Shown in pieces: positions 1-64,000 of a stretch of 64,000 bases of DNA (position 1 is its first letter; every line of letters begins with the position of its first letter). Source of the DNA: Hyphochytrium catenoides (lineage: Eukaryota; Protista; Hyphochytriomycota). Location of the stretch: NCBI GenBank assembly GCA_900088475.1, contig FLMG01002416.1, positions 1 through 64,000 on the forward strand. Direction: 5' to 3'. A program made the position numbers and the translations under genes. Below the pieces are notes generated by a model, which did no database searches, was not told the DNA's origin, and saw nothing but the letters and a program-made list of their open reading frames with translations.

Positions 1-1575
<1,575 letters not shown>

Positions 1576-2661
1576 TAGGATCCTTTAACCAACCAACCTT
1601 TTCTGGCAGAAGGAAAGATAACATAGCACGAGGTTCTATAGACAATAAGCATGCCCGAGAGCGAACCTGCCTGGCAGAGGTCGGCCGGGTCCTCTCAATT
1701 GTCAGCTCCTTATTACTCTATAATTGAATGAACGATTAGTCTAGGGTTCTGTTGGATGTCTCGCTCACTGTGTTGTTCATAAACAACCAATCCCTAGGTT
1801 AGAAAGCCTCACAACTCAACCTGTTGGGACGGAAAGCGAAAGGGCATCATGTCCGGGGAGAGAGAGAGAGACCTTGATCTGGGGAGGAGAGACAGTGGCG
1901 TAGGAAGCAAGAAGGGCGTTCTCTCAAGGAAGCAGCAGGTGGGAGCAGGGAGAGTGAGCAGCATCAGCCCAAACTTACAGATACATGGAGGCAATGATTC
2001 AGAGAAGAGGGGAGAGACTCAAGACTCATAGAAGAGAACGCAGAGTCCGCGAGACAGAGTGAGCTAGAGGTATGACGGTTATTATAGCTGCAAACGGCAG
2101 TATGCGTCAATCAAACGAACAGCAATAACACGTACACGGACGGACCCAATGTTGGGCTTTGGTTCTGCACGTTTAGTCTTACAATCTCTTTTGAGTGCTT
2201 TTCAGCGGCTCTAGCCCTAGGATCTGAGACTGGTCGCCGCCATTTGTGTGAATCCCCCAGATTCCTAGGGCCACCGGAGCCGATTTGTGCCCTATGAACC
2301 GCCAGCCGCCCTCCTCTGATTACTACCGAAGGCCTCATACCTCTCCACCGCTGTTCAAGCTCCATAGTAACTCTACGTGTCAGGAGCTTTTGGCAGGCTC
2401 TGTCTGCCGCATCAGGAGCTTTATCGAGACTGCGATATCAGGAGCGGCAAGCAGAGCTGCAAGCAGACACGAAGCACTAGAGAGCCCCGGACTTCGGGCG
2501 TTCCTTCCTCCCGCTGACGCGGCTCTGTAGGCTCTCATTGCTCTTGCTCGGCCTTGCTTCCTAGTGGCCGCTGTAAGGAAGTGCCTCAAGAGGTCACGGG
2601 CATTCTTAGTCTGCGGGTAAGGCTTACGGACCCTTATAGTTGCAGTGTAGCCTCCATCACC

Positions 2662-3981
2662 ATGTTCCAGTGGGTGGGAGAGAAGTTAAATGTCAAGAAC
2701 TTGGGGGAGATCCTGGCGCCGTCGCTCTCTCCCGAGCAAGAGCTTCACAAGGCCCTTGAAGATGGGCTTTTAGATAAGGCACAATTGCTGGTTGAAGAGA
2801 GAGGCGTTGATCATAACGCACTCAGTAATGCCGGCAATATTCCAATGCATACTGCGGCGTATTATGGCCGCGATAGCTTCATTGATTATCTCCTCATGCG
2901 AGGTGTAGACGTCAACGCTAGAGGTGCTAGAGAGAACACGCCAATGCACTACGCCGCCGCGCAGGGCAAGTTTCAGACCGTGAAGCTGCTCGTTAGTCGG
3001 GGCGGCAATCCAGCGCTAAAGAATGACTCAGGAAGAACACCATATGACGTAGCGGTAGGGGACAACCTACGGCAGTACCTTTTACCTCTGCAATTTCAAA
3101 GAGAAGATCCAGCCGAGGCGGCCAGAGTCCTGGGCACCTTAGCGTCCATGGGCATCACGCCCACTAGAGAGATATCTTCTGGCCCTGTGGCTCCCCCTCC
3201 AGTTATCCCTCCTCCTCCTGCGGGAGGCTATCCAGGCATGCATCAGTCAACGTCTCCTCTCTCTGGACCCCCAGGCATGGTTATTCCGCCGCCACCACCT
3301 GCGGGCGTACCGTATGCGCCGCAAATGGCGGGAATGAACTCGGCAGGCAAGCGCTTGGATCCTAAGATCTTCCGCCCGATCAAGGCGGACGGTTTTGGGA
3401 CAACTGTCGGCAATCCTGAGCTTTCGGCCAAGTATGGCAATCAAAACATCGTCAAAGAGGTCGCTCCTCCTCCTCCAATGATGGGACCACCAGGGGCTAC
3501 TTCGCCCCCCCATGCGGCAGTCCCAGTGCCTCAGTCCGCCCCTACCCTTCCCGTTGCAGCTCCTCAATATCCTACCTTTGCGGCACCAGGGGCAAACCCT
3601 TACGCCAGAGGCCGATACACAACCTATGATCCACATACGAACTCTGGTCAAGCATTCGTACCCACTGTACAAGCGCACGGGGGAGACCAGCAGTCTCCAT
3701 CTCTCCCTCAGCCACCAATGGTGGCTCGACCTAATGTGCAGATTTTCAACCCCATTCAGGGCCAAGGAGGAGCGCTCTCTCAAGTCAACACTCCGTCCCA
3801 TCCCGCACCTGTGCAGGTCACTCCTCCGGGATCTCAGGGCTCTCAGGGCTCGGTGAAGGGATTTGCTCCCCCTCCAGTACTTCCCCAACAAGCCATACCA
3901 GGACCTCCAGGACCTTTTGCGACGCCTCCTCCTCGGCCTGTATCATCTCACGCTCCAGTCGCATCNTTAGCGGAAAGATAA
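2662..3981 (+). CDS. Ankyrin-repeat protein with long proline-rich C-terminus (single exon)
   Basis: ATG at 2662. Ankyrin repeats GNIPMHTAAYYG, ENTPMHYAAAQG and GRTPYDVA, followed by a poly-Pro region. An N at 3966 makes the 3' end uncertain. Confidence 0.85.
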   Translation: MFQWVGEKLNVKNLGEILAPSLSPEQELHKALEDGLLDKAQLLVEERGVDHNALSNAGNIPMHTAAYYGRDSFIDYLLMRGVDVNARGARENTPMHYAAAQGKFQTVKLLVSRGGNPALKNDSGRTPYDVAVGDNLRQYLLPLQFQREDPAEAARVLGTLASMGITPTREISSGPVAPPPVIPPPPAGGYPGMHQSTSPLSGPPGMVIPPPPPAGVPYAPQMAGMNSAGKRLDPKIFRPIKADGFGTTVGNPELSAKYGNQNIVKEVAPPPPMMGPPGATSPPHAAVPVPQSAPTLPVAAPQYPTFAAPGANPYARGRYTTYDPHTNSGQAFVPTVQAHGGDQQSPSLPQPPMVARPNVQIFNPIQGQGGALSQVNTPSHPAPVQVTPPGSQGSQGSVKGFAPPPVLPQQAIPGPPGPFATPPPRPVSSHAPVAXLAER

Positions 3982-4482
3982 GACCATAGTGATAGGGGAG
4001 AGATCAGAGAAAGAGACCTAGACAATCAGCATCAATTTACAGCGGAGGTTCGGCGTTCTACCTCTTTTTCTATCGACAGAAATTGGTGAGTAACTATCAG
4101 TGAGAAGACGCTGACAGTCTCTTTAGAATCGTCCATGGGTCGTAGCTTTGTGAACTCTTAGAATGGCAAAGAGGATAAAACGTTTACTGAGCTTAATCAC
4201 GTTGTAGAAAGGACAAGCAGAAGACCCAAAGGAAGTCATGGTGCTATCAGAGAGTGGAGGATGCTATAAGATCATTAAGAATGTCCTCCAAGTGCTCGGC
4301 ATAGCGCTGGCCACTGGGTGACTGTAAGTGGTCTGAAGAAGAAGGAAGATACTAGAGCTGTCTATGGTGTGATAGGGCGAAGAGAGACGCATGATTAGTT
4401 CAGGAGAAATTTGTCATTAGCTATTTGCATAATGAGCGTACCACGTTTTAGGTGGCGCTCTAACAAGTCATCTGGGCCATAA

Positions 4483-6876
4483 TTACCGCGGGATCACTCG
4501 CCTCAGGCTCATAATGTGGGCCACGGTGGTCTCATAAAGTCGCTGAGCCCCATTAAAATAGGGCAATTGCAACCAAAGGAGTATAGCAAGCTTCGTATGG
4601 TACCAAAGAGGAAGCCATCCGAAGACAGACGACAAGCGGTCATGGAAGTATTCAAAGACGAAGAGAACAACGAAAAATCTTAACCACCGTTCGACGATGG
4701 GCAGCAACACGCCACTGCTCGCAGGGGAGGTTACTTCTCCTCCTTTAGATGGACTTTTCTTCTTCTCCTCAGTCTGAGGTCCACCGAGAAGGATGCCGTT
4801 CTTCTGGACAATGTTGAGCACTTTCATAGCCGAGTATGCCGGTATGCAGTAAGCAACAAGGAGTGTCCCGAGGTAGGTTAGGAACGAAGGAGTGAAAAAG
4901 AAGAAAAAACCAAGGAGAAGGTATCCGCTGTGCGCCAGCAAATCACTCAGCATATCCCTTCTTTCCTTTGTGAGAACGCCCATCGTCACAAGCATGTTCA
5001 GCAGGAAATTACTCTGCTGGCTGTCCACGGTTGGCACTGCGACTGTGACATGCCTGTGAGGAAGTAAGACTGCCGTCAGAGAGACTGCGGTTAAGCGAGT
5101 CAGGGGCGGGACGACGCGTCAAACAAAGTAAAAGACTGCTTCTTCGGTGTGTCAGAAGGGATGAAAATTGATGGGAACAAGTGCTTAAGGGTATAAAAGC
5201 ATGGGGGGAATACGGAAATGTGGTGAGCACGGGCGGGGGATAAAACAGCTTACGCAGAGCCAAGATGTATAGTGAGGCAAAGGCCGAATAGGAGCGAGTA
5301 GATGGAGAGGTGAGTAGGCTATCCACCACTTTCGCAGCAGGATCTTCCACACGTCGCTATTACCTGTTAACAATGGGCACAAGGATCCTATAGATCACGG
5401 TACTTCCTTCTACGCCTGGGAACTGAAGCCAGAAGAAAAGTACAGCCCACAGAGGTCCTGTGCCTTGTAAGGACGGCTGCAGCCGGCTTGGAACGAAGAC
5501 CAGAAGCGTCTCCATAGCTCTACCGACAGCGCAAAAGACAGCAAGAACCACCCAATACTGCAGACAAAGCGGGAGGCTCCGTAGTGCTCGTTGATACTCT
5601 CTCTGTTGCTTCGACTGCACGTGTCGTTTAGACTTCATGCTCTCTTCTGCCTTGGCACCAGCTCCTGTCTTTTCCGTATTTGTCTGCTCTTCGTCCTCTT
5701 CCACCTCCCGCTCTTTTTCCTCCTCTTTCTCTCCTAGGCGACCTTCTTGCTCCCGTATAGCGTTGAGCGTAAGGACAGAGCGAACTAACGGGTAGTAGAA
5801 GCCCGGAATGTACACGATCAAGCTGTCAGGGCTAATGCCATAGAGCACAGCCGGGAGAAAGTACAGCGAAGCAACTATGGGAATAAAGAAGAGGACGTGA
5901 GGGAGAGCCGCAGCAGCCACTCTTGACTTCTCTCTTACACTCTGGGACACCCGAAGATACCTTCTCCTGATATTCTGCCGAACTTGCCGAACTCTGGTCC
6001 TCAACCTTCCTATGTATCCCTGACGCCTAATGAACTCTATCAGCCCTAAACCACCAGCACAGGCTGCGAGAACCTTCGGGTCTTGCTCCATGAGGAATGA
6101 CCAAAGAGCCTCTGAAAGGTACCGGACATGTGGAAAGCAGGCTTTTGACGTCGTGACCACTGCCATCATAATGGGTCGCAGAATCAGCATCCATAGCGTG
6201 GTCAGAGCTCGTACTAGGGCTAAGAGAAGGACAAGCACTTCGAGTATAGCCTGCCCTATCTCTGTCCAGTCTGTCTTACTAATGAAGTCGGGAAGGCTCT
6301 CTCTTACTTTGGCATCCACGGTCAATGTCGGCGTCACTCTCGCGATGAGAAACTTCAGATATCTCTTTATACAGCAACGGCGGGCGATAGAGAAGGGCGA
6401 TGAACAGAAGGTCAGAGACGACAGAGCGAAAGAAGAGAAAGAAATATCAGAGCCCTTACCATCATTCGAGGCTCGACATCGTCATAGTAGATTGGAGCGG
6501 GCATGAAGTTCGGATCTTCGCTTTCAATGGTGACCGGCTCCGAGTCCTCGGCTAGGTTGACGTTCTCTTCCAAACGTAGTGGAAGATCTCCGTCTGCGTC
6601 TGCATGAAGCTCCATTCTGTGCTGTTGCACATCCAAGGCATCTGGGGCATGGACGGAGCCGCAGACTGCTGACCTATCACTCCCGGGACCATCAGAAATG
6701 GAGGGAGACGCAGCTGCACAGCTGGTGCTTGAAATATCCTCCAAATCGTTCAGCGAAAGACCTGGGGCTATGGGCAGACAGGGGATGACGCACAGTAGCA
6801 AAGCCACACTATTCTTCCTCCAAATCATCTTGTTTGCCGCTATATTTCGTTCTCGGCACTTTACGGCGCTGCCCAT
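4483..6876 (-). CDS. Membrane protein with two tandem TB2/DP1/HVA22 (REEP-like) domains, 3 exons
   Basis: ORFs 6412-6876, 5360-6337 and 4483-5037 join in phase through GT-AG introns (MM|RYLK; NR|HVTV). Two HVA22-type motifs: QYWVV..LFFWLQFPGVEGSTVIY and RWLRFFVV..WLPLWYHTKLAILLWLQLPYFNGAQRLY. Signal-peptide-like stretch after Met 6828. Confidence 0.75.
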
Positions 6877-7690
6877 GCTACATATCCATGCGCCACCCTT
6901 AACTTACAATAAACACATAGCAACGCTCAGTCTGCGCAGGCGGCCTAGCTCACCAGTATAGGATAGGCTCCATCATTTGCAGCAGATCGGATGCGGAGAG
7001 CGACCCGTAAACTTCCGACGACCTAAGGCAGAGTATCCTCTGATAGCCCGCCTCACTGAATCCACCTCGCAGAGCTACTAGTCTCAACTGAGCAACCTGA
7101 GCTTCAGCGATGGCTCTCATAGGAGCTCGGTCTCCAAGAGCTGCATCTCCAGGTACAGAACGATCTCCCAGACATCTGGAAAAGCGTTCAAGAGATTCAC
7201 AGCAACCGGCACCAAAGGAACCACTCTATCACGAATAACAAACGGCCTATCAGGGATAACGATAGGAGAATGCCCAACCAGATTACCCTAATAGGTTACT
7301 AGGGTCCCTGTTTAGCTCTTTGAACATAATCAAGTTCTTGTGGAACTCGATGCCGTTCCGAAGGATACTGGGTATCCACCCATACTACCCATGAGGCGGA
7401 ACGATCAAGAGTTTTTTTGCTTGCGATTCTTCCTTTCCCATCAGCAGCAAGCAACTCGGCCCTGTCAGCGCCGCCAGAGCTCCGGCTGAAGAGAGATCAC
7501 TCGCTGCATTCTCGAGCTTTGCTGCGCCCATTGCAAGGCTCCCATCATAGTTACTCTCTTTACCGTCTCTTTAACCTACGTTCGGGAATCTCTGGGCCTA
7601 GTCATTCTGTGTGATCGCCTCTCTTCTTTCTTAACTGACACCCTGTTTTCTGGTCAAGAGGCTCCTTGAGTCGCTGCGGCACCAAGAAAG

Positions 7691-10013
7691 ATGAATTTCA
7701 TAGAGGAGCAGGCCAATAAATATCCTGAGCTCTCTGAAGATTATTCACAGATTGGAGACCTTTTTAATAGAAAGTAAGTCAGCTTTAGCTCACCAATCCT
7801 CCGTCAGTGCCTTAGCTTTCCTGCCAACACAGGCTATACCACCAGTTATCGGAGAAGCTTGATGCCTTCGTCAACAACCCTAACAACAGTCGCGATGAGA
7901 ACTTCATTGACGTAAGTGCTGTCAAATATATGTAGAGCTTCTGAGCTCTCTCCCGATCAGAAGCTGACGCTCTTTCCTTGAACGTATCAGCTTTATATAC
8001 ACTTCGTCCGACCTATTGAGGCCAAACTGAATCAGCTTCGGCTAGTGCAGCTGGTAGCCCTGATATCCCGACAGTACAAAGGTAAGTACAGAGCATCACC
8101 CTACCTTAGCATCATTGAGCTAGCTCTTTCCGTCTCTGGGACGCTTCTATAAGCTGCTAAGGAATGCATTCATCGACCACATAAATCAGATCCACTCAAG
8201 GCAGTTAAGCTTCTGGAGACACTGGCAGAGAAGGAGCAGCGGCTCGGTGTTGAGGTATCACACTTTCTCTAGATCAAACCAGCTCCCATTCTCTTCTCCG
8301 TCTTCCTACTCCTTGCATTGCATCGTCGACCTATCTCCTACGATGACTAACGTTGGACCCATCCGTTTGCGATACCGTCCCATCTAGGCTCACCTAGTAT
8401 GCCTGATGGAGATTGGGCGCTACAAGGTTACACTTGGACAGACTGATGACGTGAAGACCCTGTTGGAGGAGAAGAGGCCAATTGTAGAGGGCTTGACAGG
8501 CGCTGAGCCTGTGGTGCACGCTTCATTCTATGGCCTGGCTGCCACCTACTTCAAGGTCAGACGTCGGCTTAGATCTGAAGTTTCGGGAGGGAAGAGGGTT
8601 TCAGGTTGATGGGGTGAAGGTGTAAGGATGACGTGATACTACCCAGACTGAGAATTAGACGATAGAGTGAAGGAGAAAAGGTCACCCAGTGCTTGTAGAG
8701 AGAAGCTTGGCATGGGGAGGCTAGATCAGGTCTCTGACTTTCTGCTCTATGTCCTCCACACTCTTTCTATCTACAGATGCTGGGTCCAGCTGACGCGTTC
8801 TATAAGAATGCGCTCATGTTCTTGGCCTACACGGACTATGATCAACTGACTGCAGCTGCCAAATTTGAACTGGCTACGGACATCTCCCTTGCTGCCTTGA
8901 GCGGAGAAGGTGTTTTCAACTTTGGAGAAGTAGTGAGTAGACGCTTACCTCCTGTGTGCAATGTTCAGTGCGACCGAAGCCTAACCAGGCTTACATTTTT
9001 GCCTCTAGCTGGCCACACCCATTCTTAAGGCATTAGAGGGCACTCCCAATCAATGGCTGTCGCAGCTCATGCATGCCTTCAATCGAGGAGACATTGACGC
9101 CTTCAACACGATAGTAGGCACACACGCTAAAGAGATCCAGGCACAGGTGAGAGAGAACGTGCCACCAGTTGAAATACGTCTGTTTGGCCTTAGTTTGCGT
9201 TGACTTTTGACTAGCCTTGGACTACGATCCTAAGCTTCTTTCTCCGTTTATTAAGCACTAACAAGGTATGCGACCTCATTTATCTCTTTCTCTTTCTATG
9301 TGCCTCGACCTTAGCCCTCCCTGGTTGCGAAGGAGGACTACATCAAGCAGAAGATTACTTTGCTTGCGTTGATGGAGCTAGTCTTCCATAAGCCTGCGCA
9401 CCAGCGGAATATCCCCTTCGCAGAGATTGCTGAGGCTATTCGCTTACCCCTTGAACAAGTAAGGGACGGCTAGGTGTTTATTGCAGATGGAGGTTGGCTC
9501 TGTCTGACCTAGAGCTAGCCTTTGACTGGAGTAACACGCGCTCTTCTAAAGTTATATGCGCTTTTGTTCACTGCACACCTATCACTGAGAACGCCAAATG
9601 TTTCTGCCTATTGGTCGGTGAGCTCACCTTTAGCATTGTTGGTTGCAGGTCGAATGGGTGGTCATGCGAGCGATGTCATTGAAGCTGATCAAGGGTACTA
9701 TTGACCAGGTGGAGCAGATGGTCCAGGTGACTTATGTGCAGGTCCGTACCGCGACGAGTTTTAATCTAAGAATAGCGGCTTATAGAGAACTAACTGTTTG
9801 CCTCCCGAATGTCTCTATCTCTCTTGTCCCCTCGCTCTTATCTTCTTGTCTACTTCGTCGTCCCCACCTCTTCCTCTTCTACACTTTCTGCCGCAGCCCC
9901 GAGTGCTGGATAACTCGCAGATTCAAGAGCTGACAGGCCGTCTGCAGGGCTGGGGAAAGAATGTCCAAGACTCTCTTCTATTCATCGAAGAACAGACTCC
10001 GGAGCTGTTCTAA
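7691..10013 (+). CDS. PSMD13: 26S proteasome non-ATPase regulatory subunit 13 (Rpn9), about 10 exons
   Basis: Spliced product MNFIEEQ..RK|LYHQL..KLNQLRLV..FYKNALMFLAY..LAALSGEGVFNFGE..KQKITLLALMELVF..EWVVMRAMSLKLIKGTIDQV..QPRVLD (PCI domain). All junctions are GT-AG and in phase. Confidence 0.93.
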
Positions 10014-10348
10014 GCTAGCGTCTCTCTTTAAGCCACACAAATAAAGATCTATCGCCCTTTCTCTTCTACACGAGCCGGAATGCGTTTAGAGTATGACCCG
10101 CGAGAGACTGCGAGAGGAGACGTTCGAAAGATTGGCGCGCACTGTGCGGATGCTGAAAGGGTACACAGAGAGCGAGCGCCACCATTGTGCATGTGAAAGT
10201 TAAGGACGGGTAGCCCCATGGATCCCGTTCGTGGGATAATAGACATGTTGCCCTCGCTGAAGTCTTGGCAACGACTGATAGCGGCTGAGGAAGAGTGGGC
10301 TCCAGCCAAGGAGAGACTGTCGCTGAGTGGTAGTAGACCATTGCTGTG

Positions 10349-12491
10349 CTACGTCCTGGGACGGTTCTGTCTCTCTTCACTCTTCTCTTTCCTCTTCCGT
10401 CGTCTCTCCAAGATCTGCGTGGCAGAAAGCGTCCGCCTTGTCTTCACTGCTACCATCGGCTCCTTCTTCTCTTCAGAAGTCGGCGATGTCACGTCCTCTG
10501 TCTTGGGTCTGTCCAGGTTAGGGGGAAAGCTCTGGTGCATTTGAGGAGAGGAGCGGCAGTATCTCCACCAAGCCATAAACCCGAGAAGCCTGATGAACAG
10601 TGCCTTTCGCTGAGCTTTCAGTCTCTTCAGCTCCCTCTGTCTTGCTTTGATAGTGTCATGGTACTGCTTGTACCTCATCCGCTGCAGCTCCTCCTGCTTC
10701 CGCCTCCACCATTTATCGCCTAGGAAGGCTGCTCGCATGCTCAATTGGAGCTTCAGGGCAGGGAAGAAGAGGGCTGGGTGCAGCCGATGAAGGTCTTTGA
10801 ACTCTGAGAAGTCGCATCTCCCGTCTCCGTTCTTATCCACTTGCTGCAGGACTTTAGGGACGTTGATGAGCGGAGTCTCTGCGTGAAGGGACCGGATCAG
10901 TTGCTCCAAGGTCTCCTAAAGGTTACGGAGGGACGTCACTTGAGACCAGAACGAAGTGGCTAGCTACAAAGTACTAGTGAAGAGCAAGCATGCTAAAGAA
11001 AAGCAGCTGACGATAAGGAGGAGACAGCGTGCTAGGTGCCCGGACAAAGATTAAGAGACAGAGGCCATAGGCCATAGGCGGGCCAGTCTAGAGGTCTGAC
11101 CATAGTGATATAGCCATTCTTCTGGACATCGACCACGTAGAAGGCGTCTGAGACCCGTGGCGGTGCATAGAGCGAGAGGTGAGAGAGGTACAAGGTCAGC
11201 AGCTTGCTCCCTTGCGTGCAAGTGTTTAAAAGGACGGAAAGGATCATAGTGGGTGTAGAAGAGCCAAAGGAGGTGCTGATCGCCCTGTTCAAGAGAGAGG
11301 AAGAAAGGATTGAAAAGGGAGCGAGGAGAGGTAGGAAGATGAGGAACAGGGGAAAGAGAGATGGCTATCAAGGGAAAAGGAAAAGAGCTCTGGTCTGTCG
11401 GTTCCTTACATTTCAATACATCCTCTTCCTCCATGAGACAGAAGGTTGTCAGTGTGTCGACGAACTGGGAGAAGTCCAGGGTCCCAGTAGTGCCATTCTC
11501 TATAAACATTGATGAAGAAAAGGGAGAAGCGACAGGTGCAAAAAGAGAGAAGAGAAGGTTGCATCTGGATGAGGCCGAGTTAGGGGCCTGCCAAAGAAGA
11601 TGTGTGCTCACTGACCTGTGAGAATGAAGAGATGATCGCCAAACTGCGTTCTTTTCTCCTTGATGCAGCGATAGAACTCATCAATGTCCAGGGCCCCACT
11701 GCGACTGTGCCCACCCCAAGCAGGACGAGGGTAGCACCAGAAATGCGGAGAAAGAGAGAAAAGTAAAGAGAGAGCAAAGACAGGAGAGAGGAGAGAGAGA
11801 GGAAAGTGACAATCGAGACCATCAGCGAGAGGGTGATTAAGGAGGGAATGCAGGGTCAGAGTCAAGGACCACAAAGCGGCAAACCATGCCATGAGGCACA
11901 TCTGTTCTACGTACTGCAGGGGAGAGAGAGAAAAAAGTGAGAGAGAGAGACAGAGAGAAAGACACAGAGAGAGAGAGAGAGAGAAAGAGAGTAGGTCGGG
12001 GGTGACGTTAGCCTCTCAGCAGTTAGAGACTTCCACTGTGAGTGTCGTACCCACCTCGTTATCCGCCGAGTCAAAAGCTGCCCGGAAGGTGATGAGGTCT
12101 TTCCCAGTCACTAAAGAGAAGGAGCGACAACCAAGAATATGAGGACTGCGGTTGAGAGAAGAATAGGGGGACGCGCATGAGGCAGACAAGAGAGGGCAAC
12201 ACGAGTCGAGAGACAAAGAGGAGGAGTGGGCAGTATATACGTGGTAATGAGAGTCAAGAGAGAACAAAGAGAGAGAGAGAGAGAAAGTGAGGAAAATGCG
12301 GAGTAAAGAACAGAAAAAAAGGATGATGGTCAAGAGAGAGGTCACTTCGTCATCAATACGAATGAGTAGGGATCGAAGAGACTGCACTCACGGTGCGCCC
12401 GTGCAATAGCTCGCTGCAAGCAGTCGTCCTGGAAGTTATTACTAGGAGCCAATCGCCCGTTGCCCGACAGCGCGGCCATCGCCCGAGCCAT
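10349..12491 (-). CDS. EF-hand calcium-binding protein (calcineurin-B-like) with basic C-terminal tail; start uncertain
   Basis: EF-loop-like motifs RSGALDIDEF, ENGTTGTLDFSQF, DVQKNGYITMETL and DKNGDGRCDFSEF spread over at least 6 exons. One junction is out of phase (see findings). Confidence 0.75.
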
Positions 12492-13548
12492 CTTTTTTGG
12501 GACACAAGGATAGATAAGACAGCTTCTGTGAAAGGGGATGCTCATATATCAAGGTCTTTACTCTCCGTCCCTCTCCCTCTATCCCTAGAACTATTCCAAC
12601 ACCTAGCTCCACTTACTTTTTCTCTGTGCTTGCCAGTCGCACGGCTTCCAGACAGACAACAAGTCCATCCCAGTGAGAGACCTTACATACGCTAGCAGTA
12701 GCGCACCTCCTGGTCAGAAGTGCCCTAACAACAGGCTCACCTGGCGCTGGTTCGGCACCAAGAGGATCATAGCTGGAGCCGCTGCGGTCTATCTCAGAGA
12801 GAGAAACAGAAGACAAAGGAGAGAAGGAAGGCTGGGCAGGCTGGCGGGCGCAAGGGACTAGGAAGGGATCGTCGCCCCGAGAGAGGCAGATGCTGAAGGA
12901 TGGCGCTCAGCTACCAGCACCATCGGTTGAAGAGAAGTATGTAAAACGGTAGTGGACGACAGGTCTCCCCCAGGAGTGATAGACTATCCGTTACATAGGG
13001 CAGAGAGCGTCGAGCCACTGATGACCTTACCCAGTGCGGAGTGCAGTGCGCCTTGCGGGCTTGCAAGGACCTGGCTGCTATTGATCCGTCAGTCAAACAA
13101 CATGTTGGAGTTCGACAGTTATTAGAGGAAGGTAAGAGATGGAAGGAGACAGCCAACGGCGATGCTGATTATGGCTTACATTCCAGTCTGTAGCTAGTCA
13201 TGCCATTGACTCAAGAAGCATCAAAGGCTACGCTCCGGTACTGTTAGCGCCCACCTGGGCATGAAGGCCCCTTGCGTGCGGTTATTACGACGGAGGGTGG
13301 GACTAGAGCACTCTACCCTTTTGCCAAAATTTCTAAGGAAGTGTCGGCGCTAGTCATAGTGTCATAGTGCATAGCAATCTTGAAGGATTGGGCCAAGTGT
13401 CCAGATAGTGTCCCCACTAGACCATGAAAGTGCTATGGCATGGTTCCCAAATAAGAAGCCGAACCTTACTACATGATGGAAGCGATAGATTTGAAGCATA
13501 GTAAGAACGATAACCCTACATCCTATCTGCGATTTTCCGGCGCCTCTC

Positions 13549-15755
<2,207 letters not shown>

Positions 15756-16424
15756 GGTTCTGAGGAGGAGATATGCACTTCCAGACCTTTAAAACGACAA
15801 CACCAATATCTCGCGAAACAGACTAGTTGATAGTTGACAGTAATATGCGGTGAGCACCTCTAAATGATCCTTCTGATATCCAGCAGACCAATAGAGGAGA
15901 CAGTTGGACTAGAACGGAACTCTGCCAGATCTGCAGCTCATCGGATTTTGTGTCTCCAGGAACGGAAACTTCATTTTGTGAGCGAAGCGGCAAGCGAAGA
16001 TACGGCAGGTGAATCTAAGCTTTCATAGGTCCCCATTGAAGGCCCAGCCCCATGAGATCCTAGGGGACCCTCATCGCATTTCCCTGTTTTGAAGGGCTTT
16101 CGGCGCAATTGTCGGGGGCATGTTATGATTAATCAGCTAGGACTGAGACAGCTGTCGACGACACTAGGCGCCGTGCTTCTCCTGGGGAATGTCTGTCCTG
16201 AACCGCAAAGGAATTCCATCTTCATCTGTCATGGAGAACAAGGACGAAGGACCCTGACTATTCTGAATATAGAACATTAGGTTGCGCTCTATACTCGATA
16301 GCGATCGAGATCAGCAATGCCCAAGGGGAGGTCTGGTTGGACGGTGATGGGTGATGGGTGCTGCTTGGTCTCAGCAGGAATCTCTATCTCCTCGCTCTAG
16401 CTGTACATTTGCCTGCTTTGACAC

Positions 16425-16468
16425 TGCGTCTGCATCTGCGTCTTCATCTCCGTCTGCGTCTGCATCTG
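16425..16468. repeat. Degenerate hexamer tandem repeat (TGCGTC/TGCATC) x7
   Basis: tgcgtc tgcatc tgcgtc ttcatc tccgtc tgcgtc tgcatc, in the divergent Rpt4/Mtr3 intergenic region. Confidence 0.7.
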
Positions 16469-16560
16469 GCAGAACAAGCAAGAGCTGAGCCATCTTTGGA
16501 TAGTTGAACAGCATAGTGGAGATATCTGCAGAGGGACCGTTACTATAAGAAGTACTAAAG

Positions 16561-17835
16561 ATGAATAACTGCTATACGCCATGGAGGGAAGAAGAGGTGC
16601 CAGAGAGCACAGGCGGAAAGAAGCGTGGTCGCCAAGAACGGAAAGCAAATGAGTTTAGACCAATGTGTAAGTAACGTTGCCCTGCCTGACGAAGAATAAG
16701 CTTGTTTGACTTATGTACTTTCTCGTCCTTTTTTCAGATATCCGTCAAGGGGTGGTCAGCCAAGCCTCAGGATCTGCATATGTCGAAGTGGGCAAGACTA
16801 AAATTATCTGCTCGGTGTAAGAACAACTCTTCTCCTAACCTCCGTTACTCTTTCTGAAGCTGTAACTCTAATCGTTCTACCTGGTCACAGTTACGGACCT
16901 AGATCTGGTTCCAAGAGACGTATGGACTTTAGCGAGGAGGGCGAGGTCGTTTGTGACTTTAAATATGCCCCGTTCGCTTGCCGAAGCGGTAGACGTGAGA
17001 AGGGGCAGGTGAGCTCTGGCATCATACTCCAAATCTTGAGTTTAAGCTTAGTCTCTGACAAGATGCTATGTTTAGGGCCAGGATGAGAAAGAGCTATCTT
17101 TACTTATTGAGCAGACGATTTCTCCTGCTGTCATCCTGAAAAAACTCCCCAAGTCGATTGTAGATGTGTTCATCGTGGTCCTTGAGGCCGACGGAGGTCA
17201 TAGGAGTCTCTCGCTCGTGCACTAAAGCCGCGCCTAATGCGTCTTCTTCTTCTGTCCATTCAGGCGAGTTGTCCGCAGCTATAAGTGCTGCGTCGCTAGC
17301 GATAGCAGATGCAGGGATAGAGATGTATGATATGGTCTCCAGTTGTTCTGCGGTAAGTTTTTCAGTTCAGAGTTTGTTTTCATCGATATATTCTAAAGCT
17401 TGCTCACCAGTGCTTGGTGGACGGTCAAGTTGCACTAGATCCAGACGCAGACGAGGAGCAGGCTGCAGATGCAGCTGCGCTCCTGGCTGTTATGCCATCA
17501 CTTGAGCAGATCTCCCAGGTTCTGCACACGGGTGCGGCGCCACCTGCCAAGGCAACAGATGTACGTATGTACTTCCTGGTGATCGCACAGCTGGTCAAAT
17601 CATCTCTCGTTTGCTTCATTCTCTCTTTCCTGCCTCTTTAGCTCGCCCATTTGATCTGGGTCGCTTGCAGAACCCTTGCCCTGATCTATTACCCTAGTCA
17701 CTAACGGTACCACTTATCCGTTCCCTGTCCGTTTAGCTGATGGAGCTCTGCCATGATGGTTGTGACAAAATGATGGCAGTCATGACGAACTCAATGAGAC
17801 AAAAAGCGGAACACTCAAAACCGGCGCCGTCGTAG
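16561..17835 (+). CDS. EXOSC6: Exosome RNase PH-family subunit, Mtr3/Rrp41-like, 6 exons
   Basis: RKANEFRPM..GVVSQASGSAYVEVGKTKIICSV|YGPR..CDFKYAPFA..LPKSIVDVFIVVLEADG..AASLAIADAGIEMYD..LDPDADEE. The Mtr3 versus Rrp41 assignment is inferred from the CDFKYAPF motif. Confidence 0.8.
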
Positions 17836-18852
17836 CAAAGTGCTAATAATAGAAAAACAATATATATGATGAGTGGATGCTGACTCTGCCTGGAATGGGT
17901 GTTCGCCCGCGTTTGAGATACGAAAGTCATAGTGGCTGGAGAGATCAGATTGCGCCTTTGTTCTACTTGACAAATCAATTTTAACGTTGTCTCTCTTGTT
18001 GCTATTTCCAAACCGACACTGTCGAGCTAAGGCCTTCCACGAGTTTCCGTCACCGTTGGAGCTACCCTGGGCGCCGATGGAGGTCGGAGGTGTCGAACGT
18101 ATAACCGACGCTTCTACCGACTGAAGAGCTCAGTGCAGACGTATCGTTTGGCACTGTGAGGCATGCATCCATGCAGCTCTCCCTAGAATATCCTCCACAC
18201 TGCTTACTCGCCTGATGTCACAAGGGTCCGGGCCGTGTGACATCTTCCTGCTGCTATCATACAGCCTGGTCGTCTCAAAACGTCGTTGTTTTCAGCGTTG
18301 CGCTTTAGCGATTCTTGCAGTATGGGACCAACCGCACTGGCTCGTTGAAGAAAGCTTGGCGGGTAAGTTTCGCTCATTTATTTATTTCGGAACTCTGGAG
18401 ACCAAAAATGACCGAAGATGACACAGATTATAGTGAAAGAGGGTTTCTGTCTGTCCGAGAATATCCTTCAGCCCTTTACGCGAAATCCATCAAAGAAAGT
18501 GTGAGACGAGGCTAACGAAATGTAGGACACAGTCCTTGCGTTAGCTCACGATATTAGTGCTTGTCGGTCATTCTCTAGCATCGTCCTCCCTGTCTCACTC
18601 TCCCGCACTGTTGCAGCATCACAATAGCAAATTCTTATCGATGGAAAGCGGCGTGCTCTGTCCGGCGTCAGAGCTCCATAATCTCTCTTGAAGACCTTTC
18701 TACCTCCTGAGCGGCAGACGAAGACATCCCGAACATCGAGCTAAACTCTCTAGGACAAACCTATCAAACCCCAGAATCTCTCCTTTCCATTGCTTGATAA
18801 ACGACCGAGGAGCGTGGCCGATTGTGACAAGAGGCTTATTTGATCTACGACC

Positions 18853-19731
18853 ATGGATGCCAGAGCAGCAGCGGAGCAGCAGAAAATGCTAGAGGCTAGA
18901 GGCCATGGTAGGAGGACACCTTGTCGCTGCAATTTCTCTCGGCTGTTTCTGCTCAAAAGTAGTTTGGGATCAAGGCACCCCAATCCCAGAGACCTGGTCT
19001 CGACGCTCTGTCTTTTCTCTGAATTATGCTCTGTCTTGCACTCACTGCTGTCTAACTTTTGGAACGCTAATGTTGTTGGTGAACTCTATCTTGTGTGCGC
19101 CCTTGTGACTTCAATCACAGCCAATCATCCAGTTGCAGCTGAGGCTGTGGATTTTCACGTTGTGGAGGCAGAGAAGGTTGAGGGTGCTCCGGCGAATGTT
19201 CCTACAGTTGAGGTCACGGCAACCGCAGCGGCCGTGCCTGTGATCTTACAGGCTGAACCAGTCCCAGCGCATCAGCAACTTCCCATCATTGGTAGGTCCT
19301 ACCACTTCGATGAAGATTCTGACTTTGTGCTCAATCAAGGCAAAATTCCTCACTCCTGAACCTTGGAAAATGACTGTCTTAGTTCTGCACCTCTGAGACT
19401 TGCTGTTGCCCTAGAAGTCCCTCATCACTTTGCTCAAACTCTACGGCGCCTTCCGCCACTCTCACTCTCTCCATAGTTCATTAAATATATGTATCTCTAA
19501 GTTTCTCCTGTCCGTCTGTCGCGCTTTCCCTATCCCTTCTCTTGCCTCTCGATCTTCTTCATCCCTCTTTTTAACTTGGTTACCCTCTCTCTTCCTTCCG
19601 TTGCAGCGCGTTGCCGAGATTGTCAGACCGAGTACCACCGGGATCCGAATGCTAAGGAGGCAAGCTGGGAGTACTATCGCTGCCAACGATGCCTGAAGGG
19701 TGGTCCTCTTAGAAACTGCAGAATCTTCTAA
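18853..19731 (+). CDS. Small (116 aa) protein with C-terminal CxxC..CxxC zinc ribbon and CaaX box, 3 exons
   Basis: Exons 18853-18907, 19121-19291 and 19607-19731 (351 nt; phase-1 GT-AG introns) encode MDARAAAEQQKMLEARGHANHPVAAEAV..LPIIARCRDCQTEYHRDPNAKEASWEYYRCQRCLKGGPLRNCRIF*. Confidence 0.75.
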
Positions 19732-19981
19732 AGCAACTTTCTTCGTCGTCATACATCCTTCTCATTCTGCTCCCTGTCGCACCCTTTTGTCCATCCTCAA
19801 AGTCTCTCTCATACGCTCACTAAACTTCTCTGTCCACAAGGTGTAGAGACCTAGACACCATTTATAATGTATAGCTCAGTGATCACATCCTTACGATCCA
19901 ATTACGGATATTGAATGACGCTGATGGAGAAGATATATATAAAGGTTAGACCGTCTTCCGATCTTGTATAGCAGAGACAGC

Positions 19982-22900
19982 CTAGAAATGAAGCCAGTCG
20001 TTGTCCATGGTCTCTATGCCGTCTAGAGCATCAATGAGGTCCTGGTCAATGATGTTCTGGTTGCGCATTTCTTCGCTGAAAAGTTCTCCCAGCAGCTGAG
20101 AGAGTCCTGGAGAGCCTGGTGGCAGGATGTCGAACTCTCCTGCTGCCGGAGGAGGTGTGAGAGAAGGGGGCATCGGAACCGGACTCATCTCCCCGATGGT
20201 CATGGGAGGTGTCATGACGCTTGGGGGTGTGACTGGAGAAATGGGTGGCACGGCTGCAAGAGGCAGAGTAGTAGTGTTAGAAGGCAAGAGTTCCGATGGG
20301 CTGCCGCTTCCAATATCAAGGCTATCACTAGTTAGACGGAAAATATGGCCAAAAACAGGTGTTGGGCTAGGAAAGAGGTGCGAAGCCAAGACGACAGAGA
20401 ATGTGGCAAAGATAGACGGTCAGGCACTTACGAGTTGTGGCAGAGGGATACTTGGGTATGACATAGAAGATAGTCAGCAGGTCCGCTGACTCTGTCGTCT
20501 CGACACAGATCCAAGTTTGGGCGTCAAAAGGCATTCCACTAACATCCACCCATCGCACATGCTCGAAGGTGCCGATAGTGGGACCAGTTTTAGCATCGAA
20601 CTGGGCCAAGTACTTCATCAGCATCGTGGTGAACATATCCTTGTAGTCCAACGGATAGATTAACCTACAGCGACAACGGAAAGCAGGGCGGCCGAAGTTA
20701 TAGGGGTGAACAGCTATGTATAGGGTGAACATCTATGAATGGAAGATTAACGGTGGACGAGGTGCTCAGTAAGAGCTTCACGGGAAGCGTCAGAACGGCG
20801 AACACCCACAGCCCCAGTGCTGAACCGACGTAGGGGATCGACCACGTGTGTAAAGGCAGCTTCCTAGGTAAACCCGCATCCGGGTCCTGACCTCCCTTCT
20901 CTGACATGAACATTGAAAGCAACAGTCCTCCGCCCTTCCTCGGGGCTAGATAAACTTAGGACGCCTACCTTGAGAGAAAATCCTTATCCATACATTCTGC
21001 TGATGTTGCGTCTTCCTCATTGACTCCAAATATCGCTTTTGCCACGTCGTTGAGGAAGTATTTTAGCTGTCCGTCATGGAAGACACGCGTGATAGATGCT
21101 CCTGCCATCTGAGGAGCGATTTTGTACATCTCCTGCAAGCATTGATTGACAGACTTCTTTCGCATAGCAGAAAACATTGCTTGGTGCTTGACTATTGACT
21201 TCGTAAAGGTGTCCAAATCTATTAGTGGGTCGAGAAAGAGACATGGCAGAGCGAACAGAAGAGAACAATGAGAAACACCTTCATAATCTTAGAGCCCAGA
21301 AGAAGCACTATCTGTGTCGCCTGCCCACAACATGACTAGAGAGGAGACCATAAGACCAAGAACTGGCACTGAGAGAGGACAGATTATGGCAAAACAGTTT
21401 TGCAAGAGCTTATAGAGGAGACCATAAGCCGAAGAACTGGCGCTTAGAGAGTGCAGATGATGGCAAACAGCTTGCAAGAGTATAGGCAAGAGGGTCCAAT
21501 GCACTGAGCTTTAGCGCTACACTAGCAGATGGTGCAAGTGGTACTGGAAGAGAGCTGACATCACTCTACCTAAACCCTCATCCGTAAGTTCTGAGGCTGC
21601 CTCTGTCCCGAGCAGCTCCTCCAGTGAGATCCCAGCCCGCTTCATAAGCTTCAGACTCATGTCCAGGATGTATTGACTTTTCTTTAAGACTGCCACACGA
21701 AGGTTGTACAAACTAAAGAGAGAAGTCGAGCCACAGAGAAGAGGAATAGCAGTTTAGCCCCACAACAAGCGACATGGGGGCACACGCACGACTCTGGCTC
21801 TTTCTCCATGTCTCGCTCATTGCCTAACAGTTCAACAGTCGTCATCTTTGTCCCTGTAAGAGCCATGAACTTACCAAAACCTCTTCAGCTTGAACCTGGG
21901 AATGCAAGAGTTGTTGGACATGGAATAGATGGCTTCAAAGAGGATCGTGTTGATCTTTTTCGCTTTGGCGGGATCATCAGTAAGTGAGTTAGTCCGTGCG
22001 AGAGCTGCCGCCCTGATGGCTAGAGGGGGCCGACCCCGCCGCCTAGATGAATAGATACAGACTTTTCCAAGGCGGACGCAGCGCGAGCAGGGCTCCTGCC
22101 GGTCACACCTAACTTTAGACAAGCGGCAAGCAGTGCATGAAGCTTGCTGTTTTGCACCCTCGTCTCCCTGCTTATCAGCGGCAGCCGCATCAAGCCCTAC
22201 ATGGGACAATCATGAGATGGCTACCAAGTGTACGGCGTCATAGCCGCCTCCCTTTCACTCCTTCCCGGTCTCACTAGAAGTCTCTCCTCTTAGCCTTTTG
22301 CAGGCACTACTCCAGCTTCTGGGATATGTTCACAATAGGTTGCTCTATTGACCTCCGTCCATTTCTACGCCCTTTGTCAGGAGAGGCACTACGCTCGTTC
22401 TCACCATTCTCCTCCTTCACATGAGAGCCAGTTGCTCTTGCTCCTGCCGGAAAGGACAGTCTTGACTGCACCTGCGCCTGTATATCGTCCACAGAAGGCA
22501 CAGAGGCCTCCTTGCCGGCGACTATGAGCTTATCCATATCCGTGATGAAGCTGGTGTCTGTCAGCACATCTCCTGTCACGCGCATCACCGACTCCACAGT
22601 CTCAAGGCGAAGTCTAAGTACGTTCCGAAGCGCAGAGAAGAGACAACAATAAAAAGAGAGTTAGAGGTAGGGAAAAGTGATAGATCAATAGTAAGCGGAG
22701 GCGGAAGCGCCAATAAAGAGGCAATATGTCAAACTGCATCCCCGCCCCTGGGAGGTCCAAAGAATCAAACAGGAAAAAGTGACTGACGGCAGACGCCGGT
22801 GTGGGCATAGCATATGAAGGGAGCTATGGAGAAGAGATAGAGAAAGCATGAGAAGAGAGACAGTAAGACGGCCAGAGGGTGGCCAGGTGGCCAGCCCAAA

Positions 22901-23157
22901 ATAAAGGGACGGGCTTTGACAGGTTGAAGGCGTTGAGGTCGTCAGAAAGAGAAGCTTTCGACGACAAGGAGAACCAACCTCGTCTTCACTTCTTTGAGAA
23001 AGTCCTGCCATTTGATGTCCTCTCCCACCAGGACAATGTGCGCTTTCTTATCTGAGCCCAGAAGGAAAAGCTGGACGGTTCGAGAGGTCACGCTGCCTGA
23101 CAGCGGGCGCTTGATCATGGACTCGGGCCCTGACATGCTGCTGAGGTCCAACTCCAT
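19982..23157 (-). CDS. Zn(II)2Cys6 binuclear-cluster transcription factor with N-terminal KHA/ubiquitin-like domain, PAS-like domain and acidic tail
   Basis: Exact Zn2Cys6 pattern CTACRLSKVRCDRQEPCSRCVRLGKVC followed by RRRGRPP. Most exons join in phase (EVKTR|LRLETV; RFC|LYNL; FLSR|LIYP); the exon 2/3 junction is unresolved. Acidic-hydrophobic C-terminus IIDQDLIDALDGIETMDNDWLHF. Confidence 0.85.
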
Positions 23158-23404
23158 CCCTGCCCCTATATAATGCTAGAGCTGGGCAGAACACGCCCAG
23201 CAGAGAAAGGATGGAAACCAGGGAGAAATATAAGGAACAACCAGTGGGTACAGATGCGGCACCAAGGGGGCGAGGAAACGAACAGAGACGGTGAGACCAA
23301 GGACGGTCTAGAGAAGCGCTTTGACCCTGTTATTTCTAATAAGTTAGAAAATTTGCTAGAGGACAAGAAAGAGTTGGTATGCGGGAGGGAGAGAAAGCGA
23401 AAGC

Positions 23405-23408
23405 GAGC

Positions 23409-23449
<41 letters not shown>

Positions 23450-23951
23450 GGGGAGGGAGAGAGGGGGTAGTACAAGGTACCTCGCGCTTCAGCGGCGCTG
23501 GGATGGCCGGCTGTCAGCCTCAGTCTTGGGAGATATCATGCACGGCAGTCGGGCGGTGCTCTCCCTCCCTGCTTGATTAGCGGTTCTAAACCTTCTGGGA
23601 CAGTCTGAGGCGCGCCTGCTCTGGCTTCAAGCTCTGGCCTTCTGGCTCGCTCCAAACATCAGTTCGTTTCTTATAAAGAGAGAGAGAGCAAGTAGAGAGA
23701 TAAAGAGACAGAGAGATAAAGAGAGAATGTGAGAGGGAAGAGAGAGAGAGTGGGAGAGAGAGAGAGAGAGAGGGAGGGGGGAAGAGAGCGAGAGAAGAGA
23801 GCGAGAGAGAGAGAGAGAGCGAGAGAGAGACAGAGAGAAGAGAGAGAAGTGGGGAGGGAGAGAGGGGGTAGAACTAGTAGTGATGCTGTACGTGGAGCCA
23901 GAGGCACTGGGAGCTTCTGAATGTTGGTTGTTGGGATGACACGCCTCTCTC

Positions 23952-23993
<42 letters not shown>

Positions 23994-24220
23994 TCCTCTC
24001 GCGCTCTCCATCTGATGACGAAGTTGTTGATGTTGACTCTCTCTCTCCTCCTTTCTCGATGGGGTCAAGAACTCTCTTCTCTTGCTCTGTCTCTGTCTCT
24101 CTCTCTCTCTCTCTCTCTCCCCTCCGAAAACCCATCTCTCCTTCTCTCTATCTCTGTCTCTCTCTTGGCCCTCTTTCTCTGCTTTCCCTCTTGCTCTACT
24201 CCGCCATTTTGTCTCTCTCT
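23405..24220. repeat. (AG)n and (CT)n microsatellite complex upstream of the transcription factor
   Basis: Purine tracts at about 23405-23470 and 23677-23870, followed by pyrimidine tracts at about 23945-24220. Confidence 0.9.
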
Positions 24221-26658
24221 CTTCCTCACAGGCAATTATGTATGGCAGAGAAGACTCTGTCTGGCACTGAATTGCCCTTCATGTCCTCCCCCTCACCACA
24301 ATCACTTCAGGAGGAGCACTGAGGGGTCTGGCATACAGTTTGTGGGCGACAATCCTTGTGGTGGAGACAGAGTAAAGCAATATGTATACTAAAAAGGAAC
24401 AAGAGAGACGGGGTAGCTAAATATTGGTTGATCGTAATAATATGCCTCGAGCCCCACTCCAAATGACCGTGATTATGGGTAATGGACCTTAGTGATAATA
24501 GAATCAGATGTTTGTAATACTCCTGAAGAGTGGAAAACATGGGACTTTATGATAGACAGAGTGCGAGAGAGAAACGGTTGATTACTAGACAGGCAGTGTT
24601 TTTGGGTAGAAAGAGAAGGAAGAGACAGAGTGAGATAGAGAGAGGGAGGAGAACGAGGAGAGGCAGAGACACAGAACGACGTCCCAAAGCCTCCTCATCT
24701 CACAGAGCAGTGTACAGAGTAGAACGTTTAGGAGGGGACAGTTCAGGGCAGTTCTGTTAAGGGAGTTGGGAAGCCTCTGGCTGCAGGCGTGCTGCCTGCT
24801 GCTCGCTATACTGCCACCTGCTTCTAACGCTCCCGTCTCTAACACTGGTCCAGGACGAAAGCACAGACAGACACTGACCACAGAGGAGCGGAGGATATCA
24901 GCACAGCACAGTGGTCCTTGAGGAAACGTCTGAGTCGGCAACTGCCATCGTCCTGTGTCACGCGAAGCTTCTTCTGTGGTTAGGCATCTTGTTTTCCCTG
25001 GGGAGATTTACTAAGACCAAGAAATGGATTTCTTTCTCCCCCGCCATCATCAGGGGCATCGATGGCTTAGTCAGCGGCACCATCGTGCAGAAGCTTATCT
25101 GGTTGTAGGTTTGGAGGAAATAATGATAAAAGAGCTTCTATGTTGCAGTTGTGTCACGAATTCTTAGAGTAGAAGTAGGGTGCTTGGTAGCTGCATTGAA
25201 AGGGGACGAGGACGTCTCTTCTGCAGAGTAGGCTTCATCTCGTTCAGTATGTCCTTTCCTTGGCGGTTGGAAGGCTTCATCAGGGGATGTTCAGAGGTAG
25301 TTCACGCATTGTAGTCGTGAACTCATGCCCGGACTACTAGAGCGAGAAGCCTCAATGGTGGTCCTCCTACTCGTGCTGCATGCACTTTCTGAGTCAACGT
25401 TGGTCAGACAAACGTCTGCTATGTACTACGTCAGCCGAGAGGAATGAAGATATACCATTCTCACCAACGAGGTCAAGGCGGTAGCATCTTGGGCTACTTC
25501 ATAAATGGCAATAAGCTCTTGTTTGACGGAACCTGCTATGGTTGTGTATGCCGACCAAGAAGAATATTCAGCTTCGATTAGATAGACATCCTTCTGTTTT
25601 GCTCGCTTCCTTGTCTGTTGTCGTTGGTAACATTTTTACAAGACCAACCCCCTCCATCATATCCTCTCGTTAGTTCTCCCGCTATCTGTCTCTGCAAAAA
25701 GCAATCCTAGATGGTTTTGCACTCATCTGCAGCGTCAACAGGTGACGAGGAGTAGGCTCGCACAATAATTCACATGATAACAAGGAAGGCTGCTACCACG
25801 ATAGCCTCATGTCTTCTGCTCCTCCATCCTCGTGACATCGCACACAGCTTACAGAAGTCAATAGTAGTAACAAGAACACCGTATGGAGGATGGTGGCGAA
25901 GGAAGGCCACGATCTAAAGATGGACTTAGTCTGAGAAGACGGACGAGGCTTGATGATGAAGATTCAGGGATCAGGGATTGTTGTCGAAGGCTAATAAGCA
26001 GCAGCACATCGTCTTCGTTTCTCCTCATCATGATAACCATGATACCCATAACCTTTGACTCTCTCCTGATATTTGTCCTCGTTATATAGCAGCTATCCAA
26101 ACAGAGGTACCCAGGAGGGTTTAGGGCTTTATGGGTTTATGTTGTTCAAGGTTATTATTTCCTTGAGGAGATGTCAGCGCTAGCGAAGCTCTGGTCGAAG
26201 CTTCGTACGGAAGAAGCTGCTGCTGCTTCATCATCATCCTCGCCTCAGCCTCTTCGTTCGAGTGCTGGACATCGCCAATCTCTCTTCGGCCATCACGCAG
26301 TGGAAGGCTTCCTTCCAGTGGCTCTCTAATCATCCTTTGACGGTCGCACTATCAAGGGCCTGACCCGTTCGCGGCCAACGATTCGTGCTGATCAACCGCT
26401 CTAACCTTGGGGTTCAAGCCGCGACGGGACTGTCTCCAGCTCTGGATCGCTCTTGGACTACCTCATACTTGCGTAATACCTATCAGATCAGCGCCCTCCT
26501 TTGGAGGGGGAGTAGTGCCAACGTTGACCGACTGACTGAAAAGTCTACCACTTCTTCAAGCAAAAGGTGAAATTGGCAGCTGCAACTACCAAAGCTTAAC
26601 GGAAGCAAGCAGCCGCTAACTTATTTCTCGGTGCAGTCACTGACTTCTGGGGGCGAAC

Positions 26659-27708
26659 ATGGCAGTTGACAAGCTAAAGGTGCTGGTGCCGGTGGCCCTT
26701 GTCGCTGTCAATTTTGCCTTTGCTGGGTGGCACGTCTTGGGCAAACGTGCGCTTAACAATGGGGTCAATCCGCTAGTCTTCGCCTTATACCGCGAGATCT
26801 CGGCGACTGTCCTGATGTTCATGTTTGCGTTTGCGTTTGATGGTATCCAGAAGTTCAGCACTGTACATTTCTGGCGTATTGCTTTACTTGGTATCCTGTG
26901 CGCTGCAAATGTCTTAGGCTTCATCTTGGCTTTGAAGCTTGTCAGCCCTACCAACGCGGCAGTAATGCAGCTGTTGGTACCTGTCCTGGTGCAAATCTTC
27001 TCTATCGCTGCTAAGCATGAAGTATTGTCTCTCCTGAAGCTTGTGGGTATGTCTTTCTCCATATGCGGAGCTGCTGTCATCACCATACTGCCATCGACGC
27101 ATTCGGCTGACAACGACACTGCACCATCTGCCAACGACGGCCTTATAACTCCTCAGCCTCACTCCGTTCTTCTTGGAAATCTTTTGCTTCTTCTCCAGTG
27201 CTTCGCCGTTGCTGTCAGCGTTCATACTCAGAAGGAGCTCCTCTGCACCTATCCTCCTACATCCGTCACGGCGTGGTACTACTCAATCGCGACTGTCATA
27301 TCAATGGCAGTGGTAGGGGCCACTAGGCCCCCGGCGGTGGATTTTCGGATATCGGACGCGGCTGTCTGGGAGGCTTTAGTCTATGCCGTCATCTTCGCTT
27401 CTGCATTTACGTATATCACTACCACGTGGGCCCTGAGCCATGCTCCAGCTTCTCTGGTGGCAACCTTCTCTACTCTACAGCCCCTAGCCACAGCACTCCT
27501 CTCTATGATTGTCCTTGACTATCATCTGACATGGGTGGAAGTCCTTGGCGGATGTTTGTTGACCGCAGGATTGCTAATCACTGTCCATGCCGGGAGGAAC
27601 ACGCAGGCAGTTCCCTCTCCTGCAGAACAAAGAAAGAAGGTGGCTGTAGTGGGTGAAAGAGAAGGAGAAAGCCTGCTGTACCTCGGCCGGGATGACGCTG
27701 AGGCCTAG
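26659..27708 (+). CDS. EamA/DMT (WAT1/MtN21-like) transporter, single exon
   Basis: 349 aa with about 10 hydrophobic helices in two repeats. Motifs GVNPLVFALYRE, SPTNAA, LGNLLLLLQC, QKELLCTYP and ASLVATFSTLQP. Confidence 0.92.
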   Translation: MAVDKLKVLVPVALVAVNFAFAGWHVLGKRALNNGVNPLVFALYREISATVLMFMFAFAFDGIQKFSTVHFWRIALLGILCAANVLGFILALKLVSPTNAAVMQLLVPVLVQIFSIAAKHEVLSLLKLVGMSFSICGAAVITILPSTHSADNDTAPSANDGLITPQPHSVLLGNLLLLLQCFAVAVSVHTQKELLCTYPPTSVTAWYYSIATVISMAVVGATRPPAVDFRISDAAVWEALVYAVIFASAFTYITTTWALSHAPASLVATFSTLQPLATALLSMIVLDYHLTWVEVLGGCLLTAGLLITVHAGRNTQAVPSPAEQRKKVAVVGEREGESLLYLGRDDAEA

Positions 27709-27989
27709 AAGATGTAAAGTAGCAGCCGAATGGGACCTTTACGGTTCTGCATTAGTTAGAATGCCCTTCCCTAGACTTTGTAATCTCGTCACAGCCATAA
27801 ATCAACGTCTTGACGTTATCCACAGATCGGACTAACAACTGCAACTGTCGCGACAGTTGTGCCTGGCAGTCGCCACATGTCACCTATACTTTTGAACCTA
27901 GAGGTCAAGCATGTGTCTCCTTTGAACCTCTTGAGCGCCATTGCGATGGGCTTCTTTGCTTCAGTTATTACTATTGTTGTGCCAATGTT

Positions 27990-28409
27990 CTAGGCAGACA
28001 GCTTGTAGTTCTCTCCATAGCAGTCACGCAGAGCCATCATGAGCTTATAGCAGGGCTTGAGCTCCACCTGATTGTCCCATAAGCATTTTCTTGCTGCCTT
28101 GAACTGGTCCCAGCACTTTTCCTGCGATTGCCTGAATCTGTGGTTGAAGGACAGTGAGCAAGAACCCCAAGAAGGTTGTATTCCATCCTCGCACTAAACG
28201 TTCAAGTCTCTCCTAGGGTTGACTTACACTTTATGTGTGCACGCAGTAACGAGAAGTGACTCGTGCTGATGCAATCTGGGATCGACTAACTTCTCCCGTG
28301 CTTCCTGGAAAGCTTTTCTATCTTTCTCGCAATCCTCATACATGATTGGCGAGACTGCTACGAGTTCATGGTAGAGAAAAGGAGCTTCCGCTTTCTGATT
28401 ATGATCCAT
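27990..28409 (-). CDS. NDUFA8: Mitochondrial complex I subunit NDUFA8-like (CX9C protein), 109 aa, 2 exons
   Basis: Exons 28409-28228 and 28137-27990 give ..ELVAVSPIMYEDCEKDRKAFQEAREKLVDPRLHQHESLLVTACTHKVFRQSQEKCWDQFKAARKCLWDNQVELKPCYKLMMALRDCYGENYKLSA*. The DPR motif and Cys spacing match NDUFA8. Confidence 0.75.
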
Positions 28410-30886
28410 GCTGGTCTTCGCAAGTCCTCTGTAACTAGGCAACTCACACCCACAAAGCTACTAAGCAGCCTCGATCCTCTACCTGAAGTATAGCCTTCTG
28501 CGCCTGTCAATTACAGAGACCCATAGACGGACGAAAGGCAACTTGAGACGCAATAATCTCAACAATAGGCTAGGAAATCCATCACGCTCTCTCACGCTTT
28601 CTCTGCCTGTGGTGGCTCTGTATTTTGACCCAGACAGCCGTTAGCCGCTATAGACAGTTCGTCTCTTTATATCCGTTAGCGGCTTATCCTGCTTGTTATT
28701 ATTGTGCCACGACAGAGAGAAGATGATGATGAATGTTCGCAGAGTCTATGGCTTTCTCATATAAAGATGCTAAAGAAGGAAGACTGAACATCATCATCAA
28801 GACCAACGGCAGGACGGGAAGACGGAGGAAGATCCTCATCGACAATCAGAGGGCAGCAGCAGCAGATCCATCATCATGGGCCTCTTCGTGCACGTGGTGG
28901 TATCATCTCCGCCGACAGAGAAAAAATGATAGTCCTTCTTCTCTTCTTCTTCCTCTTCTTCTTCTTGTCCTTCTCAATAAAGAGGATAATGCTTCGCTAC
29001 ATATAATGAATGACGATAAACTATTGAGCCGCCCCCGCTAATTCATAGTATGGTGGTGGTTGAGGGACACCTTCCTATATCTTTACAAAGGATACTACCT
29101 AATGACCGACATCATAATAGAAGCAGCAGCTCCAATCCCCTGCTGATTGCATATATGCATTATTATTAGTGCTCACCATCATCAACAATAGCGTGGGGGT
29201 CTCAGGCATAAGTACCACCCCAAGTGTTAGCAGACTAAAGCACCACTACCATTACTTAGCTTATTGCCCACGGCACCGTCGTGTGCCAGTTTTCTTACTG
29301 GTCCCTCCGGACACGTTTCGCTGGTTCTTCTCCCCATCTGCCTCTCCACTAGGGTAAGTAAAAAGCAGCAAGAAAGACAGCTGTAGAAGAGATGATGGTG
29401 ATGATATTGACTCTTTAGTTTCTGATAATGGCACGTCGATGGAACAACCAGGCTCGCCGCAGTAGTCATTGCCCCAATCTGCGGCGTTGTGATGGACGGA
29501 GGACTCTGCCTGTGGGCCTTCTTCATATGAGGTGGTGCGCAGCAGCAGTACTATTACTATGTATAATAAGGATGGAGGGTTGTGGAAGGTGATGACGAAG
29601 CACGCGAACGACACAAGGAGAAGCTTACTAATGACCATAAAGAAGAGCCTTGTTATCTTTCTAGTCTCCCGCTTTTAGAACGAGAGGTTAAACAAAGAAA
29701 TAGCAACGACGACTAATAATGTTACCAAAAAGGTGGGGGGGGGGGGCCTCCTCCGGTCATCAGCAACTATTATGACCAGGCTTCCTGTGTAGTCTCTTAA
29801 TGTTAGTAATAAGGAGGGACTTCTTTGACGTCCAAACACTAGCTTCATAAGGCCGTTGCCTCCTGCTGCCTTCTTCTGTGTGAAGATGCTTACGACGATC
29901 AATATTAATCTCTGCGATGACCCGGACCAACCACAGTGGCGGCCAACCAATGCTGCGTGATGGTTCTCTCCTCCTTTGAATTGGGAAATAAACAAGCCAA
30001 CAACTGTTGTGCCTGATGGTAATAATCGTACAGGTGGTGTCTGGCAGCAAATGTGAATAGTATATGATGGTCCCACCGAACAGGAACGGCAGTTATCACC
30101 ACCCAGCAAGCTTGACAAACCATCAATTTTTGAAATACTCACTACCGGGTGGCGGCCACGGTGAGAAAGACTAAGGGAGGAAGCAGTCTCTCCTCTACCG
30201 CCCATCATCTCATCAGCCGCTTGGCAGTTGGATACTATATCATCGCAAGGCAGAAGAAAGCAGGTTAGCCGAGGGGAGACGGAGAGATATCACAAGGCTG
30301 CAGCCTCGCTGCCAGCCAACCATCGCTGCAGTCCGCCAACAAGAACGAAAGATGGTGCTGATGATGAACGCGAAGGAGCAGGAGGGAAGTCGACGGAACT
30401 CTTCATAGTAGCGATTGAGTTGACAATAGGGAGAGCAGCAAGGAGGAGCGGACCGTTCTTGATAATAAGAAGGAGGGCAGACGTCAAGAAATTTCCTCCG
30501 CGACTGTCGTCAGTGCAGCAGCAGCCGCGGCGGCGGCCAAACTCTCTCATCACTCAAGAGCCAAATAGTGAGAACCGCCGGAAGCTCATACAGTGGTAGG
30601 CGGGGTTTCCCTCTCCAAGTAAATCACATGCCTTTACTGTGGTCACGGAAGGGGTAACTACCATGCCCTCTAGAGACCGGGGGTTATGACCAGGTTGGTT
30701 AGTAGTACAATAGGAGGGGAACAGGGGGGCCAAAAGAAAGATACCTAAGCAGAATCTGTATTCTGTTCATGCGGATTAAGAATCCTTATTGCTAGAGTGG
30801 ACCTTGTGGCGCAAGGATCTGGAATATAGAGGGCAAATTTTTGCTGGAGACAAGAAAAAAAGAACATAAGAGACAGAACGAAGGCA

Positions 30887-30891
30887 GAGAA

Positions 30892-30946
<55 letters not shown>

Positions 30947-30970
30947 GGGAAAAAGCAAGCGAGAGAGAGA
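30887..30970. repeat. (AG)n microsatellite
   Basis: Near-perfect AG run of about 20 units with purine-rich flanks. Similar tracts at about 11920-11990, 49346-49380 and 54460-54590. Confidence 0.9.
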
Positions 30971-31732
30971 AGTCTTCCTTGTGTTCTGAGAGCACAAAGG
31001 CTGGACCGATGGATGAAGACGATGGTTCGAGGGGTAGAAGAAGAGCAGCAGCAGCAGCAGCAGCTGGGGCCTGATGATTATTGGCCAAAGAGAAGTACTC
31101 GTAGTGGTCCCTTCGTATCCCTCGCTATGATACTAGGAGAGGAGAAGAGAGAGGAATGAGGCAGGTAACAGCAGTAGAAGCCGTACAAGCACAAGGAGAC
31201 AAAGTGCAGCAGTGGGCAGGGCATAAGCTCTCCTCCAGGATCGATGCCTTGCTCACTGACATATTATTAGCGCCCCTATGAGAGAGGAGAGGAGCGACCT
31301 TTGTTCCGTGCACAGCGGCGCCATAGACTCTATATACACTTGATAGACCACGCACAGAACGCCGTTCTCCATACTGACCTTGCCTTACCGACGTCCTCCC
31401 GAGTAGTAGCTCAAGACTGGTCTCTGCTTAACGAATCCTGACTAGTCGATCGTCCTTTGGCCTCGTCGCAGCAGAGGTAGAGAAGGATGAAGCTGTAGGA
31501 TCACTGGTGACTGCTAGGGAATCAAAGCAGCGCGTTCTCAAGCAACATAGTTGTCCTCTTAGTAGTCCCGGCGCTTACACGATGAGCGACACCGCTAGCA
31601 GAGACTAAAATAATCATCCCTGCTTCTTTCCCTTCTTCTNNNNNNNNNNNNNNNNNNNNNNNNNNNNNNNNNNNNNNNNNNNNNNNNNNNNNNNNNNNNN
31701 NNNNNNNNNNNNNNNNNNNNNNNNNNNNNNNN

Positions 31733-33501
31733 GGGATACTGGCGCTCTATTGCAGAGCGTCCGGACCCGACAGCAGCTGCAGCCGGAGGACTTGGAGGCC
31801 AGGAACAAGTCCGGCCGAACACCACTTCTCTTGGCCTGCAAGCATGGCCATCCTGATCTCGCCATCCAGCTCATTAGGCTGGGCGCTGATGTCAATGCCG
31901 CAGAGGATCTGCGGCCAGAGGAAAAGCGAAAGCCCACGGGGAACACCATCTTGCACTACGCGTGCAAGCTACGCAGTTCCTCGCTTGTGGATCTTCTGCT
32001 TGATAAAGGCGCCAATCCATTCGTTTGGAACTCTACAGGCACGTCTGCGCTGGACGTGGCGCGTATGGTGAAGAACTGGGAGGTTGCCCTCGTTCTACGA
32101 CGGCGACTGGCGGTGATGCGCGGCTGGGTCCAGGTGGACTACCATCCTTTGCTTAGTAGAGAACATCAAGAGGGAGGAGGCGTGGAGAGGAAGGGGCTCG
32201 TCGTGGGCAGCAGCGGGTGGCAGGGCAAACAGTTCTGTCTCGTGCTACAGAGCGGCTGCCCTGACGCCCTCGAGCTTCTCTTCTTTGACTCTGAGAGCGC
32301 AGCGGGAGAAGCGACCCTCCTCCGCACCTTTCACGTCAACTCGATCGTGCCTCCGCAGCTGCTTACACTGCGTCGAGCCTCTTCTTCCTCATCTAAGCAG
32401 GACAGGGGACCCAAGGAACAACCGAAAGGAAGAAAGGCAGTCCGCATAGAGGTGGGGGAGTGGGCTCTGCGGCCGATGAAGAACGGTAAACTGATGGTGA
32501 TGACAGACAGAACGGAGACGAGGGCCAGTGGAGCGCTGACTCTGTTGTTTGATGACCGCAGAGAGACAGAGAGGTGGTTTAACTTCTTCAAAGAGGAGGC
32601 AAAGCAGGCCGCAGCTCGACCTCTTTCCTCTTCTCTTCACGTCGGTATTAACCTCTCTTCCCACTCTTCAGTTCTCTCTGCGCCCGTCAGCGCAGCTGCT
32701 CCACGCTACTGTCGGGTCTGCAAAGGAGGTAAGACAAAGTCGTCAGGGCAGCCATGCCAGAGCTGCAGAAGCCGCCGTTCTCATCATCAGCCTCGTCGCC
32801 CCTCAGACTTCTACCAGTCGAGAGGCCGAGAAAGTTCCTCGACTCTTTCTCCTCGCCGAGCACATGGCCAAGCAGCGAAAGGAGAGCTTTCCGGTGACGT
32901 CCATCCACCAGGCTCAAACGCTGCTTTCTTAGCTGGAGAGACAGAGGAACCAGAGCCAGAGAGCACGCCCTTTCCTTTCGATGTCTCTGCCTTCCAACCA
33001 AAACAAATGAAGGAGGAGGAGCTGATGCAGCTTGCCATTGAGAGGAGTCTGCCCTCTGTAGAGAAAGGGCAGCAGGTAGTCGACACCCCGCCTCTAGGAC
33101 CTCCACCAATGATGCCCCTGGCGAAGAAGCTAGACGACGAGCATTACACAGGCGCAGGAGGCGGACCACAGGCGATAATGAAGACGGTGTCAGGGGGTCC
33201 TGCGGCCCTTTCCGTCCATGGAGCGGAGGAAGAAGAGGCTAAAGCTGGAATGGTCACTCGAAAAGAGAGCAAGCCAGATGTGAGGCGGAGTGAGAAGGCG
33301 GCCGGAGAAGAGGGAGAGATTCTGTTCCAGGGAGGAGAGGAGTGTTTGGTGTGCTTCGGAGCCTTCAGGACCGGTATCTGCGTGCCTTGCGGGCATAATG
33401 TCGCGTGTATGGACTGTCTGACGGAGGTCAAACAGTCGAACGGGTTGTGTCCCTATTGCCGTCAGGAGATCCGAGAAGCCATCCGCCTTTACAAGGTCTG
33501 A
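31733..33501 (+). CDS. Ankyrin + PH-like + Zn-ribbon + UIM + RING E3 ubiquitin ligase (XBAT3x-like), copy A; 5' end in gap
   Basis: GRTPLLLACKHG and GNTILHYAC ankyrins; MRGWV..W..FCLVL..ERWFNFF PH-like region; CRVC..CQSC; UIM EEELMQLAIERSL; C3HC4 RING CLVC..CVPCGHNVACMDC..CPYCR. The frame is open back to the gap at 31640-31732. Confidence 0.88.
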
Positions 33502-34303
33502 CGACATCCTAGTACCAGCGGAAAGGGGAAAGGGAGAGAGAATTGGTGAAGGGGAAGAAGGGTTGTCAAATTTGAGGAGAAGAACGAGAAACTTAGGAGC
33601 CGCCCATCCTTGGTACCGCACGCTTTGACTGCTGGAGCAGGGATACGCTTCTTCATGATCCTGAGAAAAATAGGGCTGAAGGAGCCATGGCGACAGAAGG
33701 CTTAGAAGCGGAAGACGAAGGGAGACGGAAGGGAAAGTAAAAAGAGAGAGAGACAGACGGAGAGACGACGAAATAAAGAGAGAGAGCCACAGCTATACCT
33801 CCCATCGTCGGAGCAAGGCGGAGATGGCTCTGAAGGGCATCTCTTTATAAGTGTACTATAGGTCGTTGTATAGTGTGTGTCCTAGTGGCGGCTATCCCCA
33901 GGTGCCTGACGCGAGGGATTGTGAATGGCTAAGCTATATAAATCTATGGCCTGAACCAGCAGAGACGCCTCCTGCAAACTAATGTGACCTGATCACTGTG
34001 CAGCTCACTAGTGTCAATATAACTGCGTTTATAATGTGTACTGGCACACACACGGGAGAAGAGGCCCCTGTTGAAGCTAACGTTATGTGCCTTCCTTCAC
34101 CCTCCTGGTACTAACACTGCTGCATATAATGCAGCAGGTGCGGTAGGAGCACTGGCAAATGGTTCCAGTGACCCTGTTTCTGACTTGTCCCCAGCATGGC
34201 GAGGGAGCAAAACATTGGGCACCTGCGCCCATTTTATAGAGAGAATTAGGAGAGGATGCAAGGTGGCTGGTCGCACCCTTCTCTCCTCTGTTCTCCGATC
34301 GGC

Positions 34304-37300
34304 TTATCTCCTCCTGATTGTGGCCTGTAAGTCCTTCACTCTTGCGAGAATCTCCTCCACCTTCCTCTCACAGACATCCAGCTGAACGTCGTGGGACGCC
34401 TATGAGGAAAAACCAATGATACGAGGAGATTCATGAGTTAGCAAGGTACAGCTTCTCTTTTCTTTCTGCTAGTCCTTCAATGTCACGGGTGCACTGTCCC
34501 TTGCGTTCATCCGTCCAGTTAGCCTCGATGGTGATGCTTCCATTTCTATTCCTGTTCTCTGATAGGCTAGACTTCAAAACGTTCTGTACCTGCTTTCTGA
34601 GAATGAGCTGCAGCGTCTGCTCAAGGAGCTGCGAAGGCTCATCAGAGGCGTTGGAGGCTCCACTTGCCGACCGCCGATTACCTAGCACATAAGCTTTGTG
34701 TCAGTTGCTTGGTTAAGCCTCTTTTTAACCTTATGGAACTCGAGAAGTAGACATGACAGTGAGATAGGTTGGGACCGAGCGCTGCGTAGCTAAGCCTTAC
34801 GTGCAGTATGGAAAAACCTCCATGGAGATGGGGTGGCCCTCGGCACCGGCCTAGGGATCGGAGGTGAAGAACCGTAGAAAGATTTCTCCGGGAGCTTCCG
34901 GAGGTTGAGGCCGAAGGACCAGCAAGGGGGGGCGCATATGTGAATGCATACGTTAGGTGGCGATTGAATAGGGGAACGGAGGTCCAGGAAGACAATTAGT
35001 ATGTGAGAAAGACAGTGCGAGAAAGAACCAGATATGAACTATTAAGAAATCGAGGTGAGGAGACTGTTATTCACAAGGGAAATGCCGCAAGACAGAGTGG
35101 CAGTCGGCAATACTGAGAATAGGACATCCATTCAGCGTCAACATCGACTTGCAAAGCACCTGAGGCTCATCCACTGGTGCTCCATTCTGCGGACCAGTCA
35201 GAGCTTCCTCGGGCTTAGAGTAGCCTTCTTTGCCTAGGAGATATCCACCTGTTAGTGGCTAGTCCAGTCAAGGCAATAGTATTGAGACAGGTCCACAAGG
35301 AGACGAGACGGTGGTTGTGGAATGAGCGAGAGAGAGAACGGATGGGGCAGAAAAAAAATAACGGTGTTAGAGCACACAGAAGCGTGTTTAGTCTCACTCG
35401 CGTCAGGAGAGAGGCTTGAGAACTCTCTTTCTAGTATGTGAGCCAGCAGCTCACTCTGCTCTCTTTCCTTCTCATTTTCTTCATCTATCAGCATCTCGAC
35501 AAAGCCACTAGACACTATGCCCGCAGGTATACAGAAAATTATGCTGCCCAACACGGCGACTAGACAGCCGAAGGCCTTCCCGGCGGGAGTTATTGGCACC
35601 ATGTCTCCATACCTTAGATGTTTGAAGAGAGCGGTCAAGTTAGAAACGAGGGAGAAGAGCAACACACGTAGTAGAACCTTAAGGCGTCGTTGGCTCCTGA
35701 GCGAGATGAAGAAGAAGTAAGCATGTGACAGACAGTAGAAGTGTCATGGGAAAGAGACAAACAGGCGCCTTAGGGACACTCACCCTACGGAGGTAATGGT
35801 AACCACTGTCCACCACGCGCTTGCAGGCACGGAAGAGAAAACATCGGGCTGCTCATTGTGCTCAATGAAGAATCTAGGAAGTGACAAAGCGAGGAGATAT
35901 ATTAGCGTACTCCTAGGAGTGTTGAAAACATAAGGTTAACATGGTTCACACTGATCGCAGTGAAGCTGCATGGAGCCAGTTCTTGTCCGTTCATGGTATG
36001 CAGATACTCACATGATGGTAGAACAGAGGATGATGCACAGGGCCAGGAGGTACACGAGGATAGCCAACTCGCCCTATCGAAGAACGAACTTGCATTAGAA
36101 AGCTAGCGGGATGGTGATAAGGCAAACATCTCAGAATCCAGGATTTTGGAACAAGCGGTGTCGGCTTGCAGTATGGACAAAGCAGGAGAGAGTGAAGCAG
36201 GAGAGAGAGAGATGAAAATCTATGGTTCAAGGTAGGTCTTTAGGAAGGAAGGCAGCTAGCCTTAAGAGTGACGTATAGATATCATAGATATCAGCCCGCC
36301 GCCAGTATCTAGCATTCAATGACAGCAGCTCTAGTGGCTGACAGCTAGAGTAAGCGTTAACATAACAGTAAGCGTCCACCGCCTACCCTTTTCTTTGTGA
36401 AGACCTTCTTCAAACTGATGAAGGCACGATATTGGCCCTCAAGTCTAAGAAGAGATATAAACCGCAGAAGCCGGACCACCCGGATCGTCATCGCGCCGCG
36501 GTAGCCCACATCAGGCTCACTTGAGATAGACGATGAAGACGGAAAGCGGGTCACGAAGTGTCTCGGTGCAACGTGCAATGCTTGGGACAGAGGGATGCCT
36601 ATAGACCTTTGTACCTGTTGCTTGACATGTTTTCGTAGACATCCAGGTAGAAAGGGAGAAGACAGACGAAGTCTAAAACCGGTCCGGGCGTCACCATCCA
36701 GCGCAGTCTGGCGAGCAAAGAGCGCTGAGACTCCACTGCTGTACCTGTACGCCACGATGTGCTCCCTTTGCCATGCGGTCCCTCCCTCCAACCTGCCTAA
36801 TGCCCTTCGCTGCCCCACTTTTTCCCTTCACACCGTTATTTGCCGTTATTGCTATTGGATGCTCTCTCAAGTGCATCGGATCACCCAGTCGCGCAGTCAC
36901 TTCACAGGTTTAAAAGATTGCAACATCCCTCGTCTGTGCCTTACCTGCCCATCGAACCTTGATAGCGCTTGTCTGCCACACAGGACCATAGTCGGAGCAG
37001 GTACTCTATAGTGAACACGGCGGTAGAGAAGAGGAGAAAAAAGAAGTACCAGCTGCCCAAGAGCTCTGGACGGAAGAGGTGACAAGGGCAGAGAGACAGA
37101 GACCGAGAGTTAGACAAAGAGGAAGTGTACAAAGCTTAGGGCTTGCTGCCTATCGATTCCGAAACGCCGGTCCGTTGTTACCTGTCTCGCTTCGAGAAGG
37201 GTCGTAAGAGCAGAGCATGACAAGGATAACGTTGCTGATGATGAGGATGAGTATAAGAGTCTCCACTGCTTTAGACCATCGCGACCACTTTGAGCCACTT

Positions 37301-37766
37301 TTCTCATCGTGAATAAAGTGCATCACTAGCCACGTGATGTCCCGGAAGCTTAGCGAAGCCTTGTCCAGGTCTTTGGGTAGGGTAGATCGAGTGTACCTAG
37401 AAACTCCATTTAGTCAGAAAAGACGTTGCGGCGTGCTTAGAGAGGTGCTCTCACCCTTCATTCTGCCGTCCCTCCTTCAGCTTGCGACTGCTCTGAAGAA
37501 GCGGTAACTCCTCGTGATTCATCTTGTCCTTTGCCTATGAACGTTAAGAAGGCTAGCTCCACCAAGACCTCGGGACATCAACAAACGTGCAATATCCTCA
37601 CCCTTCGGGAGTGAGTGTCGGCCAGGCTGAGGCCCCACTGGAGCTCACGCAGTACGCGCTAGCGTTATGATGATTGCATGTCCTCTTGCCGATGCCCTCT
37701 CAACAGTCATGCTGGTCCACCTGCCAGGCAGGCATCGCACTCTTCTCTCTCACCTTCTCCCAACAT
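34304..37766 (-). CDS. Voltage-gated K+ channel (6TM, Kv-type), multi-exon
   Basis: S1 VETLILILIISNVILVML; S2 FTIEYLLRLW; S3 VLDFVCLLPFYL; S4 IRVVRLLRFISLLRLE; pore FSSVPASAWWTVVTITSVG|YGDMVPITPAGK; S6 FCIPAGIVSSGF; C-terminal coiled coil. Start and tail exons are tentative. Confidence 0.88.
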
Positions 37767-38196
37767 CACTCCGCTTCTGACAGTAGGAACTTTGCTGCAG
37801 CTCTTGCTGCTATTGCTTCTTATCTTGGATATCAGTAATCGAGTCTCGATAACTAGAGATTGATACATCAAAGGTTTGGCGCTTGGCGCGAACTGTGACG
37901 CTTGAAAAGCATGAAGAGCAACCGAGCGATAAATTGCAGGATTGGGACACCTTGAGAAAGAGCAGATCGTACTCGGCTCGCAAGTGGTTATTAGGAGGTG
38001 TTCCCGCTGCTTCACCTAAGCGCGGGAGAACATTTCTACCTGCGCAACTGTCCACATACGCCCACCGCACACTGAAGGATGATGAGACCTACGAAGCGCT
38101 ACGAAGCGCTACTCTTGGACGATACCAAACCAAACAGGCCAATATTCCTAGGATGAGCATATAAGATACGCGCAACTGCCGCTTTGGGGTGGTGAT

Positions 38197-40241
<2,045 letters not shown>

Positions 40242-40251
40242 TGAAGTAGCT

Positions 40252-41206
40252 TTAATGGACTGGAGTCACGGTCATTGCCAAAAAGGCATGCGGCCTACTT
40301 TTGCTCTGTTCCAGAACCAAAACTCTAGAAAATCTGCCCTTGAGGAGGAGGTACTCTTCTTGCCGTTGACTAATGAGGTTGGTGTCAAAGGCCTCGAGCC
40401 GCACATGCGCTACTTGGCTCTTGCGTAGAACTCCCAACGTAAAACCCTGTTGTACGAGCAGCTTCGATAGCTGGTTGTGTCGGGGCCCTATAAAAGCTAG
40501 GATGGCGGCGAGTGCAACTATGAAAACCTGAGTCCGGTATGAAGACTGCGCGGAGTCGCAAACGTGATAAGTGTCATCCAGTCTATTGTGCACACTAGCG
40601 TAGGATAGACACGGGAAAGTTGGAGACCAATGTGGCGCAGGCGACACAGCAAAATGCCCGAGGTCTAGTGCAGCTGGAGCACCATGATTCACGGATACTT
40701 CGTTGTGGCATTCAGGAAAGACTTGCCTCCCGATGTCGTAGATTGGAGGCTTCTGCGGCCCTGGGGCAAAGACGATGGTGAGTTTTTTTATACCCTTAAG
40801 CAATAGACAAACCTTCCTTACTTGTAGGTACTTTCACTAAGACATCTTGCTCTTGGCCCCTCTTGACCTCCAGACGAAAGTGCAGCTCCATGAGTAGGTT
40901 TGGAATTGAGAGTGTATCAATTAGTACCTGACCAAGGAGCATACGCAACTGAAAGTTGCCCGTGTTTGAGGTTTCAGCGTACTCGGTCTCCGCGAGCTCT
41001 CCTAGCAACCAGAGGTCCATATACACCCTTTCTTTTGCCAGTGGCACGGTCACATTACCCTTCGGCGGTCCCAGCGTTGCATTGCAGTGGAACTCTCCGA
41101 AAATCATAATCGAGCCTCCTGCATTCACCTCTACTTCGAAGCGAGGGAAGCTAACGCTCGGGCTGCCATACATAAGCACTAGCGATAACAGGATCATATG
41201 TGCCAT
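40252..41206 (-). CDS. Uncharacterised type-I membrane protein (signal peptide + one TM), 2 exons
   Basis: MAHMILLSLVLMYG signal-like start. A 52-nt phase-1 GT-AG intron (40812-40761) joins ORFs 40796-41263 and 40252-40803. TM segment VFIVALAAILAFIG; N-glycosylation sequons NAT and NVT. Confidence 0.55.
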
Positions 41207-41868
41207 CCATGATGAGTGAGTTCTGTAGCAAAGTCTTCTGGAAGCCGAAGTGCTATCCACCATGATTCAAGCGCTACTAGCTCGATCTATAACCCTTCTC
41301 AATATTATATGTCCAGAGCATTCCCTTGGCCCACGAGGAATAAACAAGTGCTCTGTCTTTTCAAGCTGCTTGAGCTCCATGGGCCAAAACGAACCCGTCT
41401 ACCTGTCGGCGAAACTTTGTAAATGGCTGGGAGATTCCCTATCTACTTATGGCACAGCGCCCGCCAAGTCCAATGCACGCAGCGAGAAGAGGCTAGTGCA
41501 GGTGACAATACATCTATTATCTTTTCAATTGCGTTCAGAGATATCAAAGGGGCCGCGGGATTGATTTGGAGCGGAAACGTAAATCAGCAGAAGGCAATAG
41601 CGACAGTTCTAAACTAATCAGAAATGGTGGCGGCGGGTGAAGGGCTCTCCTCTCCGATAACGAAGGCATTAAGGTGGACTAACGAAGAACATAGCCAAGA
41701 AACAACTTCATTATTTACAGTATGGCGCGCAGAGCCTGCCGCTTTACAGTGATTACTATTACAATAGACAGCAGCTGTGTCCCGATCGATCTCGATAAAG
41801 GAGGACCAAGCCGCCAACACGGGCGGTATTCCCTATTGCCACCAACTCAAAGCCCTCCCTCCCCTTAT

Positions 41869-43788
41869 TTAAACCTTGTACAGTCGGATAGCTTCCCGGA
41901 TCTCCTGTCGGCAGTAGGGGCAAAGCCCATGGGCCTCCTTGACCTCTATCAAGCACTCCACGCAAGCTACATTGTGTCCACATGGTACACAAATCCCGGT
42001 CCTCGATGCCTCGAAGCATACGAGACACTCATCTGAGTCGTCCTTGTCTTTTTGCTCCTGACTTTGGGGCTGGTTTCCAGCATCTTTCAGCACCGCTGCA
42101 GGAGGTGCCGAAGGCTCCGCATTCTCGGTAGGTCGTGGGGATGCCCGATTATTTGCATCCGCCACTCCTTCTAAGCGTACGTGAAGATGTGCAGCGCTGA
42201 TGGCTAGGCCCGCTCCATCTGCAGCGATATCAGTTGACAGGCTCCTTTCAATGGCAAGACGCACCAACTCATCCTCGTCTAAATCGCCAGGTTGAAATAT
42301 AGAGACGTTCCTTGGCGCACTGGGGTCTGGATGGCTCCCTATCTCCGCCACTACACCTTCGCTAATATCCTGATGCAGGGGGCCCAACGGGGCGGACGGG
42401 ATAACGCTTGGGCTTCTTTCTATGGGTCTCCCAGAAGTAGGCACCACCTGAACCTCATCTATGTCCGGGGAGGTGATAAGAGGAGCCCCGCAGAACTTGC
42501 AAAAGGCATCTGATAAGCCGGCTTCCACTGTGCACAGGGGGCACCGCCGCCCTGCTCCAGAAGATGTGGAGCCAGTGGCTGTGCTCGATGAGTTGGACCC
42601 TATGTTGATAAAGAGGGGTCTGGAAGCGGCGGCTGTAGCTTCATGCTTGAAAAACTCTAGCCATTGCTGAGTGTCTTGAGACGTGTCGCAGCTGATTGTC
42701 ACAGCCGCACTCGCTTTCGTCCGGGTACGGTCGGTGACCAGGTCCTCATGATGTTTGATCCATTCCCCCACTTCTAGTCGTATTCCATCCTTGCACTGCG
42801 GTGACGAGCCTGACAGCCAAGACGACTGCTCTCTGATCAACTCAGGAGGATGGACAAAATTAACGTGAAACGTCCGGACGAGCGAGGGCTCTCCAACCGT
42901 GATCTTGGTATCGAAGAACACTATTTCAAGGATATCTGGACACCCACTCTGCAACACCATGCAGTACTTCCGTTTCCAGCTGTTGCCTCCAAAATCAAAC
43001 CCGAGCATCTTGTTCCAAAGTGATTTCGAGCTTACCAAGACCCACCCTTCCTTCACTACCAGCCTTTGCTGTAAGACACTAGCCACTTCCCAGTTCTTAC
43101 TGTGCCGCGCGACATCTAGCGCTGAAGCGCCGCGAGAGTTCCATATAAATGGATTAGCCCCTTTCTCCATAAGAGCACTTACTAGAGAGACATTCCGGAG
43201 TTTGCATGCATAGTGAAGAACCGAGTTGCCGCTCGCCTTCTTCCTTTCCGGCATCCACTCCTCGACAGCATTCACATTGGAACCGAGCTTGATGAGGTGA
43301 ATCGCGAGGTCTGGGTGACCATGTTTGCAAGCCAGTAAAAGCGGCGTGCGGCCAGACCTATTCTTGGCCTCTAGATCTTCAACACGAAGTTCATGCCGCC
43401 TAGCTGCAATTTGCATCACCACGCTGATGTCTCCATTCGTGGCGGCCTTGATTAGCCTCTCTCCGACTGAGGCGCTGGACGAATTGCCCATCAGCAAAGC
43501 GGATAAAGGTAGACTGGCTTGTTCCAATGACTGATACAATGCGGGCAGGACCCTCTCCTCTACAAATTTAGCAAGCTTTGTACTCAACCAGCTCAATGCG
43601 TAGACCGATGCAATGCCCACCCAAGCCTTGAGGTTGTCCTTGTTGTCACAGCGACGGCGGCGATAATCTCTGCCCCTTTCCTCTCCTTCGTTCTCCGAGT
43701 CTCGTCTACGCCTATTAGGTCTCCTCGAGCCTGCACTACGGCCCAGCGTGAGGCTCAGAGTACCGTCATCGCCAATATCCAGCTGCAT
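41869..43788 (-). CDS. Ankyrin + PH-like + Zn-ribbon + UIM + RING E3 ubiquitin ligase, copy B (single exon; true start may be 43491)
   Basis: Same architecture as copy A: ankyrins, KEGWV..WKRKYCMVL, CPLC..FCKFCGAPL, DEDELVRLAIERSL, and RING ending LCPYCRQEIREAIRLYKV. Confidence 0.9.
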   Translation of the reverse strand: MQLDIGDDGTLSLTLGRSAGSRRPNRRRRDSENEGEERGRDYRRRRCDNKDNLKAWVGIASVYALSWLSTKLAKFVEERVLPALYQSLEQASLPLSALLMGNSSSASVGERLIKAATNGDISVVMQIAARRHELRVEDLEAKNRSGRTPLLLACKHGHPDLAIHLIKLGSNVNAVEEWMPERKKASGNSVLHYACKLRNVSLVSALMEKGANPFIWNSRGASALDVARHSKNWEVASVLQQRLVVKEGWVLVSSKSLWNKMLGFDFGGNSWKRKYCMVLQSGCPDILEIVFFDTKITVGEPSLVRTFHVNFVHPPELIREQSSWLSGSSPQCKDGIRLEVGEWIKHHEDLVTDRTRTKASAAVTISCDTSQDTQQWLEFFKHEATAAASRPLFINIGSNSSSTATGSTSSGAGRRCPLCTVEAGLSDAFCKFCGAPLITSPDIDEVQVVPTSGRPIERSPSVIPSAPLGPLHQDISEGVVAEIGSHPDPSAPRNVSIFQPGDLDEDELVRLAIERSLSTDIAADGAGLAISAAHLHVRLEGVADANNRASPRPTENAEPSAPPAAVLKDAGNQPQSQEQKDKDDSDECLVCFEASRTGICVPCGHNVACVECLIEVKEAHGLCPYCRQEIREAIRLYKV

Positions 43789-46700
43789 TTATAAGCTCAA
43801 AGCTCTGCTGCGGATCTTCACAATGTCAACCCTCGTCTCTTGATTCAGCGCTGTCTTTTCTTGTAGTCGTTCTGCCCAGGGACTCTTGTACCATTTGCTT
43901 GTCCTTCTGAGAAGTGTAATTTTGGGCAGTGCTTGTTCTGGCTTCATCCTTCGTACCCCACCCTCCTACAGTGTGCAGTAAGTACAGACCTCACAAGGTC
44001 TTGTTTCGACACACTTCAGTCTAGATAGGAACGACAAGATCATATCTCGCTCTGAGGTCTGATGAGAGGGAAAGAGGATCAAGGGATGCCTCTGTCTCAA
44101 GGTATCTACGTGGTGCTGTGCTATGTGGAGAAATAAGGGCTCTGCGTACTCTGGTATAGTGAGGGTTCTCCCTACTGTAGACAAGGTATTTCTTTACGAC
44201 AGGGAAAACCCCATCGCTTCTGACCTGGGGACAGTCGGCGGGTGTACTTTCTAAAAGAATGAGCAAAGAAGGGTGTCACGTGTTTCGAGGGATGTCGCAC
44301 ACCCCCCTAACCTTGGCCCGCCTTGGTTGTGACATTTACCTTCACTTCACTGTTACAAGTATAGACTCATTATATCGGAGTACCTCTATCTCTTCTCTCA
44401 TTCTGTGTCACACTCTCTGTACCAGAGAGTCCGAGATCACTGTCTGCAAGCCCCAGATCTTCCCCATGACATTTCTTGATTTATCGAGCCATTGCTTGTT
44501 CAAGAGTGGTGACTAGCTACTAATAATAGTACAAGTAGAACTTTACGGAGGAGGAGGTAGTAAACTGCCCACCATTTGATGAGGAACAGGAAGAAGATAT
44601 AAAGAAGAAGAAGAAGAGCAACAACAAGGCAGCAGCAGAAGTTCATCCCCCCAGTCATCACCACCTACCTAGTACAGGTAGAGCAGGCAGGCCAGGGGAG
44701 GCTGTTGACAGGAAGAAAGCGGTTGCGAGGGCGCGATTATTCAACCCTTTCTTCCTCATCACCAAGGTTGTGAGAAGAGAAGAAGATCTTGATGATTCAC
44801 CTCCTCTCGAACAGCAACAAGAAGAAAAATAGTAGTAGTAATAGCAGCAGGGACGGCGGCGGCATATACTTGTTGAGGAGAAGTAAGGAGGAGAAGGAAG
44901 GGAGGAAGAAAGAAAAGAGAGAGCGAGGAGGAGAAGAGCAGATTGAGGAGCGGCGACGAAGAAGGCGCCTTCTCCTTTAGTAGAGCCAAAGACGCCTGAC
45001 CGATGATGAATGCCGAAAGAAGTGTACCTCGCTTTATAACGTTACACAGTTGTTGTTATTGGCCCTCTCTCTATCTCTATATCCTAGAATAGAGGAGCAT
45101 CCAATTGCCGATCAACTTATTATTATTAGCGCTTCCATGTTGCTTGTTATTATTTTTTTTTCTTAATCAGAGTCCTCTCTTCGCCGCTCTTTATTATCAT
45201 CATGCTGCTGCTGCTGTCAAGAAGACTTGCTTCTTCAGTCGACAATGGCTTTCGCCCTTTTCAAGACGCGCGTAGCTCGCCGCTGACATCCATTTTGCTG
45301 CTTCTTAGTTGTTCTTACGACAAAGCTCCTCCTTTGAGAGTGCAGAAGAATAAATGCTTCCTTTGTCTAAATCGGCTTGCCAAACCACCGTCGTAATGAA
45401 GGCTAGGGGGCTGCATAAGCAGCTCAGTACACAATCCCATCGTCCTCATCTTTGTCTTATTTAGCCACGCAAATCCGCGCTCGTCGGCGGTACGAACAGA
45501 AGAGACGGAAGAAGAAGTGGTGTCGGCGGTCTAAAGATTTCACATTCTTGGTGGCCATAATGTGCCACTATACTGGCTGGCTTCAAAATCCTTCAGTCTT
45601 TATTAGTAAAGAGCGAGTGCACCGAAGAGTCAAAGGCCTTTATAGTGATAATAGTCTTTCCAGTAGCCGATGATGGCCACGGACTAGAAAAGCTATAAGT
45701 AGCGATGTAATGATGTGGACGACTCACCGCCCGCTCGCCGATAACATTAAAGCAATGGATACACTCAAGATTGGCTTGCGACAAGAAGGCAAGACTACTC
45801 GTACTTGTAAGATAGTGGTTGCTTCAGCAGGCAGGAAAGCGTGTGCAAGGAAGAAAGCGGCCTCAAAGAATCAAGTCCCTCGAAAGAAGAAGTGGACATT
45901 ATCTTCAACATTTTCGAGTCGAAGCTCTGTTTCGTGACCTTTCACATGATGGTCTTATTATAACACTCTCCCCTCCCCCCCATCACACGTCGTTAGAAAC
46001 ACGACAAGCAGCCTTCTACATAAACGTGCCAACAAAAGAGAGAAGGGAACTCTATGAAGCTGCGATCTCACCCTAGTAATAATGCCGCAAATGTAAACGT
46101 TGTTCAGATCTCCTGTTCGAGTATCTGTAACCTTTTTCCAGCTTTACGTATTTATTAGCCGTTTGACAGAAGGGTTCAAAGCCCCTTTGTACGCTTGTGG
46201 AACAGCGACGACGACGATCTGACTAGATCTCCGCCAGCTGGCAAGGCGGAATGCTAACTAAATACTAGGCTGGAAGAACAACTACGGAGCAGTACTTTTC
46301 TTCGTGTTATTTGCTTCACCCAAGCTTTATTGAAGGGAACCAGAAGCTGGTATGAGAAGAAGAAACACTGAAGGAACGCAAGCTTAGTAACGTCTGTCAG
46401 CGTTCAAGCGAACTACAGTACGAGTAATAAAGCTTCCCATTGGTTTATAGAATGGATCAAACGTCTGACACACCCGACACCATCCCGCGCACCATCAGCA
46501 TGGAGGCGAGGTCAATGCCCACCCACTTCCAGGAGAAACGCCACCCACTCCCGACACCTTGATATATTACAGCATTAGAAACTTGGAGCGGAGGAAGAAC
46601 TTTCGTCAAGAAAAAGTGAGGGGAAATGGAAAGAAGATCTTGAGTGGTTCTGTTGGTCCTAGGTTGGTCCTACTGTTCCCTAGAGTTTGGCTTTAGAGTT

Positions 46701-49346
46701 TAGAGAACTTTGCTGCAGGGGTGTACCTTCACCTTCTTGCATTGGCTGATAGGCGCAACAGCGAGAGCGCTGTAAAGGATTAAGAAGAGCAGCCTCAATT
46801 GGTCTGTAGAGTCAAGTGGAGAATACTACAGACAAGGTCCAAATAAAACGAGCTAAGTAAGGGCTGAAGGACACAACTATCTTTGGTGGATCCTTACAGC
46901 TTCTCTCCAAGATCATGAGTTACCTCTTTGGTCTCTCTTGCTCTTTTATTGGCCTTTTGGCCCCCTATCATGGCTTTGTCAACACTCATCACCGCTCATT
47001 TGGTGTCGCTGTCAGTCCGACCGTAAACGTGGTTGAGTAGCAACTTGAACCAGCCCACATCCATCTATCGGCTTTTTCTTTATAAGTTAAATCCTTATGA
47101 GGGTTCGCTCTTACGCCTTCCTGATCAAGATGTTGGCACAATCGCCAACTGGAACTATGGCCGAACTGTGAGGGGTAACAAAGCAGAAATTTGGTGACCC
47201 CAAGAAGGTTCCATCAAGACGCCCAAAACCCAAGCTGTATAAAAGGAAAGCAGTCGTCTCCACAAACACTCAGTCCAAAAGCCTTAAGAGAAACTTGTTG
47301 GCGAGCTACGAGTACTAGTACTGCAGACTTCTCAAGTGTGAAAGGAGCGCCAAATGCACTTACACTCTTTCCTGGATCTACACTAAATGTTCTACACTGT
47401 AGGCCTTGTAGCCGGAACAAACAGCAGCAAGAGGCACAGTGGTATTATTGTATTGGCAAGCCTTGCTGCTACACTTGACTGAGAAACAACAGAAACCGTC
47501 CTGTAGAGCCAGCGGGCAAGGTTGACTGAAAGTATGATGCAGCCCCTCTGGGCTCCCCAGTACGTAGTCATGAACTCTACCTGACTACTTCCCTTTCCCT
47601 CAACACGGCAAGGGGCCTTCTGTGCAAGCCTGTCTATGATAGACTTGTATCTCTTCGTACAGTGGATGCTGCTTTGACCTCTCTTGAGGGCTTTATCCAT
47701 GTAGAGCCGTTATTCTACCTTTCTCCTCAAAAAACATTAGGAGAGACGGAACTGGGGACAGACATAGAAGTGGAGGAGACTTTACCTAATTTCCTGAGAA
47801 TAATCCTCATTTATTTTGCTCCCAGCCAGGAAACGACGTTGCCTTGCACTCAAGGTTTATTAGACGGGGAAGCGGCAGACCTCAGAAATAAGCACCGAAA
47901 CAGGTAGAGCCATCCGCCTCATCAGCATCCTACAGACAGAAGTACACTTACTTCCGGCTCTCTGGATCTTTATGGTGCCTAGGAGCTGAGGGTGGACATC
48001 AGAACTGGCTGCACGGAGACAAGACCCATAATTGTCGTCTATGCTGATAATAATGGTGGCATTATGATTTACTCATGGCTACCTATTGAGGACTAGGAGG
48101 CAAGTAGCCATCAAATGTCGCCGGCGGCATCGCTTCGCAGTCTTCTGAAAACACCGAAGCAGATAGATGGACTTCCAGCTTGAGTTCCAATGACGGGGAG
48201 GACGAAGAACACTCTTCTCTCCCTAAAAGATAGCATATTCCTATAGTTCTATGCTACGAACTGATGAGCAAAGAAATTTTAGAGGAATAGATACAGCAGA
48301 GGTACTGATGAGACAAGCAAAAGGGATGGAACGAGGGGTTTTTCCACGGACATCTGTCCTCATAGGTTGTAGAACTACTTCTATGAATCCACCCCTCAAA
48401 AAAGCATACATCAAGATACAAGCTCCACGCAAGAAGGGAAGGTAAATAAAAGTGTGTGTTGCCTCCTCTGCGCTGTTGCCCACAGTGTACAGTTCACTTG
48501 TGCGTCGTCGTAGCCAGATAAACAGCATTTGTTGGGCCTCTTCTGTCAACCGCGCAGCAACACGCACTGATAAAACTCGCCAGTTCAAGCGAGCCCTAAT
48601 GCTGTGTGGCCGTCCTCTCCTGACAGAAGTAGGGTAGACAGTCTGAGTGAGGTAGACAGACAGAGGAAGCGTCAAGCACCTACTCCTCGCACAGTGGCGC
48701 TGTGGGAGCTGGAGGAAGAAGTATCCACATGGTCATTCCACCCCACACTTCCCCTCACCACCTTCTCTGCTCTCTTTCGCTGTCTTCGAGGGGCAACATG
48801 CAGGGTGACCTCAACTCTTAGTCAGTGTGTGGTACAGATAAATTGGCTATTGCAAAGCTCTGTAGAGATGCTTTCCCTGTTCAGATCAGGAAACGAGCAG
48901 CCTTGAGACAGGAGCCTCGTGTGCGTTGTAGTTGTTACAAGCCTCACGTTCGGTTCTCATCTTCTCTTTCTGTCAGAGATAATAATGAACGCCTACAAAC
49001 GTTTCCTCGTCTGACCGTAGTGAGACATCTCAGTCCTCCCAGCCATGATAGTAAGACCAAAATAACATGCCTCAACAATAGAGTAAGCCTATAATGAACC
49101 CCGGCGGGCGAGGAGTAGTAATACTGAGGTGCGGCGTGCCTCCCCAGTTTAGGTGCATCATGCTGCCTCTCCCGTCCTATCTATCTTAACAGCGGGTAGG
49201 AGTTATTCCAGAGAGAGACAGAGGCAGAAGGACGAGAAAAGACTCCCGCCATCTCTGGTTCTTTCCTCTTGTTTTCCGCCTTCCAAGCCTCGCTTCCTGT
49301 TCTGACATCGATAGAACTACTGACCCTGCTGTCTCCTCTCTCAGAG

Positions 49347-49381
<35 letters not shown>

Positions 49382-49597
49382 CTTTCACTCCCACCTGTCT
49401 TGTCGCTTGAGTTCCACGACTCTCATCTCCTTTCTCCGTAGTTCTACCAGCTAGCAATGAGGCAGCCCCAACGAGCAACACACATGGTTCAACCTGGTAT
49501 GGTCTCCCAAGTACCCGCCCAAGTCTCGCTAGTCTTCATTTTTCACGCCAGCAAGCAGACCAACGTGTAAGTCTCAACGTTGAGTTCTCGAGTCAAC

Positions 49598-50158
49598 ATG
49601 CCGATCGCACTCTCCCAACCTCAAGCGCTTTCCTGCTGGACCGATAACACTACCGGAGCCCTCCGAAGGTGTTCTGACGACGCCACCCAGACTTCTCTCT
49701 TTGTGGAGAAGCCGAAATCTCAGGGAGCAGATCTGGAAAGCGTCTTCCTTCAACTAAGAGACGGGCTGAATCGCCGCTATGGCTTCAAGAAGACCTATAT
49801 TGGTTCTCAAATTATGAGCTCTCTGAGAGACTTGGGCCTGGTCCACAGTCGACCGATGGCAGCACAAACGCTAAAGCAGTTCGTAACCAACGGGTTGATC
49901 AAGCAGATTGATGGCAGCAGCTCCTCTCAGGGCTCTTCTTGCGGCTTCTACATTCTTACTGAGGCTTCTGAATCGGAGAACCTCAACAATAATGAGGTCT
50001 TTATGGATCGACGAAGCCGGACATCCCAGTGTAATAACTGTAATAAGAAGTACTTGGTAATGCTCTCACCGCACCAAGGCTTCTGCGGCGTCGACTGTCG
50101 GACGAACGCTGCTATCAGAAAGGCTGATGCACAACGGTTCCAGTCTATCTACGGCTGA
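49598..50158 (+). CDS. Small protein with DEP-like domain and FCS/FLZ-type zinc finger (single exon)
   Basis: ATG at 49598. DEP-like segment KKTYIGSQIMSSLRDLGLVHSRPMAAQTLKQFVTNGLIKQI..FYIL; C-terminal CNNC-x12-FCGVDCR. Confidence 0.65.
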   Translation: MPIALSQPQALSCWTDNTTGALRRCSDDATQTSLFVEKPKSQGADLESVFLQLRDGLNRRYGFKKTYIGSQIMSSLRDLGLVHSRPMAAQTLKQFVTNGLIKQIDGSSSSQGSSCGFYILTEASESENLNNNEVFMDRRSRTSQCNNCNKKYLVMLSPHQGFCGVDCRTNAAIRKADAQRFQSIYG

Positions 50159-50579
50159 GCAGGCAATTCGAATCTTCCCTCGAGGCACCGCAACCAACTC
50201 GCTACATTTACGACTCTTGTTCCTCTCTCCCCGGACTCCACCCATAGATGGGAGTTGGGGTGGCAGTGAGTATTTATTATTCATTTCCAAAAGCAGGGAG
50301 AAGTGCTCTCCCCATAATTTATTCATCGTTGTTTGTCTTGGAAGAGGCAGCTGCCCCCTGTTCCGCTCGGTGGCCGACTGCCAGAGATGTTCTATCCTAC
50401 TGCCCGCGTTGTCGCTAATGAGGTTGTTCCCGGCCTTTTTTTTAAAAAAGTTCTTTTAGCATGTACTCTACAAACAGTCCGCTATTAAAGTAATGTATCA
50501 TTGCTCATTCTGCCTTCTCAGCCGACGGCCATGATGAGGTCCATTTGAAGGATAGTAGAGTTCTACAACGACATTTGAA

Positions 50580-51428
50580 TCACTTATCACCGCATAAGTT
50601 AATGACTCCCACAGATAACGGATATGCTACCAGCGGACTGTCGACAGGGAGCAAGAAAGTATGATCCTGGGTTTCACGTTCCTCGCTGAATACGAACTGG
50701 TAGGCTGATAAGTGTTGGAAGAATGTCTTGGTGCTAAAATCTACGATTGCTTTGATAGTCTCGAGGCTATTAAACACCTTGAAGTTGTGGGGAGGCTCTT
50801 CCACGCTGTGTAAGAGAATACAAGACCGAAAAATGTTGTAGACCTCCTCAACTGACATAAGTTGCTGTCCTTCCTTAGCCTTCTCTGATACTGAATCCTG
50901 ACGTGGAAGGTACCAGCAAGAGTTAGGCAACGTTAAGATTGACGCCGATTGTGGTTCCTACCTCCTCTGCTGCATCCACTCGCCAGCGCGTAGCCTTCTC
51001 CAGTAGGTTTGTCATGATGGAAAAGAATGCCGAAGTCTCCTCCTCCGTCAGCTTTAGATCATGCGCAAAGCATAGATTTTGGAGGCTGAAGTCTACGTAA
51101 ATTTTGCTTCTCTCAGATCTATTATAGTGCTCGACTTTCAAAAGTTTGCAAAGGAGGGCGATTGTGTCCTTGGGCTGCACTAGTGAGGACTTAAGAAGTA
51201 TCACATCCTCCTATGTGGCATTGTTAGTCTTTCCTTGTACCAGAGAATAATGGCGTCCATTGCATTGCTTCTCACCTTTGACAGGTCTTGCCACACGAAC
51301 CCTTGCCGCTTAACGTTCTGGCTATTCTCAAGAGAAGAAGAAGGCATTGGGGCTATTGACAGTGGCATGAGTGTAGCTGCTGCCGGGGCCCCTGTGTGAG
51401 CGCCAGCTTTCGCGGCACTGTCAGGCAT
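50580..51428 (-). CDS. CFAP119: Flagellar central-pair C1a-32/CLAMP-domain protein (CFAP119/CCDC189-like), 3 exons
   Basis: FVWQDLS, IYVDFSLQNLCFAHDLKLTEEETSAFFSIM, FRSCILLHSVEEPP and KAIVDFSTKTFFQHLSAYQFVF. Confidence 0.8.
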
Positions 51429-52485
51429 AGTATCCGCTTTGTGGTAACCTGGTCCTGGCTCCTAGCAGTGTTACCAGACTTTATCTGCCTATGTAGGCGA
51501 TCCTTTGGCTTATAGACCCTATGAGTTAGAGGACCATGGACCTCAATGATGAAGAAACTTCGTCTGCACTGGAGGACTGATCTCCGTTGGATCAACCTGT
51601 GGCAGGAGGAGGAGGAGGATGGAGGCTGACGGACAAGGACTAGGAGAAGGAGGAGGAGGAACAGCCGAGGAATACCGCGCCGTTACAGTGTAACAACAAA
51701 AGCCTCCCAGATCTCCCCCGGTAGTCATGAGGAACGGAAGTGGTCTGTACAAGTATCCTTAAGTAGAATATTCTAAGTCCACAGTTCCAGAAAGTCCGCA
51801 CCTTGGCAATGAGCTTCCCCCATGCCCGATGTTGAGATTCTAGAGGCCGGCCCATCGATCCGCCACATCCTTAGAAGCAGATGGGTTGTTATCGCTAACC
51901 TCACTACAGGCCTGAAAGACTGGAAGAGGGATTGAAGCTTCACATTATTAGGAGGTCTCAATGCAGACCGGCATTGCAAGCAAGCTGCTAGCATTCTGTC
52001 TAGACATGGAGCCTTACTCTATTAGGACCGATGTCTCATAGACGGAGTCCTAGATGCGGCAAATCACGTCGGATGTACTCATGGTATGAATAGCTTCCTT
52101 CGCCGAGATGGTATACCACATTACTAGCTTGTGAGGGTGGTAGGCCATGAATCTTTACCTTTTGGAAGGCACAGGCCATCAACTCATAGGACAGTGGGCC
52201 GGGTACGCAGTCTGCCTTTGAGCAAAACAGCACACGCATGATGAGAACAATGGACTAGTCATGGGCTGCATGCAGCGACGCTAGAGGCCGTTGCCGTGCT
52301 TTGGTGGTATCTAATCTTTCTCGAGAATAGCTAATAGGCTGACACCAAGGAGGCAAATGGAAAATGTTACATCAGATAAAACAGTTATTCTTCTCTCACT
52401 GACAGAGGTATATTTGGAACTATGAACAGGGAGGCAAGCGATGCCATTCTCCACACTTAACCGTCTTCACTATTCCCGTCTCGCG

Positions 52486-55400
52486 CTACGCTGGTCCCAC
52501 TGCCAAGTGGGGCCCTGTAAACGAAGGAACGGTCTTCTTGATTNNNNNNNNNNNNNNNNNNNNNNNNNNNNNNTTCAGGAACATTGAAATGTTCTCCATC
52601 TGCTTAAAGGGCATTCTTGACTGGTGGATACTGCAGAAGTTGAGATCGAGTCGATGTCAGACACTGACGAATCCAGATGGAATGCAGACTCTACTAGTAG
52701 GCAAGAAGGCTAACCAGTTCGAGCTCTTAAGCAATAATTACGGGAAAGGATGAGAAGGAAGAAATTCATGCTTTCGTACTTGCTTATTGTCCCTGGCTGA
52801 ATCTTGTTCAGCAGCTTACACAGAAGGACCCCATCTGCCAGGCTATCACCAAATGAAGCCGGAAAGCGCTCTTCAGTGACCTCCTCTATCCACTTCTGGA
52901 CCTGCGCCTCTAAGTCGAAGTCATATCTCGCCAGTGCCTTGTTGAAAAAGAACGGTGAGAGTGCATCTTCCTAACTTTGAGGAGCTGGAAGGCAGAGTCG
53001 GAATGTACCGCAACCACTAAAAGACAAGCCCGACGAACACCTTTATGCACCCGAGGTCACCATGAAGTACCTTCTGCGCTAGCTCCGCGTCAAGGCCAAA
53101 GCCCCCGCCTCTAGCTTTGATAGGGCTCCCTTTCGTTTCTGAGGCTTGGGGCTCTCCACTCCAGCTATTGACATGGCTGGGAGGTGTCACCACTGTCTGA
53201 CCGTGATCATTTTGGGGTCGGCCAGGAGATTCAGCGCTTAGTCCTCCAGGTCCTGGACTCTGGCGATTAGTCCCTGCAGCAGGATTAGGACTTCCAAGCT
53301 TTCCCGCAGAGGCTTCGTAACGGAAGATCGGGCTATTGGTGTAGTCGATAACCGGCCGCTCCATCTTGTTATAGCTCCCTGAGCGCGGGAAACGTTAGAT
53401 TTGACCACTGTGTCAACTTGTTCTATCGACTGACTCGCGTTTGGTCGTACAGCAGGCCACTGACAAGTCCAAGGTATTAGAGAATGGACGAATATGAGGG
53501 CGACAAGCAGGAGGAGATTGGCGATATCGAACCCGAGACCTATATCCTTACCTAAGTGATGCAGAGAGATATCCTTGTTAGGAGACCTTGAAGGGCCCGC
53601 GGCTGCGGCTCCGAAATGGACATCCGTAGACCGGTCAATTGGCAGCCGCTCCATCACTCCATGACTACCTGCAGTTCACGGGCAACGGGGCGGGTTCAAG
53701 CGCAGAAAGCTCAGACGTTGAACAGAAAGGGATGGACTTAAGAAATGACTACTCGGGGCTCTGTCGGAGAATCTACTGGTAGATGATACTCCTTCGCCCA
53801 AAGGGTTAAGACTTACCCATGTTGAGTCGTGAAACTGCAGCGGCAGCTTCTCTCAGTTGCTTCTCAGTAAATTCTCTTCGATTCTTTTCCGTTTCCCTCA
53901 CTCCTAAATGGGGACCCGGCCGGTCCGGGAGCTTTTTTTGGATGGTGCGCCCAAACGCATGCAAACAGCGCACCACAATGGCTGTGCGAAAGTAAGGGAA
54001 TCGTGGTCAGTAGAGGAGGCTGGTGTCATTGATGAAAATAAATAAGGGTTCAGCGGAAGAGAGGATGAAGACTGGGAGGGATATGACACAGATTAATGGA
54101 AGACTCAGGTCGACTGAAGTTCGCCCAAGAGACAAGAGAAGGCAGCAATATATTTCGTAGCTGAGGTTTCGGAAGTGTTTCACCCTTGCTACATACTTAG
54201 GTCCTTCATCTCGAACAAGTCCACAGTTTCAAAGAGGTCATGTTCTGGCACCCCAAACTCTCTGCAAGCCTTCAAGAAAGCGGTGATGTTCTCCATCTGC
54301 TTGAAGGGCATCCAGGAGGACTCAATTCTGGTAGCACATAGGCCAGACAAGCAGAATAATTTGGCAGAAATTAGTTGTTAGAAGGCAGCAGAACAACAAA
54401 GATACCGGGAGGCTGATAAAGCGTCAACTACCACGGTGAATGAATGTGGTGACACATCATGAAAGAGAGCGAGACAGAGAGCGAGAGAGATGAGAGAGAC
54501 AGAGAGGGAAGGAGAAAGAGAGAGAGAGAGAGAGATTGAAGAGAGAGGGAAAAAGAGAAAGAGAGAGAGTGCGAGAGAGAGCGAAAGAGGATTTAGGGAG
54601 AGTCATGGAAAAAGAGGTGCTTCCACCTGGTGATGGTGCCTGGCTGGATTGCGTTGAATAGCCGGCACAGGACAACTCCGCTTTTCAGGTACTCCCCAAA
54701 CGGAGCAGTGAACTTCTCGCCCAATATATCCTCGATCCAGCACTGCGCCTCCTCCTGCATAATGAGCTTATCCTCAAGATTGACGCTTTCTCCGGAGCCG
54801 CGACGAGATGAACTCTCTTCCTTCCCCTCTGTGTCTTTTGGGGCCTCAGCCGGAGGAGTGGAAATAGAAGAGACAGAGCCATTGGGAGAGTTTCGGCCGC
54901 TTGGATTGAGTGAAGGCCGCTTCGTGCTCTGTAGCTGCGGACCTTTATAATCTGGCAGATTCTTCTGCACAGCTCTGCCAAGTGCGTGCAGACAAGTGAC
55001 AACAATGCCTGTCATACAAGAGTATAAAGTTGAAAGCGGGCCGACGTGATGATCAGGAATCCATTGAGTGAGTAACTTTTATAGAAAGTTGATAGAGAGG
55101 TTGCACAACTAAGTGGGGATAAAGATTTGAGCAGGAAACACTAGACTTCTGGCCTAGGGAATGCTGCGTAAAAAGGCCATTGGTGCACAGGTACATTGAG
55201 TACATTTCCCCACGAAGCTCGCTTGTTATTTGTGAAGGAAACCGACGTTGAAGACACAAAAGCATATTCAAGATCCAGAGCAGATGCCGACGAAGTAGCT
55301 AAACCAACCTATGTCCTTCTTCTCGTAAAGATCTACGGTCTCAAATAGCTCGAACTCTGCCACGCCAAGTTGCCTGCAAGCCCTAATGAACGCCGACACG

Positions 55401-55946
55401 TTCTCCATCTGTTTGAAAGGCATTGAGGATTCTGAGGGACGAGGGACCAGACCTGGCTGAATCCTGTCGACCTGTTTGGCAGATCACGGAATCAAGGTTG
55501 TCAGGTGTCAAAAGGAAGTAGCAAATCACCAACCAATAGCCGAGGATATGCCACGCGATTCCGAATAAAAGCTAATCATAGAAACCACTAAAGGCTGCTA
55601 GACGATGTCACTTAAAGGACAGAGGGAGCACGTGACACAATGGAGCACATGCCAGGAAAGCAGAGTCGATGAGAAGAAGGGTACTGCTTACAAATTTGCA
55701 GAGGACGTAGCCACTCTTGAGACTGTCCGCGAAGTTCGTGGGAAGCTATGGTGGTGGGCAATCGAAATCGATGGTATTAGGATCAAAGAAGGAGCAGCTG
55801 GTTTGAGCAGGACTCAGTGGGGCGACTTGACGATTCTAGGCAAGAAACCCTACAACGAAAGACTCCTAGAAGGTGGGACTTACTTTCTCTCCTAACACTG
55901 CCTCAATCCATTCCTGGGCTTGAGCTTCAGCGGTCGGGTCGTACTT
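52486..55946 (-). CDS. Calponin/transgelin-like actin-binding protein with three CH domains; 5' end in or beyond gap
   Basis: Three copies of A/VQxWIE..FxxxLxxGxxLC..IQPG..MPFKQMEN(V/I)xxF. Copies 1 and 2 also show LFETVDL..CLHAxGR..GP; this part of copy 3 falls in the gap at 52544-52573. Ends IKKTVPSFTGPHLAVGPA*. A second gap lies at 55947-56047. Confidence 0.88.
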
Positions 55947-57039
55947 NNNNNNNNNNNNNNNNNNNNNNNNNNNNNNNNNNNNNNNNNNNNNNNNNNNNNN
56001 NNNNNNNNNNNNNNNNNNNNNNNNNNNNNNNNNNNNNNNNNNNNNNNGCTCCAACAATCGTTCTTGGAGAAGAATCTCAAACGCTAAGTCCAAGTGAGGG
56101 CCACAGCTCAAGGTTCTCTTCCAGATCACCTATTCCTATTCCCGCTCTGCTAACTTCACGTGATCCCTTGACAACGTTAGTACTGGCAACTCGTCTCCCT
56201 TCTCTGCTGGGGCATGCAGGTCGTGCGTCGTGACCTCTGCCCAAGGTAACAGTCGTCAACACTTCCCTGCTTCTCTTTGTTCCATCCTGTGCACTTTCCT
56301 CTCCCTACATCTCCCCGTTCCCACGCTTTGCACGTGTCCTCCCTTCCTCTGTGTAAGGGTTAGAAGACCTCTTCCCACTCTTCTGGGCTCACTTTCCTGA
56401 TCCTCACAGGCTCACTTCGCGGCTTGGCCGAGCAGTTCTAGAGATGAAGACCAGAGTCCGGCCGTCATCAGAACCGCTACCTCTAGTAATACGCGGGATG
56501 CCGATTCACTTGAACTTCATCAAGCACAGAGTTATTACCTCAGAGCGGCGCTTCTGGCCGTAGTAATACCTACATCTCTAGGAGGAAGAGCAGGGACAGA
56601 AGCGGGCACCAGAAGCGACATTGAGGTGAATCATGCTCCTTTCTGATAACCGACGCCTGACATATATGATTATCGCAACAGCTGGTAGTTTCCTTATTGC
56701 AATTAGATCATTGAGGAATCCCCTCATCGATAACTAGAGTGAGCTGTTTCACATCATGAAGAAGGTCAGGAGTCGAGAGGTCGATCATCATCAGCGTCCA
56801 CATCGAGCTCTGGAGGGCAAGCAGCGAAGGCACAGCGGAGGCGCAGCGACCAGGGACTAGAGATCAGAGACCAGCCACCAGCCCTGGCCGCCCCTGTTTA
56901 GATTCGAGACAGAGATCTAGAGGCTGTCGACATCTTATGCTAGCTGGAACAATACAGCTATAACCCTCTCGCAGTTGGATGCTCCTACGCGGCGATAGTC
57001 CTGACCATAAGCTGGTGCACTCCTCACGTACAACTTGCA

Positions 57040-58375
57040 ATGGAGGAAGAGAAGGCAGCTAGAGCAGCTATTGATAAGCTGTGTGATGATGCCATCCGGT
57101 TGATAATTGAGGGCAAGTTGGAGCTCGCACTTCCGAAGGCGATTAAGGCCATGGAGGAGTCCATCCGTCTCCATGGAAAGAAAGCTCCTCAACTCCTGCC
57201 CATCTTTTTGCTGGTAGTTCCAACTATTGTCTTTGTGCTACTATGACGTGCTCTGACTGTCCTACAGCTTGCGGAAATAAATCTGAGGCTGGGAAACCAG
57301 CGTTATGCTGAGGATGTTCTTTCTCAAGCCAATTGGATAGCAATAAAGCGAGCAGAAAACTGTGGGCACTCCACGCGCTCACAGCTCCATCGCAAATTTG
57401 GCAAGCTATATATTGCTCAAGGAAAGTACGAAGAGGTAGGCAATGAGACCGCGCGAGTCTTATAAAGTCGCCTGCTTATCGCCAACCGCCTTCAGCTCCA
57501 GTATACTTGAGCTCTGCAGTTATCTATTTGTATGCTGGCCACTATCGGCGTTTCTTATTTTGGCACCTGGATTGATGTCTGTTGCCCAAAGGCTCTGTCC
57601 AACCTAGCAACGGATGTATATAGCTCCTCCCTTGACGTGGGCCCAGAGCATGTGAGCACCGCCGAGGGCTACTACCTGCTGGGCAATGTGTTTTATGCCT
57701 TGAATGACATAGAAAGTGCCTTGGCTTTCTATGACAAAGTAAGTTTGAGGGCAGTCTGGTCCTCCTGGTCCCTCACCGCAGTGACAATACTCCTCCTGCT
57801 TAACAGGTGGTAGATATATGGTTCAGATATCTTGCGGATGCGAGGATGGGGAAGAGTGATTTACAACCTTTGACGGAGATGCAGTGCTTTGAGGCGCTTA
57901 ACATGATGACGAACGTCCTCAATGTCCGTAACACCACCTTGGGCGACGCACACATTGCCACTGGAGAGGCCCGATATACGTTGGTAGGAATATAAAAAGA
58001 TATCTGTCAATGACATAAGGTCTAGCTGCCGTTAACTCTTACTCTGCCGCTGCCATCCGACGACATTTGAACTTCGAAGGGTTTGCTGCAAATTCTCGTG
58101 GGTCAGCCGGGTTATAACACCATCTCTCTGGCGTTCCAAGTTTATATCCAAGTGCTGGTAAGGAGCTCATTAAAGTTTGATTTTGAGAGGTGCTGGTGGA
58201 GCCATCACTAGCGACCGCACAGAAAAACTTTGTCTTCACTAACCTTGCTTGGCAGGGCCCTGATCACCCTTCAACTAAAGACGTAGAGGGCGTCCTCGTG
58301 CAACTGGAGAAAGATCTCAATCTCGCAGCGGGGCCACAAAGCGCCGGGCTTGTTGTGAGCCAAGCGGAGTCATGA
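57040..58375 (+). CDS. ZMYND12/p38-like TPR protein (axonemal dynein-associated); start uncertain
   Basis: LLLAEINLRLG..AEDVLSQANW, RSQLHRKFGKLY, LATDVYSSSLDVGPEHVSTAEGYYLLGNVF, ALAFYDK|VVDIW and GPDHPST. No MYND finger seen. Confidence 0.75.
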
Positions 58376-58519
58376 CCACCAGCCGTCTTAGGCACTTAGC
58401 GAATATTATTGGCGCGAGAAAGGTGTGATACCGCAGTGACTCAGTCAAATGGCCGCTTTGTGCGAGCGGAAGTGATCCAAGCGATGGGGCCAGAATGTAG
58501 ACTAGGCGATACTGGAGCT

Positions 58520-61500
58520 TCACAGAGCACGATAATCCTTCAAGACCTGAGCAAAGCGCAACCAGAGCAACTCAGCCCAGAGAAGAAATGGTAATCCCGC
58601 CATCCAGAGGATGGAGATAGAGGAGCAGAAAAGAGACCACCAATCCCTTTAGGCACAGCTACCTGCTCCAATCGCACAAAAGCGGTCATAAAATCGTCGT
58701 CTTCCAGGCCGTAGGCGTGATACTGGTGGAGGTAAGCTCGGGCCGTGAACATCTCGTCGGCGGAGGCTAATAAACGCTCAAGTGGCGAGCTAATTCCACC
58801 GTTATTACTGAGAGAGTGAAACAGCAAGTGTCTACAGTCAACTGCTAGTTCAATTATAGTTTGAATGGCAAGGAGAGAGAGGACGGATACCTGAGAAGAG
58901 AGGCGTGCTTGTCGTAGCCATTAAATGCAACTGGGCTGCGATAGCAGCTAAACGGGTCTAAAGCCCAAGGAGAGTATCTGCATTAGCCAGGATGGAATCA
59001 AGTTAGGGACGGAGTCAGAGGTTGCCTACGGCAGGGATCAAAATCAACCAAAGCTAGAGAGGAGCTAGAAAGAATGAGTGCCAGTGAGATGAAAGTGCCG
59101 TCGGATTGTTGCCTACAGTCTCGAGTCTTCGAAAGCTTTAAAATCTGCCTGGTCAGAGGCCGGTCCTCGCAAGAACAAAAGCGATGAGACGCTCCGGACA
59201 TAGTCTGATACAAAGCATAGGTTAGCCCTCTAATTGTACCCACTCAGTGACTATAGCATAGAACCTCTATCGTTCCTTAGAGGTGAAGACTGCTCTGGCG
59301 GCCTCACAGACCAGTCTATCCCTTCTTCCAGCCAGCTGTTTGATAGGTTCATCTGACGTAAAGAAAGACGAAGGGAGAAGCTCAACGACTTAGCTTCTGC
59401 TGGTCTTTGGATCTTATCAATCACACAATAATCACAGCTTCCACTAACGAGCTTTCTGAAGTGGACATTTCTGTTTCATTCTCTACTAATGATCGAAAAC
59501 CCAACAAACCTGATAAAGGTGCTTCAGGAGGCCAGGCCAGGAATGGCTGCTGAAGTCCTTTGACGCCTTTGGAATCTAAGAGTTTGAGAGAAAGAAGGCG
59601 GCTCACAACAGGGAGCTAGCAAGAGGCCATAGAAAATTGTACCAATACAGTCCAAGAGGGTGAACACAAGCAGCTTGGACGTTGTTGCACGCTAAACTGA
59701 ATACGAGCAAACCACTACCCTACCTGAGGGATCGACCTCACGGTTATGATTTTGTACGCCTAAGGACAAGATGGGATATTAGGAGCGTCATAAGAATAGG
59801 GGAGGATTAATCAAAGAGCCGTTGGGTCGCGTCGATACATATAAAGGCCAAAGAGTAAAGACTACAAGGATCTTGTCTTGCCTAAGAGGGGACGAAGTGA
59901 GAATGCTTTTGTGAACATGGGTGAACAAAGTGAATACAGACTTACTGCATGGGGACAGAGTTGGGCGATGATGTCACTAAGCAGTCTAATGGACCTTGGC
60001 CTGCTGATGTCCTTTGAGACGGGTCGTTAGCGAGTGTCTTCCTTGGAATGAGGTGAAGGAAAGTCTAAAAGAAGATTAGTTCATGCGTTGAAGAGAGATG
60101 TACAGCGGACCTGGCAAACAGCAGACAAGGAATAACGGGTGATAAGAGCTCACCTCTGCTCTAAAGCTCGGCAGGAGAAAGGAGTTCATTTGCTGGGCAA
60201 TAACCTGATTCATCTCGATGAAGGACGGTCGTGCCATATTCAGTAGCTTGGAGCAGATGTTGCTAATCACATCGTTATCCACGATAACCACCCCATCTGA
60301 GACCTATGTGAAGGCAAATTGAGTCTGCGGCAGCGTCAAGTGGGGAAAGGCTTGGCAGGCCTCACAGATCTGTCCAAGTACCACACAACCTCTTCGAGGC
60401 TAGAACGCTCTCTCTTCACAACTCTCATCTCTTTCTTTGACGCGTCCTATCGCTCACCTCCATGAGCTTGGCCATGGTCAACAGAGAGTTATAGCTCTGG
60501 ACGATCACCTCCCCACTGCTGTACGGCCAGATCTGGCACAAACGTCACGTCAGCAAACGCCCAGACAAGAAAACTTCTCCGAGAGAGAGATGGAGGCTTT
60601 AGATGACAGCAAGCCTGTGTTGGCCCAGAAAGGCTCTGGCGTCGCTTTCGGGAGGAGGAGGGAGCCAAAAGGACACATCCTGAAAGCTTTCACTGTAGGC
60701 AGACGAGAGATCGACCTACGACGTGGTTCAACAGGAAAGTGTTGGAATAGAAGTCCCTCAGGTGCTCAGTGATGTAGGTTCCTTCACGGAGGTCACACCG
60801 CGAATAGAAATAATCGTCAGGTGCCAGGCCAAACGGCGGAAGAGTTTCTGTTTGAGGATTCACTGACCCAATCCCGACCCCGTGCCTCCAGCGACGCTCT
60901 GCAAGACTTGGAATCCACCAAGATAGTCACAGGGCTCAACCTCCTGGACGAGACAGGTTATGAAGTCAGTAGAGGAGAGTGAATTAAACGAAGAACTAGC
61001 TTGCGAAGAGATAGGGACTCGCCGATCGGTTTTGATGATGATGACAACAGTGAGGACCAAGGAAAGGAGAGAATGATTTAGGGACAGCTACCTTCCGGAT
61101 GAGATCGTAGACTTCTTCCTGCACTGCCGGACCGTGCACAGCGTATCCATTAGCCCAATTATTTCCCGAGCCGCTTTGGCGTGTGAACTTCCCTGAGTTC
61201 GAAGGCGAGCAGTAAGATCCCCATTCTTGACGCTCCAGGTGACGGTGGAGATGGCTGGTTACCTTGAGGATCATAAACCCATCGCCCCGACGAGCGAGCC
61301 AGAGCTTCGCAGTTGCTGACCACCTTCAGTGTCAAGAACGTGAGAGCAAAGTACGATGGCGACGATGATAGAAGGGAAGAGAGGACCAAAATGACAGTCG
61401 AGATAGGAGCGAGCTCCAGACAAAAAGATGAAGGATGGAAGCACACAGCGATGGCAGCGCCAATCGAAATGCCCGGTTCATGAGGAAGAGCATCACCTTA

Positions 61501-61747
61501 GGCTCCATGTCAATCAACACCGCCCGGGCGGTCTGGAGAAAGGATGTTAGCCATCTGACATCCCCTTGCACTGGAGGTGCATTCTTACCGGCAGGGCATC
61601 CTCTCCGCGCAAGGAAAAGAATTGCTGAGTTAGTGCTGGCTGCAAGGCGTGAGGGTGGGAGCGGATCTCATCCTGGAGAGTGGAGAAGAAGGTCTGCCCG
61701 AGCTGGTTTCCACACTGTCCAAGCTGCAGCGTCACTACCGCTGCCAT
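58520..61747 (-). CDS. TUBD1: Delta-tubulin, multi-exon
   Basis: [28 protein letters not shown]|[55 protein letters not shown] and [17 protein letters not shown]|VLKDYRAL*. These features are delta-specific. Confidence 0.93.
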
Positions 61748-62379
61748 CCCTGCCGTTCACCCTCAGCTGTGTTTCCCTCTCCTTTCCGCTGAGACGTGCT
61801 TCTTTCTAGTCGCTCCACCACCTGGCACATCGCCGTTGGAGCCGAGAACCGAGAGACTGGGAGGGATCGTTAGAAAGGAAGACTGCTGATCCGCTGAAGC
61901 CTCTACAGGAAGGAAAGACGGCGGGGAAGGTGCCACCGAGGAGGAGCCGAGCCGAGAGGCGAAAGGGTTGGGAACGAGGAAGATGAGCTCTGCACACCTC
62001 ACCTGGATGCCGATTGGCCGTTAGCGGTGGGATTTGCGAATCCCTTGAAACATTCAGAGGCAGAACTGTTCTCAACGCTCTCTCTTCGTCGCCGCATCCA
62101 ACCTCCTTTCGCTCTCTCTCGATCGGCTCTCAGCCGCGAAAAGGGCAGGTGACCTTGTCAGAAATGAGTGTACAACTAACTTCCTAAGCTGAAGCAGAGA
62201 AGGCGCCAAGCACGCTGAGTGTCGGAGACGACGGTCTGGGATGACTCTGGCGAACGCCCTCTGAAGTGGTCCTCATCATCATGAAGAGATAGCCTCTTGC
62301 GCTCTTCCGTCTACCCACTAACCTTTGAACTTCGTTGGAGATTTTTGAAAGAGTCGCAAGGACTGTGGAGGAGGGGAGG

Positions 62380-64000
62380 ATGAAGGGCTTCGAGGCCAAG
62401 GAGGCACTGATGGTGCGGTGTGGAGTGTTCGGCGTGTGCCTTGGGCTCGGGTTGGGGTCCGTACTGGTTGCAGCGGTCTCGTTTATTTCCTTTAAAGCGC
62501 GGCTCAACGGTGCTGTGATGCCTCTCAGCACGTTTCTCTCGTTACTTCTCATGGGCAAGGGCAAGATAATACCACGGCGGATTATCCTGATTAGACATGG
62601 AGAGTCAGAAGGAAACTTGAATGCTAACATATATTCTAGCGTACGGAATGACCCTACCACTCTCTTTCTTCGTCCCCCGTCCGCGATGAAGCTTCTCTCA
62701 TAACCAAATGGATTGTCTTGGTTCTCCCTTGTCTTCTTAGTGCTGATGTTCTTTGAGGGCACAATTGCAAATTTGCTCGCGGCCCCTCGTCATATTATAT
62801 GCAAATAGTATCGTCCTCCACCGACACGCTATCTTTCACCTTAAAGCGTCTCTGGCCTCCTGTCTGTGCTCTCACTTCTAACAAGCCGCTTCCCCACAGA
62901 CTCCAGACTCGAAGCTGCATCTGACCAGTCGCGGCAGGCAGCAGGCAGAAGTCGCAGGGAAGTTTATGAAAGAAATGTACTTAAAAAACGAGACTGTGGT
63001 ACGTGCCCTTTGTTAGCAAAAGAGCACTGGAAGGCCATCTGGTAAATATGATGGAGACATAAGAGAAAGATGTCACGCAACTCCTATAATGTGGCCGGAA
63101 CTCGGGTACAGAACTAACGATGACGTGTCGGACACCACTGTCGGCAGGTCCTGGCAACAAAAGAAGCAAGGCTACCTTTTTACCCTGACGGCTGCTTTGT
63201 TTCTAGAGGTTCCACTAACCAGTGAACTAGCGTTTCATTGTCTCTCCTTACACCAGGACTGTCGAGACCTTCGAAGGCATCATCCGCTCCTGGGGCTTGC
63301 GGAGAGAGGATGTGTATTATGTTGAAGAACCGCGCATCAGAGAGCAGGATTTCGGCAACTACCAAGGTAAGCAGCATAACATAAGCCGCAAGCAGGCCGC
63401 GAATGTATGGAGGGAACAAGGTGTTGTATGATGGTACGAAAAGAGACTCTTTTCAGCACCGGTGTGGCTGGCAATGAAAGAGCTACCTGAGCGTGGTACC
63501 GCCGATGTGATGATAAATCGTGTGGCAGCCTCTAAGGCATGGGTGATCGTATTTATGTGTATAGTCGTAGCGTTTGCTATTAGATATGCTGTTGTTGGCT
63601 AGGCTTCTAGGGGTGAGACCAGCTTCTAACTTTTCTTGATGTTGCTATTGTTGAATCTGTGGGTCACTTAGACCCGTCAGCGATGGTGAAGTTCAAGGAA
63701 GAAAGAAGGCGGTTTGGCACCTTTTTTTACCGTTTCCCTAATGGAGAGAGCGGTGCGGACGTATACGATCGTGTTTCTTCCTTTCTCGAGTCTCTTTGGA
63801 GGAGTTTCCTCTCCCGTCCTGCTGAGAACTATGTCATCATAACACATGGACTAGCCATTCGGATCTTTTGGATGAGATTCTTCAAGCGGAAAATAGATGA
63901 TTTTGAGAAGGTAAGACGCATCATTGATGATAAGGGCGCGAGGGGCCACATTGAGAGACTAAGCCAAAGACGGAGACTGGTCGCATTCCCACAGCGGCGT
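62380..64000 (+). CDS. Histidine phosphatase / phosphoglycerate mutase-like (AT74/Det1 type), 3'-partial
   Basis: PRRIILIRHGESEGN, SPYTRT, EEPRIREQDFGN, FFYRFPNGESGADVYDRVSSFLESL and IITHG. N-terminal hydrophobic segment GVCLGLGLGSVLVAAVSFISF. Confidence 0.9.

Follow-up and report, generated by a model that had tools for sequence, protein, structure and literature searches.

Zn2Cys6 transcription factors are usually called fungus-specific, and only scattered examples have been recorded from protists. They include AcuK and AcuM, which are fungal regulators of carbon and respiration. A locus in Hyphochytrium catenoides, a stramenopile 'pseudofungus', is predicted to encode such a factor in a fungus-like but unrelated organism. 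The locus lies in a window of 64,000 nucleotides (contig FLMG01002416.1, positions 1 to 64,000). An initial annotation, made from the letters of the window, proposed a protein of three modules: a KHA/ubiquitin-like head, a Zn2Cys6 cluster and a PAS domain. We consider it fairly probable, taking the whole reading together, that the locus is a single-copy, seven-exon gene for a Gal4-type Zn2Cys6 activator with a likely divergent PAS-like domain and an acidic tail.

Translation of the minus strand and reading of splice sites predict a GT-AG gene of seven exons running from 23157 to 19982; the exons total 1608 nt and encode about 535 aa (Table 1). The span originally proposed, 19982-23157, corresponds exactly to the stop codon and first ATG of this model, and all of the peptides quoted for it are recovered by minus-strand translation. 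The peptide joined from exons 1 and 2 is likewise reproduced, with a codon AG/A (Arg) split by a 365-nt GT..AG intron. An in-frame stop is found six codons upstream of the exon 1 ATG. There are six GT..AG introns of 162-365 nt, and stops are soon reached when each donor is read through. Predicted intron and exon sizes agree with the published means for H. catenoides, which are 208 nt per intron, 228 nt per exon and 3.64 introns per gene. Intron 4 houses a non-coding 74-bp tandem duplication (Tandem Repeats Finder; 21340..21480, 1.9 copies, 85% match).

Table 1. Exons and protein features of the predicted gene, with coordinates in the window.
Feature	Position	Strand	Description
Exon 1	22979..23157	-	179 nt; ATG at 23157
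Exon 2	22405..22613	-	209 nt; acceptor cttag/A, donor G/gtgaga
Exon 3	21875..22196	-	322 nt; acceptor tgtag/G
Exon 4	21570..21712	-	143 nt; amphipathic helical segment
Exon 5	20969..21218	-	250 nt; helical segment, then PAS-like N-terminal half
Exon 6	20432..20664	-	233 nt; candidate PAS-like C-terminal half (LIYPLDY...RWVDVSGMPFDAQTWICVET...LLTIFYVIP)
Exon 7	19982..20253	-	272 nt including stop TAG at 19982-19984; acceptor ctcttgcag/CC
Zn2Cys6 binuclear cluster	22057..22137	-	regex match on exon 3 translation
RRRGRP basic motif (AT-hook-like core)	22027..22044	-	read from translation; putative function
PAS-like N-terminal half	20989..21111	-	exon 5 residues 36-76: ...GASITRVFHDGQLKYFLNDVAKAIFGVNEEDATSAECM
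Acidic C-terminal tail	19985..20149	-	composition; candidate activation domain, putative function

A single frame is held over the 1608 nt; splice sites were picked to maintain it, so frame continuity is partly circular as evidence. In a codon-usage test the proposed frame ranks first of six in every one of the seven exons and is clearly positive in six. Scores in bits/codon are +0.42 for exon 1, +0.40 for exon 2, +0.22 for exon 4, +0.26 for exon 5, +0.35 for exon 6 and +0.26 for exon 7. Intron frames are negative in 17 of 18 cases, the exception being one frame of intron 3 (+0.13). As read from its sequence, the locus is a real, intron-rich, single-copy, seven-exon nuclear gene in a stramenopile pseudofungus.

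Exon 1 encodes a 26-residue leader and then, ending in ...TVQLFLLGSDKKAHIVLVGEDIKWQDFLKEVKT, the first half of a module with a ubiquitin-like pattern. The second half begins exon 2 (LRLETVESVMRVTGDVLTDTSFITDMDKLIV) and is followed by a polar linker. Exon 3 encodes the Zn2Cys6 DNA-binding domain together with a basic linker, and a helical region starts in it; the helical segment of exon 4, for which Pfam gives no significant match, is a candidate dimerisation or linker region. In exon 7, a spacer rich in Pro (17 Pro among 89 residues) leads into an acidic-hydrophobic tail which ends DNDWLHF.

The identity of the Zn2Cys6 domain is certain at the level of the predicted protein. Exon 3 carries CTACRLSKVRCDRQEPCSRCVRLGKVC, in which the cysteines are arranged C-X2-C-X6-C-X5-C-X2-C-X6-C; this agrees with the Zn2Cys6 spacing C-X2-C-X6-C-X5-12-C-X2-C-X6-8-C. 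Pfam Zn_clus (PF00172) matches exon 3 with an E of 4e-10 and 40.1 bits, where the gathering threshold is 21, and a six-frame search of the genome with the same family finds the locus at 22036-22140 (E 1.3e-8, 41.4 bits). The cluster had been described as perfect, and with canonical spacing and a match far beyond chance this description holds. An RRGRP motif had also been described; it is present as SSRRRGRPP directly after the cluster. Together, the cluster and the RRRGRP linker occupy residues ~150-186. The reported acidic tail is equally evident, with 12 D/E and 1 K/R over the final 55 residues. The predicted product is a Gal4-type Zn2Cys6 transcription activator of ~535 residues, and the initial view that this is a fungal-type transcription factor in a non-fungal protist stands, as the Zn2Cys6 gene sits in a stramenopile.

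The N-terminal module comprises 65 residues (~27-91) and is split by intron 1. By eye it reads strand-strand-helix-strand-strand-strand over its ~65 residues and ends D-x-L-x-V; its hydrophobic pattern is similar to those of KHA domains (PF11834; plant Shaker K+ channels, KCTD9) and DCX-type domains. For KHA itself, exons 1 and 2 give no statistical match. Pfam, PF11834 included, does not match exon 1 or exon 2, each of which carries half of the domain. A genome search with the KHA profile matches only a KHA-Ras gene (C3870), and BLASTP of exons 1 and 2 against the KHA exon of that gene finds nothing. An HMM and hhalign comparison with five KHA orthologues, a narrow profile, stays at background (215/500 and 186/500 shuffles score as well). 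Genome searches with CIDE-N and DCX do not match the locus, and an ESM Atlas search with exon 1 gives nothing usable. Searched by phmmer against the PDB, exon 2 pairs with the Ras-binding domain of Byr2 (0.85); this match lies outside the putative domain and was set aside. The proposed KHA/ubiquitin-like head is thus unsupported in every per-exon test (Pfam, BLASTP, HMM and hhalign), all of which saw half-domains. The module may have a ubiquitin-like fold pattern and may serve as a protein-interaction handle.

Residues ~321-440, split by intron 5, likely form a strongly divergent PAS-like domain. Exon 5 contains KYFLNDVAKAIFGVNEEDA and KDFLS, exon 6 contains LIYPLDY and RWVDVSGMPFDAQTWICV, and the junction codon is AG/G (Arg). 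Twenty PAS domains from the H. catenoides genome were made into a profile, against which exon 5 scores 12.0 bits over positions 9-45 (shuffle maximum 4.0, n=200; z ~5.8). It ranks first among the 917 stop-free segments of the window, the runner-up scoring 4.6. By hhalign, exon 5 aligns with PAS at a probability of 55.6 and an E of 1.2e-4; its score is 26.2, and shuffles reach at most 18.9. Exon 5 can be recognised as the N-terminal PAS half, comprising strands A and B, helices C and D and the N...G core. In exon 6, VRWVDVSGMPFD aligns with the H-strand region of two PAS profiles; its position is co-linear with the exon 5 match, at a gap of 46 residues where the profile has 42. This placement is not significant, being equalled by 18/200 and 28/500 shuffles. 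The PAS domain claimed for this region is thus borne out for its N-terminal half, whereas the C-terminal half is weak and co-linear. A PAS_3-type profile from the same genome gives nothing significant, and the locus is absent from genome searches with PAS_9, PAS and PAS_3 (PF13426, PF00989, PF08447). Structure prediction, which had been expected to return a PAS fold, gives low-confidence models. AlphaFold2 models exon 6 alone, at low confidence (pLDDT 41.6), with a helix at 6-21 and strands at 35-39, 49-55 and 64-70, in agreement with the F helix and the G, H and I strands of PAS topology; exon 5 alone is modelled as all-helical, also at low confidence (pLDDT 46.1). Both models are of single exons and too uncertain for a fold search; their secondary structure alone was used, with caution. 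Predicted as a two-chain complex, the tail of exon 5 and the whole of exon 6 score 0.00, which is evidence in neither direction.

The fungal AcuK/AcuM family (ERT1/Rds2, Aod2/Aod5, Pas2) has the same order of parts, namely Zn2Cys6, helical region and PAS-type domain (a putative PAS-like domain in the present protein), in proteins of ~500-700 aa. The N-x7-G spacing of the PAS core is also shared; it reads NDVAKAIFG here and NPEFCELVG in Cryptococcus Pas2 (PMC12719309). The hosts differ, being fungi in one case and a stramenopile in the other. The present protein has, ahead of the cluster, an extra N-terminal module of ~90 residues which the AcuK/AcuM family lacks. AcuK and AcuM are paired paralogues and form an obligate heterodimer, whereas no partner paralogue is detected here; the gene is single-copy, so a heterodimer of the AcuK/AcuM style is not available to it. 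Canonical Zn2Cys6 clusters are also reported from non-fungal organisms, in varied architectures, and the genes number 24 in Ectocarpus, 71 in Naegleria and one in each of two diatoms (PMC5611559, PMC4827209, PMC6779911).

Three other accounts of the locus were weighed against the reading of one gene with a divergent PAS-like domain. A Zn2Cys6 activator might have something other than PAS in exons 5 and 6, such as an alpha/beta or largely helical domain peculiar to the lineage; the exon 5 match would then be a short PAS-like motif (N-x7-G, EE) which arose by chance or convergence. This is rather unlikely. Pfam PAS families match neither exon at E up to 10, each test being of a half-domain; exon 6 scores -0.5 bits, under all 20 true PAS C-halves (range 1.0-26.7, leave-one-out); and exon 5 alone is modelled as helices. 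Exon 6 finds nothing usable in the ESM Atlas and no PAS protein by phmmer among 1.84 billion proteins. However, the exon 5 match spans 37 profile positions, which is more than a motif, and is the best of any segment in the window. Two profiles align exon 6 co-linearly at the correct spacing, a helix and three strands are predicted there, and the total of ~120 residues is PAS-sized. The locus might otherwise hold two genes: exons 1-2 would encode a small stand-alone protein reading to a stop at 22310, and exons 3-7 a transcription factor with another start. The frame of exon 2 is indeed open for 32 codons beyond the modelled donor, and the donor of intron 1 (gttggt) is weak. Against this, the sole Met of exon 3 is residue 92 and there is none ahead of the zinc cluster, so upstream exons are required. 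ATGs noticed by eye in the 208-nt gap (intron 2) meet stops before the frame of exon 3, the donor and acceptor on either side of that gap are in phase, and no further coding-like segment is seen upstream on the same strand, to ~24.8 kb. Two genes are improbable; the N-terminal exons most likely share one transcript with exons 3-7.

The last of these accounts is that the pseudofungus recently acquired a fungal AcuK/AcuM (ERT1-family) gene by horizontal transfer. The order of Zn2Cys6 and then a PAS-like region is that of AcuK/AcuM, and fungus-to-oomycete gene transfers are documented (PMC5611559). Such an origin is nevertheless very improbable. An exhaustive phmmer search with exon 6 finds no similarity to any fungal protein, AcuK/AcuM included; the gene's six introns are of host type and its codon usage resembles that of the host; it encodes the extra N-terminal module; and other stramenopiles have Zn2Cys6 genes of their own (PMC5611559, PMC4827209).

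For the favoured reading of a single-copy Gal4-type activator with a PAS-like domain, a mode of action can be proposed. The zinc cluster, probably in dimeric form, would read CGG-type half-sites; recruitment of the transcription machinery would fall to the acidic tail. By analogy with what has been proposed for the AcuK/AcuM pair, the PAS-like domain might make contact with a partner or with itself and possibly provide signal input. The ligand-sensing and self-association that were originally ascribed to the protein are purely conjectural. A bolder version holds that the Zn2Cys6 and PAS logic of AcuK/AcuM was assembled independently of fungi and joined to a ubiquitin-like (KHA/DCX-type) head, giving a lineage-restricted three-module sensor-regulator that lacks recognisable relatives in sequence; this is possible, but we are inclined to doubt it. 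If true, either the domains would have come together by convergence, or the Zn2Cys6-PAS architecture would be very old and pre-fungal. The three-domain architecture had been put forward as undescribed. It is not found in the literature, but its two-part component, Zn2Cys6 with PAS, is well known in fungi. Literature searches found no description of Zn2Cys6 with PAS outside fungi, of a KHA-Zn2Cys6 fusion, or of a PAS-like domain or ubiquitin-like head in a stramenopile or protist Zn2Cys6 factor; in the supplementary material of the H. catenoides paper, Zn_clus goes unmentioned.

Relatives of the gene were sought by several routes. Exon 6 has no relative among 1.84 billion representative proteins by phmmer; four matches are to repeat proteins (DUF11, ankyrin, WD40), none of them a fungal Zn2Cys6 protein, and are judged spurious. 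PDB phmmer with exons 1, 2, 5 and 6 gives no relevant match. Scans of metagenome contigs with exons 6 and 3, and a word search with exon 3 in the 58-185 aa range, recover no relative. Within the H. catenoides genome, no paralogues of exons 1 and 6 and no second haplotype copy of the locus are found.

The secure part of the reading, a Zn2Cys6 factor in a stramenopile, is already expected from earlier surveys. What the locus adds is a fungus-like but unrelated organism with an apparently single Zn2Cys6 gene which, with its six host-type introns, is fully domesticated. Confirmation of both the PAS fold and the module at the N-terminus would make the gene relevant to whether zinc-cluster proteins, and their combination with PAS, are pre-fungal, transferred or reinvented. 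As a single-copy gene it would also lend itself to studying what a lone Zn2Cys6 factor controls in a pseudofungus. One Zn_clus locus, a lower bound, is detected in the 61-Mb genome, and the count of one is the same as that of each diatom.

On the minus strand of the window, six-frame translation and a search for splice motifs give seven open segments, E1 to E7. Joined through six GT..AG introns, they form a single frame of 1608 nt (535 codons and a stop). The first ATG and the stop of this model coincide exactly with the ends of the gene in the initial annotation (19982-23157), whose quoted peptides are all found in the minus-strand translation; the two strings that cross introns, KEVKTR/LRLETV and KDFLSR/LIYPLDY, are regenerated by the junction codons AG/A and AG/G. 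The gene is real.

Exons of the zinc-cluster gene in the window
Exon	Position	Strand	Basis
E1	23157-22979	minus	six-frame translation, splice motifs
E2	22613-22405	minus	six-frame translation, splice motifs
E3	22196-21875	minus	six-frame translation, splice motifs
E4	21712-21570	minus	six-frame translation, splice motifs
E5	21218-20969	minus	six-frame translation, splice motifs
E6	20664-20432	minus	six-frame translation, splice motifs
E7	20253-19982	minus	six-frame translation, splice motifs

Judging by the logic of the sequence, E1 to E7 very probably belong to one transcript. Continuity of the frame is, by itself, a partly circular argument, since the splice sites were picked to preserve it. 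Introns of 162-365 nt and exons of 143-322 nt agree with the published H. catenoides means of 208 and 228 nt (3.64 introns per gene; PMC5795050). The same genome supplied 20 unrelated PAS-domain ORFs for a codon-usage table; by this table, the proposed frame is the best of six in every exon. It is clearly positive in six of them, at +0.22 to +0.42 bits per codon, and neutral in E3. Frames of the introns are negative, except for one in intron 3 (+0.13). Six-frame translation past each donor runs into a stop soon after. E3 must have an upstream exon, because it has no Met ahead of the zinc cluster and the ATGs noticed by eye in the 208-nt gap before it end in stops. The nearest exon upstream is E2, the donor of which (G/gtgaga) joins E3 in phase. 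No further coding-like segment lies upstream of the gene on the minus strand, to about 24.8 kb.

The protein is certainly a Zn2Cys6 factor. E3 matches Pfam Zn_clus (E 4e-10, 40 bits; cut-off 21) with the exact cysteine spacing C-X2-C-X6-C-X5-C-X2-C-X6-C, and SSRRRGRPP directly follows the cluster. In E7 there are 17 prolines; of the last 55 residues, 12 are acidic and 1 is basic, and the terminus is DNDWLHF. By composition, this end is predicted to be a typical acidic-hydrophobic activation tail. The initial annotation is upheld on the zinc cluster, on the acidic tail and on the host being a non-fungal protist, Hyphochytrium catenoides. A six-frame family search of the 61.0-Mb, 4759-contig genome finds Zn_clus only at this gene's own locus; the count of one is a lower bound.

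The E5-E6 region, which had been called PAS, probably has a PAS-like fold. Pfam PAS families do not match E5 or E6, each taken alone, and the locus is not among the matches of genome searches with PAS_9, PAS and PAS_3. An independent profile, made of 20 of this genome's PAS domains, was used to score the exons singly. Residues 39-76 of E5 align to profile positions 9-45 with 12.0 bits (200 shuffles: mean -0.8, maximum 4.0). No other of the 64-kb window's 917 stop-free segments (>=40 aa) scores as high, the runner-up having 4.6 bits. As true PAS N-halves score 8-34 bits in leave-one-out, E5 ranks with the lower-scoring real domains. Its hhalign probability is 55.6% (E 1.2e-4, score 26.2; shuffle maximum 18.9). 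The call is supported for the N-half and weaker for the C-half. E6 scores -0.5 bits, a value equalled or bettered by 18 of 200 shuffles and under all 20 true C-halves (leave-one-out, 1.0-26.7 bits). Two PAS profiles agree in putting VRWVDVSGMPFD of E6 on the H-strand region. The position is co-linear with E5, and the spacing is PAS-like: the protein has 46 residues where the profile has 42 positions. AlphaFold2 models E6 alone with a helix (6-21) and three strands (35-39, 49-55, 64-70), a predicted order that a PAS C-half would have, at a low pLDDT of 41.6; E5 alone is modelled as helices (pLDDT 46).

Across this genome there are >30 PAS-domain matches, several of them in open frames of ~800-1200 aa. 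Contig C4401 (2434-3504) carries three adjacent, closely similar PAS domains within a 1189-aa open frame. A multi-PAS histidine kinase is listed in the supplement of the H. catenoides paper (PMC5795050).

The N-terminal module (residues ~27-91, E1 and E2) had been called KHA/ubiquitin-like. By eye it shows a strand-strand-helix-strand-strand-strand pattern; the half-domain tests give no KHA or beta-grasp match, and a KHA head is unproven. A ubiquitin-like fold is possible, at a little under even chances, and membership of KHA itself is unlikely. Neither E1 nor E2 alone has a Pfam match. The KHA family search of the genome has no match at this locus; its sole match is a KHA-Ras gene on another contig. 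When compared with this KHA-Ras gene and five orthologues of it, E1 and E2 score at background level by BLASTP, HMM and hhalign, and CIDE-N, DCX and atlas searches find nothing at the locus. These negatives are weak, because intron 1 would halve the domain in exon-by-exon tests.

The KHA-Ras gene (C3870:50000-50750; L001:1400-2150, minus strand) encodes a KHA/DCX-type ubiquitin-like domain joined to a small GTPase of Ras-like type; its PF11834 match is the genome's only one (35.8 bits). Short Logan and ENA contigs hold copies of it with 70-93% identity. Given the 93%-identical copies (e.g. SRR28521184), public data include close relatives of the organism. For the zinc-cluster gene, phmmer with E6 as query returns four repeat proteins and nothing else from 1.84 billion representatives, metagenome scans with E6 and E3 find no relative, and a word search with E3 has no match. 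The absence of its exons from the relatives' data suggests low coverage or fast divergence. Its own genome has no paralogue or second haplotype copy.

Zn2Cys6 followed by PAS is the hallmark of fungal AcuK, AcuM, Rds2 and Ert1. The zinc-cluster gene has the same order, with PAS-like in place of PAS. It differs in that homology to them is not detectable beyond the cluster, a paralogous partner is lacking and an additional N-terminal module is present; it is not assigned to the ERT1/AcuK family. The Gal4-type cluster and the acidic tail are seen in one reading frame. As in the Zn2Cys6 family, the cluster would bind CGG-type half-sites, probably as a dimer, and the tail would activate. The PAS-like domain may serve in contact with itself or with a partner, and perhaps in signal input, by analogy with AcuK/AcuM, whose function is abolished by PAS mutations and whose partner contact is thought to be via PAS (PMC12719309). 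A sensing role is speculative. Non-fungal Zn2Cys6 genes are known from two diatoms (one each), Ectocarpus (24) and Naegleria (71), with varied architectures (PMC5611559), and from Nannochloropsis, haptophytes and P. tricornutum (PMC4827209; PMC6779911); they are reported in brown algae too. The single locus detected in 61 Mb resembles the count reported for diatoms.

A tandem duplication of 74 bp (1.9 copies, 85% match) lies within intron 4, at 21340-21480. The ~1 kb ahead of the start codon is filled (23383-24197) with dense GA/CT microsatellites and GA-rich 24-43-bp repeats, which give rise to spurious long 'ERERER' and 'SLSLSL' open frames on both strands. A plus-strand gene converges on the zinc-cluster gene; its last exon, at 19576-19731, ends in a CxxC...CxxC motif (CRDCQTEYHRDPNAKEASWEYYRCQRC); the stops of the two genes are only ~250 bp apart, tail to tail.
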